Shown here piece by piece: positions 1 to 64,000 of a DNA stretch of 64,000 nt. Every line of letters begins with the position of its first letter. Within the stretch, counting starts at the first letter, position 1. This DNA is from an uncultured Spirochaetales bacterium (lineage in GTDB: Bacteria; Myxococcota_A; UBA9160; PR03). Position numbers and translations under genes: made by a program. The stretch is from NCBI GenBank assembly GCA_964353555.1, contig CAYGWM010000004.1, forward strand, positions 330 to 64,329, given 5' to 3'. Under the pieces are notes generated by a model that saw only the letters and a list, made by a program, of their open reading frames with translations, was not told the DNA's origin and did not search any database.

Positions 1-589
1 TCACGCCGCGACCGAGCGCCGGCACCGACGTCAGATAGCGGAATAGCGGCGGCCCGATCGGCGAGCGCCCGAGGCGCCCGATGAAATCACTCGGCTCGTC
101 CCCGATCGCCGGCCCGGCCGACCCGAGCAACACCAACTGGCTGACGCGCTCCGGGTGTTCGAGCGCGAAGGTCTGCACGATCCCGCCGCCGTACGACCAG
201 CCCACCAACGCGGCACGCGGGATTTCGAGCTGATCGAGCAGCGCGCCGAGCTCACGCGCGTTCGAGCCGAGTGTGTAGGCGTCGGCCGCGACCGGCGGGC
301 GACTCGACCAGCCGTAGCCGGCGCGGTCGTAGACGACGACGCGGTGGCCGAGCGCGGCGAGCTTCTCGGGCACACTGGCCCAGTCGCCGATGTTCGACGG
401 CAGCCCGTGTACCAGTACGACGGGCGTTCCGCGGCCGACTTCGGTGACGTTCAGCTCGAGGCCGTTGCCGATCGCGACGGCGCGGTCGCGCGGCGGCAGT
501 GCCGACAGGTCCGGAGCGCCGCCGAGCATCGGGAGCCCGACCAGCACGGCGACCACGAGCAGCGCGGCGATGACGAGAATGCGACGCAC
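1..589 (-). CDS. alpha/beta-fold hydrolase, N-terminal part (gene continues past the left edge)
   Basis: Absent from the ORF track because it has no stop in the window. A reverse-strand GTG at 589-587 opens VRRILVIAALLVVAVLVGLP (signal/anchor). It continues GTPVVLVHGLPSNIGDW, VVVYDRAGYGWSS, LVGWSYGGGIV (G-x-S-x-G nucleophile elbow) and HPERVSQLVLLGS. GC3 periodicity is clean in this frame. Confidence 0.75.
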   Translation of the reverse strand, partial: MRRILVIAALLVVAVLVGLPMLGGAPDLSALPPRDRAVAIGNGLELNVTEVGRGTPVVLVHGLPSNIGDWASVPEKLAALGHRVVVYDRAGYGWSSRPPVAADAYTLGSNARELGALLDQLEIPRAALVGWSYGGGIVQTFALEHPERVSQLVLLGSAGPAIGDEPSDFIGRLGRSPIGPPLFRYLTSVPALGRGV

Positions 590-689
590 GGCGCGCAAGG
601 TAGCGGCGGAAACGAGCAGCGGGACCCCGCGTTGCTCGTTCCTCGATAGCGCCAGAAGGACCCGCGCGATGTGATAGGGTCGGCCACGC

Positions 690-2447
690 ATGCGTCCGAT
701 CGGTCGCGCTCTCGCATCGAGCCTCATTGCCCTCGTCGCGCTGGCGTGGCTCGCGCTTCCGCTCGCGTCGCGCGCCGCAGCGCCGGCGCCCGCTGTCGGC
801 ATGCACGGCATGGTGGTGGCCGCCGAACGTCATGCGGCGCAGGCGGGGCTCGCGATGTTGCTTGCCGGCGGCAATGCAATCGATGCGGCCGTCGCGACGT
901 CCTTCGCGCTCGGCGTGACGGAGCCGTATCACTCGGGCCTCGGCGGCGGCGGCTTTCTGTTGATCCGGCTCGCGAACGGCGAAGTCATCGCACTCGATGC
1001 GCGCGAGACCGCGCCCGCCGCGGCGAGCCGCGACATGTTCGTCGCGAGCGGTGTCGCGAAAGACGCGTCGCGCACCGGGCCGCTCGCAGTCGCGACGCCC
1101 GGCATGCTGGCCGGACTCGCGCTCGCACTCGAACGCTACGGCACCAAGTCGCTCGCCGAAGTGATGGCGCCGGCGATCGCACTCGCGTCGGGCGGCTTCC
1201 CGATTTCGCTACGCCACGCGCGCGTGCTCGAAGCCTGGAAGGCGATGGGGCTCGCCGAGCGCTTTCCGGAAACCGCTGCGATCCAGCTGCCGCCAGCGGG
1301 TGTGGCGATTGCGCCAGGCTGGAAGCTCGTGCAACCGGAGCTCGCCGCGACGCTGCGCAGGATCGCTCGCGGTGGTCCCGCGGAGTTCTACAAAGGCGCG
1401 CTCGCCGCGGCGATCGCCGCCGAGGTGCAGCGCCGCGGTGGCGTGCTCAGCGAGAGCGACCTCGCCGGCTACACACCGGTCGTGCGGCCGCCGTTGCGCG
1501 GCGACTACCGCGGCTTCGAGGTGATCTCGTTTCCGCCGCCGTCGTCGGGCGGCGTTGCGCTGATCCAGATGCTGAACATCCTCGAAGGGTTCGAGTTACG
1601 GCAGCTCGGCGCGGGTTCGTCGGCGTCGATCCACCGCATCGCCGAGTCGATGAAGCTCGCCTTCGCCGATCGCGCCGCGTATCTCGGCGATCCCGACTTC
1701 GTTGCGGTACCGACCGAGCAGCTGATCGCGAAGGACTACGCGGCGAAACTGCGCGCGCAGATCCTGCCGTCGCGCTGGCACCGCGCGCCGTGGACCTGGG
1801 GGCAGGACGAAGTCGCGATCCGCGTTCCCGGACCGGGGCTCGGGGCGCTTCCCCTGTCGCAGGGTGGAACGACGCATTTGTCGGTCACCGACGCGGCGGG
1901 CAATGCGGTGGCGACCACCCAGACCGTGAACCTGCTCTTCGGCTCGGGCATCACGGTGCCCGGCACCGGCATCGTGCTGAACGACGAGATGGACGACTTC
2001 TCGGTCGCAATGAACCAGCCGAACGCGTTCGGACTCGTCGATGTGAACGGCACCAACGCGGTGGCGCCCGGCAGGCGTCCGCTCTCCAGCATGACGCCGA
2101 CGCTGGTGCTGGAGAACGGCAAGGTCCGGATCGTGGCCGGCAGTCCCGGCGGCCCGCGCATCATCACGACCGTGCTGCTCGCGCTACTGAACATGATCGA
2201 CTTCGGCATGGACCCGTCCGAGGCGATCGCCGCGCCGCGTTTCCACCACCAGTGGGTGCCCGACGAGTTGTCGATCGAAGCGGGCATACCCGCCGACGTG
2301 CAGGACGGGCTGCGCCGGCGCGGTCACACCGTGAAGGTGGCCGAGCGCAACTGGTCGAGCGCGCAGGTGATCGCGATCGACCCGAAGACCGGTTGGCACC
2401 TCGGCGCCACCGATCCGCGTACCGATGGTCTGGCGGTCGGTTACTGA
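690..2447 (+). CDS. ggt: gamma-glutamyltransferase (secreted)
   Basis: 585-aa ORF with signal peptide MRPIGRALASSLIALVALAWLALPLASRA. It has the autoprocessing/nucleophile block GGTTHLSVTDAAGNAVATTQTVN and the C-terminal SSMTPTLV...GSPGGPRI motifs typical of GGT. Confidence 0.95.
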   Translation: MRPIGRALASSLIALVALAWLALPLASRAAAPAPAVGMHGMVVAAERHAAQAGLAMLLAGGNAIDAAVATSFALGVTEPYHSGLGGGGFLLIRLANGEVIALDARETAPAAASRDMFVASGVAKDASRTGPLAVATPGMLAGLALALERYGTKSLAEVMAPAIALASGGFPISLRHARVLEAWKAMGLAERFPETAAIQLPPAGVAIAPGWKLVQPELAATLRRIARGGPAEFYKGALAAAIAAEVQRRGGVLSESDLAGYTPVVRPPLRGDYRGFEVISFPPPSSGGVALIQMLNILEGFELRQLGAGSSASIHRIAESMKLAFADRAAYLGDPDFVAVPTEQLIAKDYAAKLRAQILPSRWHRAPWTWGQDEVAIRVPGPGLGALPLSQGGTTHLSVTDAAGNAVATTQTVNLLFGSGITVPGTGIVLNDEMDDFSVAMNQPNAFGLVDVNGTNAVAPGRRPLSSMTPTLVLENGKVRIVAGSPGGPRIITTVLLALLNMIDFGMDPSEAIAAPRFHHQWVPDELSIEAGIPADVQDGLRRRGHTVKVAERNWSSAQVIAIDPKTGWHLGATDPRTDGLAVGY

Positions 2448-2475
2448 GGGTTGCCGCGGCTGCGCAGCACCGAGA

Positions 2476-2784
2476 TCACTGGCCGACGATGGGAGCGGCC
2501 GAGCGATCGGGGTGATCGCCGAGCGGATCGACCCAGGTGTAGCGAGCGGGTCCCATGACCAGCATGTCGAACGGCTTCTCGATCTCTGTCGGTCGCGTGA
2601 TCAGCGTCACGAAGCCGACGGGGATCATCGCGACCGTACCGAGGATGGTGAGCGGGATCCCGAAGACGGCCCGCGTAAAGAGGTCGAAGCCCACCGGTAC
2701 CTCGGTGGAATTGGCCGGATTGGATGCTGCCGCGGGGGTCGCGAGCGAGGCGGCGAGCAGGATGGTGATCATGATTCGCTTCAT
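2476..2784 (-). CDS. small exported hypothetical protein (102 aa)
   Basis: This is the internal ATG of the 193-aa track ORF. An AAGGAG Shine-Dalgarno (rc of 2791-2796) lies 6 nt upstream. The product starts MKRIMITILLAASLATPAAAS (signal peptide). The upstream part of the track ORF is Arg/Pro-rich and non-coding-like. Confidence 0.6.
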   Translation of the reverse strand: MKRIMITILLAASLATPAAASNPANSTEVPVGFDLFTRAVFGIPLTILGTVAMIPVGFVTLITRPTEIEKPFDMLVMGPARYTWVDPLGDHPDRSAAPIVGQ

Positions 2785-2919
2785 GGGGCGCTCCTTCGAG
2801 ACGGGCTTCCCCGAAGCCGCCTCGTTGCATCGACTGGCGGAGCTGGTCGGACGCCGGCGCGAGAACTTGAGTGCGGCGCACGGCGAGCCGTCCCCCAGCG
2901 CCCCGCGGCGGACTGCCCC

Positions 2920-3226
2920 GTGACCCGCGACTGGCTCTGTGCCGAGCGGGCGCGCGACGTCTCCGGGCTGCGGCTCGTGCTGTCGATGGGCGTTCCGGGC
3001 CCGTGGGGCGAAGCCGCGCGACGGCTCGATCGACATCGCGATGCTGGCCGAGCGCATCGCGCCTGCGCCGCGGCTGCTTCCCGACGCGGTCGCGGATCGC
3101 GCGCTCGTCTTCGGGCTGGGGCGGGAACTGTGCGGCGAACTCGGTCTCGGTTGGTGCCGGCGCCTGATGCTCGCACACCGCGACTTCCTCTATCGCGATC
3201 ATCTCGAGCTGCCGGTGCGACGCTAG
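2920..3226 (+). pseudogene. possible remnant of a GST/thioredoxin-fold gene (frame switch near 3030, truncated)
   Basis: Two adjacent frames both show coding-like GC3. Frame 1 reads VTRDWLCAERARDVSGLRLVLSMGVPGPWGEAARRL. Frame 2 reads IDIAMLAERIAPAPRLLPDAVADRALVFGLGRELCGELGLGWCRRLMLAHRD and ends at 3226. Together they make only about 100 aa, too short for a full GST-like protein. The family assignment is from memory only. Confidence 0.25.
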
Positions 3227-4608
3227 ATTCCCCACGCGAAGCCGAGCACGACGCGGTCGTCGCTGCCGAACTCGCCGAAGACACCGCTCTGCGTGCCGTA
3301 GAACAGATCGACGCCGAACCAGACCTGCAGGTCGTCGCGCAGCTCGTAGCTGACCTTCGGGCGCACCAGGCCGTCGCCCTGGTTCAGGTTGTGGATCCAG
3401 ATCGTTTCGATCGTCAGCGTCTCGTTGCGGAACTGGCGCCGCGCGAGCAGCGTCACGTTGGTGTCGATGCGGTCGCGCAGCAGACCCGCCGGGTGATCGG
3501 TGAGAATGGTCTGGAAGAGCTGCGCCGAGAGCAGCGTCTCGGGAAGGCCGTACCAGTCGACGCCCAGCATGGCGCCAAACTCTCCGGTCTGGGCGATGCC
3601 GTCGCGATCGCTGCTATCGTCGACCGGCAGGAATCGCCTTGTGGTGTAGGCCGCCTCGGCGCGCACCGTCAGGTTGCCGAACGCGTTGCTGGCGCTGCCG
3701 CCGAGCACCGCCGTGCGTCGGTAGCCCGGTTCGACGACGACGGTCGGGACCGCCCCGCTGAGATCGATGCTGCGGTACGGGATCGGGATGTCGTCCCAGT
3801 GCCAGAGCGCGTTGGCGCTGAGATCGAAGCCGTGCCAGAACGCGGTCAAGCGCGCGCCGGCGTCGGAGTTGTGCAGCGCCACGTCGGGTAGATCGGGGTT
3901 GCGCAGATCGACTGCGACACCCGGCGGTGGCCGCGGACCGACCAGGCGCGGCGCGGTGAATGCGAAGGTGCCGTCCTGCGGCGGCAGATGGTGCGCGCTC
4001 GGATCGGGAATCCACAGCACTTGGAGTTGTGTCGCGCCGATCGGGATCTCGGTGTTCAGCGTCCACAGCGGAATGCGGGAGTCCTCGAAGGTCGGCAGGA
4101 TGAATTCGCGAAAGTCTTGCGGATCGACCACGTCGAGCAGCTTCAGTCCGTCGGCCTGACCCCAGACGACCTGCTGCTTGCCGACGCGCAGCCACGCCGG
4201 ACCGATCTTGCCCTGCACGTACAGCTCGCGGAGTTCGAGCGCGACGCGATCCCCGAAATCCACCGGACGCGAGAACGGCGCGACGTCGAGTTCGCGCGGG
4301 GCGCCGGGTTCGAGCCGATCGAAGACGTCACCGCGCAGCCGGCCGATCGCGCCGAGTTGGAAGCCGCCAGGCAGATCGAGTCGCAGTGTCGGTTCGATGC
4401 GGAGTTCGAGCTTCTGCGAATCGCCGTCGTGCGTGCCGACGGCCCATTCGAGATCGATCTCGGTGGTGAGCGATCGCGCGTCCGCTGCCACGTCCGCGCC
4501 GGGCTCCGATGCGTCCGCATCCGGCGCGCCCGACGCAAAGCTTGCGCCGCCGGCACCCAGGCCGAGCACGACCGCGATAGCGGCACCGAGCCGGCGCCCC
4601 CGCATCAT
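3223..4608 (-). CDS. outer-membrane beta-barrel protein (DUF1302-like)
   Basis: 461-aa ORF with signal peptide MMRGRRLGAAIAVVLGLGAGGASFASG. Alternating amphipathic strands run throughout. The block LRELYVQGKIGPAWLRVGKQQVVWGQADGLKLLDVVDPQDFREF resembles the DUF1302 family. The C-terminal strand is VVLGFAWGI. Confidence 0.6.
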   Translation of the reverse strand: MMRGRRLGAAIAVVLGLGAGGASFASGAPDADASEPGADVAADARSLTTEIDLEWAVGTHDGDSQKLELRIEPTLRLDLPGGFQLGAIGRLRGDVFDRLEPGAPRELDVAPFSRPVDFGDRVALELRELYVQGKIGPAWLRVGKQQVVWGQADGLKLLDVVDPQDFREFILPTFEDSRIPLWTLNTEIPIGATQLQVLWIPDPSAHHLPPQDGTFAFTAPRLVGPRPPPGVAVDLRNPDLPDVALHNSDAGARLTAFWHGFDLSANALWHWDDIPIPYRSIDLSGAVPTVVVEPGYRRTAVLGGSASNAFGNLTVRAEAAYTTRRFLPVDDSSDRDGIAQTGEFGAMLGVDWYGLPETLLSAQLFQTILTDHPAGLLRDRIDTNVTLLARRQFRNETLTIETIWIHNLNQGDGLVRPKVSYELRDDLQVWFGVDLFYGTQSGVFGEFGSDDRVVLGFAWGI

Positions 4609-4709
4609 GCATCCCCCCCGCGCGGCGCAGTCTACCCGGGGCTTGGCGGAGCGCGCAGTCCGCGGGTACGTTGCGCCTCCCGAAAGTTCCCGGGTGATGG
4701 GAGGCCCGC

Positions 4710-5291
4710 ATGACCCTGCGCTCCGTTCTGTCTTTCAGCCTCGTGCTCGCACTCTTCGTCGTCGTGCGCCCGGCCGCCTCTGCCGAACCCAAACCGTCTG
4801 CAACGAAAGGAGGGCATCCCGTGGTGGTGCTCGAAACTTCGCTCGGCACGATCGAACTCGAACTGGACGCCGAGAAGGCGCCGATTTCGGTCGAGAACTT
4901 CCTCGCGTACGTGGACGCCGGCCACTATGACGGCACGCTGTTCCACCGCGTGATTCCCGGCTTCATGATCCAGGGCGGCGGCTTCGATCAGTCGATGAAG
5001 CAGAAGCCGACGCGCGGTCCGATCAAGAACGAAGCCGACAACGGGCTCACCAACCAGCGCGGCACGGTCGCGATGGCGCGCACCAGCGACGTCAACAGCG
5101 CCACCTCGCAGTTCTTCATCAACGTCGTCGACAACGGCTTCCTGAACCACAGCGGTCGCGACTTCGGCTACGCGGTAATCGGCAAGGTCACCTCGGGGAT
5201 GGACGTCGCGGACAAGATCGCCGCGGTAAAGCGCGGCGCGCAGGACGTGCCGGTCGAGCCGGTCGTGATCAAGAAGGCGACGCGGAAGTAG
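4710..5291 (+). CDS. ppiA: periplasmic peptidyl-prolyl cis-trans isomerase, cyclophilin type
   Basis: Signal peptide [25 protein letters not shown], then the cyclophilin core [54 protein letters not shown]...[10 protein letters not shown]. Confidence 0.95.
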
Positions 5292-5294
5292 CCC

Positions 5295-5332
5295 GATAAC
5301 TTGACAACCAGAATAACTTGACGCCCGGCACC
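5295..5332. repeat. solo copy of the ATAACYTGAC-ATAACYTGAC-GCCCGGCAC(C) element
   Basis: The sequence gATAACTTGACaaccagaATAACTTGACGCCCGGCACC lies between convergent ppiA and the M16 peptidase gene. It is near-identical (one indel, a few mismatches) to the reverse complement of 21073-21109. The last 20 nt match 21132-21152 with a single C/T difference. Confidence 0.7.
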
Positions 5333-5348
5333 CCTCCGGGGGGCGCTG

Positions 5349-7973
5349 CTACGGGCGGATCACGGCGAGCGTGTAGGCATCGAGATCTACGACGCGTCGC
5401 GCGACGCGCAGTACGGCATTCGCGTCCACCGCCTCGACCTGCTCCGCGTAGCGACGCTGCGCGTCGGGGCCGAGGCCGTAGCGGGCATCTGCCGCCATGT
5501 GCGCGGCGCGCGCGGCGGCGCGTTGGCGGTCGATCTCGAAGTTGCCCGCGAGATAGCGACGCGCGCGGTCGAGTTCGCCCTCGGGCGGCGGGGAATCGAG
5601 CAGCGTGCGCAGCTCGGCGAAGATCGCCTGCTTCGCTTCGTCGAGCTTCTCGGGCGACGTTGCGACGTAGACCGCGAAGAGCCCCGGCGCGAGGCCCTCG
5701 ATGTTCATCGCGTTTACCGCGTAGGCGAGCCCGCGGCGATCGCGCAGTTCGAGGAACAGCCGGCCGCCCTGGCCGGCCAGCACTTGCGCGATCACTTCGA
5801 GCGCGAAGCGATCCGGATCGTGCAGCGTGAGGCCGCGGAAGCCCACGACCAGGTGCGCCTGGGCGCGGTCCTTGCGGAGCTCGACCTCGCGCACTTCGCG
5901 CGGCGCCGGCTCGGCGGGCGGCTCGGGAAAGACGAAGTCGCTGGGATCGAGGTCGGCGAGCCGGTGCGCGATTGCGTCGGCGACGCTGTCGGGGTCGACG
6001 TCGCCGGACACGGCGATCGTCAGATTCCCGGCGCGCAGCCAACGCGTGTGGTGCGCGAGTAGATCCTCGCGCGTGAACGACGTGACCGTCTCGACGCTGC
6101 CGATGATCGGCAGGCGATACGGATGGGTGTGCCACTGCGCCTGCGCGAAAATGTCGAAGACGCGCGCGCCGAGGCGATCCTCGCGGCGCGCGAGCGCGGC
6201 GAGCGTGTCCTTGCGCTCGCGCTCGAGTTCGTCCGGTGCGAAGGCCGGTTCGAGCAATACTTCGGCGAACAGATCGAGCGCCGGCAGGAAGCGCTCGGAA
6301 AGCGCTTCGAGGCCGAGACCGAAGCTGTTGCGCCCCGCGAACGGATCCAGCTCCGCGGCGATCGACTCGATCGCGTGCGCCAGGTCGGCGTTGCCGCGCG
6401 CTCGCGTGCCGCGCAGCCACATCGAAGTGACGAACTGCGTGATGCCGGCGTTGCGCTCGTCCTCGACGAGCAGCCCGCCGAGTAGCGCCGCGCGCAGTGC
6501 CACCACCGGCACTTCGCGGCGCGGCTCGACGTGAAGCGAAGCGCCATTCGGCAGCTGGTAGCTGATGATCTCGGGAACACCAGACGGGGTCGACTGCGTG
6601 CGCGGCTGCGCGACCGCAGCCTGCGTGCTGCTCGCGGCGGGCAGGCGCAACGGCGGCATCGCAACCTTCGCCACGCGCTCGTGACCGCGCGCGAGCGCCT
6701 GCGCGACGGCCTTGTCGTCGAGTTCGGGCGGCGACGCGTCCGGCACTACGGCTGCAACCGTCAGGCGTTCCGGGACGAGGTAGCGCTGCGCCACGCGCAG
6801 CAGATCGTCCGCGGTCGCGCTGCGGATCGCGTCGAGATAGACGCGCTCCTGGTCGGGATCGCCCGCCAGCACCTGGAACGAGCCGAGCTTGCGGGCCTGG
6901 CCGGCGACGCTCTCGCGTTCGAAGTGCTCGCTCGCGAGGAAGTTCGCGCGCGCCTTGTCGAGTTCGTCCTCCGCGACCGTTTCGCGCCGAACCCAGTCGA
7001 TCTCGCGCGCGATCGCTTCGAGCGCGGCGGGAATGCGCGCGGCGTCCAGATCGGCGGAAACACTGAACAGACCGGCGTCGAGCGGCGTGTAGCAGGAGCA
7101 GTCGATGCCATCGACGGAGCCGTCGCGTTCCTTCACGCGGCGCACCAGCCGGCAGCTCTCGCCTTCGCCGAGCACGAATGCGAGCAGGTCGAGGTGCGGC
7201 GTGTCCGGGTGCGCGAGGCCGACGGCCGGCCATGCGAGTTCGAGCGTCGCGCGCTCGAACGGCCGACGAAGCAGCAGCGAACGCAAGCCACTTTGCGGCG
7301 GTTCGATCGGGCGGTCGCGGCGGGCGCCCGCCGGCTCTGCACCTTCGAACGCGCGCGCAATCTTCGCGGCGAGCGCCGCCGCCTCGAAATCTCCGCACGC
7401 GACGACGAGCAGGTTGTCGGGCGCGTACCAGCGCCGGAAGAAGCGCTGCACGTGCTCGCGATCGAAGCGCGCGACGTTCGCGGCGGGGCCGAGGATCGGT
7501 GCGCGATAGGGATGCACCTGGTAGGCAGCCGCGAACAGCGCCTCCGCGCACACGCTGTGCGGGGAGTCTTCCGAGCGGCGGATCTCGTCGAGCACCACTT
7601 CGATCTCGCGCGCGATCTCCTCGGGCTCGAAGCGCGAGAAGCGCACCATGTCGATGAGCACGTCGATCGCGTCGTCGAGCCCGGCGATCGGCACGGTCGC
7701 GTGGTAGACGGTGGTGTCGTAGCTGGTGTAGGCGTTGATGCGCCCGCCGATGCCTTCGATCGCGCCCGCGACCTCGCCGACGCCGCGCTTCTCGGTGCCC
7801 TTGAAGAGCATGTGCTCGTGGAAGTGCGCGAGCCCTTCTTCGCCCGGGTGTTCGTCGGCCGAACCGACCTTCGCCCAGATCTGGAACTCCGCGACCGCCG
7901 CCAGATGCGACTCGCGCAGCAGCAGACCGAGGCCATTCGGCAAGATGTCGCGGTAGAGCGGCAAGGAACCCAA
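5349..7973 (-). CDS. M16 (pitrilysin/insulinase) family zinc peptidase, double-length (two M16 units)
   Basis: 874 aa. The N-terminal unit has the inverted zinc motif HFHEHMLFKGTEKRG. The second half repeats the M16 fold (GITQFVTSMWLRGT...) without the HxxEH motif. Confidence 0.9.
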   Translation of the reverse strand: MGSLPLYRDILPNGLGLLLRESHLAAVAEFQIWAKVGSADEHPGEEGLAHFHEHMLFKGTEKRGVGEVAGAIEGIGGRINAYTSYDTTVYHATVPIAGLDDAIDVLIDMVRFSRFEPEEIAREIEVVLDEIRRSEDSPHSVCAEALFAAAYQVHPYRAPILGPAANVARFDREHVQRFFRRWYAPDNLLVVACGDFEAAALAAKIARAFEGAEPAGARRDRPIEPPQSGLRSLLLRRPFERATLELAWPAVGLAHPDTPHLDLLAFVLGEGESCRLVRRVKERDGSVDGIDCSCYTPLDAGLFSVSADLDAARIPAALEAIAREIDWVRRETVAEDELDKARANFLASEHFERESVAGQARKLGSFQVLAGDPDQERVYLDAIRSATADDLLRVAQRYLVPERLTVAAVVPDASPPELDDKAVAQALARGHERVAKVAMPPLRLPAASSTQAAVAQPRTQSTPSGVPEIISYQLPNGASLHVEPRREVPVVALRAALLGGLLVEDERNAGITQFVTSMWLRGTRARGNADLAHAIESIAAELDPFAGRNSFGLGLEALSERFLPALDLFAEVLLEPAFAPDELERERKDTLAALARREDRLGARVFDIFAQAQWHTHPYRLPIIGSVETVTSFTREDLLAHHTRWLRAGNLTIAVSGDVDPDSVADAIAHRLADLDPSDFVFPEPPAEPAPREVREVELRKDRAQAHLVVGFRGLTLHDPDRFALEVIAQVLAGQGGRLFLELRDRRGLAYAVNAMNIEGLAPGLFAVYVATSPEKLDEAKQAIFAELRTLLDSPPPEGELDRARRYLAGNFEIDRQRAAARAAHMAADARYGLGPDAQRRYAEQVEAVDANAVLRVARRVVDLDAYTLAVIRP

Positions 7974-8021
7974 GGTCGCGCAGCATAGCTGTGGCAGCAG
8001 CCCCGGCTAGCTTCGTCAGCG

Positions 8022-9263
8022 GTGCGCAAACCAGCGAACTCCCCGGGCCCGTGTTCGGCGAGCGGCCCTCCGGCCGCGCAGTCGGATCACGAGCTGGGCG
8101 TCTACGTGCACGTTCCATTCTGCGAGCGCATCTGTCCCTATTGCGACTTCGCGGTGGTACGAGCGCCGGCACTGGCGCGCGATCGCGAGGACGCCTTCGT
8201 CACGGCGTTGCTCGCCGAGTTCGAGCGCCGACTTCCGTTCTTCGGTGCGTCGCGACTCGCCACGCTTTACTTCGGCGGCGGCACGCCGTCGCGGCTGCGT
8301 GCCGAGTCGATCGCGCGCGTGATCGATGCGGTGCGCGCGGCGCTGCCCGCGTCGGACACCGCGCTCGAGATCACGCTCGAAGTGAATCCGAGCACCACCG
8401 AGCGCGCGCGCCTCGCGGCGTTCCGTGCGGCGGGCGTGAATCGGCTCTCGATCGGGATCCAGTCGTTTGCCGATGCGACGCTGAAGCGGCTCGGCCGTGC
8501 GCATCGCGCCGAAGAGGGCAGGGCGACCCTTGCTGCGGCGCGTGACGCCGGCTTTGCGAATCTCTCGCTCGATCTGCTCTTCGCCGCGCCGAAGCAGACG
8601 CTCGCCGATCTCGATGCCGATCTCGACGCCTTTCTCGGCTGCGCGCCCGAGCACGTCTCCGGCTACGCGCTGACGCTGGAGGACGGCACGCCCTTCGAAC
8701 GCGCGGCGCGCAACGGACGACTCGTGTTGCCCGAAGACGACGACGTGGCGTCGATGCTCGAACGCATTGCCGAGCGCTTCGCCGCAGCGGGACTCGCGCG
8801 CTACGAGGTTTCGAGTTTCGCGCGCGCGGGCTTCGAGTCGCGCCACAACCAGCGCTACTGGCAGCGACGGCCGGTGCTCGGCATCGGGCCGGGCGCGTGG
8901 TCGAACGAAGCGCCGCGCGAAGACGCGCCGTTCGGCGCGCGCCGCGCGAATCTGCGCGATCTCGAAGTCTGGCTCGCGCGCATCGCTGCGGGCGAGGCCG
9001 GCGCGCAGGATCCTCCCGAATGTCTCGACGCGCGCACCGCGCGCGGCGAGGCTGCGTTTCTCGCACTGCGCACCGCGGCGGGACTCGATGCCGCCGCGTT
9101 CGCGGCCGAGTTCGGCGCGGCGCCGCGCGCATTCTGGCGCGAAGCGATCGAGGAACTCGTTGCGGCGGGTCTGCTCGTCGAAGGCAGCGGCGCAGCGGGC
9201 GACCTGCGCCTCACTTCGCGCGGCTTTCTGCTGTCCGACTCGGTGTTCCTGCGCTTCGTGTGA
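8022..9263 (+). CDS. hemW: radical SAM family haem chaperone HemW (HemN-like, oxygen-independent coproporphyrinogen oxidase family)
   Basis: Radical-SAM cluster motif VYVHVPFCERICPYCDF, then GGGTPS and the HemN C-terminal domain. The N-terminus is uncertain because about 25 low-complexity residues precede the core. Confidence 0.88.
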   Translation: MRKPANSPGPCSASGPPAAQSDHELGVYVHVPFCERICPYCDFAVVRAPALARDREDAFVTALLAEFERRLPFFGASRLATLYFGGGTPSRLRAESIARVIDAVRAALPASDTALEITLEVNPSTTERARLAAFRAAGVNRLSIGIQSFADATLKRLGRAHRAEEGRATLAAARDAGFANLSLDLLFAAPKQTLADLDADLDAFLGCAPEHVSGYALTLEDGTPFERAARNGRLVLPEDDDVASMLERIAERFAAAGLARYEVSSFARAGFESRHNQRYWQRRPVLGIGPGAWSNEAPREDAPFGARRANLRDLEVWLARIAAGEAGAQDPPECLDARTARGEAAFLALRTAAGLDAAAFAAEFGAAPRAFWREAIEELVAAGLLVEGSGAAGDLRLTSRGFLLSDSVFLRFV

Positions 9264-9358
9264 GCGGTGCGAACTGGCAAGCGCGAGCCCCGTCGGCTAA
9301 CTCCCTTCTAGGATCGGGGGCTTGCGTGTCTTCGACGGTCGCATCGGCAACAGCCGAA

Positions 9359-10390
9359 ATGGTTCCGGACTTGAGTGAGCGCCAGGTGCTCGTGCTGCGC
9401 GCGATCGTCGCGAGCTATGTCGGCGATGCCGCGCCGGTCGGATCGCGGTCGGTGTCGCACGTGCTGCCCGTTTCGCTCTCGGCGGCGTCGATCCGCAACA
9501 CGATGGCCGAACTGGCGGAACTCGGGCTCGTCGAAAAGCCGCATCCCTCGGCGGGACGCGTCCCGACCGCCAGCGGTTTGCGCTGCTTCCTCGAGCATCT
9601 GGTCCCGCGAGACCTCGATGAATACGAGCGGCGCGATCTCGCCGGCAGCGTGGCGGCGGTCGGTCCCGACGCGGTGATCCAGAACACGTCGATGCTGCTC
9701 TCGGAGCGCACGCGACAGCTCGGCTTCGTCGTCGCGCCGCGCGAAGCGGGCCTCGTACTGCGCCACATCGCGCTGGTGCGGCTGTCGACTTCGCGCGTGC
9801 TGGCGGTGTTGGTGTCACAGACCGGGTCGGCGTTGCGACGCGTGCTCGAGGACGAAGAGAGCGGCGACCAGCCGGAGCTCGATCGGCTCGCGGTCGCGCT
9901 GAACGAACACGTCGTCGGCAAGACGCTCGCGCAGGTGCGCGACGCGCTGTCGCGCGAAGTCGGCGCGCTCAGGTCGCGGGCGCACACCGTGCTCGAGCGC
10001 GCGCTCTGGCTCGGCTGGCGGGCGCTCGAAGCGCAGGACGAGAGCGAACCGGGCGATCTGGTGATCGCGACGCGTCTCGCGCTGCTGGACCAGCCCGAGT
10101 TTCAGGATCCGTCGCGCGTGAAACAGCTGTTCGGCGCGATCGAGGCCAAGGAATCGCTGCTGCGGATCTTGCACAAAATGATAACCGCGCAGCGCGTGAC
10201 GGTGGCGTTCGGGGAGGAGCTCGATGAACCCGAGTGGGGCCGGCTCGCGCTGGTGGCGGCACCGTACGGCAACCCCGGCGCACCGCTCGGTGTGCTCGGC
10301 GTGATCGGGTCGCGACGTATGGACTACCCGCGCGTGGTTGCGCTGGTCCGCTATCTCGGAACCGTGGTGACGGAGCGACTTCTCCCGTGA
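9359..10390 (+). CDS. hrcA: heat-inducible transcription repressor HrcA
   Basis: Internal ATG of the 497-aa track ORF; an in-frame GTG at 9326 is an alternative start. N-terminal winged helix LSERQVLVLRAIVASYVGDAAPVGSRSV...IRNTMAELAELGLVEKPHPSAGRVPT. The gene is followed by grpE-dnaK-dnaJ. Confidence 0.9.
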   Translation: MVPDLSERQVLVLRAIVASYVGDAAPVGSRSVSHVLPVSLSAASIRNTMAELAELGLVEKPHPSAGRVPTASGLRCFLEHLVPRDLDEYERRDLAGSVAAVGPDAVIQNTSMLLSERTRQLGFVVAPREAGLVLRHIALVRLSTSRVLAVLVSQTGSALRRVLEDEESGDQPELDRLAVALNEHVVGKTLAQVRDALSREVGALRSRAHTVLERALWLGWRALEAQDESEPGDLVIATRLALLDQPEFQDPSRVKQLFGAIEAKESLLRILHKMITAQRVTVAFGEELDEPEWGRLALVAAPYGNPGAPLGVLGVIGSRRMDYPRVVALVRYLGTVVTERLLP

Positions 10391-11073
10391 GCGAACACGG
10401 CAAGGGTCCCGGAGGCGAGGGCTGGGAAGGCTTCGCGGAAGAAGCCTCGGAGGGCAACCTCGGGCCGAGCAGCGAACTCGAGGAGGCGATGCGCGAGGCG
10501 GCGGCGTCGCACGACGCGCGCACGGCCGAGCGCACCGCGCAGCGATCAGGCGCAAGCGGAGCGGTTCCCGAAGAGCTGGAAGCCGCGCTCGCGGACGCGC
10601 AGCGCGAACTCAGCGAGCTGAAGGACCGCTACCTGCGGCTGGCAGCCGACTTCGAGAACGCGCGCCGTCGTGGTCTGCGCGAACGCGAAGAAGCGTCGCT
10701 CTTCGGGCACCAGAATGTCGTCAAGGAACTGCTGCCCTCGGTCGATAATCTCGAGCGCGCCATCGACCACGCCCGCGAGGGCGGGGAGGCGAGCCAACAG
10801 GGACTCCTCGAAGGGGTCGAACTCGTGCTCCGCGAGATCGTTGCGGTCCTCGCGCGACACGGCGTCGTTCCGATCGAAGCCCTCGGCCAGCCCTTCGATC
10901 CCGCATTGCACGAGGCGATGGCGCAGCTGCTGGATGGAACGGTCCCCGCGAATACCATCCTGCAGGTATTTCAACCCGGCTATCAGCTGCGGGGACGATT
11001 GTTGCGCCCGGCGCGCGTTGTGGTTTCGAAAGCGCCGGCGGATGCCGAGAAGAAGGCGGACGAGTCCAGCTGA
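10387..11073 (+). CDS. grpE: nucleotide exchange factor GrpE
   Basis: GTG at 10387 overlaps the hrcA stop (GTGA). The GrpE core is LSELKDRYLRLAADFENARRR...LPSVDNLERAI...G.VLQVFQPGYQLRGRLLRPARVVVS. Confidence 0.9.
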   Translation: MSEHGKGPGGEGWEGFAEEASEGNLGPSSELEEAMREAAASHDARTAERTAQRSGASGAVPEELEAALADAQRELSELKDRYLRLAADFENARRRGLREREEASLFGHQNVVKELLPSVDNLERAIDHAREGGEASQQGLLEGVELVLREIVAVLARHGVVPIEALGQPFDPALHEAMAQLLDGTVPANTILQVFQPGYQLRGRLLRPARVVVSKAPADAEKKADESS

Positions 11074-11132
11074 GCCCGGGGCCGAAGTAGTCGCACCCCG
11101 GCGATCCAGCGCGTAGGGGGAGCGGCTTCCGA

Positions 11133-12956
<1,824 letters not shown>

Positions 12957-13020
12957 CGATCGCCCGTGGAGATCCGCTCCCGCCTTGCTTCTCCCCTGAC
13001 GCCGCCTAGGTTTCCCGCCG

Positions 13021-14145
13021 GTGGCGAAGCGCGACTACTACGAGGTCTTGGGCGTCGATCGTTCGGCTGACGCCGATGCGCTGAAGAAGGCGTATCGGGC
13101 GCTCGCGCTGAAGTACCACCCGGATCGCAATCCCGACGATTCGGCCGCCGAGGACAAGTTCAAGGAGGCGTCGGAGGCGTACGCCGTGTTGTCGGATCCC
13201 GACAAGCGGCGCGCGTACGAGCGCCTCGGGTTCGAGGGCGTCGGAGCGGGATCCGGCCAGCCGGGCTTCGACTTCTCGGACATGGGCGGCTTCGGCGACG
13301 TGCTGAATGATCTATTCGGCGATCTGTTCGGCACGCGCGGCGGCGGCGCAAGGCCGCGCCGCGGGCGCGGCCGACGCGGGGCGGATCTCCGCTACACGAT
13401 GGAAGTCGAATTGAAGGATTTGCTGGACGTCAAGGAGACGACCATCCAGATCCCCAAGATGCGCCCGTGCGAAACCTGTGACGGTTCGGGCGCGCGGGCC
13501 GGCACGCGCCCGGAGTCCTGTACACGCTGTCGTGGCGCCGGGCAGTTGATGTTCCAGCAGGGATTCTTCCGGATCAGTCGCCCGTGCGACGCGTGCGGCG
13601 GCGCTGGGGAGGTGGTGAAGGATCGTTGCACGGGTTGTCGCGGCGCCGGTCGCGTCGAGGGCGAGCAGACGCTGCACGTGAAGATTCCCGCCGGCATCGA
13701 GCACGGCACGCGACTGCGACTCGCAGCCGAAGGCGAGGCGGGGCTCGAAGGCGGTCCGCCGGGTGATCTCTACGTCGACGTCGCGGTGCGTCCGCATCCG
13801 CTCTTCGAGCGCGATGGCGGCGATCTCCACTGCCAGGTGCCGATTCCGTTCGTGCAGGCCGCTCTCGGCGCTGAGATCGAGGTGCCCACGCTCGATGGCA
13901 AGGAGACACTGCGCGTTCCCGAAGGCACGCAGTCTGGCAAGACCTTCCGGCTGCACGGCAAGGGACTGCCGTCGCTCGGCTCGCGCACGCGCGGCGACCA
14001 GATCGTGCAGATCTTCGTCGAGGTGCCGACCAAGCTCACCGACCGTCAACGCGATCTGCTCGAACAGTTCGCGGTGGATAGCGGCACTGAAGTGTCGCCG
14101 GTGACCAAGGGCTTTCTCGACAAGCTGCGCGACTTCCTGGGCTAG
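13021..14145 (+). CDS. dnaJ: co-chaperone DnaJ
   Basis: GTG start. J domain DYYEVLGV...KYHPDRNP, a Gly-rich linker, and four CxxCxGxG zinc-finger repeats ([32 protein letters not shown]). Confidence 0.97.
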
Positions 14146-14148
14146 CGC

Positions 14149-16128
14149 ATGAAGCGGTTTGCCGTCGCCTGCACGCTGGCGCTCTCGATCACCGCTTGCA
14201 GCTTGCTGCCGCGCCCGCGCGTACTCGGACCGAGCGACGCCGAGCGCCGCGAGTACGACGCCGCGATCGCCAGCGCGCGCAAGGATCCCACGCAGGGCCG
14301 CGCGCGGCTCGCGTCGTTCCTCGATCGCCATCCCGACAGCACGCTCGCCGACGACGCCGTAGTGCCGCTCGCGCGTCTCGAAGCCAAGGCCGGGAACTCC
14401 ACGCAATCGGAAAAGCGCTTGCGCGACGTGCTGCGCATGCATCCGAAGGAGAACCGCGCGGACGCGGCGCGACTCGAGCTCGCGAAGCTGCTCGCCGCGC
14501 GCGGAGAGCCCGAGGCGGCGTGGAAGGTCGCGGAGCGGATCCAGCCCTCGCTGCTCGGAGACGATGAGCGCCGCGACGCGTACCTGCTGCTCGCCGCGCT
14601 GTCGCGCGATCGCGGAGACACCGCGTCGCAGCTCGAGTGGCTGGGCCGGCTCCGCACGGTGGCGAGCGACGACGCGGAGGTGGCCAGCATCGACCACCAG
14701 ATCGACGCGGTGATCGCCAAGCTACCGGCCGACGCGCTGGTTCGCGCGGCGGAGCGGCTCGGTCGCCGCGTTCCGGCGACCGAGTTGTGGTTGCGCGCTG
14801 GAGAGCTGTCGCTGCGGGCCGGCGACAAGAGCGGCGCCGCGCATGCATTCGCCGAGGCCGAGCGCCTACCGCTCTCGCCCGCCGAGGCACAGCAGTTGGT
14901 GCGCTTGCAGTCGCTGCTGCAGTCGGGAAGCGGCGGGCCGATCGACCGCTCGTCGCCGCCGCCGCCGCCACTCTCCCAGGTCGAGGCGACCGAGAACGCC
15001 AATCCCGCCGCGCACGCGAGCGGCAGCATCGGCGTCGTGCTGCCGCTCAGCGGCTCACTCGCCGCGGTGGCAGAAGACGTGCTGCGCGGCGTACTGCTCG
15101 CCGCCGACAGTTTCGGCGCCGATCCGAACGCGCCGGGTTTGCGCGTGGTGGTGCGCGACAGCGCGGGGCGCCCGGAACAGGCGGCCAACGCCGTTCGCGA
15201 AATCGGCCAGCGCGGCGACGTCGGCGCGGTCGTCGGTCCGCTCACCAAGGAAGAGGTGGAAGCCGCGGGCGCGGCGGCGCAGGAAGTCGGAGTGCCGCTG
15301 CTCACGCTGACGCGTCACGAAGACGTTGCGCGCGATCGATCCGAGGTCGTGCGCTTCGGCCTGACACGCCGCATGGAAGCCGAGGTTCTCGCCGATCACG
15401 CGGTACTCGCGCTCGGTATCGGGCGCATGGCGATCCTGTATCCGAAGGACGAGTACGGCCGCGAGTTCGAAGCGCTGCTCTGGCAGGCGATCGAAGCACG
15501 CGGTGCGCGCGTGGTGTCGGTGGCGGGCTATGCGCCGACCGCCACCGACTTCGCGGCGCCGATCCGCCGACTGCTCGGTCCCCAGGCGGCGGCGTCGCCG
15601 GCCGCAAGCGAGCCGTTGGACGGTGCGGCCGCGCCGGCTTCTCCGGGTCCGCCGCCGCTGCTCGACTTCGACGCGATCTTCATCCCCGACGCGCACGACA
15701 AGGTCGCGCTGATCGCGCTCCAACTCGCGGCGAGCCAGGTGCATGGCGTGAAGCTGCTCGGCCCGAGCGGCTGGCACCATCCGGATCTGATGCGCGTCGC
15801 CGGTCCGACGGTGGATGGCGCGTTCTTCAGCTCGGGATTCGACCCGAGCCATCCATCACCGCTGGTCCAGGACTTCGTCGCGCGCTACCGCGCGGCGTAC
15901 CGTCGCGAGCCCACGCCCTTTGCGGCGCAGGGCTTCGACGCGGCCAACCTGGTCGGCTTGCAGCTGCAAAATGGCGCCCAGTCGCCATCCGACGTGCGCA
16001 ACGGGCTGGTGACGACCGAGCGCTATCCGGGCGTCTCCGGCGTCACGTCGATCGGAGCCGACGGGGACGCGCGCAAGCGCCCCTTCCTGCTCGAGGTGCA
16101 CGAGGGCAAGATGAGTTCGCTGGAGTAG
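14149..16128 (+). CDS. lipoprotein with N-terminal TPR domain and C-terminal type-I periplasmic-binding-protein fold (LpoA-like penicillin-binding-protein activator architecture)
   Basis: Lipobox MKRFAVACTLALSITAC, then TPR-like helical repeats. The Leu/Ile/Val-binding-protein-like core is IGVVLPLSGSLAAVAEDVLRGVLLA...VVVRDSAGRPEQAANAVREI...VGAVVGPLTKEEVEAAG. The gene starts 3 nt after the dnaJ stop. Confidence 0.6.
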   Translation: MKRFAVACTLALSITACSLLPRPRVLGPSDAERREYDAAIASARKDPTQGRARLASFLDRHPDSTLADDAVVPLARLEAKAGNSTQSEKRLRDVLRMHPKENRADAARLELAKLLAARGEPEAAWKVAERIQPSLLGDDERRDAYLLLAALSRDRGDTASQLEWLGRLRTVASDDAEVASIDHQIDAVIAKLPADALVRAAERLGRRVPATELWLRAGELSLRAGDKSGAAHAFAEAERLPLSPAEAQQLVRLQSLLQSGSGGPIDRSSPPPPPLSQVEATENANPAAHASGSIGVVLPLSGSLAAVAEDVLRGVLLAADSFGADPNAPGLRVVVRDSAGRPEQAANAVREIGQRGDVGAVVGPLTKEEVEAAGAAAQEVGVPLLTLTRHEDVARDRSEVVRFGLTRRMEAEVLADHAVLALGIGRMAILYPKDEYGREFEALLWQAIEARGARVVSVAGYAPTATDFAAPIRRLLGPQAAASPAASEPLDGAAAPASPGPPPLLDFDAIFIPDAHDKVALIALQLAASQVHGVKLLGPSGWHHPDLMRVAGPTVDGAFFSSGFDPSHPSPLVQDFVARYRAAYRREPTPFAAQGFDAANLVGLQLQNGAQSPSDVRNGLVTTERYPGVSGVTSIGADGDARKRPFLLEVHEGKMSSLE

Positions 16129-16218
16129 TCCCAGGCTTGGGACGAAAGGCGCCACAAGCCTCGGGGCTGACCGGTCGATAGCAGACTCCGAGTCCGCCTT
16201 TGATGGCTCGGAGCGCCC

Positions 16219-17985
16219 TTGTCTAATTCGCTGAAACGCCACGATGCCGCGCCGATCCGAGTCCTCGTGGTCGAAGACGACCCGTCCGACGCGCAGTGGC
16301 TGCGCACGCTGCTCGAGGCGTCGCGAGAAGTCGCCTTCGAGGTCGCCGAGGCCGGCAACGTCGAGGATGGCTTGCTGCGGCTGCGCGATGAGTGCTTCCA
16401 AGCGGTGCTGCTCGATCTGTCGCTCGAGGAAGGGCAGGGGCTCGCCGCGCTCGCACGCGCGCGAATCGCCGCGGCGACCGTGCCGATCATCGCGATGGCG
16501 TCACGGCGGGACGAGAACCTCGCGATCCGAGCGCTCCGCTTCGGCGCGCAGGACTATCTGGTGAAGCGCGTCTCCGATGAGCAGGCGATCGTCCGCACGC
16601 TGCGCCACGCCGTCGAGCGTCACCACATCCTCACCGATCTCGCGACCGCGCGGCAGCGCGAACACTATCTCGCGATGCACGACGCGCTGACGGGTCTCCC
16701 GAATCGGAGTGCCTTCCTCGATCAGCTCCGCCGCACGCTCCACTACGCAACGCGCCATGGCAAACAGCTCGCCGTGCTCTTTCTCGATCTCGATCGCTTC
16801 AAGAGCATCAACGACACGCTCGGCCATCCCGTTGGCGACGACCTGCTGAAAGTCATCGCCGATCGGCTCACCCATTCGCTGCGCCAGAGCGATCTGGTGG
16901 CGCGCTTCGGCGGCGACGAGTTCCTGATCGCGCTGCCCGACGTCGCGCGCGACCATGACGCCGCGCGCGTTGCCCAGAAGCTGAGCGAGGTGCTCGCGAA
17001 GCCGTGTGAGCTGGAAGGGCGCGAGTATCGCGTCAGCGCGAGCATCGGGATCGCGCTCTTCCCGCGCGACGGCGCCGACGCCGATATGTTGATCCGCAAC
17101 GCGGACACGGCGATGTACCACGCCAAGGCAGTACCCGGCTGTGGCTACTCCTACTACGCTGACGGCATGAACGACATCGTGGCCGAGCGGCTCGATCTCG
17201 AGCACGGACTGCGCGAGGCGATCGAACTGGATCGCTTCGTGTTGCACTATCAACCGCAGGTGGACACGCAGAGCGGCGAACTGATCGGTGCCGAAGCGCT
17301 GGTGCGCTGGCGCGATCCGGTTCGCGGACTGATCCCGCCCGCCGCCTTCGTACCGATGGCCGAGGAAACCGGCATGGTGGCGGCGATCGGCAAGTGGGTG
17401 CTCGGCCGTGCCTGTGCGGACGCCGTGCTGTGGCGCACGCGCGTTCCGCTGCGCGTCGCCGTCAACGTATCGAGCAAACAGCTCGTCGACGCCGACTTTG
17501 CGGATTTCGTGGCACGCACGTTGCGCGAGACCGGGCTCCCTCCGGAGCGGCTGCAGATCGAGATCACCGAGAGCAGCGTGCTCGAACAGCGCGGTCCGAC
17601 GCTCGCGACGCTGCATGCACTGCGGCATCTCGGCTGCGGCGTCGTGATCGACGACTTCGGCACGGGCTACGCCGCGCTGACGGCACTCAAGTGGCTGCCC
17701 GTCGTCGGACTGAAGATCGACCGCTCCTTCGTGACCAACCTGGGCGCGGAGCACCGCGACCGCACCGACGCGACGATCGCCACCGGCCTGATCTCGATTG
17801 CGCAGGGTCTCGGCCTCGAAGTGGTGGCAGAGGGCGTCGAAACCGTCCCGCAGCTCGAGTTCCTGCGCGCTCGCGGCTGTCACCTGATGCAGGGCTACCT
17901 GCTCGCGAAGCCATTGCCGCGCGAGGATTTCCAGGCGGAACTCGACCGCGCGCCGTGGGAGGACGTACTCGCGGAGATCGCCTGA
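16219..17985 (+). CDS. response-regulator receiver + GGDEF + EAL protein (c-di-GMP turnover)
   Basis: TTG start. REC domain IRVLVVEDDPSD...VLLDLSL, GGDEF domain with RFGGDEFLIAL, and EAL domain with EALVRWR...DDFGTGYAAL...KIDRSF. Confidence 0.9.
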   Translation: MSNSLKRHDAAPIRVLVVEDDPSDAQWLRTLLEASREVAFEVAEAGNVEDGLLRLRDECFQAVLLDLSLEEGQGLAALARARIAAATVPIIAMASRRDENLAIRALRFGAQDYLVKRVSDEQAIVRTLRHAVERHHILTDLATARQREHYLAMHDALTGLPNRSAFLDQLRRTLHYATRHGKQLAVLFLDLDRFKSINDTLGHPVGDDLLKVIADRLTHSLRQSDLVARFGGDEFLIALPDVARDHDAARVAQKLSEVLAKPCELEGREYRVSASIGIALFPRDGADADMLIRNADTAMYHAKAVPGCGYSYYADGMNDIVAERLDLEHGLREAIELDRFVLHYQPQVDTQSGELIGAEALVRWRDPVRGLIPPAAFVPMAEETGMVAAIGKWVLGRACADAVLWRTRVPLRVAVNVSSKQLVDADFADFVARTLRETGLPPERLQIEITESSVLEQRGPTLATLHALRHLGCGVVIDDFGTGYAALTALKWLPVVGLKIDRSFVTNLGAEHRDRTDATIATGLISIAQGLGLEVVAEGVETVPQLEFLRARGCHLMQGYLLAKPLPREDFQAELDRAPWEDVLAEIA

Positions 17986-17995
17986 TCCGGCCCCG

Positions 17996-18460
17996 CTAGT
18001 ACAGGGGACCGGCGTACTCGTGGAGGACCGCGCGGGCTTCGGCGCGCTGGATGTCGCGGACGACCTTGATCCCGCGCGCCTCGAGCGCGGCGACCCAGCG
18101 CGCGGGCTTCGGACCTTCGTCGAAGCCGATCGCCTCCGCATCGCTCGCGCGCGCGCCGCAGACGAGTTGCCGCACGCCCGACCAGGGGATCGCGCCGAAG
18201 CACATCGCGCACGGCTCGCTGCTGGTCACCAGCTCGTGGACGGGCGAAGAGCGACCGCCGAGATCGAAGCGACCGCGCGCACGCTGCGCGAACGAGAGCG
18301 CCAGCATCTCCGCGTGCGCGAGCGACAGGCCGCTCGCGATCACCGCGTTCACGCCGACCGCGACGAGGCGGCCCGTGTCGCGCTCGAACACCGCCGCGCC
18401 GAACGGGCCGCCGCTGCCGCGCCGGGCGTTCTCCCGCGCAAGTGCAATGGCGAGTTCCAT
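17996..18460 (-). CDS. CMP/dCMP-type zinc deaminase (guanine deaminase / nucleoside deaminase family)
   Basis: GGPFGAAV...HAEMLAL...SSEPCAMCFGAIPWSG (H-A-E ... P-C-x-x-C zinc site). The start is uncertain: an in-frame ATG at 18577 would add 39 aa, and the track start at 18613 looks too long. Confidence 0.8.
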   Translation of the reverse strand: MELAIALARENARRGSGGPFGAAVFERDTGRLVAVGVNAVIASGLSLAHAEMLALSFAQRARGRFDLGGRSSPVHELVTSSEPCAMCFGAIPWSGVRQLVCGARASDAEAIGFDEGPKPARWVAALEARGIKVVRDIQRAEARAVLHEYAGPLY

Positions 18461-18651
18461 GCGCAGTTCCGGTGCGCGCAGGCGGCGACCGCCGAGGCGG
18501 GCCTCGACGAATCCCGGGACCCAACGCGGCAGCCGAAAGGAAGGCCCGAGCCGAGCAACCCGTGTGGAAACCGTCATGCGCAATCGGATAGTGGAAATCG
18601 CACGACGCTGCATTTCTCAAGTCGCTGCCGGCAGGCGTCGAAACGCACGCC

Positions 18652-21069
<2,418 letters not shown>

Positions 21070-21072
21070 AGA

Positions 21073-21152
21073 GGTGCCGGGCGTCAGGTTATTTTCTTGT
21101 CAGGTTATTGATCGCGCCAGTTAGCAGTCGCAATAACCTGACGCCCGGCACC
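21073..21152. repeat. 80-bp element bounded by perfect 21-bp inverted repeats (GGTGCCGGGCGTCAGGTTATT ... AATAACCTGACGCCCGGCACC)
   Basis: The left arm 21073-21093 and right arm 21132-21152 are exact reverse complements. An extra half-repeat TGTCAGGTTATT lies at 21098-21109. The core is AT-rich in an otherwise GC-rich genome. The element sits in the lon-thiL spacer and is related to 5295-5332. Confidence 0.75.
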
Positions 21153-21172
21153 GGATTCCGTAGCGTCGTTGG

Positions 21173-22120
21173 GTGAGGCTGCGCGACATCGGCGAGTTTG
21201 GGCTGATCGATCGGATCGAGCGCGCGGTGCGACTTGCGGGTCCGGCACGCACTGTGGTGCTCGGGATCGGTGACGACGCTGCGCTGCTGCGATTGCGCGC
21301 GGGCGAAGATCTGGCGGCCTCCACGGACGCGTTGGTCGAGGACGTGCACTTCCGCTTTTCGAGCGAAGCGCCGCGCGCGATCGGCCGGCGGGCGCTCGCG
21401 GCGGCGCTCTCGGATCTCGCCGCGATGGGTGCGCGACCACTCGGTGTGCTCGCCGCGCTGGCGGCGCCGCCGACGCTTCCGCTCGCGCGCGCCGAAGGCA
21501 TCATGCGCGGGCTGCTCGATGGCGCCCGGCGCTGGCAGGCGCCGCTCGTCGGCGGCAACGTCGCGCGGGCGAGGCAGACCTCGCTCACGCTGACGGTGCT
21601 GGGCGCGGTGCGACGGGGTCGCGCGTTGACGCGCGCGAACGCGCAGCCCGGTGATCGCCTCTTCGTGACCGGAACGCTGGGCGGCGCGGCACTCGCGGTC
21701 GCAAGGGCGGCGCGAGGTGGCCGCGTGCGGGTTGCCCCCGAGCCACGCCTCGCAGCTGGGCAGTCGCTCGCACGCCTACGCGGAATCGGCGCTTGTATCG
21801 ACGTGTCGGACGGACTCATCGCAGACCTGGGTCATCTGCTGCGTTCGTCGCACGTCGGTGCGGAGGTCGATCCGACGCGGATCCCGCGCCCGATGGGCTT
21901 CGTCGCTGCGTGCGCCCGGGTCGGTGTGGATCCGCTGCGACTCTCGCTCGCGGGCGGTGAGGACTACGAGCTGCTCTTCACGCTGCGCCAGAGGGCGGCG
22001 ACCGCGTCGTCCCTTCGCCGCCGGCTCGGCGTTGCGGTCACCGAGATCGGCGCAATCACGGAGGAACCCGGCCTGCGCGGCATTCCGCAACTCGTGCGCC
22101 GAGGCTTCGCGCACTTCTAA
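21173..22120 (+). CDS. thiL: thiamine-monophosphate kinase
   Basis: GTG start. [10 protein letters not shown]...GIGDDAALL...[12 protein letters not shown]...DLAAMGA...DVSDGL...[10 protein letters not shown] (AIR-synthase-related ThiL motifs). Confidence 0.9.
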
Positions 22121-22124
22121 TCCC

Positions 22125-22157
22125 GCGAGCCATCGGCGAGCGGCGACGTTCATCAGG
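22125..22157. repeat. copy C of the dispersed GCGAGCCA-NN-GGCGAGC...GTTCATCAGG repeat
   Basis: The sequence is GCGAGCCAtcGGCGAGCggcGAcGTTCATCAGG, immediately after the thiL stop. It aligns with 45017-45055 and 53636-53674, with a 3-nt insertion relative to them. Confidence 0.55.
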
Positions 22158-22161
22158 CCGA

Positions 22162-22177
22162 GTCCCGGATCCGGGAC
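22162..22177 (+). terminator. short GC hairpin after thiL (GTCCCG-GATC-CGGGAC)
   Basis: Perfect 16-nt palindrome with no U-tract, so terminator function is uncertain. Confidence 0.3.
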
Positions 22178-22230
22178 CGCTGCCACCGAGTTGCTTCAAG
22201 ACCGCGACCGTTGGGACCGATACGAGGTCC

Positions 22231-23505
22231 GTGCGCCTAGCGCTCTCGCACAAGTTCGTGCTCCGTTCGCTGCTGGTCGCGGCCGCTGCGGTTGCGTTCC
22301 CTCCCGTCGTCGCGGCGTCGGGCGTGGTCGTCGCGCCGTGGGCGACGGCGTTCGTCGCGCTCGGCGTGGGCGGCGCGCTCGGCTTCTTCTTGTCGCGGGA
22401 GCTGGGGCGGCAGTTCGAGCGGCTGCGCGGTGTCACCGATCGCATCCAGGCGGGTGACTTGCGCGCCGACGTCGAGGCGCGGCGCGTGCACTTTCCGGAC
22501 GAAACCGACGAGCTGGCCGCGAGCATCGCGGGCATGCTCGAGAGCCTGCGCGAGCTCGTCGAGCACGTGCAGCACGGCTCCGACCGGCTCTCATCCGCGG
22601 CGAACGAGTTGTCCAACTCGACGCAGCAGAGCCGCTCGGGCACCGAAGAAATCTCTGCGACGGTCGAGGGCGTTGCGAAGGGCGTCGAGCATCAGCAGGA
22701 ACTGCTCGAAGGCGCGCGCCGGCTGATCCACGACATCGCGCAGGCGATCGAACTGAACGCCGGCCGCGCGCGCGAAGCATTCGGTTTCTCCGCGGAGGCG
22801 AACCAGAAGGCGCACGCGGGCGTCGACGTGTCGCGACTCGCACTCGAGAAGATGAAGACCGTGTTCCAGCGCGTCGAGGACGCCGGCGGCCTGGTGTTCC
22901 GCCTCGAAGCCAAGACCCGTCACGTTCACCAGATCACCGAGATGATCCACAGCGTGGCGGGGCGAACGAATCTGCTTTCGCTCAACGCGTCGATCGAAGC
23001 GGCGCGCGCTGGCGAGGCCGGGCGCGGTTTCTCCGTGGTGGCCGATGAGATCCGCAAGCTCGCCGAGAGTGCGAGCCGCAGCGCCGAAGAGATCTCGAAG
23101 CTCGTCCACGAGATTCAGGCCGAGACGGCGCAGGTGGCCGACGAGATGCGCCTGTCGAGCCAGGTGATTGCCGAGGGGCGCGACGACGTGAACACGATCG
23201 CGCACTCGCTCGAGCAGATTCAGTCCGCCGTGTCCGAAGCCGCGTCGCGGGCCGAAGAGATCTTCCAGGAGGCCGACACGCAGGCGCGCGATACCGAACG
23301 TATGGTGACCTCCGTAGACGAGATCGCGCGCGTTGCCGTGACCAACGCCGACGCGGTGCGCGAAGTCGCCGGCGCCGCATCGGGTCTCTTCGAGACGATG
23401 GCGGAAACCGCCGCCTCCGCGCAGACGATGAGCGCACTCGCCGATGAGATGCGCGGCGCGCTGGGGCGCTTCCATGTCGAGCGCAACGGGCGGCCGCTGT
23501 CGTGA
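22231..23505 (+). CDS. methyl-accepting chemotaxis protein (two TM helices with a minimal loop, HAMP, MA domain)
   Basis: GTG start. Two adjacent N-terminal hydrophobic helices, then a HAMP domain ([14 protein letters not shown]). The highly conserved signalling hairpin is [35 protein letters not shown]. Confidence 0.9.
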
Positions 23506-23948
23506 CCGGCCCGGACGAGCGCCGTCTCGTGCTCTTCGAAGTCGGTGGTGGCGCCTACGCGTTGCCGATCGCCGACGTGATCGAGGTCACCGAGTGGTCG
23601 CAGCTCGCGGCGATTCCGACGCTGCCCGTGGGCGTCGCCGGCGTGATCAATCACCACGGCGACGCGCTGCCGATCGTTGCGCGCGACGCATTGCTCGAGG
23701 AACCGGCGACCGGGTCGCGGCCTGAACACGTTCTGGTGCTGGGCGCGCCCGGCGGTCAATCGGGACGCCTCGGCGTCCCGGTCGATCGGGTGCTGGGACT
23801 CGTGGACGCACCGGCTGGTCCGCCCCCGAGCGACGGACTCGTGGTGGAACGAAGACCGCTGCGCGGCCGCATCGTGGCTGTGCTCGACGCGGCGCGCCTG
23901 CTCGAACGAGCCCAGCGCGTGATCGAACAACAAGGAGGAAGAGCATGA
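23502..23948 (+). CDS. cheW: chemotaxis coupling protein CheW
   Basis: [21 protein letters not shown]...[15 protein letters not shown]; 4-nt overlap with the MCP stop. Confidence 0.88.
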
Positions 23949-24316
23949 CGGTTCGAGTCCTGGTCGCTGACGACGCGCGATTCATGCGGCAGCTGATTCG
24001 CGACATCATCGAGCCCGAAGGGTTCGAAGTGGTCGGCGAGGCGGCGGATGGCCGCGCTGCGGTCGAAGAGTTCTCGCGCTTGCAGCCCGACATCGTCACG
24101 ATGGACATCGTGATGCCGAAGCGCTCCGGCATCGACGCGGTGAAGGAGATCCTCGCACTCGATCCGAGCGCCAAGGTCGCGATGGTGAGCGCGCTCGGCC
24201 AGGAGGCGCTGGTGACGGAGGCGCTGCAGGCAGGCGCCTCCGACTACATCGTGAAGCCCTTCAAGCCCGACGCAGTGATCGAGACGCTGCGAAAGCTCGC
24301 CGAGAAGGCGCCGTAG
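23945..24316 (+). CDS. cheY: chemotaxis response regulator CheY
   Basis: Single REC domain: VLVADDARFMR...DIVTMDIVMPKRSG...SALG...YIVKPF. An ATGA overlap joins it to cheW. Confidence 0.9.
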   Translation: MTVRVLVADDARFMRQLIRDIIEPEGFEVVGEAADGRAAVEEFSRLQPDIVTMDIVMPKRSGIDAVKEILALDPSAKVAMVSALGQEALVTEALQAGASDYIVKPFKPDAVIETLRKLAEKAP

Positions 24317-24717
24317 TGGATATCGCCAAGTATCGGAACCTCTTCCTGGAAGAGGCGACCGAACACCTGGCCGAGATCGGGCAGGCGCTGCTCACGCTCG
24401 AGAAGGATTCGCGCGCCAGCGCGGAGATCGACACCGTGTTCCGCTTGATGCACTCGATGAAGGGCATGGGTGCGTCGCTCGGCTACGACGCGGTGAGCGA
24501 ACTCGCGCACCGCCTCGAAGACCGGCTCGGCGCCTGGCGCAAATGCGGGCGGATCGACGATGCAGAGGGCGTCGCGGTGTTGTTCCGCGGCCTCGAGAGC
24601 CTCGAGCGCATGGTGGCCGTCGTGCGCGATACCGGCGAGCCGCCGCCGTCCGATGCGGCGCTGCTCGCGGCGCTCGACGACCCCGAGTCGCCAAAAAAAG
24701 CGCGGCGCCTGTCGTAG
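24316..24717 (+). CDS. cheA: CheA histidine phosphotransfer (P1/Hpt) domain, zero-frame product (133 aa)
   Basis: GTG start overlapping the cheY stop. Hpt motif FRLMHSMKGMGASLG. The frame ends ...ESPKKARRLS-TAG, 18 nt after an A7 run. Confidence 0.85.
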   Translation: MDIAKYRNLFLEEATEHLAEIGQALLTLEKDSRASAEIDTVFRLMHSMKGMGASLGYDAVSELAHRLEDRLGAWRKCGRIDDAEGVAVLFRGLESLERMVAVVRDTGEPPPSDAALLAALDDPESPKKARRLS

Positions 24718-24736
24718 TCGAAACTACGGTGGGCGC
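24693..24736 (+). other. candidate -1 frameshift cassette: A AAA AAA heptamer, 5-nt spacer and 14-bp stem-loop
   Basis: The heptamer A_AAA_AAA (24693-24699) is in the correct phase of the Hpt frame (cc[A AAA AAA]gcg). The spacer is 24700-24704. The stem 24705-24718 pairs with 24723-24736 (11 Watson-Crick plus 3 G-U pairs, CGAA loop). The zero-frame TAG (24715-24717) lies inside the stem. The -1 frame is open and reads directly into the CheA dimerisation/kinase domains. Confidence 0.45.
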
Positions 24737-25934
24737 GTCGCCCGCTCGCGCGAACGTCGAGCCGGTGCGCGCGACCGTACCGCGACCGCCGCCCTCGGTG
24801 CGCGTTCCCAACGAGACGCTCGACCGATTCCTCAGCACGGTGGGTGAAGTGATCCTCACCACCAGCCAGTTGCGCACCGCGGCCGAGACCAACGGCATCG
24901 GTCAGGACGCGCGTCTGTCCGGCGGCTTCGATCAGATGGATCGCGTGGTCGGCGAACTGAAGCGTCGCGCGCTCGCGCTGCGCACGACACCGCTGCTGCG
25001 CGTGATGGAGAATCTCCCGCGTGTGGCGCGCGAGGTCGCGACGCGCACCGGCAAGCGCGTCGAGGTGACGCTCGTCGGCGCCGAGCTGGAGCTGGATCGC
25101 TCGATCCTCGATCGGCTCTACGACCCGCTCGTCCATCTGGTGCGCAACGCGGTCGATCACGGCCTCGAGTCGCCCGAAGCGCGCAAACAGGCCGGCAAGT
25201 CCGAGTCGGGTGCGCTGCGCATCGAGGCGACGCGCGAGAAGGACGCGATTCGCATCGCCGTCAGCGACGACGGCGCGGGCATGAACCTCGTCGCGCTGCG
25301 CGAGCGCTCGGTCGCGGCAGGGCTCGTCCACGCGACGCTCGCTGAGGATCTCCCGCCCGAAGAACTCGTCGAGCTGGCCTTTCGCCCGGGGCTTTCGACG
25401 GCCGCGCGCGTCTCGGACATTTCCGGCCGCGGCGTCGGCATGGATGCGGTTCGGTCGACGCTCGAGTCGCTCGGCGGCGCGGTGTGGCTGGAAACGCGCC
25501 CGGGCGCCGGGACCACCGCCATGCTGCGCGTTCCGATCGCGGCCGCGGTGCAGCGCGTACTGCTGGTCGTTCTCGGCGGCGAGACGGTCGCGGTCCCGAT
25601 CTCGAAAGTGGAGCGAATCGTGGAACTCGAGTCCGGCGCGATCGAGGGCAGCGCGGGCGAGTGCTTCGCGCTGATCGACGAGGAGCCGGTGCTCGTGCTC
25701 GATCTCGCGCAGCGACTCGGCTGGCCGACCGCAACGAACGCTGCGGCGCCACTCGTGATCGCGGATCTGCGTGGCGAGCGCGTCGCGCTCCGCGTCGACA
25801 AGCTCGCCGGTCAGCAGGACATCTATGTGAAGCCGCTGCCAGCACTGCTCGCGTCGCTGCGCGTGCTCGCAGGTCTGACGGTGCTCGGCGATGGCCGGCC
25901 CGTCTTCCTGCTCGACCTGAACCAGTTGCGCTAG
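24729..25934 (+). CDS. cheA: CheA kinase core (dimerisation P3, HATPase P4, CheW-like P5); either the -1 frame continuation of the Hpt ORF or an independent GTG start
   Basis: VRVPNETLDRFLSTVGEVIL (P3), N box LVHLVRNAVDHGLE, G1 box SDDGAGM, G2 box GRGVGMDAV, and P5 QRVLLVVLGGETVAVPISKVERI. The first in-frame start after the Hpt stop is GTG 24729. The track ATG at 24543 lies inside the Hpt ORF and is not credible. Confidence 0.85.
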   Translation: MGASPARANVEPVRATVPRPPPSVRVPNETLDRFLSTVGEVILTTSQLRTAAETNGIGQDARLSGGFDQMDRVVGELKRRALALRTTPLLRVMENLPRVAREVATRTGKRVEVTLVGAELELDRSILDRLYDPLVHLVRNAVDHGLESPEARKQAGKSESGALRIEATREKDAIRIAVSDDGAGMNLVALRERSVAAGLVHATLAEDLPPEELVELAFRPGLSTAARVSDISGRGVGMDAVRSTLESLGGAVWLETRPGAGTTAMLRVPIAAAVQRVLLVVLGGETVAVPISKVERIVELESGAIEGSAGECFALIDEEPVLVLDLAQRLGWPTATNAAAPLVIADLRGERVALRVDKLAGQQDIYVKPLPALLASLRVLAGLTVLGDGRPVFLLDLNQLR

Positions 25935-25946
25935 GAGCCTGCTCGC

Positions 25947-26519
25947 ATGCAGAACGTGGCGTTCCACGACGTTGGAGAAGAGTTGGATCGGCTCTGCGAA
26001 CTGGCCAACGTGGGCGCAGGTCACGCTGCGACGGCGCTGGCGCGGCTGATCCGCCGTCCGATCTGGATGTCGGTCCCACGCGTGCGGATGGGAACCGCAG
26101 CGACCGGCCTGACGCCGCTCGCGGACGACGACGCCTGGATCTTCTTCGCAGTGGAGGGCGCGATGGGCGGCGCGCTCGTGTTGCGACTGCCGGGTTCGTC
26201 GCGCCACCTGCTCGTTCACGAGCTGGTCGGCGCCGAGGCTTCGGCGTCGCACGCGGAGTCCGCGTTGCGCGAGGTGGGCAACATCCTGGCTTCGCACGCG
26301 CTCTCCGCGGTCGCCGATCTCGTGGGTACGCGCGCGCTGCCATCGCTACCGAGCCTGGTCTTCGACGCGGCGGGTCCTGCGCTCGCTGCGTGGCGAACGC
26401 GCGCGGTGGGCCGTGTCTGCATCGAGACGCACCTGGTCGACGAAGCAGGGCTCTCGCACGTCGAGCTGGTGTGGATTCCGGCGGAGGTTCCCGGCGAAGC
26501 AGCACGCGGGCCCTTCTGA
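25947..26519 (+). CDS. cheC: CheY-P phosphatase CheC
   Basis: Both CheC active-site motifs D/S-x3-E-x2-N-x22-P are present with exact spacing: DRLCELAN-x22-P and SALREVGN-x22-P. The block ELANVGAGHAATALARL is typical of CheC. Confidence 0.8.
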   Translation: MQNVAFHDVGEELDRLCELANVGAGHAATALARLIRRPIWMSVPRVRMGTAATGLTPLADDDAWIFFAVEGAMGGALVLRLPGSSRHLLVHELVGAEASASHAESALREVGNILASHALSAVADLVGTRALPSLPSLVFDAAGPALAAWRTRAVGRVCIETHLVDEAGLSHVELVWIPAEVPGEAARGPF

Positions 26520-26533
26520 TACCGTGCGCCGCC

Positions 26534-27283
26534 GTGGATCGCGATCGACTGCGAGCGTTGCTCGAGGGCGTGCAGCGCGGCGAGGTGGAACCCTCGGAGG
26601 CGCTCGACCGCCTCGCCCATCTCCCCTTCGTCGACACGCCGCACGCGCGCGTCGATACGCATCGCGCGCTGCGGTCGGGTCTACCCGAGGTCGTGTATGG
26701 GCCGGGCAAGACGGTCCAACAGATCGCCGAGGTCGTGCGCGCGCAGCGCGCCGCCGGACTCTCCGTGCTGGTGACGCGCGTCGATCCCGCCATCGCCGAC
26801 GCGGTACTGCGCGAGGTGCCTGGCGGCGAGCACGACGTTCCCGCGCGGCTGCTCTGCTACGCCGACGGCGAGGCGCCGATCCGTGGCAAAGGCACGGTGC
26901 TGGTGGTGTCTGCCGGAACCTCGGATCTCCCCGTGGCAGCCGAGGCGGCCGGCGTCGCGCGGCACTACGGGAATCCGGTCGAGACGCTGCATGACGTCGG
27001 TGTCGCCGGGATCCACCGTCTGCTCGCGTCCTCGGAGCAGCTCCGCAAGGCGCGCGTGTTGATCGTGGTGGCGGGGATGGAAGGCGCGCTGCCGTCGGTG
27101 GTGGGCGGCATGGTCGACAAGCCGGTGATCGCCGTGCCGACCAGCGTCGGCTATGGCGCGTCGTTCGGCGGCGTTGCCGCGCTGCTCGGCATGCTGACCA
27201 GCTGTGCGTCGAACGTGTGTGTAGTCAACATCGACAACGGATTCGGGGCCGCCCATGTCGCAACGCTCATCAACCGCCTCTAG
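26534..27283 (+). CDS. larB: nickel-pincer cofactor biosynthesis protein LarB (PurE-like carboxylase/hydrolase)
   Basis: Internal GTG of a long track ORF. VVYGPGKT...VLVVSAGTSDLPVAAEAA...HDVGVAGIHRLL...VVAGMEGALPSVVGGMVDKPVIAVPTSVGYGASFGGVAALLGMLTSCASNVCVVNIDNGFGAA closely matches the LarB family. Confidence 0.85.
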   Translation: MDRDRLRALLEGVQRGEVEPSEALDRLAHLPFVDTPHARVDTHRALRSGLPEVVYGPGKTVQQIAEVVRAQRAAGLSVLVTRVDPAIADAVLREVPGGEHDVPARLLCYADGEAPIRGKGTVLVVSAGTSDLPVAAEAAGVARHYGNPVETLHDVGVAGIHRLLASSEQLRKARVLIVVAGMEGALPSVVGGMVDKPVIAVPTSVGYGASFGGVAALLGMLTSCASNVCVVNIDNGFGAAHVATLINRL

Positions 27284-28697
27284 CAAATCCGGGAAGCGGC
27301 GAAGTGCCGAGAGCGTCGCAGCGCGAAGCGCGTCGAAGTCGAAGCCGGATGCGGTCCAGCATGCCGCGGCGGGACCGCGAATCCTGCACCTCGACGCATT
27401 CTCGGGCATCGCGGGCAACATGTTGCTCGGCGCACTGCTCGATCTCGGACTTCCCAAGCGCGTACTCGAGGCCGACCTGGCCGGCCTCGACGTTCCGTTC
27501 CGGCTCGCCGTGACGCGCGTCACGCGCGGCCCGCTCGACGCCAACTACGTCGAAGTGCTGCTCCCGCAGCCGCGACCGGGGCGCGCCCGCGTACATCGCC
27601 ACGGCCGGCTCGTGCATGCGCACGAGCATGGCGACGATCAGCATCGCCATGGCCGCCACGAGCATTTGCACGATCACGGCCGGACCTATCGCGAGATCCG
27701 CCGGTTGATCTCGCGCGCGAAGCTGACGCCCAGCGTGCGCGACCGTGCGCTCGCGATCTTCGAGGCGCTCGCGACCGCCGAGGCGCGCGTGCACGGCACG
27801 GCGGTCGACGACGTGCACTTCCACGAAGTGGGGGCGGTGGACGCGATCGTGGACGTCACCGGCGTTGCCGTCGGTCTGCATCGGCTGGGAATCGAACGCA
27901 TCACCTGTTCGCCGCTGCCGCTCGGGCACGGTTCGGTCAGCTCCGATCACGGTATGCTGCCGCTGCCGGCGCCGGCGACCCTCGAGCTGCTGCGCGGTGT
28001 CCCGATCGTTCCGGCCGGCATCGATTGGGAAACGGTGACGCCGACCGGCGCGGCGATCGCGCGCACGATCGTCGACGAATTCTGCACGTTGCCCGCCATG
28101 CACGTCGAAGCGATCGGGATCGGCGCGGGCAACGAGCGCGCGGGAGGTCTGCCCAACGTGCTGCGTGCCGTGCTCGGTCGCGGCGCGGGTTTCGGCGGGG
28201 ATCGCGTCGTGGTGCTGGAAACGCACGTCGACGACCTCAATCCCGAGCACTTCGAGTATCTGATGGAGCGTCTCTTCGAAGCCGGCGCGCTCGACGTCGC
28301 GCTGATGCATCTGCAGATGAAGAAGAATCGACCGGGTTTTGCGATCCGCGTGCTCGCGCGCCCGGCGGAACGCGAGGTGCTGGCTCGCGTGCTCTTCGCA
28401 GAGTCCACCACGCTCGGCGTGCGTGTCGCCGAGATGGAGCGCGTCGTGCTGACGCGCGAGGAACGCAAGGTTGCGACGCCATTCGGTTCGATCCGCGTCA
28501 AGATCGCGCGCGACCCGGGCGGTCGCGGCACGCCGTCGGCGGAATACGAGGACTGCAAGGTTGCGGCGAGACGCGCTGGTGTGCCGCTCCGGGAGGTGGT
28601 GCGTGCGGCCGAGGAGGCAGCCCGGATCCGCAATGGGATGGCCGTCGCGAGCAAACCAAATCGGCGCCCACGCCCGGTGAAGCGCCGGACGCGTTGA
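27255..28697 (+). CDS. larC: nickel insertion protein LarC (pyridinium-3,5-bisthiocarboxylate mononucleotide nickel chelatase, DUF111)
   Basis: ILHLDAFSGIAGNMLLGALLDLG and a His-rich nickel-binding stretch HRHGRLVHAHEHGDDQHRHGRHEHLHDHGR, then FHEVGAVDAIVD and a C-terminal DUF111 domain. It overlaps larB by 29 nt and has no alternative in-frame start. Confidence 0.85.
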   Translation: MSQRSSTASSKSGKRRSAESVAARSASKSKPDAVQHAAAGPRILHLDAFSGIAGNMLLGALLDLGLPKRVLEADLAGLDVPFRLAVTRVTRGPLDANYVEVLLPQPRPGRARVHRHGRLVHAHEHGDDQHRHGRHEHLHDHGRTYREIRRLISRAKLTPSVRDRALAIFEALATAEARVHGTAVDDVHFHEVGAVDAIVDVTGVAVGLHRLGIERITCSPLPLGHGSVSSDHGMLPLPAPATLELLRGVPIVPAGIDWETVTPTGAAIARTIVDEFCTLPAMHVEAIGIGAGNERAGGLPNVLRAVLGRGAGFGGDRVVVLETHVDDLNPEHFEYLMERLFEAGALDVALMHLQMKKNRPGFAIRVLARPAEREVLARVLFAESTTLGVRVAEMERVVLTREERKVATPFGSIRVKIARDPGGRGTPSAEYEDCKVAARRAGVPLREVVRAAEEAARIRNGMAVASKPNRRPRPVKRRTR

Positions 28698-28723
28698 CAA
28701 GCCCGCTCCGATCCTCCTAGCAT
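28694..28723 (+). promoter_or_regulatory. sigma70-type promoter for the histone-fold gene (TTGACA-18 nt-TAGCAT)
   Basis: A perfect -35 TTGACA at 28694-28699 includes the larC TGA. An 18-nt spacer precedes the -10 TAGCAT at 28718-28723. A GGAGGG Shine-Dalgarno at 28745-28750 lies 7 nt before ATG 28758. Confidence 0.4.
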
Positions 28724-28757
28724 GGCCGCTCACTTCAAAGGGCTGGAGGGTCTTTCG

Positions 28758-28982
28758 ATGGGGGAGCTTCCCAACGCGGTGGTCAAGCGGCTACTCGCCC
28801 AGCATGGGGGCGGGCTTCGCGTTTCTGGTTCGGCCATTGATGCGGCCGTCAAAGCGACCGAGGAATACCTCGCGCGGCTCGCGCGCGAATCGCAGGCGCT
28901 CGCCGTGGCCGACAAGCGCAAGACGGTGATGGACCACGACATCACCAAGGCGCGCGCCAAGATCGAGTCCGGCGGACTCTGA
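28758..28982 (+). CDS. histone-fold DNA-binding protein (archaeal HMf / bacterial Bd0055-like singlet histone), 74 aa
   Basis: MGELPNAVVKRLLAQHGGGLRVSGSAIDAAVKATEEYLARLARESQALAVADKRKTVMDHDITKA aligns by eye along its whole length with HMfB ([62 protein letters not shown]). The RVS and RKT(V/I)...DI landmarks are included. The internal ATG with a good SD is preferred over the track start at 28722. Confidence 0.75.
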   Translation: MGELPNAVVKRLLAQHGGGLRVSGSAIDAAVKATEEYLARLARESQALAVADKRKTVMDHDITKARAKIESGGL

Positions 28983-28996
28983 GGCTCGTCTCGGGG

Positions 28997-30352
28997 TCAG
29001 GCGCCAGCGCGCGAGCGTTGCTCGAGTCCCGCGAGGTACTCGATCCAGGCCGGCTCGTCGCCGTCGTCGAATCCGCAAAATTGCAGGCCATCGCCGGCGC
29101 TCGGTCCCGGCGTCGACTCGCCGAGTCGATACACCACCTCGGCCTCGACGTGCAGCGTCCTGCCGGTCTCCGGCAGATGCAACGCGAAGCGGCCCTGCGC
29201 GGGTGCCTCTCCCGATCCGCGCACGAGGCACCCTCCGCGCCCGATCTCCGTAGTGATGGCAGGTGCGTCGCAACCCGGCCACGAGACCGACAGGGCACGC
29301 TCGAAGCGCGCGAAACGACGTCGCCGGCGCTCGCTCGCGAGGTGAGCGAGTGCCGACGCGAGGCGCGCGGCATCGAGTGGTCCCGATAGATAGCCGCTTG
29401 CCCCAGCAACCTTGGCCGCGCTGCGGCGGTGGTCGCTCGGGCGCTCGTCGAAGAGCACGACGGGGAGATCGAGCACACCGGGCTGCGCGCGCAGCGCCGG
29501 CACCAGTTCGATGCCGTCGCCGCGATCGAGCCGGGTTTCGGCCAGCACCAGTTCGAATGAATGCGCGCGGAACGCCTCGATCGCAGCGGAGGCCGAAGTC
29601 ACGCAGCGCACCGCGAAGCCGCGCAGCCGCAGCGATTCCTGGAGTCCGTTTGCACCGGCCAGCTGGGAGCCGACGAGCAGCAGCGGCATGCCATGGGGCG
29701 TTCGCGGCGCGGGCAGGTCGCAGTTCTCATCGGGGGTGCGGCGCAAGGTCCCTTCTCGTTTGCGGCGCGCGAGGGCTTCGAGTCGCACCGTTACGGCAAT
29801 CTCGAGATCGGTGCTGGTGCGACACTTGGCGTCGAGCGCAAGAACGCGCTCTTCCGGGGCGGGGAGCGTGAGACCCGACAGCGGACCGCGAGAAGGCAGA
29901 ATCACGCGACCTGGCTCGACCACTGCGCCGCGCGCGCGCGGATCGTCGAGACCGAGCGAGAAACACCATTGCGGCGCGCCTTGCGAGACATCGACCTGCA
30001 CGCCCAGTTGATCGAGCCAGCGCCGCGCTTCGCGCAACACCGCGAGTCGCTGCGTCCAGGTGGCACGGATGCGGGCTTCGAGGTCCTCGGCCTTTTCGCA
30101 GTCGAGCACGCGAATCGGTGGCAGGTGGAACAGCGCGCGTGGCGCCATGCACTTGATGCGATCGTGGCCGAGCGTGTAGAAGCGCACCGCACGCAGCACG
30201 CGTGGGCCCTCGGGCGTTTCGAAGGGCATCGGCCCGAGTAGCAGCGTCGCGACCACGGCGCGGCCGCCAGGCAGCACTCCCGCTTCGAGGCCCATTGCCC
30301 GGAAGCGGCGTTCGAGCACGCGCTGGCGTCGCAGCTCCTCGGCCTCAGACAC
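28997..30352 (-). CDS. three-part signalling protein: unknown N-terminal domain, degenerate receiver (pseudo-REC) and C-terminal PilZ-like domain
   Basis: The REC-like region MPLLLVGSQLAG...FELVLAETRLDRGDGIEL has Glu in place of the phospho-acceptor Asp and lacks the N-terminal acidic pair. The PilZ-like end is RRRRFARF...TTEIGRGGCLV...GLQFCGF. The GTG at 30352 (GAGGGGG 9 nt upstream) is preferred; ATG 30295 is an alternative. The track start at 30541 overlaps groEL and its terminator hairpin. Confidence 0.6.
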   Translation of the reverse strand: MSEAEELRRQRVLERRFRAMGLEAGVLPGGRAVVATLLLGPMPFETPEGPRVLRAVRFYTLGHDRIKCMAPRALFHLPPIRVLDCEKAEDLEARIRATWTQRLAVLREARRWLDQLGVQVDVSQGAPQWCFSLGLDDPRARGAVVEPGRVILPSRGPLSGLTLPAPEERVLALDAKCRTSTDLEIAVTVRLEALARRKREGTLRRTPDENCDLPAPRTPHGMPLLLVGSQLAGANGLQESLRLRGFAVRCVTSASAAIEAFRAHSFELVLAETRLDRGDGIELVPALRAQPGVLDLPVVLFDERPSDHRRSAAKVAGASGYLSGPLDAARLASALAHLASERRRRRFARFERALSVSWPGCDAPAITTEIGRGGCLVRGSGEAPAQGRFALHLPETGRTLHVEAEVVYRLGESTPGPSAGDGLQFCGFDDGDEPAWIEYLAGLEQRSRAGA

Positions 30353-30461
30353 GCGGGTGAACCCCCTCGGGTCTTTCGACTGACTCGGCTGCGTGCTTGA
30401 GGACGGACCGCGCGTCGTCGCAGCAAGCTCCGGTCGCTGGCCACTCGCGACGGCGGCATGC

Positions 30462-30497
30462 GAAAGGCCCCTGGGACCGGGGTTCCAGGGGCCTTTC
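30462..30497 (-). terminator. stem-loop downstream of groEL (13-bp perfect stem GAAAGGCCCCTGG / CCAGGGGCCTTTC)
   Basis: Perfect inverted repeat 30462-30474 / 30485-30497, about 25 nt after the groEL stop. There is no clear U-tract, which is common in GC-rich genomes. Confidence 0.5.
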
Positions 30498-30521
30498 TCG
30501 AGCTCACGAACTTCGATCGGG

Positions 30522-32475
<1,954 letters not shown>

Positions 32476-32550
32476 GCACTCCTCCTCCATGTCTGTGATC
32501 CGGATGAATCCCGCCCGCGGACCGGGATGACCGCGGCCAGGGGAGCCGAT

Positions 32551-32577
32551 TTGGCACTCACCGGTCGCGAGTGCCAA
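32551..32577 (-). promoter_or_regulatory. CIRCE operator (HrcA binding site) upstream of groES
   Basis: TTGGCACTC-accggtcgc-GAGTGCCAA compares with the consensus TTAGCACTC-N9-GAGTGCTAA. It is a perfect 9-bp inverted repeat with exact N9 spacing, 76 nt upstream of groES. Confidence 0.88.
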
Positions 32578-32587
32578 AGGCTGCCGA

Positions 32588-32616
32588 AATGTATGGGCCG
32601 GCCCCTCGCGCTGCAA
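32588..32616 (-). promoter_or_regulatory. candidate sigma70 promoter of groESL (TTGCAG-17 nt-TACATT)
   Basis: On the minus strand, -35 TTGCAG is the rc of 32611-32616 and -10 TACATT is the rc of 32588-32593, with a 17-nt spacer. The CIRCE element begins 10 nt downstream of the -10, which is the usual arrangement. Confidence 0.5.
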
Positions 32617-32663
32617 GGGCGGAATCTTCGGGGCGGGGCGGCGGGGCGCGAGAGTCTCGGTTA

Positions 32664-32681
32664 GTTTTCGCCTCGTTTTCG
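32664..32681 (+). promoter_or_regulatory. direct repeat GTTTTCG-cctc-GTTTTCG just upstream of lexA (possible SOS-box-like operator)
   Basis: An exact 7-nt direct repeat with an 11-bp period ends 22 nt before the lexA ATG. The period matches the direct-repeat SOS boxes (GTTC-N7-GTTC) described for some lineages. The assignment is speculative. Confidence 0.25.
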
Positions 32682-32702
32682 ACCCGGACACACGGCAGGC
32701 TC

Positions 32703-33308
32703 ATGGCTCTCACGAGACGACAGCGCGAGATCTACGACTTCGTCTGCGCGTTCATCGCCGAGCACGGCTACTCGCCGAGTCTCGAAGAGATCGGCGCGCA
32801 ATTCGAGCTGGCGTCGGTTGCGACGGTGCACAAGCACGTCGCGCAGCTCGTCGCGAAGGGCTGGCTGCGCAAGGCGTGGAACCGCTCGCGCTCGCTCGAG
32901 CCGGTCGGCAGCGATGCGGGTGGCGAGGCGCTCGCCCTTCCACTGCTCGGAGTCGTCGCGGCGGGCGCGCCGATCGAGCCGATCGAGATCGAAGAGCAGA
33001 TTGCGGTGCCGCGCGAGCTGGTGCGGCGTGCAGAAGCGAGCTTCGTCTTGCGCGTGCGAGGCGATTCGATGATCGATGAGCAGATTCGCGACGGCGATTA
33101 CGTGGTCGTCGAGCGCACCAGCAGCGCGCGCGACGGCGATACCGTCGTCGCGGTGCTGCGTGGCGAAGAAGCGACGCTGAAGAAGTGGCACCGCCGAGGC
33201 GCGATCGTTCGACTCGTGCCCGCGAACGCGCGCATGAAGCCGATCGAGGTGGCCGCCCGCGACGTCGAGGTGCGCGGCGTCGTTCGCGGGCTGCTGCGCC
33301 GCTATTGA
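32703..33308 (+). CDS. lexA: SOS repressor LexA
   Basis: MALTRRQREIYDFVCAFIAEHGYSPSLEEIG...VATVHKHVAQLVAKGWL, then the S24 peptidase domain LRVRGDSMID...GDTVVAVLRGEEATLKKW with the Ser/Lys dyad context. Confidence 0.92.
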   Translation: MALTRRQREIYDFVCAFIAEHGYSPSLEEIGAQFELASVATVHKHVAQLVAKGWLRKAWNRSRSLEPVGSDAGGEALALPLLGVVAAGAPIEPIEIEEQIAVPRELVRRAEASFVLRVRGDSMIDEQIRDGDYVVVERTSSARDGDTVVAVLRGEEATLKKWHRRGAIVRLVPANARMKPIEVAARDVEVRGVVRGLLRRY

Positions 33309-33354
33309 CTGGCGCTGGCATCGCGATCGATCGCCGCTAGCCTCCTCGAACTCA

Positions 33355-33783
33355 ATGTTTTCGGGGACTTGCACGGTGGTCAGACTGACCCGAGCGGTCG
33401 ATTTCTCAGCCTCGCTCCGCTACTGGCGGCCGGATCTCTCGGACCCCGAGAACCGCGCGCTCTTTGGCCGTTTCGCGTCGCAACACGGTCACAACTACCG
33501 GCTCGAGGTCACCGTGCAGGGCGAGCCCGATGTTTCGACCGGCATGGTCATGGACCTCAAGGACTTGAAGGCCGTGATCGAACGCGAGGTCTCCGCGCGC
33601 TTCGATCACCGCGACTTGAACGCCGACACGAGTTTCTTCGAAAAGATTCCGCCCACTCCGGAGCGCTTCGCGCAGGTGATCCACGAGTTGCTGCGAGACG
33701 CACTCGGCAATCGCCTGTACGGCGTGCGGTTGCGCCAGGACGAGGATCTGTGGGTGGACGTCGTCGGCGACGACGCGACGTGA
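33355..33783 (+). CDS. 6-pyruvoyl-tetrahydropterin synthase (PTPS/QueD) family protein, degenerate paralog
   Basis: PTPS fold: FGRFASQHGHNYRLEVTVQGEPDVSTGMVMDLKDLK...FDHRDLN. The first zinc His is replaced (FSASLRYW instead of FSAAHRL), and the catalytic Cys of the GKC..HGH block is replaced by Phe. Confidence 0.75.
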   Translation: MFSGTCTVVRLTRAVDFSASLRYWRPDLSDPENRALFGRFASQHGHNYRLEVTVQGEPDVSTGMVMDLKDLKAVIEREVSARFDHRDLNADTSFFEKIPPTPERFAQVIHELLRDALGNRLYGVRLRQDEDLWVDVVGDDAT

Positions 33784-34199
33784 TTTCCGTCACGCGCCGC
33801 TACCGCTTTCCGGCCGCCCACGTCCTCCGCAGCGCCGGCTTCTCGGATGCCGAGAATGAGCGGGTCTACGGCAAGTGCGCCAACCCGGCTGGTCACGGTC
33901 ACGACTACGGGCTCGAGGTGACGCTCAGCGGCCCCATTGACGCCCGGAGCGGCGCGATCTTTCCGACCGAGCGGCTCGACGCACTCGTGCGTGAGCGCGT
34001 GCTGGACCGGCTCTCGCACCAGCTCTTGAACGACGACGCATGGTTCCGGGTCGCCGTGCCCACGGCCGAGAACATCGTCATCGCGATCGAGCGTGAGCTG
34101 CGACTGGCGGTCGCCGCGGAGTCGCGCGCGCGTGTGTTGCGGGTGCGTCTGCTCGAGACGCGGCGGAACTTCTTTGCGTGTGGGGAGGCGGAAGCATGA
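33780..34199 (+). CDS. 6-pyruvoyl-tetrahydropterin synthase, catalytic-type paralog
   Basis: GTG overlaps the upstream stop (GTGA). [11 protein letters not shown]...[25 protein letters not shown] matches the eukaryote-type PTPS block FGKCNNPNGHGHNYKV. The Cys and all three His residues are present. Confidence 0.8.
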
Positions 34200-34795
34200 A
34201 CGACGACGACGACGACGACGCGGGCACGGATCCGATCGAAGGGCTGATCGTCCAGCTGCTCGGCGAACTCGGTCAGGATCCCGCGCGAGAAGGCCTGCTG
34301 CGTACGCCGGCGCGCGTCGCGCGATCGCTGCGCTTTCTGACCGAAGGCTACGCCCGTGACCCGATTGCGATCCTGAACAACGCCGTCTTCGAAGAGAGCT
34401 ACGACGAGATGGTGTTGGTGAAGGACATCGAGTTCTACAGCCTATGCGAACACCACCTGCTGCCGTTCTTTGGTCGGATGCATGTCGCGTACATCCCCGA
34501 CGGTCGCATCGTCGGACTCTCCAAACTCCCGCGCATGGTCGGCATGTTTGCTCGCCGGCTCCAGGTGCAGGAGCGCCTCACGACGGATGTCGCGGGCGCC
34601 CTCGAGACGGTCTTGCGTCCCAAGGGCGTGGCCGTCGTCGCCGAGTCGATCCATCTCTGCATGATGATGCGCGGAGTGCAGCAGCAGAACGCCTTTGCGA
34701 TCACCAGCTCGCTGCGCGGCGAGTTCGCAGACGACCCGAAGACGCGGGCAGAGTTCATGGAACTGATTCGGCACCCGAAGCCGCCGTTCGCCTGA
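34196..34795 (+). CDS. folE: GTP cyclohydrolase I (FolE type 1)
   Basis: ATG 34196 overlaps the upstream stop (ATGA). [19 protein letters not shown]...[22 protein letters not shown]...VGLSKLPR...HLCMMMRGV. Confidence 0.93.
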
Positions 34796-34934
34796 ACGTG
34801 TCTGACGCGCTGCTCACGCTGCAGCGGTCGCGCCGCACCGCTTCCAACCAGCTCGCTGCGCCGGCCAGCTCGGATCCCGCAAGTACCTAACAGTAAAGAG
34901 GATTCGTGCTCTGACGCAGAGCGTAAATTTTTCG

Positions 34935-34962
34935 TTGCATTTCATCGATATCGAGCTAGCAT
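34935..34962 (+). promoter_or_regulatory. candidate promoter in the AT-rich leader of the sigma-factor gene (TTGCAT-16 nt-TAGCAT)
   Basis: -35-like TTGCAT at 34935-34940 and -10-like TAGCAT at 34957-34962, preceded by an A/T-rich tract (gtaaattttt). It would give a 5' UTR of roughly 320 nt. This is a weak call. Confidence 0.25.
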
Positions 34963-35288
34963 CGGATTCGGATCGCGGTTGGTGGCGCCGTTCAGCATGT
35001 GATGATGGGGTAGGCGGCCACCAAGTATTAGTCGTCAAAGCAAGAATTGGATTGCTGCGGTGCGTCGTGCTGGCGACAGGTCAGAGCGACAGCCGGTCGG
35101 TAGTTGTTTTGCGTTGACGGCGAGGGATGCGTAAGCGGACTGCACTTCCAAAGGTGCCGGGAAAGCCCCGGACCCAACCCGGTTGCACCGGATGGAAGGC
35201 AGTACCGCGGATCGAGCGTCCGCTTCAAAGCTTCGAGAACTCGGATCAAGCGAAAAGCCGATCGATGGTCATTCGGAGGGGAAACACG

Positions 35289-36848
35289 ATGACGGTACAG
35301 CGAGTCGTCCGCAAGGGACTGGGCGGCGCAATCAAACAGAGGAGCGAGTCGGGCGGGCGGCGAGACGGTCTGGGGGCTGGAAGCGACTTCCAGGCGCTCT
35401 GCACGGTCGACGCCCTTGTGGCCCACGCGGCACGCCTCGCGAGCGCACGCCAGAGCGACGACGTTCGCGATCGCGAGCGCAGCGCGCTCGTTTCATATTT
35501 CCGCGACATCGCGGCGATCCCGACGCTCACCAAGGACCACGAGGTGCTGCTCGCCAAGGAGATCGAGGCGAGCACGCGCGCGTTCCGAGAGGGCATGCGC
35601 AGCATCCCGCTCACGGCGCGCGAGGTCGTGGGGATCTGGCGAGAGCTCAAGTCCGAGGAGCGCGTGACGGGCAAGATGTCGGAGTCGTTCGGTTCGGGCT
35701 CGCCCGATGGCGAGGACCTGACCGCGCGCGTCGACGAGGCGCTCTCCAAGGTCGAGGCGCTGCTGCGCCAGCGCGATGACCTCGTGTCCGGCGCCAAGCG
35801 CATCGCCGCGAAGGACCGCGCCAAGACGATGGAAAGACTCGACCGAAAGCTCGGTCAGCGTCTCGAAGAGGCCGACCTTTCGATGCAGATTCTCGGCCGG
35901 ATTCGAGGTCGCTTGCTGGAAGTCCGTCGCGAGGCGCAGCGCGCGCAGCGTGATGTGCGCCAGTCCGAATCGCGACGCAGCACGCGCAGCCGAACCGTGG
36001 ACCCGAACGCCGCGCTGCAGCGCGTCGCCGCGCTCGAAACGAAGACGGGCATCGATCTCGAGACGTTCCTGCGTCGCATGGCGCAGATCGAGGATTCCTG
36101 GCACCGGCTGATGGAAGTGAAGAACACCTTCGTTCAGCACAACCTGAAGCTGGTCGTCGCGATCGCGAAGGACTTCCGGAACATGGGCATCACCTTCCAG
36201 GATTTGATCCAGGAAGGGAACCTGGGCCTGATTCGCGCGGTCGAGAAGTTCGACTACCACCGCGGTCACAAGTTCTCGACGTACGCGGTGTGGTGGATCC
36301 GCCAGGCATTCATCCGCGCGATCCAGAACCACTCGCGGACGATTCGGATCCCGAGTCACGTGCACGACACGCTGCTCAAGTACCACCGCGCCTACGCGGA
36401 ACTCGAGACGCGGCTCGGCCGCGACCCGACGCCGGTGGATCTCGCGCTGGCACTGAAGGTGCCGACCGAGCAGGTCGAGCAGCTCCAGCGCATGACGCGC
36501 GAGCCGGTGAGCCTCGAAGCCGAGGTGCGCGGTACGGACACCAAACAGGTCAAGGACTACGTGAAGGATCCGGACGCAGTGTCGCCGGTGGACGGCCTCG
36601 ATCACGCACGGCTCGAACGCGAGACGCAAGACGGCATCTCGCTGCTTTCCGCGCGCGAGCAGAACATCCTGCGCTGGCGATTCGGCATGAGTGGTGAGAA
36701 GGAGCACACGCTGGAGGAGATCGGCGCGAAGCTCGGTCTCTCGCGCGAGCGGGTGCGGCAGCTCGAGGCTCGCGCACTCGCGAAGCTGCGCGCTTCCGAG
36801 CACGGCGATCGACTGCGCGCGTTCGTGCTCGCCTCCGAGCGCTCGTAG
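35289..36848 (+). CDS. sigma-70 family factor, RpoD-like (group 1/2)
   Basis: ATG 35289 has GGAGGGG 7 nt upstream; the track start at 35127 lies in the non-coding-looking leader. Region 1.2 is [27 protein letters not shown]. Region 2 is [56 protein letters not shown]. Region 4.2 is [29 protein letters not shown]. Confidence 0.9.
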
Positions 36849-36854
36849 TGTGAT

Positions 36855-36900
36855 GCGGTGCGCGGGATCGGGCGCGCAAGCGCCTGATCCCGCGCACCGC
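36855..36900. terminator. long perfect hairpin between convergent sigma-factor and ppiD-like genes (probable bidirectional terminator)
   Basis: 15-bp stem GCGGTGCGCGGGATC (36855-36869) pairs with GATCCCGCGCACCGC (36886-36900). An inner GGCGC-gcaa-GCGCC stem lies in the loop. There is no long U-tract. Confidence 0.6.
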
Positions 36901-36905
36901 TCTCG

Positions 36906-38432
36906 CTACGACGCCGGCGTCAGCGCGGAAAGATCGACCACCAGGTCGCCGTCGCGCGTGAGACGGGCACGGGCCTCGCGGAGCCACTCGCTGCGCAGCT
37001 CGCCCCGGCGCGCCTCGACGAGTTTGGGCCGCTCCGTCGCAACTTCGCGCGCGATGTCGTCGTCGCTCGGACCGCGGCGTTCGAGCACTTGCACCATCAC
37101 CAGGTTGGTGCCCACTTCGAACACGCGATCGAGACTCGTCTTGTCGGTGTTTGCTGCAAAGACTGCCGTCACCACCTGCGGTGCCGCGCCAAGCCCGGGC
37201 AAGTAGCCATCGCTGCGGCGACGCAGCCATTCACTGGTTTTCGTCGGGACCTTCGCTTCGCGTGCAGCTTCTTCCAGCGATTTGCCCGATCGCAGCGCGG
37301 CGACCAGGCGGTCGCTCGTCTCCCGCGCGAGCGCCCGCGCCCGATCCGCACCCGCCAATTCCTCCGCGATCTCATGGGCGGCTTCGTCGAAGCTGCGGTC
37401 CTTGGCGGCTTCGTGAGCCTCGGTACGAATCACGTGGAAGCCGAAGTCGGTGCGCACGACTTCGCTCGTCTCGCCGTCCTTCTGCTTGAACGCAACGTCT
37501 TCGAAGGCCGGTACCATCTGCTGGCGCGGGAAGAGTCCGAGGTCGCCGCCGCGGTCCTTGGAGCCCGGATCCTCGGAAACCTCGGCAGCGACCTTCGCGA
37601 AGTCCTCTCCTGCCTTGATGCGGGCGGACGCCACGTCGATGCGCTTTTTCGCTTCTTCGACCTTGTCCGCCGCAGCATCCTTCTCGACCCGCACCAGCAC
37701 ATGCCGCGCGCGCACGCGCTCGGGTAGGTGATAGCGGTCGGTGTGCTCGTCGTAGTATCGGCGCACGCGCTCGTTCTGCTCGCGCAGCAGCTTCTCCACG
37801 GCGTCGTTGTCTGCCTCGACTCCCGGCGGCGGCTTCTGCTGGTCCAGCGCGACCGTCGCGATCCGCACCTCCTCGAGTCGGTTGCGGACCGCATCGCGAG
37901 CCTCGGAATCCGAGACGGCGGCGCTGGCGTCGATCAGGTCGAGCAGCTTCGAGAAGAGGATGTCGTCGCGAACCTCCTGCACGAAGCGGCCCTCGCTCCC
38001 GAAGCGGCGCACCGCGTAGTCGCGCACAGCCTTGCCGTCGAAGTCGCCGTCCTGGCCTCCAAAGGCGCGACGGACGAGCAGCTTCACCTCTTCGTCACTG
38101 GCCTGCAGGCCCAGCCGTTCGGCCTCGTTCGCCAGCACGGCCCGCTGGATCAGCTGATCGGCTGAGATCTGGTCGAGGTATTGGCTCGCGGCCTTCGCAT
38201 CGAAGGACTGACCGAGGCTCTCGCGCAGATTGCGCTCCTGGTCGTCGCGCACCCGCTGGAGGTCGGCGACCGAGTAGCGCCGCGACCCGAGCTGGACGAT
38301 CGAGCCCCTCTCCTCGGGGCTGCTCAGCTTGCCCGGTCCGCCGAGTCCGAGATAGGCGACGAACACGCCAGCGATCGCGAATATCACGCCACCGATGAAG
38401 TATCGGTGACTGCGTCGCAACAGCGCGAGCAT
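36906..38432 (-). CDS. periplasmic chaperone/peptidyl-prolyl isomerase, PpiD/SurA-like (N-terminal TM anchor plus parvulin domain)
   Basis: Internal ATG 38432 has AAGGAG upstream. The anchor is MLALLRRSHRYFIGGVIFAIAGVFVAYLGL. The parvulin core is RARHVLV...FAKVAAEVSEDPGSKDRGGDLGLF...MVPAFEDVAF...TDFGFHVIR. Confidence 0.8.
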   Translation of the reverse strand: MLALLRRSHRYFIGGVIFAIAGVFVAYLGLGGPGKLSSPEERGSIVQLGSRRYSVADLQRVRDDQERNLRESLGQSFDAKAASQYLDQISADQLIQRAVLANEAERLGLQASDEEVKLLVRRAFGGQDGDFDGKAVRDYAVRRFGSEGRFVQEVRDDILFSKLLDLIDASAAVSDSEARDAVRNRLEEVRIATVALDQQKPPPGVEADNDAVEKLLREQNERVRRYYDEHTDRYHLPERVRARHVLVRVEKDAAADKVEEAKKRIDVASARIKAGEDFAKVAAEVSEDPGSKDRGGDLGLFPRQQMVPAFEDVAFKQKDGETSEVVRTDFGFHVIRTEAHEAAKDRSFDEAAHEIAEELAGADRARALARETSDRLVAALRSGKSLEEAAREAKVPTKTSEWLRRRSDGYLPGLGAAPQVVTAVFAANTDKTSLDRVFEVGTNLVMVQVLERRGPSDDDIAREVATERPKLVEARRGELRSEWLREARARLTRDGDLVVDLSALTPAS

Positions 38433-38546
38433 TCCAGCTCCTTCTACGTTTGAATCGACCGCGTCCGCCTGCGAGCCTGGTGCTCCGAGCCGAAGGGCTC
38501 GCGCGGGGCTTGTTTGCCCCGATGGCGGCAAGCCGGTGGAGCCTAA

Positions 38547-39761
<1,215 letters not shown>

Positions 39762-39819
39762 CGACGCGTCGCACCACGCGGATCGGGAACCAAATCGAGA
39801 CTGCGACCGGAGCTCCGTA

Positions 39820-40731
39820 ATGCGCGAGCTATTCGAGCGATTGCGCGTACCGCTCCTGCTCGCGCTACTGGCTACGCTCTCGCTGGTGGTGGTTGCGTCG
39901 GATCGCCGCGTGATGACGGGCGGAGCGCAGGAGCGCGGGTTCCTGCCCGGCGTGCTGATCGAGATCGCCGCGCCCGTGCAGAAGGTGCTCTCGCTGCCCG
40001 CCGAACTGACGCGCAGCGGTTGGGGTCGTTACGTCGCGTTGCAAGGCGTGCACAGCGAGAACGAGCGCCTGATGGCGCGCGTCGCGGCGCTGGAGGAAGA
40101 GAACCTCCAGTACCGCGAGGCGCTGGTCGAGAGCGGTCGTCTGCAGCGCATTGCCGAGATGCGCACCGATTTCGAGGCGCCGATGCGGCCGGCGCAGGTG
40201 GTCGGACAGGATGTCTCGCCTTGGTTCCGTTCGGTACTGGTCGACCGCGGCGGCTCCGACGGCGTGCGCTCGGGCATGCCGGTCGTCACCGAGACCGGCG
40301 TCGTCGGCCTCGTCACCGCCTCTTCGCCGCATGCGGGTCGCACGATGTTGCTACTCGACGCGCAGAGCGCCGTCGACGCGCTGGTGCAGCGGTCGCGTGC
40401 GCGCGGGATCGTCCGCGGCGACGGTACCGACCGCCTCAGCTTCGAGTTCTTCGTGCGCGGCGACGACGTGCAGGTGGGAGACATCGTCATCACCTCGGGC
40501 TTCGGCGGCGTCTACCCGAAAGGTCTACGGATCGGCGAGATCCTCGAGGTGCAATCCGATGGCGAGCGATTGCTGCAGCGCGCGCGGGTTCGACCAGCCG
40601 TCGACTTTGGTCGCCTCGAACAGGTGTTCGTGATGCTCTGGCGCGGACCCACGCTCGACCTGCTCTACGAAGGCGAGGGCGACACGCCGACGCAGGCCGA
40701 AGAGAAACCCACGGGAGCGCCCGGCTCGTGA
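39820..40731 (+). CDS. mreC: rod-shape-determining protein MreC
   Basis: N-terminal TM segment, coiled coil (ENERLMARVAALEEENLQYREAL), then GMPVVTETGVVGLVT...GDIVITSGFGGVYPKGLRIG. Confidence 0.9.
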   Translation: MRELFERLRVPLLLALLATLSLVVVASDRRVMTGGAQERGFLPGVLIEIAAPVQKVLSLPAELTRSGWGRYVALQGVHSENERLMARVAALEEENLQYREALVESGRLQRIAEMRTDFEAPMRPAQVVGQDVSPWFRSVLVDRGGSDGVRSGMPVVTETGVVGLVTASSPHAGRTMLLLDAQSAVDALVQRSRARGIVRGDGTDRLSFEFFVRGDDVQVGDIVITSGFGGVYPKGLRIGEILEVQSDGERLLQRARVRPAVDFGRLEQVFVMLWRGPTLDLLYEGEGDTPTQAEEKPTGAPGS

Positions 40732-41255
40732 GAGCGATCGCCACCGCGTGGCTGCTCACCGCGATGGGGCTGTGGCTCGCCGGCGCTGCTGCGCCGTGGC
40801 TCCCGCGCGGCGTGTTGCCGGATCCGGCGCTGCTGGCGGCGGTTGCGCTCGGCCTGCACATGCCCGGTCTGCGCGGGATCATCGCGGCGTGGGGAGTGGG
40901 TTGGCAGCAGGACTTTCTCTCCGGCGCGCCGCTCGGGCTCTTCGCGTTGCTGCAACTGCTCGCGTGGGCGGCGACCCGACTCGGCGAGCGCCAGCTCGCG
41001 CTCGCGCGCGCCGTCGCGCTGGTGCCGTTCACCGCGGTGCTGACAGTCGCGCAGGCGCTGCTCGTGATGGGGATCACCGGCGGACCGCGCTTCGACGACC
41101 CGCGCACGCTCCCAGTGCTCGTCATACACGCGTTCGTGAATGCGCTCGTGGTGCCCTTCGCGAGCCGAGTCTTCGGCGCTGCGGTAGGCCGCGTCGACGC
41201 GCCGGAACAGAGTCGCAGCGGGCTGCGCTTCGATGCGGGAGCGCCGCTGCGATGA
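40728..41255 (+). CDS. mreD: rod-shape-determining protein MreD
   Basis: GTG overlaps the mreC stop (GTGA). The product is a 175-aa polytopic hydrophobic protein, located between mreC and mrdA. Confidence 0.78.
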   Translation: MRAIATAWLLTAMGLWLAGAAAPWLPRGVLPDPALLAAVALGLHMPGLRGIIAAWGVGWQQDFLSGAPLGLFALLQLLAWAATRLGERQLALARAVALVPFTAVLTVAQALLVMGITGGPRFDDPRTLPVLVIHAFVNALVVPFASRVFGAAVGRVDAPEQSRSGLRFDAGAPLR

Positions 41256-43225
41256 GCACGCTCGGCAGCATGGGCTCTTGGAGCGACGACTATTTCGACC
41301 AGCGCCTGCGCGTGCTCGGCATCGTGATGGGGGGCTTCTTCGCGCTGTTTCTGGTGCGCCTGTTCCAGCTCCAGATCGTCGAGGGCGAGCAGCATCTCGA
41401 GCGCTCTCAGCGCAACTCGATCCGCACCGAGCGCATCGCGTCGCCGCGCGGCGAGATCGTCGATCGCGAAGGTCGCGTGCTCGCGTCGACGCGCCCGGCC
41501 TTCGAATTGGAAGTCGTTCCGAGCGAGGTGCGCGACAAGGAACGCACCGTTGCGCTGCTCGCGGCGTTGATGGACCAATCGAAAGAGAGCGTGCGCCAGA
41601 CAGTGAGCGCCGCGCGCGGGCGCGCGCGCTTCCAAGCCGTGCGACTCCAGGACGACCTGTCCTTCGAACAGCTCGCGCGCGTGGAATCGCATCGCTACGC
41701 GTTGCCCGGCGTGATCACCGAAGTGCACCCGCGGCGCGAGTATCCCTACGGGTCTCTCGCGGCGCACGTCGTGGGAACGATCGGCGAGGTACGCACGGAT
41801 CAGCTCGATGGGCGTCGCTTCACCGGCTACCGCTCCGGCGAGCAGGTGGGGCAATCGGGTGTCGAGTCGCTGCTCGAACGACACCTGCGCGGGCGCTTCG
41901 GCGGGCGGAACGTCGTGGTGGACGTGGCGGGCCGCACCGTCGAAGTGCTCGACGCCGTCGAGCCCCGCTCGGGCGGGCGCGCGGTACTCACGATCGACGT
42001 CGACTTGCAGTTGGCCGCGGAGAACGGACTGCGCGAGACCGCGGCGCCGGGGGATCCGGTCGCGGGCGCGGTCGTCGCGCTGGATCCGCGCAACGGAGAC
42101 GTACTCGCTCTTGCGTCGCTGCCGAACTTCGACCCGAACGAATTTCCGGGTGGCATCGAGGCCGCCAGCTGGCGCGCGCTGAAAGACGATCCGCTGAAGC
42201 CTCTGCAGGATCGCGCGGTCGCAGGCCAGTTCCCGCCGGGCTCCACTTACAAGCCGTTCATCGCGGCGATCGCGCTGCAGGAGAAGGTGCGCACGCCGAG
42301 TGCGGGAACCTTCTGTCCGGGCAGCTTCTGGTTCGGCAATCGCTCCTTCGGCTGCTGGAAGAAGACCGGACACGGCACCATGGACCTGCACCGGGCGATC
42401 GTGCAGTCGTGCGACGTCTATTTCTACCGCGCCGGTCTCGACATCGGTGTCGATCGCATGGCCGAATACATGAAGAGTTTTGGCTTCGGCTCAGCGACCG
42501 GAATCGGGCTCGAGAACGAGCGCGGAGGAATCCTGCCGAGCAGCGAATGGAAGCAGCGCCGTTTCAAGCAGCCGTGGATGGCGGGCGAGACGGTGTCGAT
42601 CTCGATCGGTCAGGGCTACGTGGTCGTGACCCCGCTGCAGCTCGCGGCCGCATTCGGCGCGCTCGGTACCGGTCAACTCGTGCGCCCGCGCCTCGTTCTC
42701 GAACGCCTTGCCCCCGACGGCACAGGCATTCCGGAACCGGTTCAGGTGCTGAACCAGCTGCCGATCGATGCGGAATATCTGGCGCTCGTGCGGAGTGCAC
42801 TGCGCGGTGTCGTCGTCGAAGGCGGTGGAACCGGCCGGCGCTCGCAGGTGCCGGGTCTCGATGTCGGTGGCAAGACGGGTACCGCGCAGGTGGTGAAACT
42901 CGAAAAGACGGCCGGCTTGCGCGAGAAAGCCATTCCGTGGAAGTACCGCGACCACGCCTGGTTCGGCGCGATCGCACCGGTCGACGCGCCCGAGATTGCG
43001 ATCGTGGTGCTCTGCGAACACTGCGGCCACGGCGGCTCGGCAGCCGCACCGATCGCGCAACGCGTGCTCGCGAAGTGGTGGGAGAAGCGAAACGCGGGGC
43101 CCCCGCCCGCATTGCAAGCCGCTGTCGTCGCCGACTCGGAAGCGGATCACGCAGCGCACGCGGAACATGACGATGCGGCGCCCGCAGATCACGAGACAGC
43201 CGGGGAACCCGATGGCGCGGATTGA
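41252..43225 (+). CDS. mrdA: penicillin-binding protein 2 (elongasome transpeptidase)
   Basis: ATG overlaps the mreD stop (ATGA). TM anchor, PRGEIVDREGRVLA, and the active site SxxK in PGSTYKPF, with KTGT in GGKTGTAQV. Confidence 0.93.
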   Translation: MSTLGSMGSWSDDYFDQRLRVLGIVMGGFFALFLVRLFQLQIVEGEQHLERSQRNSIRTERIASPRGEIVDREGRVLASTRPAFELEVVPSEVRDKERTVALLAALMDQSKESVRQTVSAARGRARFQAVRLQDDLSFEQLARVESHRYALPGVITEVHPRREYPYGSLAAHVVGTIGEVRTDQLDGRRFTGYRSGEQVGQSGVESLLERHLRGRFGGRNVVVDVAGRTVEVLDAVEPRSGGRAVLTIDVDLQLAAENGLRETAAPGDPVAGAVVALDPRNGDVLALASLPNFDPNEFPGGIEAASWRALKDDPLKPLQDRAVAGQFPPGSTYKPFIAAIALQEKVRTPSAGTFCPGSFWFGNRSFGCWKKTGHGTMDLHRAIVQSCDVYFYRAGLDIGVDRMAEYMKSFGFGSATGIGLENERGGILPSSEWKQRRFKQPWMAGETVSISIGQGYVVVTPLQLAAAFGALGTGQLVRPRLVLERLAPDGTGIPEPVQVLNQLPIDAEYLALVRSALRGVVVEGGGTGRRSQVPGLDVGGKTGTAQVVKLEKTAGLREKAIPWKYRDHAWFGAIAPVDAPEIAIVVLCEHCGHGGSAAAPIAQRVLAKWWEKRNAGPPPALQAAVVADSEADHAAHAEHDDAAPADHETAGEPDGAD

Positions 43226-44321
43226 ACGGCGCTTCGCCCAGCACAACGAATGGTGGTTGATGGGCCTGATCGGGGTGCTGCTCGCGCTCGGGATCGCGAA
43301 TCTGATGTCGGCGACGCATCCCGAGTCCGAGTCGCTGCTGACGCCGACCGTGAAGCGACAGTGTTTCGCGTTGCTGCTCGGTCTGGTGGGTTTCGCCGGC
43401 GCGATCGCGATCGACTACCGCCGGCTCGAGCGCTGGGTGCCATTCCTCTACGTCGGCAGTCTCGGGCTACTGGTTGCGACGCTGGTGGTCGGAACGATGA
43501 CGCATGGAAACCAGAGCTGGCTCGTGTTCGGGCCGCTGCGACTGCAGCCCTCGGAGCTGGCGCGTGTCGCGATGATCCTGATGCTGGCACGCTACTTCCA
43601 TCGCAATCCGCCCAGCGAGGTGCGCCGGCTGCGGGATCTCTTTCTCCCCGGCTTGATCGCCGCCGCGACCGTGGGGCTGATCGTGCTCGGTCGTGACATG
43701 GGCGTCGCGCTGCTGACGCTCGCGGTCGCCGCCACCTACCTGATCTTCGTGCGGATCCCGATCCGCTCGTGGGCGATGGTCGCCGGCACCGCACTCGCGG
43801 TGCTCGCGATCGTCTGGGTCTTCGTGCTCGCGGACTATCAGAAGAGCCGCATCCTCGATGTCGCCGATCCCGGTCGCGATCCGCTCGCGTCGGGTTATCA
43901 GGCGAATCAGTCGCGAATCGCGATCGGCTCGGGCGGGCTCTTCGGCAAGGGCTACATGGAGGGTACGCAGACGCAGCTCCGCTTCCTCCCTACGCAGCAC
44001 ACCGATTTCATCTTCTCGGTGTTGGCGGAGGAATGGGGGCTGGTCGGCGCCGCCACCGTGCTGGTGCTCTACTTCTCGTTGCTGGTCTGGGGTCTCGTGA
44101 TTGCGGGCGGCTCCAAGGATCTGTTCGGCGCGCTGCTGGCCGTCGGCGTGGTGGGGATGCTGTTCTGGCCAGCCGTGGTGAACGTCTTGATGGTAGTCGG
44201 GTTGGCTCCGGTGATCGGTGTGCCGCTGCCGCTGTTCTCGTACGGCGGCTCTTCACTGCTCGGATCGCTGATCGCATTGGGCCTGCTCCTCAATGTGTCG
44301 CTGCGGCGCTACCTGTTCTGA
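43212..44321 (+). CDS. rodA: SEDS-family peptidoglycan polymerase RodA
   Basis: MARIERRFAQHNEWWLMGLIGVLLALG...QPSELARV...LPTQHTDFIFSVLAEEWG...GVPLPLFSYGGSS. Confidence 0.93.
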   Translation: MARIERRFAQHNEWWLMGLIGVLLALGIANLMSATHPESESLLTPTVKRQCFALLLGLVGFAGAIAIDYRRLERWVPFLYVGSLGLLVATLVVGTMTHGNQSWLVFGPLRLQPSELARVAMILMLARYFHRNPPSEVRRLRDLFLPGLIAAATVGLIVLGRDMGVALLTLAVAATYLIFVRIPIRSWAMVAGTALAVLAIVWVFVLADYQKSRILDVADPGRDPLASGYQANQSRIAIGSGGLFGKGYMEGTQTQLRFLPTQHTDFIFSVLAEEWGLVGAATVLVLYFSLLVWGLVIAGGSKDLFGALLAVGVVGMLFWPAVVNVLMVVGLAPVIGVPLPLFSYGGSSLLGSLIALGLLLNVSLRRYLF

Positions 44322-44324
44322 ACG

Positions 44325-45053
44325 ATGGTTCCGCCCACCCGCAAGCGCACGGCTCCTCGCATCGGCGCATTCTTCGACATGGACAAGACGCTGATCTCGG
44401 AGAACTCCGGCTCGCTGTACATGAAGTACCGCTACGAGCGCGGCGAGGTCGACGGCTGGGATCTCGCCAAGGGCCTCTTCGACTACCTGCGTTACAAGGC
44501 CGGCATTCTGGACATCCGCGCGTTCACGCAGCAGGCGATGCTCGAATTCCGCGGCCAGAGCGAACGCAAGCTGCTGCGCGAAGCGCGCGACTTCGTCGAG
44601 CAGGTGGTGGTGCCGACGGTCTACCCCGAAGCGATCGAGACACTGCGCTGGCACCAGAAGCAGGGGCACGTGGTCGCGATCGTTTCGGGCGCCACCAAAT
44701 TCGTGGTGCGTCCGGTCGCCGAGGCGCTCGGCATCAAGCACTACCTGTATACGCGTCTCGAGGTCGAGCACGGCCGCTTCACCGGCCGCGTCATCGACCC
44801 GCTCTGCTTCGAGGAAGGCAAGATCTACTGGCTGCAGCAGTTCATCGACGAGCGCGGCATCGATCTCGCGAAGAGCTGGTTCTACACCGACTCGGTCACC
44901 GACCTGCCGCTGATGGACCTGGTCGGCCACCCGGTCGCAGTGAACCCCGACCCGTTCCTGTTTCGCGCAGCAAGGCGGCGCCACTGGCCTGTGAAGTTCT
45001 ACGAACCCCCCGTCGCCGCCGCGCAGCGAGCCAAAGGCGAGCGAAGTCCATGA
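44325..45053 (+). CDS. HAD-superfamily subfamily IB hydrolase (SerB/PSPase-like)
   Basis: Motif I is FFDMDKTLI; the rest reads ...VSGATKFVV...YTDSVTDLPLM (motifs III/IV). The last roughly 12 codons are contributed by repeat copy A. Confidence 0.8.
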   Translation: MVPPTRKRTAPRIGAFFDMDKTLISENSGSLYMKYRYERGEVDGWDLAKGLFDYLRYKAGILDIRAFTQQAMLEFRGQSERKLLREARDFVEQVVVPTVYPEAIETLRWHQKQGHVVAIVSGATKFVVRPVAEALGIKHYLYTRLEVEHGRFTGRVIDPLCFEEGKIYWLQQFIDERGIDLAKSWFYTDSVTDLPLMDLVGHPVAVNPDPFLFRAARRRHWPVKFYEPPVAAAQRAKGERSP

Positions 45054-45055
45054 GG
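45017..45055. repeat. copy A of the dispersed GCGAGCCA-NN-GGCGAGC...GT(C/T)CAT(G/C)AGG repeat
   Basis: CGCCGCGCAGCGAGCCAaAGGCGAGCGAAGTcCATgAGG differs from 53636-53674 at only three positions. Confidence 0.65.
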
Positions 45056-45078
45056 GCGCGGTCGAGCTGGCAACACCC

Positions 45079-45405
45079 TCAAGCGGTCAGCTTCTTCGCC
45101 ATCTCCTCGTACACGGCCTTCGGTCGCGCGCTGGTGATCTGCTCGACGACCGTGCCGCCCTTGAACGCGAGAACAGTCGGGATCGCACGCACGCCGTAGC
45201 GCGCGGGCGTCGCCGGATTCTCGTCGACGTTCATCTTCACGACCTTCACCCGACCGCCGTAGCTCGCGGCAAGCTCCGCGATGATCGGCGCGATGGCGCG
45301 GCACGGCGCGCACCACTCGGCCCAGAAGTCCACGATCGTCGGCGTGTCCGAGTTCAGCACCTCGGTGTCGAAGTTCTGGTCGGTTACCTCTGCGACTGCT
45401 GCCAT
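45079..45405 (-). CDS. trxA: thioredoxin
   Basis: 108 aa; VDFWAEWCAPCRAIAP active site (WCxPC) and the typical ...GIRAIPTVLAFKGG. Confidence 0.95.
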   Translation of the reverse strand: MAAVAEVTDQNFDTEVLNSDTPTIVDFWAEWCAPCRAIAPIIAELAASYGGRVKVVKMNVDENPATPARYGVRAIPTVLAFKGGTVVEQITSARPKAVYEEMAKKLTA

Positions 45406-45881
45406 GGGTCGGTTCTCCTCGCGGGTTCGCGCTGGGTAGGTTTAGCGTGGGATGCGTTCGAGAGCCCCACTCGCGAATCGGGCGACGGCGCGTCCGGGTC
45501 TTGCTGGGATTCCGACCAGGCTCCGATGCCACCGCGCACGACCGAGACACGGGCGGCGCCGAGCCGGAGCAGTCGCGCGGCGAGCCGGCGTGCGGCCGCC
45601 TCGTCGTGGGCGATCACCAGGATCGGGCGCGCTTCGGCGAGCCACGCATTCGGTACCGACTCGCCGGGACCGAGCATCGCCGCCGCCCCGATGCGCGCGT
45701 CTGCGAACTCCGGGTCGCGCACCTGGACGAGCCGTGCTCGATCCTTTTCCAGCGAACGTGCCGCGGCCGAGACGTCGATCTCCGCAAAGCTGCGGCCGCC
45801 GCCGACGGCCGGACCGCCGGGGCCGCAAGAGGTCCCGCAGGCAAGAAAAAGGGCTGCAATGAGCGCCACGCGGACCGGCAC
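45384..45881 (-). CDS. rhodanese-homology-domain lipoprotein (active-site Cys replaced)
   Basis: A GTG at 45881 gives VPVRVALIAALFLACGTSC (lipobox-like). The rhodanese fold is ...RLVQVRDPEFA...PILVIAHDEAAARRLAARLLRLGAARVSVVRGGIGAW, with Ala where the catalytic Cys normally sits. The 3' end overlaps the trxA start by 22 nt. Confidence 0.65.
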   Translation of the reverse strand: MPVRVALIAALFLACGTSCGPGGPAVGGGRSFAEIDVSAAARSLEKDRARLVQVRDPEFADARIGAAAMLGPGESVPNAWLAEARPILVIAHDEAAARRLAARLLRLGAARVSVVRGGIGAWSESQQDPDAPSPDSRVGLSNASHAKPTQREPARRTDPWQQSQR

Positions 45882-46044
45882 GGGGCGCCAGCATAGCAGC
45901 GGAGATGGGGCGTCCGCGTTGACGCTCGACACCCTCGCCGGTATCTTTCGCGTCCTCGCATCCCCTCGGATTCTCGATGCTTTCAGGTTCCCAGCGAGGC
46001 TCCGCCGCCGTTCACTCTCCGCCGCCGCCCAGGTGGGAGGACCG

Positions 46045-46641
46045 ATGCCCGAAGACTCCGGCGACCCCGCAGCCCGCGTCCGCGCCATTTTCGAAGAGAG
46101 CGCGCGCGTGAAGCGTGCGCTGGCGGCCGAGTCGGCGGACGCGATCGTGCGCGGCGCCGAGCTGCTGGCCGCGTGCTTCCGCAGCGGCGGCAAGGCGTTG
46201 CTGTTCGGCAATGGCGGCTCGGCGGCCGACTCCCAGCACATCGCAGCCGAATGGTGCGGCCGACTCTCGCGCGAACGCATCGCGCTGCCGGCGATCGCGC
46301 TGACCGCGAACAGCTCCGACATCACCGCGCTCGGCAACGACTACGGCTTCGAGCGGGTCTTTGCACGCCTCATCGAGGCGCACGGTCGTCCGGGCGACAT
46401 CGCGATCGCAATCTCCACCTCGGGCAATTCGCCCAACGTGCTGGCGGCCGTCGACGAGGCGCGCGCGCGCGGGCTGCGCACGATCGCGTGGACCGGTCGC
46501 GGGGGCGGCAAGCTCGCGAGCCGGGTCGAGCTCGCGCTGATCGTGCCGTCGGACGACACCCAGCGGATCCAGGAATCGCACATCGCGATCGGCCACGCGC
46601 TGGCGGAGCTCGTGGACGACGCACTGTTCCCGAAGCCGTGA
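46045..46641 (+). CDS. gmhA: SIS-domain phosphoheptose isomerase
   Basis: Internal ATG of the track ORF. LLFGNGGSAADSQHIAAEW...LPAIALTANSSDITALGNDYGFERVF...ISTSGNSPNVL...RIQESHIAIGH closely follows the GmhA pattern. Confidence 0.85.
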   Translation: MPEDSGDPAARVRAIFEESARVKRALAAESADAIVRGAELLAACFRSGGKALLFGNGGSAADSQHIAAEWCGRLSRERIALPAIALTANSSDITALGNDYGFERVFARLIEAHGRPGDIAIAISTSGNSPNVLAAVDEARARGLRTIAWTGRGGGKLASRVELALIVPSDDTQRIQESHIAIGHALAELVDDALFPKP

Positions 46642-46651
46642 GCCGCACGTC

Positions 46652-47623
46652 GTGAGGAAGACGCCGCCGCGCATCGACCGGAGCCGCGTCCGCACCGTGC
46701 CGGCGCGACGTCGTCCGAGCAAGGTGCAGCTCCGCGCCGAAGCGCGCCCGCATGCGAAGGGCGCCTCGTTCGCTGCGTTTCTCGACGCGCTGCCGGACCT
46801 GCTGGGCGCGCGCGATCTGCGCGACGCGATCGCCGCCGCCGCGCGTGCCCGCACGCGCGGTCGCCCGATCCTGTGGGGATTCGGTGCGCACGTGATCAAG
46901 GTCGGCCTCGCGCCGATCGTCGTCGATCTACTTGAACGCGGTTTCGTGTCGGGCATCCTGATGAACGGCGCCGGCTGCGTGCACGACCTCGAGTTGGCGA
47001 TGATGGGCGCCACCTCGGAAGACGTCGCCCCCGCGCTCGATGACGGCAGCTTTGGCATGGCGCGCGAAACCGCCGAGCGGCTGAACGCGGCGATCGCGTC
47101 GGGCGCAGCCGACGGGATCGGCATGGGCGCCGCAATCGGCCGCGAGATCGCGCAAGGTCGCTATCCGCACCAACAGCGCTCGATCCTCGCGACCGCGTCG
47201 CGACTCGGTGTGCCCGTCACCGTGCACGTCGCGATCGGGACCGACATCCACCACATGCACGCGAGCGCGGACGGCGCCGCGCTCGGCGCCACCAGCCATC
47301 GCGACTTCGAGACGCTGACGGGCCTCGTTGCGATGCTCGAGGGTGGCGTGTACTTCAACGTCGGATCCGCGGTGATCCTGCCCGAGGTGTTCTTGAAGGC
47401 GATCGCGCTGGCGCGCAATCTCGGCCACCGCGTCGAGCGCTTGACGACGGTGAACCTCGACTTCATCCGCCAATACCGGCCGACGGTGAACGTCGTCGAA
47501 CGGCCGACGCGGCTGGGCGGTCGCGGCATCTCGCTGATCGGCCAACATGAGATCCTGGTTCCGCTGCTCGCCGCCGGGCTCGTCGAGTCCGACACCACGA
47601 AGAAGCGAAGGGGCACGCGATGA
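46652..47623 (+). CDS. conserved protein with deoxyhypusine-synthase-like (DHS-like NAD-binding fold) features
   Basis: ILWGFGAHVIKVGLAPIVVDLLERGFVSGILMNGAGCVHDLELAM, VPVTVHVAIGTDIHHM and VYFNVGSAVILPEVF parallel, by eye, the DHS blocks ...MVDVLVTTAGGVEEDLIK, IPVFSPALTDGSLGDM and MIILGGGVVKHHI. This was not verified by any search. Confidence 0.45.
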   Translation: MRKTPPRIDRSRVRTVPARRRPSKVQLRAEARPHAKGASFAAFLDALPDLLGARDLRDAIAAAARARTRGRPILWGFGAHVIKVGLAPIVVDLLERGFVSGILMNGAGCVHDLELAMMGATSEDVAPALDDGSFGMARETAERLNAAIASGAADGIGMGAAIGREIAQGRYPHQQRSILATASRLGVPVTVHVAIGTDIHHMHASADGAALGATSHRDFETLTGLVAMLEGGVYFNVGSAVILPEVFLKAIALARNLGHRVERLTTVNLDFIRQYRPTVNVVERPTRLGGRGISLIGQHEILVPLLAAGLVESDTTKKRRGTR

Positions 47624-48000
47624 GCGGCCGCATCGTGATCCGCGAAGGCGCGCTCGAGGATGAGTCGGCCGACCTGGTCGTGCCGGCGACCTCGCTGCCC
47701 GAAGGCGCGGATCCCGAGCAGCGCGTGCGCGCTTGCTTCCGCGCCAGTCTCGACGCGGCACGCGAGCACGGCTGTCGCAGTGTTGCGGCGCCCGCACTCG
47801 GCGCCGTGCGCGGCGGACTCTCGCTGCAGCGCAGTGCCGAGATTCTGATCGAGGAGGCGCGCCGCCATTTCGCCGGCAAGACGGGCATCGAAGAGATCCG
47901 CTTCGTGCTCGACGGCGAGCCGAGCTACCGCGTCTTCGAGTCCGTGCAGGACGCCGCTCGCGTGGCCGAGCAGATGGAGCGCTTGCGCCAGCGTTCGTGA
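47620..48000 (+). CDS. small macro-domain-like protein (126 aa, central loops missing)
   Basis: ATGA overlap with the upstream gene. IVIREGALEDESADLVVPATS resembles the macro N-terminal strand/loop. GCRSVAAPALGAVRGGLSLQRSAEILIEEA resembles the SIAFPAISTGVYG block. The roughly 60 aa normally between them are absent. Confidence 0.35.
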   Translation: MSGRIVIREGALEDESADLVVPATSLPEGADPEQRVRACFRASLDAAREHGCRSVAAPALGAVRGGLSLQRSAEILIEEARRHFAGKTGIEEIRFVLDGEPSYRVFESVQDAARVAEQMERLRQRS

Positions 48001-48022
48001 CGCCCGGGTCGCTGGGCCTATC

Positions 48023-48844
48023 TTGAGATCGCGCGGAGACGAAACGCCTTTGACAGTCGAACTGTTCCACAGTACCGCGGCCTTGTATCTGCTCGCCGGA
48101 CTCGCGGGAGTGCTCGGCATCGCGCTGCCCAAGGCGCGCTTCGGGCGCGCCGTGCCGTGGCTGCTGGCGGCCGGCGCGACGCTGCACGGCATCGCGTTGG
48201 CAAGACTCCACACGCTGCCGAATCCGCCTCAATTGACGGATACGCCTTCGGCGATCTCGCTGGCGGCATGGCTGGCAGTGATCGTCAGCCTGCTGCTGCT
48301 GCGCAGCGGGCGACTCGAAGGGCTCGCGGTGCTGGTGTCGCCGCTCGCGTTCCTCAGCGTCTTCTACGGGAGCCTCACGCTGTACGGGAACGCACCCGCG
48401 GCAGCGTCCGAAGCCGGATCGTGGCCGCACCTGCACGTGATCTTCGCCAGCGCCGGCCTGGCACTGCTCGGCGTCGCAGGACTCGCCGGCATGCTCTTCC
48501 TCGCCGAAGACCGTGCGCTGAAGGCCAAGCGGGCGCCGTCGCTGCGGCGGGGTCTGCCGTCGCTCGAAGCGCTCGATCGCGTGAACGCGATGACGCTCGC
48601 CGCCGGTTTCCCGCTGCTCAGCTGCGGCGTCGTCGCCGGCATGTTGTGGACACAGGGCGAGACGGGACACCTTTTCGTCGGCGGTGCCCACGCGGTGTGG
48701 TCGTTGATCGCCTGGGCGATCTACCTGGCGCTCGTCATCGCGCGTTTCGTCGCCGGACGGCGCGGTCGCGAAGCAGCGGCTTGCGCGGCGGTCGGCTTCG
48801 CGTTCCTGCTCTTCGTCGTGATCGGCGTCGGAGCCGTCGTGTGA
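48023..48844 (+). CDS. cytochrome c assembly family membrane protein (CcsA/HemX-like) heading the hem cluster
   Basis: Eight-helix hydrophobic protein with a Trp-containing segment (GMLWTQGETGHLFVGGAHAVWSLIAWAIY). Its stop overlaps the hemA GTG, as in hemA-associated ccsA-like genes. The start is uncertain. Confidence 0.65.
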   Translation: MRSRGDETPLTVELFHSTAALYLLAGLAGVLGIALPKARFGRAVPWLLAAGATLHGIALARLHTLPNPPQLTDTPSAISLAAWLAVIVSLLLLRSGRLEGLAVLVSPLAFLSVFYGSLTLYGNAPAAASEAGSWPHLHVIFASAGLALLGVAGLAGMLFLAEDRALKAKRAPSLRRGLPSLEALDRVNAMTLAAGFPLLSCGVVAGMLWTQGETGHLFVGGAHAVWSLIAWAIYLALVIARFVAGRRGREAAACAAVGFAFLLFVVIGVGAVV

Positions 48845-50181
48845 AGATCCTGCTGGTCGGCATGAACCATCGCACCGCACCGGTCGAGGTGCGCGAGCGC
48901 TTCGCGGTCGGCGACCCGCTGCCGTGGCTCGCAAAGCTCGTGGATTCGCCCGAGATCGACGAGGCGGTGCTCGTCTCGACCTGCAACCGCGTCGAGGTGA
49001 TCGCCGCGGCCCAGAGCCTCGACGCGGGCCGGCACCGCTTGCGCTCGTTCTTCCACCGCGAGCTCGGGCAAGCGGCGCCGTTGCCGCAACACCGCTCGGA
49101 GAGCGCGGTCCTCTACGAGCACGTCGACAGCGACGCGGTGCGCCATCTGTTCCGCGTCGCCGCGTCGATCGACTCGCTGGTCGTGGGCGAGCCGCAGATC
49201 CTCGGTCAGGTGAAGGAGGCGTACCGGGTCGCGGCGGAAGGCGGCGTCTGCGGTCCGCTGCTGAATCGCCTGTTTGCGAGCGCGTTCGCTTCCGCCAAGC
49301 GCGTGCGCAGCGAAACGCAGATCGCATTGCGACCGGTCTCGATGGCGCGCGTCGCCGTCGATCTCGCCCGCCAGATCTTCGAGACGCTCGAAGACAAGCA
49401 CGCGCTGCTGGTGGGCGCGGGCGACATGATCGAAGCGGCGCTGGTCGCGCTGCGCGGCGCCGGGCTCGCCGGCGTCTCGGTCGTGAACCGCACGCCCGAA
49501 CGCGCCAGCGAACTCGCGGCGCGTTTCGGCGCCAGCGCCCACGGCCTCGACGAGCTGCCGCGCTTGCTCGCCGCGTCGGACGTGGTGCTCACGTCGATCG
49601 GCGTCGATCGCCCGCTGCTCGACGCGCCGCTCTTCGAGGAGGCGCTGCGCGCGCGGCGGCGGCGGCCGATCTTCGCGATCGACCTCGGCGTGCCGCGCAA
49701 CATCGACCCCGCCGTGAACCAGCTCGACGACGTCTATCTCTACGACGTCGACGACCTCGGCGGCGTCGCGGAAGCCAACGCCGAAGAGCGACGCCGGGAG
49801 ACTCTGCGCGCCGAAGCGATCGTGCAGGAAGAGGTCGAGCGCTGGAGCGGCTGGCTCTCGGCGCTGCACGCGGTACCGACGATCCGGCGGCTGCGCGCGC
49901 GCGCCGAGTCGATCCGCCAGGGCGAGCTCGACAAGGTTGCGGTGAAGCTCGGTCTCGACGAAACGCAGCAACGCGGCGTCGAGGCGCTGACGCGCGCCGT
50001 CGTGAACAAGCTGCTGCACGCGCCGGTCTCGCGGTTGCGCGAACAAGCCGAGCGCGAGGGTGGTCTCGCATACCTCGAAGCCGCAAAGGTGCTCTTTGCG
50101 CTCGACGATCCCAGCGCTCCGGGTGCCGACGCGGACCTGGTCGCGGACGAGGCACGCGGCGATGACGAGTCGTCGTCGTGA
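48841..50181 (+). CDS. hemA: glutamyl-tRNA reductase
   Basis: GTG overlaps the upstream stop. VKILLVGMNHRTAPVEVRERFAV...LVSTCNRVEV (catalytic Cys) ...VVGEPQILGQVK...LLVGAGDMIE. Confidence 0.95.
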   Translation: MKILLVGMNHRTAPVEVRERFAVGDPLPWLAKLVDSPEIDEAVLVSTCNRVEVIAAAQSLDAGRHRLRSFFHRELGQAAPLPQHRSESAVLYEHVDSDAVRHLFRVAASIDSLVVGEPQILGQVKEAYRVAAEGGVCGPLLNRLFASAFASAKRVRSETQIALRPVSMARVAVDLARQIFETLEDKHALLVGAGDMIEAALVALRGAGLAGVSVVNRTPERASELAARFGASAHGLDELPRLLAASDVVLTSIGVDRPLLDAPLFEEALRARRRRPIFAIDLGVPRNIDPAVNQLDDVYLYDVDDLGGVAEANAEERRRETLRAEAIVQEEVERWSGWLSALHAVPTIRRLRARAESIRQGELDKVAVKLGLDETQQRGVEALTRAVVNKLLHAPVSRLREQAEREGGLAYLEAAKVLFALDDPSAPGADADLVADEARGDDESSS

Positions 50182-51104
50182 AGCGTTTGCGCCTCGCGAC
50201 GCGCGGATCTCAGCTTGCGCTGGCGCAGTCCGGTTGGGTCGCGCGACGTGTGGAAGCGAAGCTCGGCATCGCGGTCGAGCTGGTGACGGTGCGCACCAGC
50301 GGTGACCGCCTCGCCGATGTGTCGCTCGCGAAGATCGGCGGCAAGGGTCTCTTCGTCAAAGAGATCGAGGAGGCGCTGCAGCAAGCTCGCGCCGATCTCG
50401 CCGTGCACAGCGCGAAGGATCTGCCCGCGCGGATTGCCGAAGGCCTGGTGCTTGCCGCCTTCCCGGAACGCGGCGATGCGCGCGACGCGTTGGTGGCGCG
50501 CGAGGCGGGCTGGCATCTGCTCGGGCTGCCACACGGTGCGCGCGTCGGCACCGGCAGCGCGCGTCGTCGCGCACAACTCTGCGCGCTGCGACCCGACCTC
50601 GAAGTCGTCGCGCTGCGCGGCAACGTCACGACCCGACTCGAGCGTCTGACCGAACAGCGCTTCGACGCGGTGATCCTCGCCTGTGCGGGCCTCGATCGCC
50701 TCGATCTCGGCGGGCGGATCCACGAGCGCGTGTCCGCCGATCTGATGCTTCCCGCGGTGGGGCAGGGCGTGCTCGCGATCGAAGCGCGGTCCGGCGAAGC
50801 GCTCGCGGCCGATCTCGGCGCGCTCAGCGATCCGCCGACCGCGCGCGCGATCGCTGCGGAGCGCGCGTTCCTGGCGCGCCTCGAAGGCGACTGCAACGTG
50901 CCGCTTGCGGCGTTCGCAGAGCCGCAGCGCGACGGCACGCTGCGGCTGCGCGGGATGGTGCTCAGCGCGGACGGTGCACGGGTTGCGCAGCTCGAGGCGC
51001 GGGGCGCGGATCCTGTGGCGCTCGGCATTGCCGTCGCGGAAGCGGTGCTCGCGAAGGGTGGCGCCGAGATCCTCGCCGAACTGCGTCGCGAAGTGGCGTC
51101 GTGA
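50178..51104 (+). CDS. hemC: hydroxymethylbilane synthase (porphobilinogen deaminase)
   Basis: LRLATRGSQLALAQ...GGKGLFVKEIE...DLAVHSAKDLP...RGNVTTRL...EGDCNVPLAA. Confidence 0.95.
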   Translation: MKRLRLATRGSQLALAQSGWVARRVEAKLGIAVELVTVRTSGDRLADVSLAKIGGKGLFVKEIEEALQQARADLAVHSAKDLPARIAEGLVLAAFPERGDARDALVAREAGWHLLGLPHGARVGTGSARRRAQLCALRPDLEVVALRGNVTTRLERLTEQRFDAVILACAGLDRLDLGGRIHERVSADLMLPAVGQGVLAIEARSGEALAADLGALSDPPTARAIAAERAFLARLEGDCNVPLAAFAEPQRDGTLRLRGMVLSADGARVAQLEARGADPVALGIAVAEAVLAKGGAEILAELRREVAS

Positions 51105-52651
51105 GCGACGCGCCGCGCGGCCGCGTGCTGCTCGTCGGCGCCGGTCCCGGCGATCCCGACCTGATCACACTGCGCGGCGCCGAAGCGTTGCGCCGCGCCG
51201 ACGTCGTCGTCTACGACTCGCTGGTGGCGCGCGAACTGCTCGACCTCGCGCCCGCCCATGCCGAGCGCATCGACGTCGGCAAGCGCAGTCACGACAGTCT
51301 CGTCAGCACGCAACAGGCGATCAACGAGCTGCTGATCCTGCACGCGCGTGCGGGCCAACTGGTGGTGCGCCTCAAGGGCGGCGATCCATTCGTGTTTGGT
51401 CGCGGCGGCGAGGAGGCGAGCGCGTGTCGCGAAGCCGGCGTGCCGTTCGAAGTCGTGCCGGGTGTCACGTCGGCGCTCGCCGCGCCGGCGTTCGCCGGCA
51501 TTCCGGTGACGGACCGGCGTTACGCGGGCTCGGTCGCCGTCGTCACCGGACACCGCGATCCGGGCCGCCCGTGGACGTCGATCCGCTGGGACAAGATCGC
51601 GACTGGCGCCGATACGCTCGTCGTGGTGATGGGCATGCGCAACCTCGAGAAGATCGTCGAAGCGCTGCTCGAACACGGACGCGCGCCCGAGACGCCCGCC
51701 GCCGTCGTGATGGAAGGCGGAACGCCGCGCCAACGCGTCGTCGAGGCGCCGCTTGCCGAGCTGGCGTTGCGCGTTCGCGAGGCGGAAATGACGGCGCCTG
51801 CGGTGATCGTGGTGGGCGACGTCGTGCGACTGCGCGCGCAGCTCGCCTGGTGGGAGTCCGGGCCGCTCTTCGGCAAGCGCGTGCTGGTGACGCGCGCGGC
51901 GGATCAGGCGGCCGATCTGGTCGCCGTATTGCGCGAGATGGGTGCGGAACCGTGCTGCGTTCCGATGACCGAGACGAAGGTTTTCGAGGACGAGCGCTTC
52001 GCCGCGGCGCTGCGTGCGCTCGATCAATACGACGCGATCGTCTTCACCAGCGCCAACGCGGTGCGCGCGCTCGGCGAGCGACTCGTCGCACACGGCCGGC
52101 CGCCCGCGCAGTTGCGCACGCGCGTGCTGTGCGTCGGCCCCGGCACCGCCAGCGCGGCGCGTCGCGCGGGCTTCGCGGCGCCGGAAGTGCCTGCCTCGCG
52201 CTACGACGCCGAGTCGCTTGCGCAAGCCGTGCGCGACGTGCTGCCGCCCGCCGGTCGCCGCTTGCTGTTCCCGTGCGGATCGCTCTCGCGACCGACGTTG
52301 CCGCAGAGCCTGCGCGAGGCCGGTGCGCGCGTCGACGAAGTGATCGTGTATGCGACCGCGCCGGCAGAGGTGGACGTCGCGCAGCTGCGCACCGCGCTGG
52401 TGGCGGGCGAAGTCGATGCGCTCACCTTCGCGAGCCCTTCGGCAGTGCGTCGCTTTGCCGCGTGTCTCGATGAGGCGTCGCGTGCGGCGGCGTCGCGCGC
52501 GGTCGTCGCGGCGATCGGCACGGTGACGGCGGAGGCGCTCGGCGAGGTCGGCCTGCCGGCGCAAGTGATTCCCGAGCGCGCCGGTGCGCGCGCGCTGGTC
52601 GAAGCGCTCGCCCGCCACTTTGCGGCGCGCGTGCGAGGAGTGGAGGCATGA
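51101..52651 (+). CDS. cobA: bifunctional uroporphyrinogen-III C-methyltransferase / uroporphyrinogen-III synthase
   Basis: The N-terminal SUMT domain is [33 protein letters not shown]...[16 protein letters not shown]. The C-terminal HemD domain is [16 protein letters not shown]...[11 protein letters not shown]...[10 protein letters not shown]. Confidence 0.9.
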
Positions 52652-53622
52652 GTTTTCCGACGGTGCGGATGCGGCGGATGCGACGCAGCGACGCGTTGCG
52701 GCGATTGGTCCGCGAGACGCGCCTTTCGCGCGACGACCTGGTTCTCCCGCTCTTTGCGGTGCCCGGCAGCGGCGTGCGCGAGGCCGTCACTTCGATGCCA
52801 GGCGTGTTCCGGCTCTCGGCCGACCAGATCGCGGAGGAGGCGAAGGCCGTCGCGGATCTCGGCATTCCCGCGGTCATCCTGTTCGGGATTCCCGAACAGA
52901 AGGACGCGCGCGGCTCGGGCGCCGACGCCGCCGATGGAATCGTGCAGCGCGCGATTGTTGCAGCGAAGCGCGCCACGCCGGAGCTGTGCGTGATCACCGA
53001 CGTGTGCCTCTGCGAGTACACCGATCACGGACACTGCGGTCTGCTCGACGGTGAGGAAGTCGCCAACGATCCGAGCCTCGAACGGCTCGCCGCCACAGCG
53101 CTCTCGCACGCACGCGCCGGCGCCGACATCGTGGCGCCCTCGGACATGATGGACGGCCGCGTCGCCGCGATCAGGGCAAAGCTCGACGCCGCGCACTTCC
53201 AGTCGATCCCGATCCTCGCGTATGCCGCGAAGTACGCGAGCGCGTTCTACGGCCCGTTCCGCGAAGCCGCCGAGAGCACGCCCGCGTTCGGCGATCGCCG
53301 CGGCTACCAGATGGATCCGCCCAACCAGCGCGAGGCGCTGCGCGAGATGCAGCTCGATCTCGACGAGGGCGCCGACATGCTGATGGTGAAGCCCGCGATC
53401 CCGTATCTCGACGTGCTCGCTGAAGCGCGCCGGCGCTTCGACGTCCCGCTCGCCGCCTATCACGTGTCCGGCGAGTACGCGATGCTGATGGCCGCCGCCG
53501 AACGCGGCTGGCTCGATGGCCCGCGCGCGATGCTGGAGTCGCTCGTTGCGATCAAGCGCGCCGGTGCGGATTTCATCTTGACCTACGCAGCCAAGGACAT
53601 CGCGGCGCGCCTCGCGTCGTGA
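52648..53622 (+). CDS. hemB: porphobilinogen synthase (delta-aminolevulinate dehydratase)
   Basis: [20 protein letters not shown]...[14 protein letters not shown]...[10 protein letters not shown]...[13 protein letters not shown]...[10 protein letters not shown]. Confidence 0.96.
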
Positions 53623-53635
53623 AAGGCGCTCCTGG

Positions 53636-53674
53636 CGCCGCGCAGCGAGCCAGAGGCGAGCGAAGTTCATCAGG
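53636..53674. repeat. copy B of the dispersed GCGAGCCA-NN-GGCGAGC...GTTCATCAGG repeat
   Basis: CGCCGCGCAGCGAGCCAgAGGCGAGCGAAGTtCATcAGG lies in the spacer between the hemB stop (53622) and the small gene starting at 53691. Confidence 0.65.
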
Positions 53675-53690
53675 ACGAGGGGGAAATCGC

Positions 53691-53864
53691 GTGGCGCTTC
53701 TCTACAAAGTGATCGAGACCAGTAACGTCGCGGACGATGAACTCGAGCGCATCCTGAACGAATGGGTCGCGCAGGGCTGGAGCTTCGAAGGCTTCCACTT
53801 CGCGATGCGCGAGAACTCGAAACGGCCATCGATGGCGTTCGTGACGTTCACGCGCGAGAGCTAG
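53691..53864 (+). CDS. small DUF4177-like protein (57 aa)
   Basis: GTG 53691 has GAGGGGG 8 nt upstream. VALLYKVIETSNVADDELERILNEWVAQGWSFEGFHFAM... resembles the YK-V...LN..A..GWEL pattern of DUF4177. The track start at 53619 would run through repeat copy B. Confidence 0.5.
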   Translation: MALLYKVIETSNVADDELERILNEWVAQGWSFEGFHFAMRENSKRPSMAFVTFTRES

Positions 53865-53957
53865 CCCGTTCGTGGGGCGAAGTGCCGCATCTCCAGTTTG
53901 CTGTGAGGCGTAGTGCCCGATTCGGGTGCGCGTCAGCGCCGCACCGCCGGCGCCAAG

Positions 53958-53973
53958 TGGCTCGGATTCTGCA
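53958..53973 (+). promoter_or_regulatory. sigma54-type (-24/-12) promoter upstream of norC
   Basis: TGGCTCGGATTCTGCA compares with the consensus TGGCACG-N4-TTGCA. GG (53959-60) and GC (53971-72) have the exact 10-nt separation, and 10 of the 12 specified consensus positions match. An AGGAGG Shine-Dalgarno lies at 53987-53992 and the norC GTG at 54001. A small inverted repeat GGTGCG-N9-CGCACC lies at 53925-53945. Confidence 0.4.
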
Positions 53974-54000
53974 CAGCGGGCGGGGCAGGAGGTGCCTGCT

Positions 54001-54681
54001 GTGCTCTCGAAGTCTCAAGCTCGACTCTTTTTCCTCGGCGGGACTCTCTTCTTCTCGGTCATCTTCATCGCGCTGACCGTGGACACGCTCCGCCAGATCC
54101 CGGCCCGATCTCACCAGGACCACATGACGGCCGAGGTCGTTCGCGGCAAGGGGATCTGGGACAAGAGCAACTGCATGGGCTGTCACACGATCCTCGGCGA
54201 GGGTGGCTACTACGCGCCCGAGTTGACGAAGGTGGTGCAGCGCCGCGGCAAGGAGTGGATCGCGATCTTCCTGGCGGATCCCCAGGCGATGTTCCCCGGC
54301 GAGCGGAAGATGGTGAACTACCACTTCGACGACGGGCAGACTCGCGACGTGATCGCGTTCCTCGACTGGATCGGCGGTATCGACACCAACGGGTTTCCGC
54401 CGAAGCCGGACCTCGCGCTGCCGGCAGCCGTAGCGAACGTGAACCTCGCGCCGCCGCCGCTGATGTTCGGGACGGTGTGCGTCGCGTGTCACTCCGTCGG
54501 CGGCAAAGGCGGCGTGGTCGGCCCGGCGCTCGATGGTGTCGCGCATCGCAAGACGCCGCAGGAGCTCGATCGCTGGCTCGCCGACCCCGCTGCCGTCAAG
54601 CCGGGGACCGCGATGCCCAAGCTGCCGATCGACGAATCGACCCGCGCGGCCCTGGTCGCGTGGCTCTCCACGTTGAACTAG
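54001..54681 (+). CDS. norC: nitric oxide reductase subunit C with an additional C-terminal class-I cytochrome c domain (dihaem NorC)
   Basis: ARLFFLGGTLFFSVIFIALTVDT...VVRGKGIWDKSNCMGCHTILGEGGYYAPEL...FLDWIGGIDTNGFPPKPD matches NorC almost block for block. A second haem-c site and Met ligand follow: CVACHSVGGKGGVVGPALDG...KPGTAMPKL. Confidence 0.85.
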   Translation: MLSKSQARLFFLGGTLFFSVIFIALTVDTLRQIPARSHQDHMTAEVVRGKGIWDKSNCMGCHTILGEGGYYAPELTKVVQRRGKEWIAIFLADPQAMFPGERKMVNYHFDDGQTRDVIAFLDWIGGIDTNGFPPKPDLALPAAVANVNLAPPPLMFGTVCVACHSVGGKGGVVGPALDGVAHRKTPQELDRWLADPAAVKPGTAMPKLPIDESTRAALVAWLSTLN

Positions 54682-54690
54682 GAGCGCGCC

Positions 54691-56052
54691 ATGAAGTTCA
54701 GCACCCAGCGCATCGCATACCTCTTCTTCGCAACGTCGATGTTGTTGCTTCCGCTCCAGCTCGTATTCGGTTTCGTGATGGGCTTTGCGCACATCGGCTG
54801 GGACGGACTCCACGAATGGATTCCGTTCAACGCCGCGCGATCGACGCACTTGAACCTGCTCGTGTTGTGGCTGTTGTCCGGATTCATGGGCGCCGCGTAC
54901 TTCATCATCCCCGAAGAGGCAGACCGCGAGATCTGGAGCCCGCAGCTCGCGATCGTGCAGTGGGCGTCGCTGGTGGTCGTCGCGGTCGTCGCGCTGGTGG
55001 GATTCCAGTTCGGCTGGTGGGAGGGGCGCAAGTTCCTCGAGATCCCGCGTCCGCTCGACTACCTGGTGCTCGTGAACGTACTCGCGTTCCTGCTCAACAT
55101 CGCGATGACGGCCTGGAATGCCAAGCGCTTCACCACCACCGGTAGCGTGCTGCTGCTCGGACTCACTGCAGCCGGGTTGCTCTATCTGCCGGGCATGATC
55201 ACGTTCCAGAACCAGGTCTTCGATTCCTACTTCCGCTGGTGGGTCGTGCATCTGTGGGTCGAAGGCGTGTGGGAACTGATCATGGGCGCGATCCTCGCGT
55301 ACCTGTTGATCAAGCTGACCGGCGTCGATCGCGAAGTGATCGAGAAGTGGCTCTACGTGATCGTCGGCTTCACGTTCCTCTCGGGCATTCTCGGCACCGG
55401 CCATCACTACTACTTCATCGGGGCGCCGTCTTACTGGCTGTGGATCGGCGGGGTCTTCTCGGCGCTGGAACCGCTCGCGTTCCTCGGCATGGCTCTCTAT
55501 GCCGTCACGATGGCGCGTCGCGCGGGTCGCGATCATCCCAATCGCATCGCGCTGTTCTGGACGGTCGGCTGCGGCGTGATGTCGTTCGTGGGCGCCGGCT
55601 TCCTCGGCTTCGCGCACACGCTGCCGTCGGTGAATCTCTACACCCATGGAACCATCGTCACGGCGATGCATGGCCACATGGCGTTCTGGGGCGCCTACGC
55701 GATGATCGTGCTCGGCATCATCAGCTACACGATGCCGCTACTCACCGGGCGCAAGCGCTTTGGTGGCTGGGTGCCCGAGGTCGCATTCTGGACCGCGAAC
55801 ATCGGGATGCTGGGAATGACCGGCGCCTTCGCGGTCGCCGGCATCACGCAGGTCTATCTGGAGCGCCGGATGGGCATGGACTTCCTACAGGCGCAGAAGG
55901 CGGTGGCCGTCCATTTCGGCGGCGTCGTGCTCGCCGGATCCCTTCTCACGCTCGGCATCGCGCTCTTCATCTGGGATTTCATCCGCTATGGGCTGCCGAG
56001 CGAGGAGGCCATCGGCCGCGACATCTCGGTCGGCGCCGCGGAGACCGCGTAG
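54691..56052 (+). CDS. norB: nitric oxide reductase subunit B (cNOR catalytic subunit, haem-copper oxidase superfamily)
   Basis: A 453-aa protein with 12 TM helices. RIAYLFFATSMLLL...NAARSTHLNLLVLWLL...WWVVHLWVEGVWE...GTGHHYY...HGHMAFWGAY carries the conserved His ligands. Confidence 0.93.
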   Translation: MKFSTQRIAYLFFATSMLLLPLQLVFGFVMGFAHIGWDGLHEWIPFNAARSTHLNLLVLWLLSGFMGAAYFIIPEEADREIWSPQLAIVQWASLVVVAVVALVGFQFGWWEGRKFLEIPRPLDYLVLVNVLAFLLNIAMTAWNAKRFTTTGSVLLLGLTAAGLLYLPGMITFQNQVFDSYFRWWVVHLWVEGVWELIMGAILAYLLIKLTGVDREVIEKWLYVIVGFTFLSGILGTGHHYYFIGAPSYWLWIGGVFSALEPLAFLGMALYAVTMARRAGRDHPNRIALFWTVGCGVMSFVGAGFLGFAHTLPSVNLYTHGTIVTAMHGHMAFWGAYAMIVLGIISYTMPLLTGRKRFGGWVPEVAFWTANIGMLGMTGAFAVAGITQVYLERRMGMDFLQAQKAVAVHFGGVVLAGSLLTLGIALFIWDFIRYGLPSEEAIGRDISVGAAETA

Positions 56053-56871
56053 GTGCCGATCGCCCGGGCGACGAGCGAGCGGGCGGACGCGACGCCCGCG
56101 GCGCTCCCGTGGTATCGCCCGATCCGCAACGAGTGCGAACTCTTTGCGACCGCCTTCGAAGAGCGGCTGCCGCTGCTATTGAAGGGACCGACGGGCTGCG
56201 GCAAGACGCGGCTCGTCGAGCACATGGCCGCCCGCCTCGGCCGCCCTTTCATCACGGTTGCGTGTCACGACGAGACCTCGGCCGTCGATCTGCTCGGCCG
56301 CTGGCTGCTGAAGGGCGGCGACACCGTCTGGCAGGACGGCCCGGTGACGCGCGCGGTGCGCGAGGGAGCGATCCTCTATCTCGACGAGTTCGCGGAAGCG
56401 CGCAGCGACGTGCTGGTCGTGATCCATCCGCTGACGGACCACCGGCGCCGGCTCTTCGTCGAGCGGCATGACGAGGAACTCGAAGCGGCGCCCGGCTTCC
56501 TGCTGGTCGCGAGCTACAACCCGGGCTACCAGCGCGGCCTGAAGGAGCTGAAGCCCTCGACGCGGCAGCGCTTCGTGACGCTCGTGTTCGACTACCCCGC
56601 GCCCGACGTCGAGGTCGAGATCCTGCAGCAGGAGGCGGCCATCGATGCGCGCACCGCCAAGGCGCTCGTAGCGCTGCTCGGGAAGCTCCGCGCCGCTGAT
56701 ACGCTCGCGCTCGCCGCGGCGCCCTCGACGCGGCTGGCCGTCTCGGCGGCGCGGCTGATCCGAGCCGGTGTCGCGCCGCGGGCGGCATGTGCGGCGGCGA
56801 TCATCGAGCCGCTGACCGACGATCCCGAGATCGCGTCGGGCCTGCGCGATCTGGTCGCCCTCGTCTTCTGA
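56053..56871 (+). CDS. norQ: NorQ (CbbQ/NirQ/NorQ MoxR-type AAA+ ATPase)
   Basis: GTG start. Walker A LLLKGPTGCGKTRLVEHMA, Walker B ILYLDEF, and ...SYNPGYQ...L.PSTRQRF. Confidence 0.9.
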   Translation: MPIARATSERADATPAALPWYRPIRNECELFATAFEERLPLLLKGPTGCGKTRLVEHMAARLGRPFITVACHDETSAVDLLGRWLLKGGDTVWQDGPVTRAVREGAILYLDEFAEARSDVLVVIHPLTDHRRRLFVERHDEELEAAPGFLLVASYNPGYQRGLKELKPSTRQRFVTLVFDYPAPDVEVEILQQEAAIDARTAKALVALLGKLRAADTLALAAAPSTRLAVSAARLIRAGVAPRAACAAAIIEPLTDDPEIASGLRDLVALVF

Positions 56872-58781
56872 TGTCGCCGCGCCTCGACTTCGAGTGGGAT
56901 CTCGGGCTGTTCCGCGCCGGTCGCGCGCTGCTGCGCAGGATCCGCGGGGGTGCTCGCGCTCGTGACACGGCGCGATCCCGGCGCGCGGCGCGGCTCGAGG
57001 ATCATCGCGACGCGCTCACCGCGTTCGCACGCGCACTCAGCGGCTTGCCCGTGCGGATCGTTGCGGCGACCGACGCCGGTGGTGTGCGCGGCGAGGATCT
57101 GTTGCTGCCCGAGATGCTGGAGCTCGCGGGCGAGCCCGAAGCCAATCGCGCGCTCTATGTGTTGCGCACCGCGGTGTCGGCAGCGATCGTACGGCTGGAT
57201 CTCGCGGCGAAGGGGAAGGAGGCAGCCGCGGAGTCGCTGCCGGCGCCGCTCCCGGCGCTGCGTGCGGCGGCGGACGCCTGCGCATGGCTGTCGTTCGAAC
57301 TCCCTTGCTTCGGGCCACGCATGGAGCAGGCGCGCGCCCTCGCACTCGCCGCGCGTCCAGACGCCAGGCGTTTACGCGGCTGCGAAGCGCTGCGGGAACG
57401 CGCGCGGCGCGCGGCGCTGCGCGGCGAGAAGCCGTGGGAGAGCGCGGCTTTCGTTGCGGCGCTGCGCGAAGCCCGCGAGAGCGGACCCGCAGCGCCCGGC
57501 GAGCCGCTGCTCGGAGAACGCCTCGAGCCCGGCGATTCCGCACGTAGTGGCGCGGAGGCGGGCGACGACGCGCGCGACGCGAATCCGGGCAATCCCGAGA
57601 CGGAGGCCGAAGCGCCGCGCGTCGGCTCGATCGAACGCGTGTTGCTCGAGAAGGACGAGCGCGGTGACATCGTCTGGAATCCTTTCGAGCGCGTCGAGAC
57701 GCTCGACGAGTATCGCGGCGGCTCGCGCAACCTCGATGGTGCCGACGACCTCGATGCGCATCTCGAGGCGCTCGCGGAGGTGGATCTCGGCAAGGTGACG
57801 CGCGGTGGCGGTCCCGCGCAGTCGCTGCTTCGTGCGGACGTTCGCATCGACGCCGATGCTCCGGATGTCTCGAGCAGCGCCCCGGATGCGAGCGGCGTTC
57901 CCTACGACGAATGGGACTTTCGCGCGCGAGCCTACCGTCGCGGCTGGTGCACGGTCTATCCGCAGCGCGTGCAGGCCGTGGATGCGCGCTGGGCGACTGA
58001 CGCGAGCGTTCGACACCGGCGGCGGATCGACGAGCTCCGCCGCCGCCTCGAGCGTCACCGCGCGGGGCTGCGGAGCGTCGATCGCCAGCTCGACGGCGAG
58101 GACGTCGATCTCGCCGCGCTGGTCGACGAACGAGCCGCGCTCGCCGCAGGCCGAGGTGGCAACCCGCGGCTCTACGTGCGCCAGGAACGGCGGCGCCGCG
58201 ACTTCGCGACCACCGTGCTGCTCGATGTTTCGCTCTCGACCGACGCCTGGATCCGCGGCCGGCGCGTGCTCGACGTGGCGCGCGATGCCGTCTTCGTGCT
58301 CGGCGAGGTCGCAGCCCAACTCGGCGATCGAATTCGCGTGCTGGCCTTCGCATCGGAGACGCGCAATCGCTGTCACGTCTGGGAGGTCCTCGGCTGGGAC
58401 GAGCCGTGGCCGGCGGGCCGCGTGCGACTCGGCGGGCTGACGCCGCGCGGGTACACGCGAATCGGTCCAGCGATTCGTCACGCGACCGCCGATCTCGCCG
58501 CCGTCGCGGCCGAACGCAAGCTGCTGCTGTTGATCTCCGACGGGAAGCCCACCGACTATGATCGCTACGAAGGCCGCTACGGCATTGCAGATGTGCGCCA
58601 AGCGCTGCGCGAGGCCGAGCAACGCGGACTTCGCACCCACGCGCTCGCTGTCGACGCGGTCGCGCGCGCTTGGCTCCCCGCGCTCTTTGGCGCTGGCGCG
58701 TGGCACGTACTGCCGCGCCCCGAACTGCTACCCGACGTGCTGACGCGGGTGTACGGCCGACTCACGTTGTCCGCGACGTGA
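56871..58781 (+). CDS. norD: NorD (von Willebrand factor A domain accessory protein of NO reductase)
   Basis: The ATG overlaps the norQ TGA by 1 nt. The C-terminal VWA domain has the MIDAS motif VLLDVSLSTD...LLLISDGKPTDYD. The position after norQ fits NorD. Confidence 0.85.
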   Translation: MSPRLDFEWDLGLFRAGRALLRRIRGGARARDTARSRRAARLEDHRDALTAFARALSGLPVRIVAATDAGGVRGEDLLLPEMLELAGEPEANRALYVLRTAVSAAIVRLDLAAKGKEAAAESLPAPLPALRAAADACAWLSFELPCFGPRMEQARALALAARPDARRLRGCEALRERARRAALRGEKPWESAAFVAALREARESGPAAPGEPLLGERLEPGDSARSGAEAGDDARDANPGNPETEAEAPRVGSIERVLLEKDERGDIVWNPFERVETLDEYRGGSRNLDGADDLDAHLEALAEVDLGKVTRGGGPAQSLLRADVRIDADAPDVSSSAPDASGVPYDEWDFRARAYRRGWCTVYPQRVQAVDARWATDASVRHRRRIDELRRRLERHRAGLRSVDRQLDGEDVDLAALVDERAALAAGRGGNPRLYVRQERRRRDFATTVLLDVSLSTDAWIRGRRVLDVARDAVFVLGEVAAQLGDRIRVLAFASETRNRCHVWEVLGWDEPWPAGRVRLGGLTPRGYTRIGPAIRHATADLAAVAAERKLLLLISDGKPTDYDRYEGRYGIADVRQALREAEQRGLRTHALAVDAVARAWLPALFGAGAWHVLPRPELLPDVLTRVYGRLTLSAT

Positions 58782-58863
58782 GCGCGGGCGGGAGCCGCGC
58801 AGAGAAAGGCGCCGGCGGCGTGGTGAGCCCAACGCGCGAGCGCTGCGAACCCGAGCGGAGCGT

Positions 58864-59814
58864 TCAGCAGAGTGCGTGTGCCAGATGCTGCGCAAGGCGC
58901 GCCAGCGACGCGCGGCGCTCGTCTTCGTCGGTGCGGGCCGCCGGCCGCACCACCAGGTGATTCATCCCGAGCACTTCCCGGTACTGCGCGATCCGTTCCG
59001 CGACCTCGCCGATCTCGCCGACGATCACCCGATCTTCCGCAGCGCCCGCCGCGCGCGCGGCGATCGCACCGCGCGCCCGTGCCGCAACTGCCGCGAACTC
59101 AGCCTCCGCTCCCTCGCGCACGCGACGCGCGCTCGCCGCGTCCGCCGCGACGTGCACCGTACGCATCACCGCGACGGGCAGCGAATTCACCGCGACGCCG
59201 TCCGGTAGCTGCGCCGCGTGCTCGGCAAAGTTCTTCACCAGCGTCGCGAAGCTCTCGATCGGCGAGGCGAGATACGGCAGCCCGCGGCGCGCGGCCTGCG
59301 TGAGGCCCTTCGGCCCGAATGCGGCGACCCAGATCGGCGGATGCGGTTGCTGGATCGGTTGCGGCGCCGCGAAAGCGCCGTCGTCGCCGCGTTCCTTTGC
59401 GCTCCATGCCGCGAGGATCACGTCGAGCGCTTCGTCGAAGCGGTCGCGCTTGTCGCGCGGGTCGATGCCGAACGCCTTGAACATCGCCGGCTCGAAGCCC
59501 CGGCCGACACCGAGAATCGCGCGCCCGCACGACAGCTGGTCGAGCGTCGCGACCTCGGCAGCCATCCGCAGCGGATCGTGGATCGAGATCAGCAGCGAGG
59601 TGGTGCCGAGCCGCACACGCCGCGTGATCGCCGCAATCGCCGCGAGCGCGACGATCGGCGACGCGGTCGCGCCGGGTCGCAGGTGACCTTCGGGCAGCCA
59701 GATCGAGTCGAAGCCGCACTGGTCGGCCCACACGGCGAGATCCGCGGTCGCGCTCCAGGAACGAGCGTCGACGGGACCGCCGAGCGCGAGTCCGAGGCGC
59801 AGCGGGCCGGGCAA
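58864..59814 (-). CDS. LLM-class (luciferase-like) flavin-dependent oxidoreductase
   Basis: The TTG at 59814 lies 1 nt after the upstream stop. LRLGLALGG...ADQCGFDSIWLPEGH...VRLGTTSLLISIHDPLRMAAEVATLDQLSCGRAILGVGRG. The track start at 59907 overlaps the upstream gene. Confidence 0.8.
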   Translation of the reverse strand: MPGPLRLGLALGGPVDARSWSATADLAVWADQCGFDSIWLPEGHLRPGATASPIVALAAIAAITRRVRLGTTSLLISIHDPLRMAAEVATLDQLSCGRAILGVGRGFEPAMFKAFGIDPRDKRDRFDEALDVILAAWSAKERGDDGAFAAPQPIQQPHPPIWVAAFGPKGLTQAARRGLPYLASPIESFATLVKNFAEHAAQLPDGVAVNSLPVAVMRTVHVAADAASARRVREGAEAEFAAVAARARGAIAARAAGAAEDRVIVGEIGEVAERIAQYREVLGMNHLVVRPAARTDEDERRASLARLAQHLAHALC

Positions 59815-59815
59815 T

Positions 59816-61150
59816 CTAGACCGAGGGCGAGGTGAGAGGCGCCGAACCCACGACGTACGGAAAGATGATGCGCATCGGGTCGACGCCCGCACCGAGCTGT
59901 TGCGCAAGACCCGAGAGCAGGCCGAGCGTGCGGCCGAGCAGAACCATGTGACTCGGGATGCGCACCAGAGGGTTCGCGCGCACCTTCGCCATCACTTCCT
60001 CGCCGATTGCTTCGAGACGCTCCGGGGAGAGTGAGCCGGTCGTCGCCAGCTCGGTCGCGATGGCGAGGCCCATCTGCGACAGCGAGACCAGCGCGTCGCG
60101 CGAGCCGTCGCGCGCGGCGAAACCGAGCGCCTCCAGCACGAGCGCCATCTCCTCGGGATCGCGGCGCAGCAGCGCCAGCATGAACGCGAGCGACTTGGCC
60201 CGAAAGTCCGCGGGAAGCTCCTTCGCGAGGCCCCAATCGAGCAGCACGAGGCGTCCGCTTCGCTCGACGAGCAGATTGCCGGGATGCGGGTCGGCCTGGA
60301 AGAAGCCGTGCACCAGCACCTGTTCGCACCACGCTTCGACGAGCGTGCGCACGACGCGATCGACGTCGACGCCCGCGGCATCGAGCGCTGGGCGATCGGT
60401 GATCTTGATGCCGTCGATGAACTCCATCACCAGCACGCGGCGCGTGCTGAACTCGCGATGGATGCGCGGCACGTGGATGTCGTCACGTGTGGCGAACAGC
60501 CGTGCGGCGCGCTCGGCGTGGCTGGCCTCGGACAGGAAGTCGAGCTCGCGCGGTACGAAGCGGCCCATCTCGTCGACGAGTGCGGTCAGGTCGAAGTCGC
60601 CTTCGAGCCAGTCGATCGCGCGGAAGAGGATGCGTAGGTTGGCGAGATCCGAATGCACCAGTTCGGCGACCTCGGGGTACTGCACCTTCACCGCGACGCG
60701 GCGGCCGTCTTGCAGAACCGCCTCGTGTACCTGTGCGAGCGACGCCGATGCGATCGGACGCGGCTCGAAACGCGCGAAGATCGCTTCGAGCGGGCGACCG
60801 AGTTCGGTTTCGACGATGCGCCGCACGACGGGCAGGTCGCGTGCGGGCACGCGATCCTGCAAGCGCGCGAGCACGTCGACCCATTCGCGCGGCATCAGGT
60901 CGGCGCGCGCGCCGATGTACTGGCAGCTCTTCAGGATCAGACCACGCAGTTCGACGGCGGCTTCGTAGACGGCCTCCGCGCTCTCGCGGTGGAAGCGGCT
61001 CCAGCGGTCTTGCATCTGCGCGCGGGGGAGTCCGCGCGCCAGCACTTGATTCGTCTTCAGGCCGAGATAGACACGGCCCACGGCAACGCCGATGCGCCGC
61101 GCGCGCTCGATGCGCTGCTGAACGGCGAAAAGCGGGGCGGCGAGCGACAC
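59816..61150 (-). CDS. ABC1/UbiB-family atypical protein kinase
   Basis: GTG start. LILKSCQYIGARADLMPREWVDVLARLQDRVP...PIASASLAQVHEAVLQDGRRVAVKVQYP...VLVMEFIDG...HGFFQADPHPGNLLV. Confidence 0.9.
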   Translation of the reverse strand: MSLAAPLFAVQQRIERARRIGVAVGRVYLGLKTNQVLARGLPRAQMQDRWSRFHRESAEAVYEAAVELRGLILKSCQYIGARADLMPREWVDVLARLQDRVPARDLPVVRRIVETELGRPLEAIFARFEPRPIASASLAQVHEAVLQDGRRVAVKVQYPEVAELVHSDLANLRILFRAIDWLEGDFDLTALVDEMGRFVPRELDFLSEASHAERAARLFATRDDIHVPRIHREFSTRRVLVMEFIDGIKITDRPALDAAGVDVDRVVRTLVEAWCEQVLVHGFFQADPHPGNLLVERSGRLVLLDWGLAKELPADFRAKSLAFMLALLRRDPEEMALVLEALGFAARDGSRDALVSLSQMGLAIATELATTGSLSPERLEAIGEEVMAKVRANPLVRIPSHMVLLGRTLGLLSGLAQQLGAGVDPMRIIFPYVVGSAPLTSPSV

Positions 61151-61154
61151 GGGG

Positions 61155-62519
61155 CTACCAGAGCTCCGGCGGCTTCGCGGGACACGACCAGGCGCCGTCG
61201 CTCAGGTCATCGTCGCCGCGTTGGGCCGTTGCTTCGTCGCCGCCCTGCGCGACGTCGGGGGCAGGGTCGCCGCCGGCATCGTCGGTGTCTTCGTCGAGGT
61301 ACGGCGGGTTGTAGGCGCACTGCACCCAGCGCGGCGCGGAGAATTCGAGCAGGTAGCTGGTGCCGAAGCCCTGATAGGTGAAGGCACTTTCATCGTCGCC
61401 CGGAAGCAGGAAGCCGATCTCGGGCTTGGGGATCGCCTCGAGCAGCTTGGCCTCGACCAGTTGGTCGAGGCTTTCGGGGTAGGTCGTTTCCTTTTCGTAG
61501 TAGCCGTGGAGCGCGTCGATGATGCGCTGTGCGTGGACGTCACGCGTGCGTGTGTAGTCCCAGCGCGCCCACGCCTCGCCGACGAAGAGCGGGAGACCGA
61601 GCAGCAAGCCGGCCGCGGCTGTGTGCACGGCCCGGCGCCGCAGGCGCTCCGGGTCGAAGCGCACGCCGATCGCGGCGATCGCTAGCATCATGCTACAGAC
61701 GATCGCCGCGCCGATGAGTCGCCCCTGCGTGACGCGGAACGGCAGCAGACCGTCGGCACCGAGCGCCAGCCAGCCCGCGGGCAGCGCGACACCCGCGAGC
61801 AGCACGAGCAGACCGAGCGCCCGACGGCCGCGGCGCAGCCAGTACAGACCGAGCAACGCGAGCGCCACGCCGCCGAGTTCAGCCGCGAGCGTGGTGCCGA
61901 TCACCTCGAAACCGAACACCTGCACGGCCGGCCACGGGGAGATCGCGAACGGCAGATACGCGTTCGTGCCGGTGACGTTCCGTTCGATCAACAGCACCGC
62001 AGCAGTGGTTGGTGCGAGCCAGCCGAGTCGCGCGAACCAGCCGAGTCGCAACCAACTCGCGGCGAGCCAGGGCGATGCGATCGCGCAGCCCATCACCGTC
62101 GCCACGGCCAGCATCGTGCCCGACCAGCGCCAGTGGAAGAAGTTCCAGACCAGCTGCGCATTGCCCGAGCCGAGCGCGTAGTAGAGGAAGAAGACGACTG
62201 CGATCGTCGTCGTGATGGCCGCCGCGCGTGCGAGCGCAGACCGCGTCGTTGCCCAGGTCGCGATCAGCAGCAGCAGCGAAGGCGCGCCGAACACGGCCAT
62301 GCCCTTGGCGCGGTCGTTGAGCAGCGATTCCCAGCTGGAACCCACCAGCGCCTGCATCAGAAAACCGCGGGGCGACCACCAGTGCAGCGCGCTGTCCGGC
62401 AACTCGGGTCGCGGGCCGAGGCCGTGGTGAAGCGTCACTGCGTAGGCGATCGACGACAGCAGGATCACGCCGGGAACCACGAAGCGCAGCGTTCGCGGAC
62501 GCGTTCGCTCGTCGCTCAC
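61155..62519 (-). CDS. polytopic membrane protein of unknown function with an acidic C-terminal extracytoplasmic domain
   Basis: A GTG overlaps the upstream stop (GTGA). About 10 hydrophobic helices are followed by a soluble tail, IIDALHGYYEKETTYPESLDQLVEAKLLEAIPKPE...YQGFG. The tail is reminiscent of the GspG/pseudopilin alpha-beta motif (YP..L..LV...L..IP.DP). The protein ends in a Asp/Gly-rich stretch. Confidence 0.6.
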   Translation of the reverse strand: MSDERTRPRTLRFVVPGVILLSSIAYAVTLHHGLGPRPELPDSALHWWSPRGFLMQALVGSSWESLLNDRAKGMAVFGAPSLLLLIATWATTRSALARAAAITTTIAVVFFLYYALGSGNAQLVWNFFHWRWSGTMLAVATVMGCAIASPWLAASWLRLGWFARLGWLAPTTAAVLLIERNVTGTNAYLPFAISPWPAVQVFGFEVIGTTLAAELGGVALALLGLYWLRRGRRALGLLVLLAGVALPAGWLALGADGLLPFRVTQGRLIGAAIVCSMMLAIAAIGVRFDPERLRRRAVHTAAAGLLLGLPLFVGEAWARWDYTRTRDVHAQRIIDALHGYYEKETTYPESLDQLVEAKLLEAIPKPEIGFLLPGDDESAFTYQGFGTSYLLEFSAPRWVQCAYNPPYLDEDTDDAGGDPAPDVAQGGDEATAQRGDDDLSDGAWSCPAKPPELW

Positions 62520-62950
62520 GACTTCTCCTCGCGTGCGACGCGGACGCGTACCGAATGGCCGGCTTCCGCTTCGTCTTCCTCGAGCGGCAGGAACCGGATG
62601 CGCGCGCTCACTTCGACGGTGTGCCCTTGCAGCAATCGCTCGGCGAGCTGCTGCAGGTCGACCGACTGGAGGCTCTTGCCGAGTTCGCTCGAGACGCGGT
62701 CGGCGAAGTCACGGCGCGCTCGCTCGCTCTGTTCGGTCGCGAACTCCACCCATTCTCGCGGCACGGTGTCACCGAGCGCCTTGCGCAAGAACTCCTCACC
62801 GCTGAACAGGCCCGCGACACCGAGTCCGAGCGCGCGACGCAGCAGATCGGGCACGCGCCCGCTGGCGTCGTCGGTCGGCGGCGGGTCCGCTTCGCGACCC
62901 TGCTCCCCGCTTCGGCGGGCTGTGCTTCTTCTGCCTCGCGGAGCCGCCAT
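62516..62950 (-). CDS. hypothetical protein (144 aa), first gene of the coupled four-gene operon
   Basis: Internal ATG 62950 (MAAPRGRRSTARRSGEQ...). The basic N-terminus is followed by a helical region, VPDLLRRALGLGVAGLFSGEEFLRKALGDTVPREWVEFATEQSERARRDFADRV. I recognised no family. The start is uncertain. Confidence 0.45.
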   Translation of the reverse strand: MAAPRGRRSTARRSGEQGREADPPPTDDASGRVPDLLRRALGLGVAGLFSGEEFLRKALGDTVPREWVEFATEQSERARRDFADRVSSELGKSLQSVDLQQLAERLLQGHTVEVSARIRFLPLEEDEAEAGHSVRVRVAREEKS

Positions 62951-63033
62951 TCGAGTGCTTTTCCCGACCTGATTGTTGCCCGAGCTGGTAAGGTGGGCCA
63001 ACTCGACCGATGACCGACCCATGGGTGGTTCAC

Positions 63034-63468
63034 ATGAGTGCCGCAGTACGCGTCCGTGACATCATGCAGACGAAGATCGTGACGGTGAGCGTGACAGAAA
63101 GGCTGTCCACGGTCGAGGACATTATGACGCTCGGGCAGGTACGCCACATGCCGGTCGTGCATGGCGGCAAGCTGGTCGGGGTGCTCTCGCATCGCGATCT
63201 GCTGCGTGCGTCGCTCTCTGAGCTGGGTTCCTTCGGCAGCGAGACCCGACGCGCGTTTCTGCACGCCATCGAGATCGCCCAGGTCATGTCGACGCCGCCG
63301 ATCACGATCGGACCGGAAGCTTCGGTGCAACTCGCGGCCCGGCTGATGGCCGACCACCGGATCGGTTGCCTGCCGGTCGTCGAGGACGACGAGCTGGCGG
63401 GCCTCGTCACCGAGACCGATGTGCTCTGCTGGGTGGCCGGCGTGAAGCCAGATCCGAGCGAGAGCTAA
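63034..63468 (+). CDS. CBS-pair domain protein
   Basis: VRDIMQTKIVTVSVTERLSTVEDIM...VRHMPVVHGGKLVGVLSHRDLL, and a second CBS: AQVMSTPPITIGPEASVQLAARLMADHRIGCLPVVEDDELAGLVTETDV. ATG 63034 is preferred over the track start at 63010. Confidence 0.85.
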   Translation: MSAAVRVRDIMQTKIVTVSVTERLSTVEDIMTLGQVRHMPVVHGGKLVGVLSHRDLLRASLSELGSFGSETRRAFLHAIEIAQVMSTPPITIGPEASVQLAARLMADHRIGCLPVVEDDELAGLVTETDVLCWVAGVKPDPSES

Positions 63469-64000
63469 CCGCCCGACAGCTCCGACCAGCGCTCTACGAT
63501 GTGGTGCGCGCTGCGATCCGCGAGCGCTGCGGTCGTGATCTGCGGCGGCGCTCCCAATGAAGTCGGGAACACGCTCATGTCCGCGACGAACAGACCGCGG
63601 ACCTCGTGCGACTCGCCCCACGCATTGACGACCGAAGTCCGCGGGTCGCCGCCCATGCTGCAGGTCGACTGCGGATGCGTCGACGCGATCGGGATCTCGC
63701 CTTGCCGGACGCCGCGCACGAGGATCGCCCGGAGATCGTCGCCGGGCCGCAGCACGAGTGGGTCGATCCAGTAGGGCACCAGCACCTCGCGCGCACCGGC
63801 CGCGAGCAGCACTTCGCAGCAGTGCACGAGCCCCTCGGCGAGCTGGCGGCGATCTTCCTCGTCGAGCGCGTAGCGGATGCGCGGTCGCTCGATCGAAGCG
63901 CCCGATTCGACCGAGCCGGCGCTGCGATCGTGCAGCAAGACCAGCAGCCCCGCCGTGCGCGCGAACGACTTCATCCAGCGATAGTGCTCGCGCCCGAAGC
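63465..64000 (-). CDS. GMC-family oxidoreductase, C-terminal part (gene continues past the right edge)
   Basis: The GMC C-terminal signature is STHPQSTCSMGGDPRTSVVNAWGESHEVRGLFVADMSVFPTSLGAPPQITTAALA. The frame stays open upstream of the track ATG (…FGREHYRW-MKSF…) to position 64000. Confidence 0.8.
   Translation of the reverse strand, partial: FGREHYRWMKSFARTAGLLVLLHDRSAGSVESGASIERPRIRYALDEEDRRQLAEGLVHCCEVLLAAGAREVLVPYWIDPLVLRPGDDLRAILVRGVRQGEIPIASTHPQSTCSMGGDPRTSVVNAWGESHEVRGLFVADMSVFPTSLGAPPQITTAALADRSAHHIVERWSELSGG

Follow-up and report, generated by a model that had tools for sequence, protein, structure and literature searches.

Our analysis of a 64-kb stretch of DNA from an uncultured Myxococcota-like bacterium, referred to as the window, suggests that the cheA gene of its chemosensory operon is probably decoded with a programmed -1 ribosomal frameshift (-1 PRF). 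Judged by sequence comparison this is the best-supported reading of the locus, and the trans-frame protein it predicts remains unproven. Such a frameshift had already been proposed in the initial annotation of this DNA, and the proposal is supported by a slippery heptamer that is present throughout the clade, by the replacement of this heptamer with a different one in some relatives and by a kinase core for which no other start is evident. The initial annotation had also offered an assembly error and a genuinely split gene as equally simple alternatives; the comparative data now separate both of them from frameshifting. The locus meets those criteria of -1 PRF that concern its sequence, as the heptamer lies in the correct phase, a structure follows downstream, the -1 frame encodes a needed domain without a start of its own and the signal is conserved.

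Organisation of the cheA locus

According to Pfam, the chemosensory operon in the window has the order MCP, CheW, CheY, Hpt/core and CheC-like, with all genes on the + strand. It begins with an MCP gene (HAMP and MCPsignal domains; 22231-23505) and cheW (23502-23948), the assignment of both of which is also based on synteny with relatives, followed by the response regulator gene cheY (23945-24316; Response_reg, E = 2.8e-30). The last gene of the cluster, downstream of the Hpt/core region, encodes a CheC-like phosphatase (25947-26519; CheC, E = 7.6e-15). The gene order from cheW to the CheC-like gene is kept in every relative examined.

The stop codon of cheY and the start codon of the Hpt (CheA P1) ORF overlap (GTAGTG). 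This ORF (24316-24717, + strand), which the initial annotation had predicted, was recovered by translation and by Pfam (Hpt at residues 6-98). It starts with GTG at 24316 and ends with TAG at 24715-24717, so that standard decoding would yield a protein of 133 aa consisting of a P1 domain of 128 aa and the tail ARRLS, with the C-terminus ...SPKKARRLS. Its phospho-His motif (HxxKG) reads FRLMHSMKGMG.

Near the end of the Hpt ORF, at 24693-24699, lies the heptamer A AAA AAA, which is read in the Hpt frame as CC[A AAA AAA]GCG and is thus in the canonical X XXY YYZ phase, as had been noticed before. It is the sole run of at least six A in the 64 kb, which agrees with the earlier impression that no other long A run is present. 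A spacer of 5 nt (24700-24704) separates the heptamer from a candidate stimulatory hairpin at 24705-24736, in which 24705-24718 pairs with 24723-24736 around a CGAA loop. The stem of 14 bp consists of 11 Watson-Crick and 3 G-U pairs and holds the zero-frame TAG in its 5' arm, and in all these respects the hairpin is as it had first been described.

The -1 frame had been reported to be open across the site and to run into the dimerisation, kinase and CheW-like domains, and this holds up to position 25934. From 24699 to 25934 (+ strand) translation and Pfam show a linker, SAAPVVVETTVGASPAR..., and then CheA P3 (dimerisation), P4 (HATPase) and P5 (CheW-like). In the fused product of 539 aa, H-kinase_dim is found at residues 161-220, HATPase_c at 270-408 and CheW at 415-538, and all four Pfam domains (Hpt, dimerisation, HATPase_c and CheW-like) exceed their cut-offs. 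The P2 domain is absent from this fused CheA. The predicted -1 junction peptide is ...DDPESPKKSAAPVVVETTVGASPAR, in which ESPKK is joined to SAAPVVVE.

In the proposed mechanism, ribosomes translating P1 (Hpt) would reach CC-A-AAA-AAA while the hairpin at 24705-24736, 5 nt downstream, sits at the mRNA entry channel. In a fraction of these ribosomes the two tRNA-Lys would slip back by one base, and the shifted ribosomes would continue in the -1 frame via the linker into P3-P4-P5, resulting in a P2-less CheA of 539 aa. Unshifted ribosomes would read six more codons (ARRLS), stop at TAG and release a free P1/Hpt of 133 aa. With these two decoding outcomes one gene would give two products in a ratio set by the frameshift efficiency, and every kinase core that is made would bear its own P1. 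That the slippage is ribosomal, how efficient the frameshift is and which role free P1 plays are all inferred; free P1 might serve as an additional shuttle to CheY that is phosphorylated in trans, or it might buffer phosphate, which is likewise inference only.

An A7 run as such is not rare for DNA of this composition, as 24 of 100 shuffles of the 64 kb contained at least one. The G+C content is 65-72% across 4-kb segments of the window and about 69-70% in the genome, and third-position A makes up 7% in the source genome. AAA accounts for 11% of the Lys codons and CCA for 6.6% of the Pro codons, and given P-K-K the probability of CCA AAA AAA under local codon usage is about 0.0008. The phase and the codon choice of the A7 site are therefore unusual, though the A7 run itself is not, and the actual proof against chance is comparative.

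Conservation and exchange of the heptamer

Relatives were searched for with two queries. With the conceptually fused protein of 539 aa, all matches of at least 78% identity (more than 50 clusters from JGI, ENA, Logan and NCBI) were Hpt-less proteins of 378-401 aa, and full-length proteins were found only at 64% identity or below. With the Hpt ORF, the best 120 clusters (66-100% identity) were without exception stand-alone Hpt proteins of 130-157 aa; none of them was a fused form, and 117 ended in KK with a tail of 3-10 residues. As far as these sequences tell, the layout of the split site is kept in more than 100 related lineages.

DNA was obtained for about 45 related loci, mostly through exact-protein look-ups; a metagenome scan with the Hpt query yielded 14 loci. 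None of the relatives comes from a culture, all being MAGs or metagenome contigs. An A7-type tract was present in 25 of the loci, which were assembled independently and come from JGI, ENA, Logan and NCBI. All 25 contain N NA AAA AAA in the same phase; in each the core is read in the -1 frame, and the zero-frame stop usually comes six codons after the tract. The codon preceding AAA AAA varies (CCA, GCA, GGA, ACA or GAA) and its final A is constant. Heptamer, frame break and, in most cases, hairpin occur together in these orthologues, which is the pattern that had been anticipated for a programmed site.

The broken frame might also reflect the tract rather than its decoding, i.e. a DNA-level phase-variable tract, a sequencing or assembly indel (with a true A8) or a decaying pseudogene. 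This explanation can hardly be upheld. Homopolymers are indeed hot spots for replication slippage and sequencing error, and the tract length ranges from A7 to A11 among distant family members, but within the clade of the window the tract is always an out-of-frame A7, in dozens of independent samples and with different assemblers. The A8 assembly error considered in the initial annotation is excluded because A7 recurs in the same phase in 25 of 25 A7-type relatives from different samples and assemblers (L101 is a long-read-style contig), because no full-length protein was found at 78% identity or above and because no fusion occurs among the best 120 Hpt clusters. A phase-variable locus is rejected since A7 is invariant in the clade and fused forms are lacking in these same 120 clusters, a result obtained from assembled sequences with no read-level data. 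A pseudogene is rejected as well: dN/dS is 0.09-0.27 for the core, which is under purifying selection and hence not a decaying remnant, and 0.19-0.38 for Hpt, so that both halves of the gene are under selection.

Three of the best 120 Hpt clusters end in G-K-A... and not in KK. The DNA of two such clusters (L113 and L114) reads CC[G GGA AAA]GCG and GC[G GGA AAA]GCG, with G GGA AAA in a position and phase identical to those of the A7 site, and the -1 product of both, SEGARPLA..., matches SAGARPLA... of their A7 relatives. Such a sequence cannot come from the miscounting of a homopolymer. At the level of comparative evidence, finding a canonical X XXY YYZ heptamer exchanged for a second one is the classic signature of -1 PRF. 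As G3A4 is not a homopolymer and is a poor substrate for slippage of RNA polymerase or at the DNA level, ribosomal slippage fits better than polymerase slippage, and the swap, a sequence comparison in nature, argues for the ribosome over either of these.

Programmed transcriptional slippage, in which RNA polymerase would add one A at A7 and the resulting A8 mRNAs would encode the fused CheA, nevertheless deserves consideration, as it would give the same two products and could possibly act together with ribosomal frameshifting. We regard it as rather unlikely for the window. The site is a homopolymer, and in distant members the corresponding place in the linker is taken by A9, A10 or A11, with no exceptional hairpin downstream. 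According to a review, slippage in bacteria is efficient at runs of nine A or T, and dnaX of Thermus makes use of this (PMC5009743). The threshold of about nine A/T given in that review (PMC5009743) is met by the A9-A11 relatives but not by the window, whose A7 is short for efficient slippage. Further points against it are that G GGA AAA in L113 and L114 has only four A and that the X XXY YYZ phase is strict in all A7 loci. A low-level contribution of RNA-polymerase slippage at A7 cannot be excluded by sequence alone.

The kinase core and the downstream structure

In a genuinely split CheA, Hpt and core would be separate proteins, and the core would be initiated independently (at GTG 24729 or another codon) or by termination-reinitiation after TAG, with P1 being phosphorylated in trans. 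A CheA core can, as a matter of biochemistry, phosphorylate free P1 in trans, which speaks for this explanation, as does the annotation of two genes by gene callers in every case. A GTG is present in the window at 24729, 12 nt after TAG; it is the start of the 401-aa call and had been put forward in the initial annotation as the beginning of a split gene. This proposal is not supported, since L081 and most of the other loci have GCG instead, the candidate start positions are not conserved (the gene-caller starts give cores of 401, 394, 389, 385, 383 or 378 aa, depending on the locus) and no SD-like motif was found before any candidate core start in the compared loci.

The -1 frame itself adds to this. 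In L091, L092 and L094, scanned from the upstream -1-frame stop and in L094 across all 414 open nt, no ATG, GTG or TTG occurs in this frame either before the P3 motif RVPNETLDRF, which is invariant across the family, or until 13-16 codons past it. Termination-reinitiation was rejected because several loci have no start codon near TAG. In L088, L097 and L106 the -1 frame is not open any further than 6-36 nt ahead of the heptamer, so that it has to be entered at or after the site. A split gene would in addition leave unexplained why AAA-AAA is conserved after NNA in a genome of about 69-70% G+C and why one heptamer is swapped for another, and it is at odds with the conserved -1-frame linker SAAPAVVE that directly follows the heptamer. 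Taken with the evidence in its favour, we consider a split CheA very unlikely.

The reading frame used directly after the heptamer can be deduced from the substitutions. Any of the four bases (G, T, A or C) is found at position 24704 among the relatives. In the -1 frame all of them give Ala (GCN), so that the exchanges are silent there, but in the zero frame they are non-synonymous and give R, L, Q or P. As this variation is synonymous in the -1 frame only, the -1 frame is the selected reading at this point. The linker SAAPAVVE shows the same behaviour, its changes being synonymous in the -1 frame.

To look for constraint beyond the protein sequence, 11 fused genes were aligned by codon and synonymous identity was scanned over 529 nine-codon windows. 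The top ten of the 529 all fall on the heptamer and the next ~10 codons, with a synonymous identity of 0.89-0.93 compared with 0.71 gene-wide. This synonymous-site peak on heptamer and hairpin is a signal of an overlapping element.

The hairpin of the window (36 nt) has a predicted energy of -20.9 kcal/mol (z = -4.2), and one of 200 shuffles was as stable. The 76-nt context of the site, with z = -0.88, is no better than shuffles. For the comparison of loci, the 42-nt window downstream of each site was ranked against all other windows of the same locus. The hairpin of the window is in the top 5% of the 42-nt windows of its region, and those of close relatives are in the top 1% or better locally. 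The downstream 42-nt window was in the local top 6% in 15 of the 25 A7/A8 loci and in none of the six A9-A11 loci, and structure was unexceptional in L084, L103, L090, L095, L025 and L004. Equivalent hairpins are thus found in most but not all A7 relatives.

Among subclades, a common 5' segment, starting 5-6 nt after the heptamer, pairs with differing 3' arms. In one subclade a 9-bp hairpin contains two compensatory pairs, but its spacer is 13 nt long, where about 5-9 nt would be usual for a bacterial -1 site. In the subclade with the window's hairpin, 96% of the cells are paired in six distinct relatives; compensatory pairs were not found there and changes are one-sided only, so that in this subclade the hairpin rests on conservation and stability without covariation.

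Upstream of the sites the 42-nt windows, which were inspected for a hairpin 5' of the A-run, showed no exceptional structure. Assistance of transcriptional slippage by a stem-loop requires a structure in the upstream nascent RNA, whereas the conserved structure of these loci lies downstream; the unexceptional upstream windows therefore argue against hairpin-assisted transcriptional slippage. An upstream SD-like stimulator is not conserved either, as GGAG is present in some relatives with varying sequence and spacing.

The wider family and known recoding systems

In the wider CheA family the tract varies in length and frame. All the complete loci from GTDB genomes with 43-63% identity (L001, L002, L004-L009, L025 and L033) have the -1 step from Hpt to core at an A-run of 7-9, which is A9 in L001. 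Tracts of A10 (L108 to L111) and A11 (L112) are also found, and behind each of these the -1 frame meets a TGA after 2-3 codons. Among 55 full-length family proteins that are encoded in frame, S, R, T or I comes directly after KKK in 29, and S after KK in one. The residues S, R, T and I after KKK all have A-initial codons. In distant CheAs (Geobacter, Bacillota and Myxococcaceae) Hpt and core are in a single frame and no A tract was found between them.

As the tract is present both in in-frame and in out-of-frame genes, it appears to be kept regardless of the frame, and either default frame yields the same pair of products. The A9 to A11 tracts without a hairpin, in or out of frame, suggest a variation in mechanism like that of dnaX. 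It is conceivable, although we would stop short of calling it probable, that this P2-less CheA family of uncultured Myxococcota-like bacteria retains a slippery tract between P1 and P3 so that both free P1 and fused kinase are produced, by interchangeable routes. In detail, -1 PRF at A AAA AAA or G GGA AAA with a hairpin may be one route, with free P1 as the default; at an out-of-frame A9, RNA-polymerase slippage would probably provide the read-through; and at an in-frame A10 or A11 the default may be full-length CheA, with slippage leading to free P1, by analogy with E. coli dnaX.

The -1 PRF of E. coli dnaX, which produces tau and gamma, uses A AAA AAG together with a 3' stem-loop and a 5' SD. 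The cheA site is similar in that a heptamer of lysine codons is followed by a hairpin a few nt downstream and in that one chromosomal gene would give a short and a long product with a common N-terminus. The shift gives the short product in E. coli dnaX and would give the long one in cheA; the heptamer differs as well (A AAA AAA in place of A AAA AAG), and no conserved upstream SD stimulator was seen. Moreover, cheA encodes a signalling kinase and not a replication factor, and no homology is implied. The extra shiftiness of AAG depends on a single tRNA-Lys; a tRNA scan found no tRNA. According to the review cited above, E. coli ribosomes shift more readily on A AAA AAG than on A AAA AAA, and a single tRNA-Lys is used by only about half of the bacteria (PMC5009743). 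For dnaX the same review reports PRF in E. coli but slippage at a prone tract of nine in Thermus, and in other bacteria the arrangement is reversed (PMC5009743). The wider CheA family appears to resemble dnaX as described there, with heptamer and hairpin in some members, A9-A11 without a hairpin in others and both default frames represented (PMC5009743).

A further parallel is provided by OrfA/OrfAB of the IS3 family (IS911 and IS3) and by the phage tail chaperone G/GT, in which standard decoding gives the short product and a -1 shift fuses a downstream domain to it. These systems share with the cheA site an A-rich heptamer, a 3' stem-loop and a downstream ORF without an efficient start of its own. 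Unlike them, the cheA site belongs to neither a mobile element nor a phage; it lies in a chemosensory operon, and its products are domains of a histidine kinase. Clusters of A AAA AAA with a stem-loop include proven cases in IS elements (PMC4066793).

Other comparisons concern CheA itself. E. coli makes two cheA products, CheA-L and CheA-S, by alternative translation initiation. Here, too, one cheA would give two isoforms that differ in P1, the common theme being the tuning of the stoichiometry of P1 to core; E. coli, however, uses an internal start and its extra product is a P1-truncated kinase, whereas the extra product predicted here is free P1. In Rhodobacter sphaeroides, CheA3 and CheA4 are two independently initiated genes, and experiments with liberated P1 have been carried out in E. 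coli. As in these cases, free Hpt/P1 could be trans-phosphorylated by the P3-P4-P5 core. Unlike CheA3/CheA4, the core has no conserved start or RBS in the loci studied here, and the two frames are joined by a conserved slippery site.

To our knowledge, mobile elements and phages aside, few chromosomal genes of bacteria have conserved -1 frameshifting. Known chromosomal cases include dnaX, copA, csoS2 and cdd. In the literature searched for frameshifting in cheA, the only result was an unrelated +1 prediction in E. coli (PMC2790909). This FSscan hotspot, CCC CGG C, was predicted from a score and has been tested only as a 16-nt cassette (PMC2790909). It differs from the present site in lying inside an intact ORF, at another position and in the other direction, with neither conservation nor a product reported (PMC2790909). 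CheA and chemotaxis are absent from the searched portion of a comprehensive recoding review, from the main text of the GeneTack survey of conserved frameshifts and from a survey of heptamers in E. coli. Rfam gave no match at E values up to 10 in 24500-24900 and none at the gathering score in the whole window, so that no known frameshift element is present.

With cheA, a new cellular gene family would be added to those that use a known recoding mechanism. Within the literature searched, it would be the first case of recoding in a two-component or chemotaxis kinase. If this reading is true, hundreds of MAG annotations, in which an 'Hpt domain protein' and a 'CheA' or 'CheW' are listed as two genes, would need to be changed. 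The series of A7 with hairpin, G GGA AAA and A9-A11 would offer a natural setting in which to study the replacement of ribosomal by transcriptional slippage and the reverse. If the family does use interchangeable routes, its recoding mechanisms would form a natural series that evolved within a signalling gene. Selection would then act on the amount of free P1 relative to kinase as a parameter of the chemosensory pathway, and the cell may fix by translation how much free phosphotransfer domain there is per kinase core.

Variation at the frameshift position of cheA

In a sublineage represented by L113 and L114, two of the related loci from other assemblies, the position of the proposed programmed -1 frameshift is occupied by the heptamer G GGA AAA (2375-2381 in both loci) in place of A AAA AAA, and a GGCGCG...CGCGCC hairpin begins 5 nt downstream of it.

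CheA relatives at 58-64% identity carry poly-A tracts that are longer than that of the window at the same position, in the linker between the Hpt (P1) and the dimerisation (P3) domain. These are tracts of nine residues in L001, L002 and L006, where Hpt and kinase core are out of frame, and in-frame tracts of ten (L108-L111) or eleven residues (L112), which are followed by a TGA in the -1 frame after 2-3 codons. An exceptional hairpin downstream of the tract was found in none of the A9-A11 relatives. Judged from sequence only, this group suggests that RNA polymerase slips at these tracts or that the arrangement is a reversed one of the dnaX kind.

Contig L101, which is of long-read style, retains A7 at its cheA junction despite a probable indel in its AIRS/MCP region: the AIRS and MCP genes (1-1208) were called as a single 763-aa protein, a fusion that is probably an indel error of that assembly.

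Genes flanking the chemosensory cluster

The chemosensory cluster of the window is preceded by an AIRS-family gene (21173-22120, + strand) and followed by genes for a LarB-like (AIRC) protein (26534-27283, +) and LarC (Ni_insertion; 27255-28697, +). Most relatives likewise have LarB/LarC genes downstream, and the AIRS-family gene lies upstream wherever the flank extends far enough. Neither CheB nor CheR adjoins the cluster in the window. Scanning of the whole 64 kb (1-64000) revealed no tRNA or tmRNA genes and no Rfam families at gathering score.

A histone-fold gene

The LarC-like gene lies immediately upstream of a gene encoding an 86-aa protein (28722-28982, +) that matches Pfam Histone and CBFD_NFYB_HMF. 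In the relatives L081, L084 and L102 this same gene is also located downstream of the chemosensory cluster. With the gene at 28722-28982, a Myxococcota-like MAG carries a bacterial gene of the histone-fold type.
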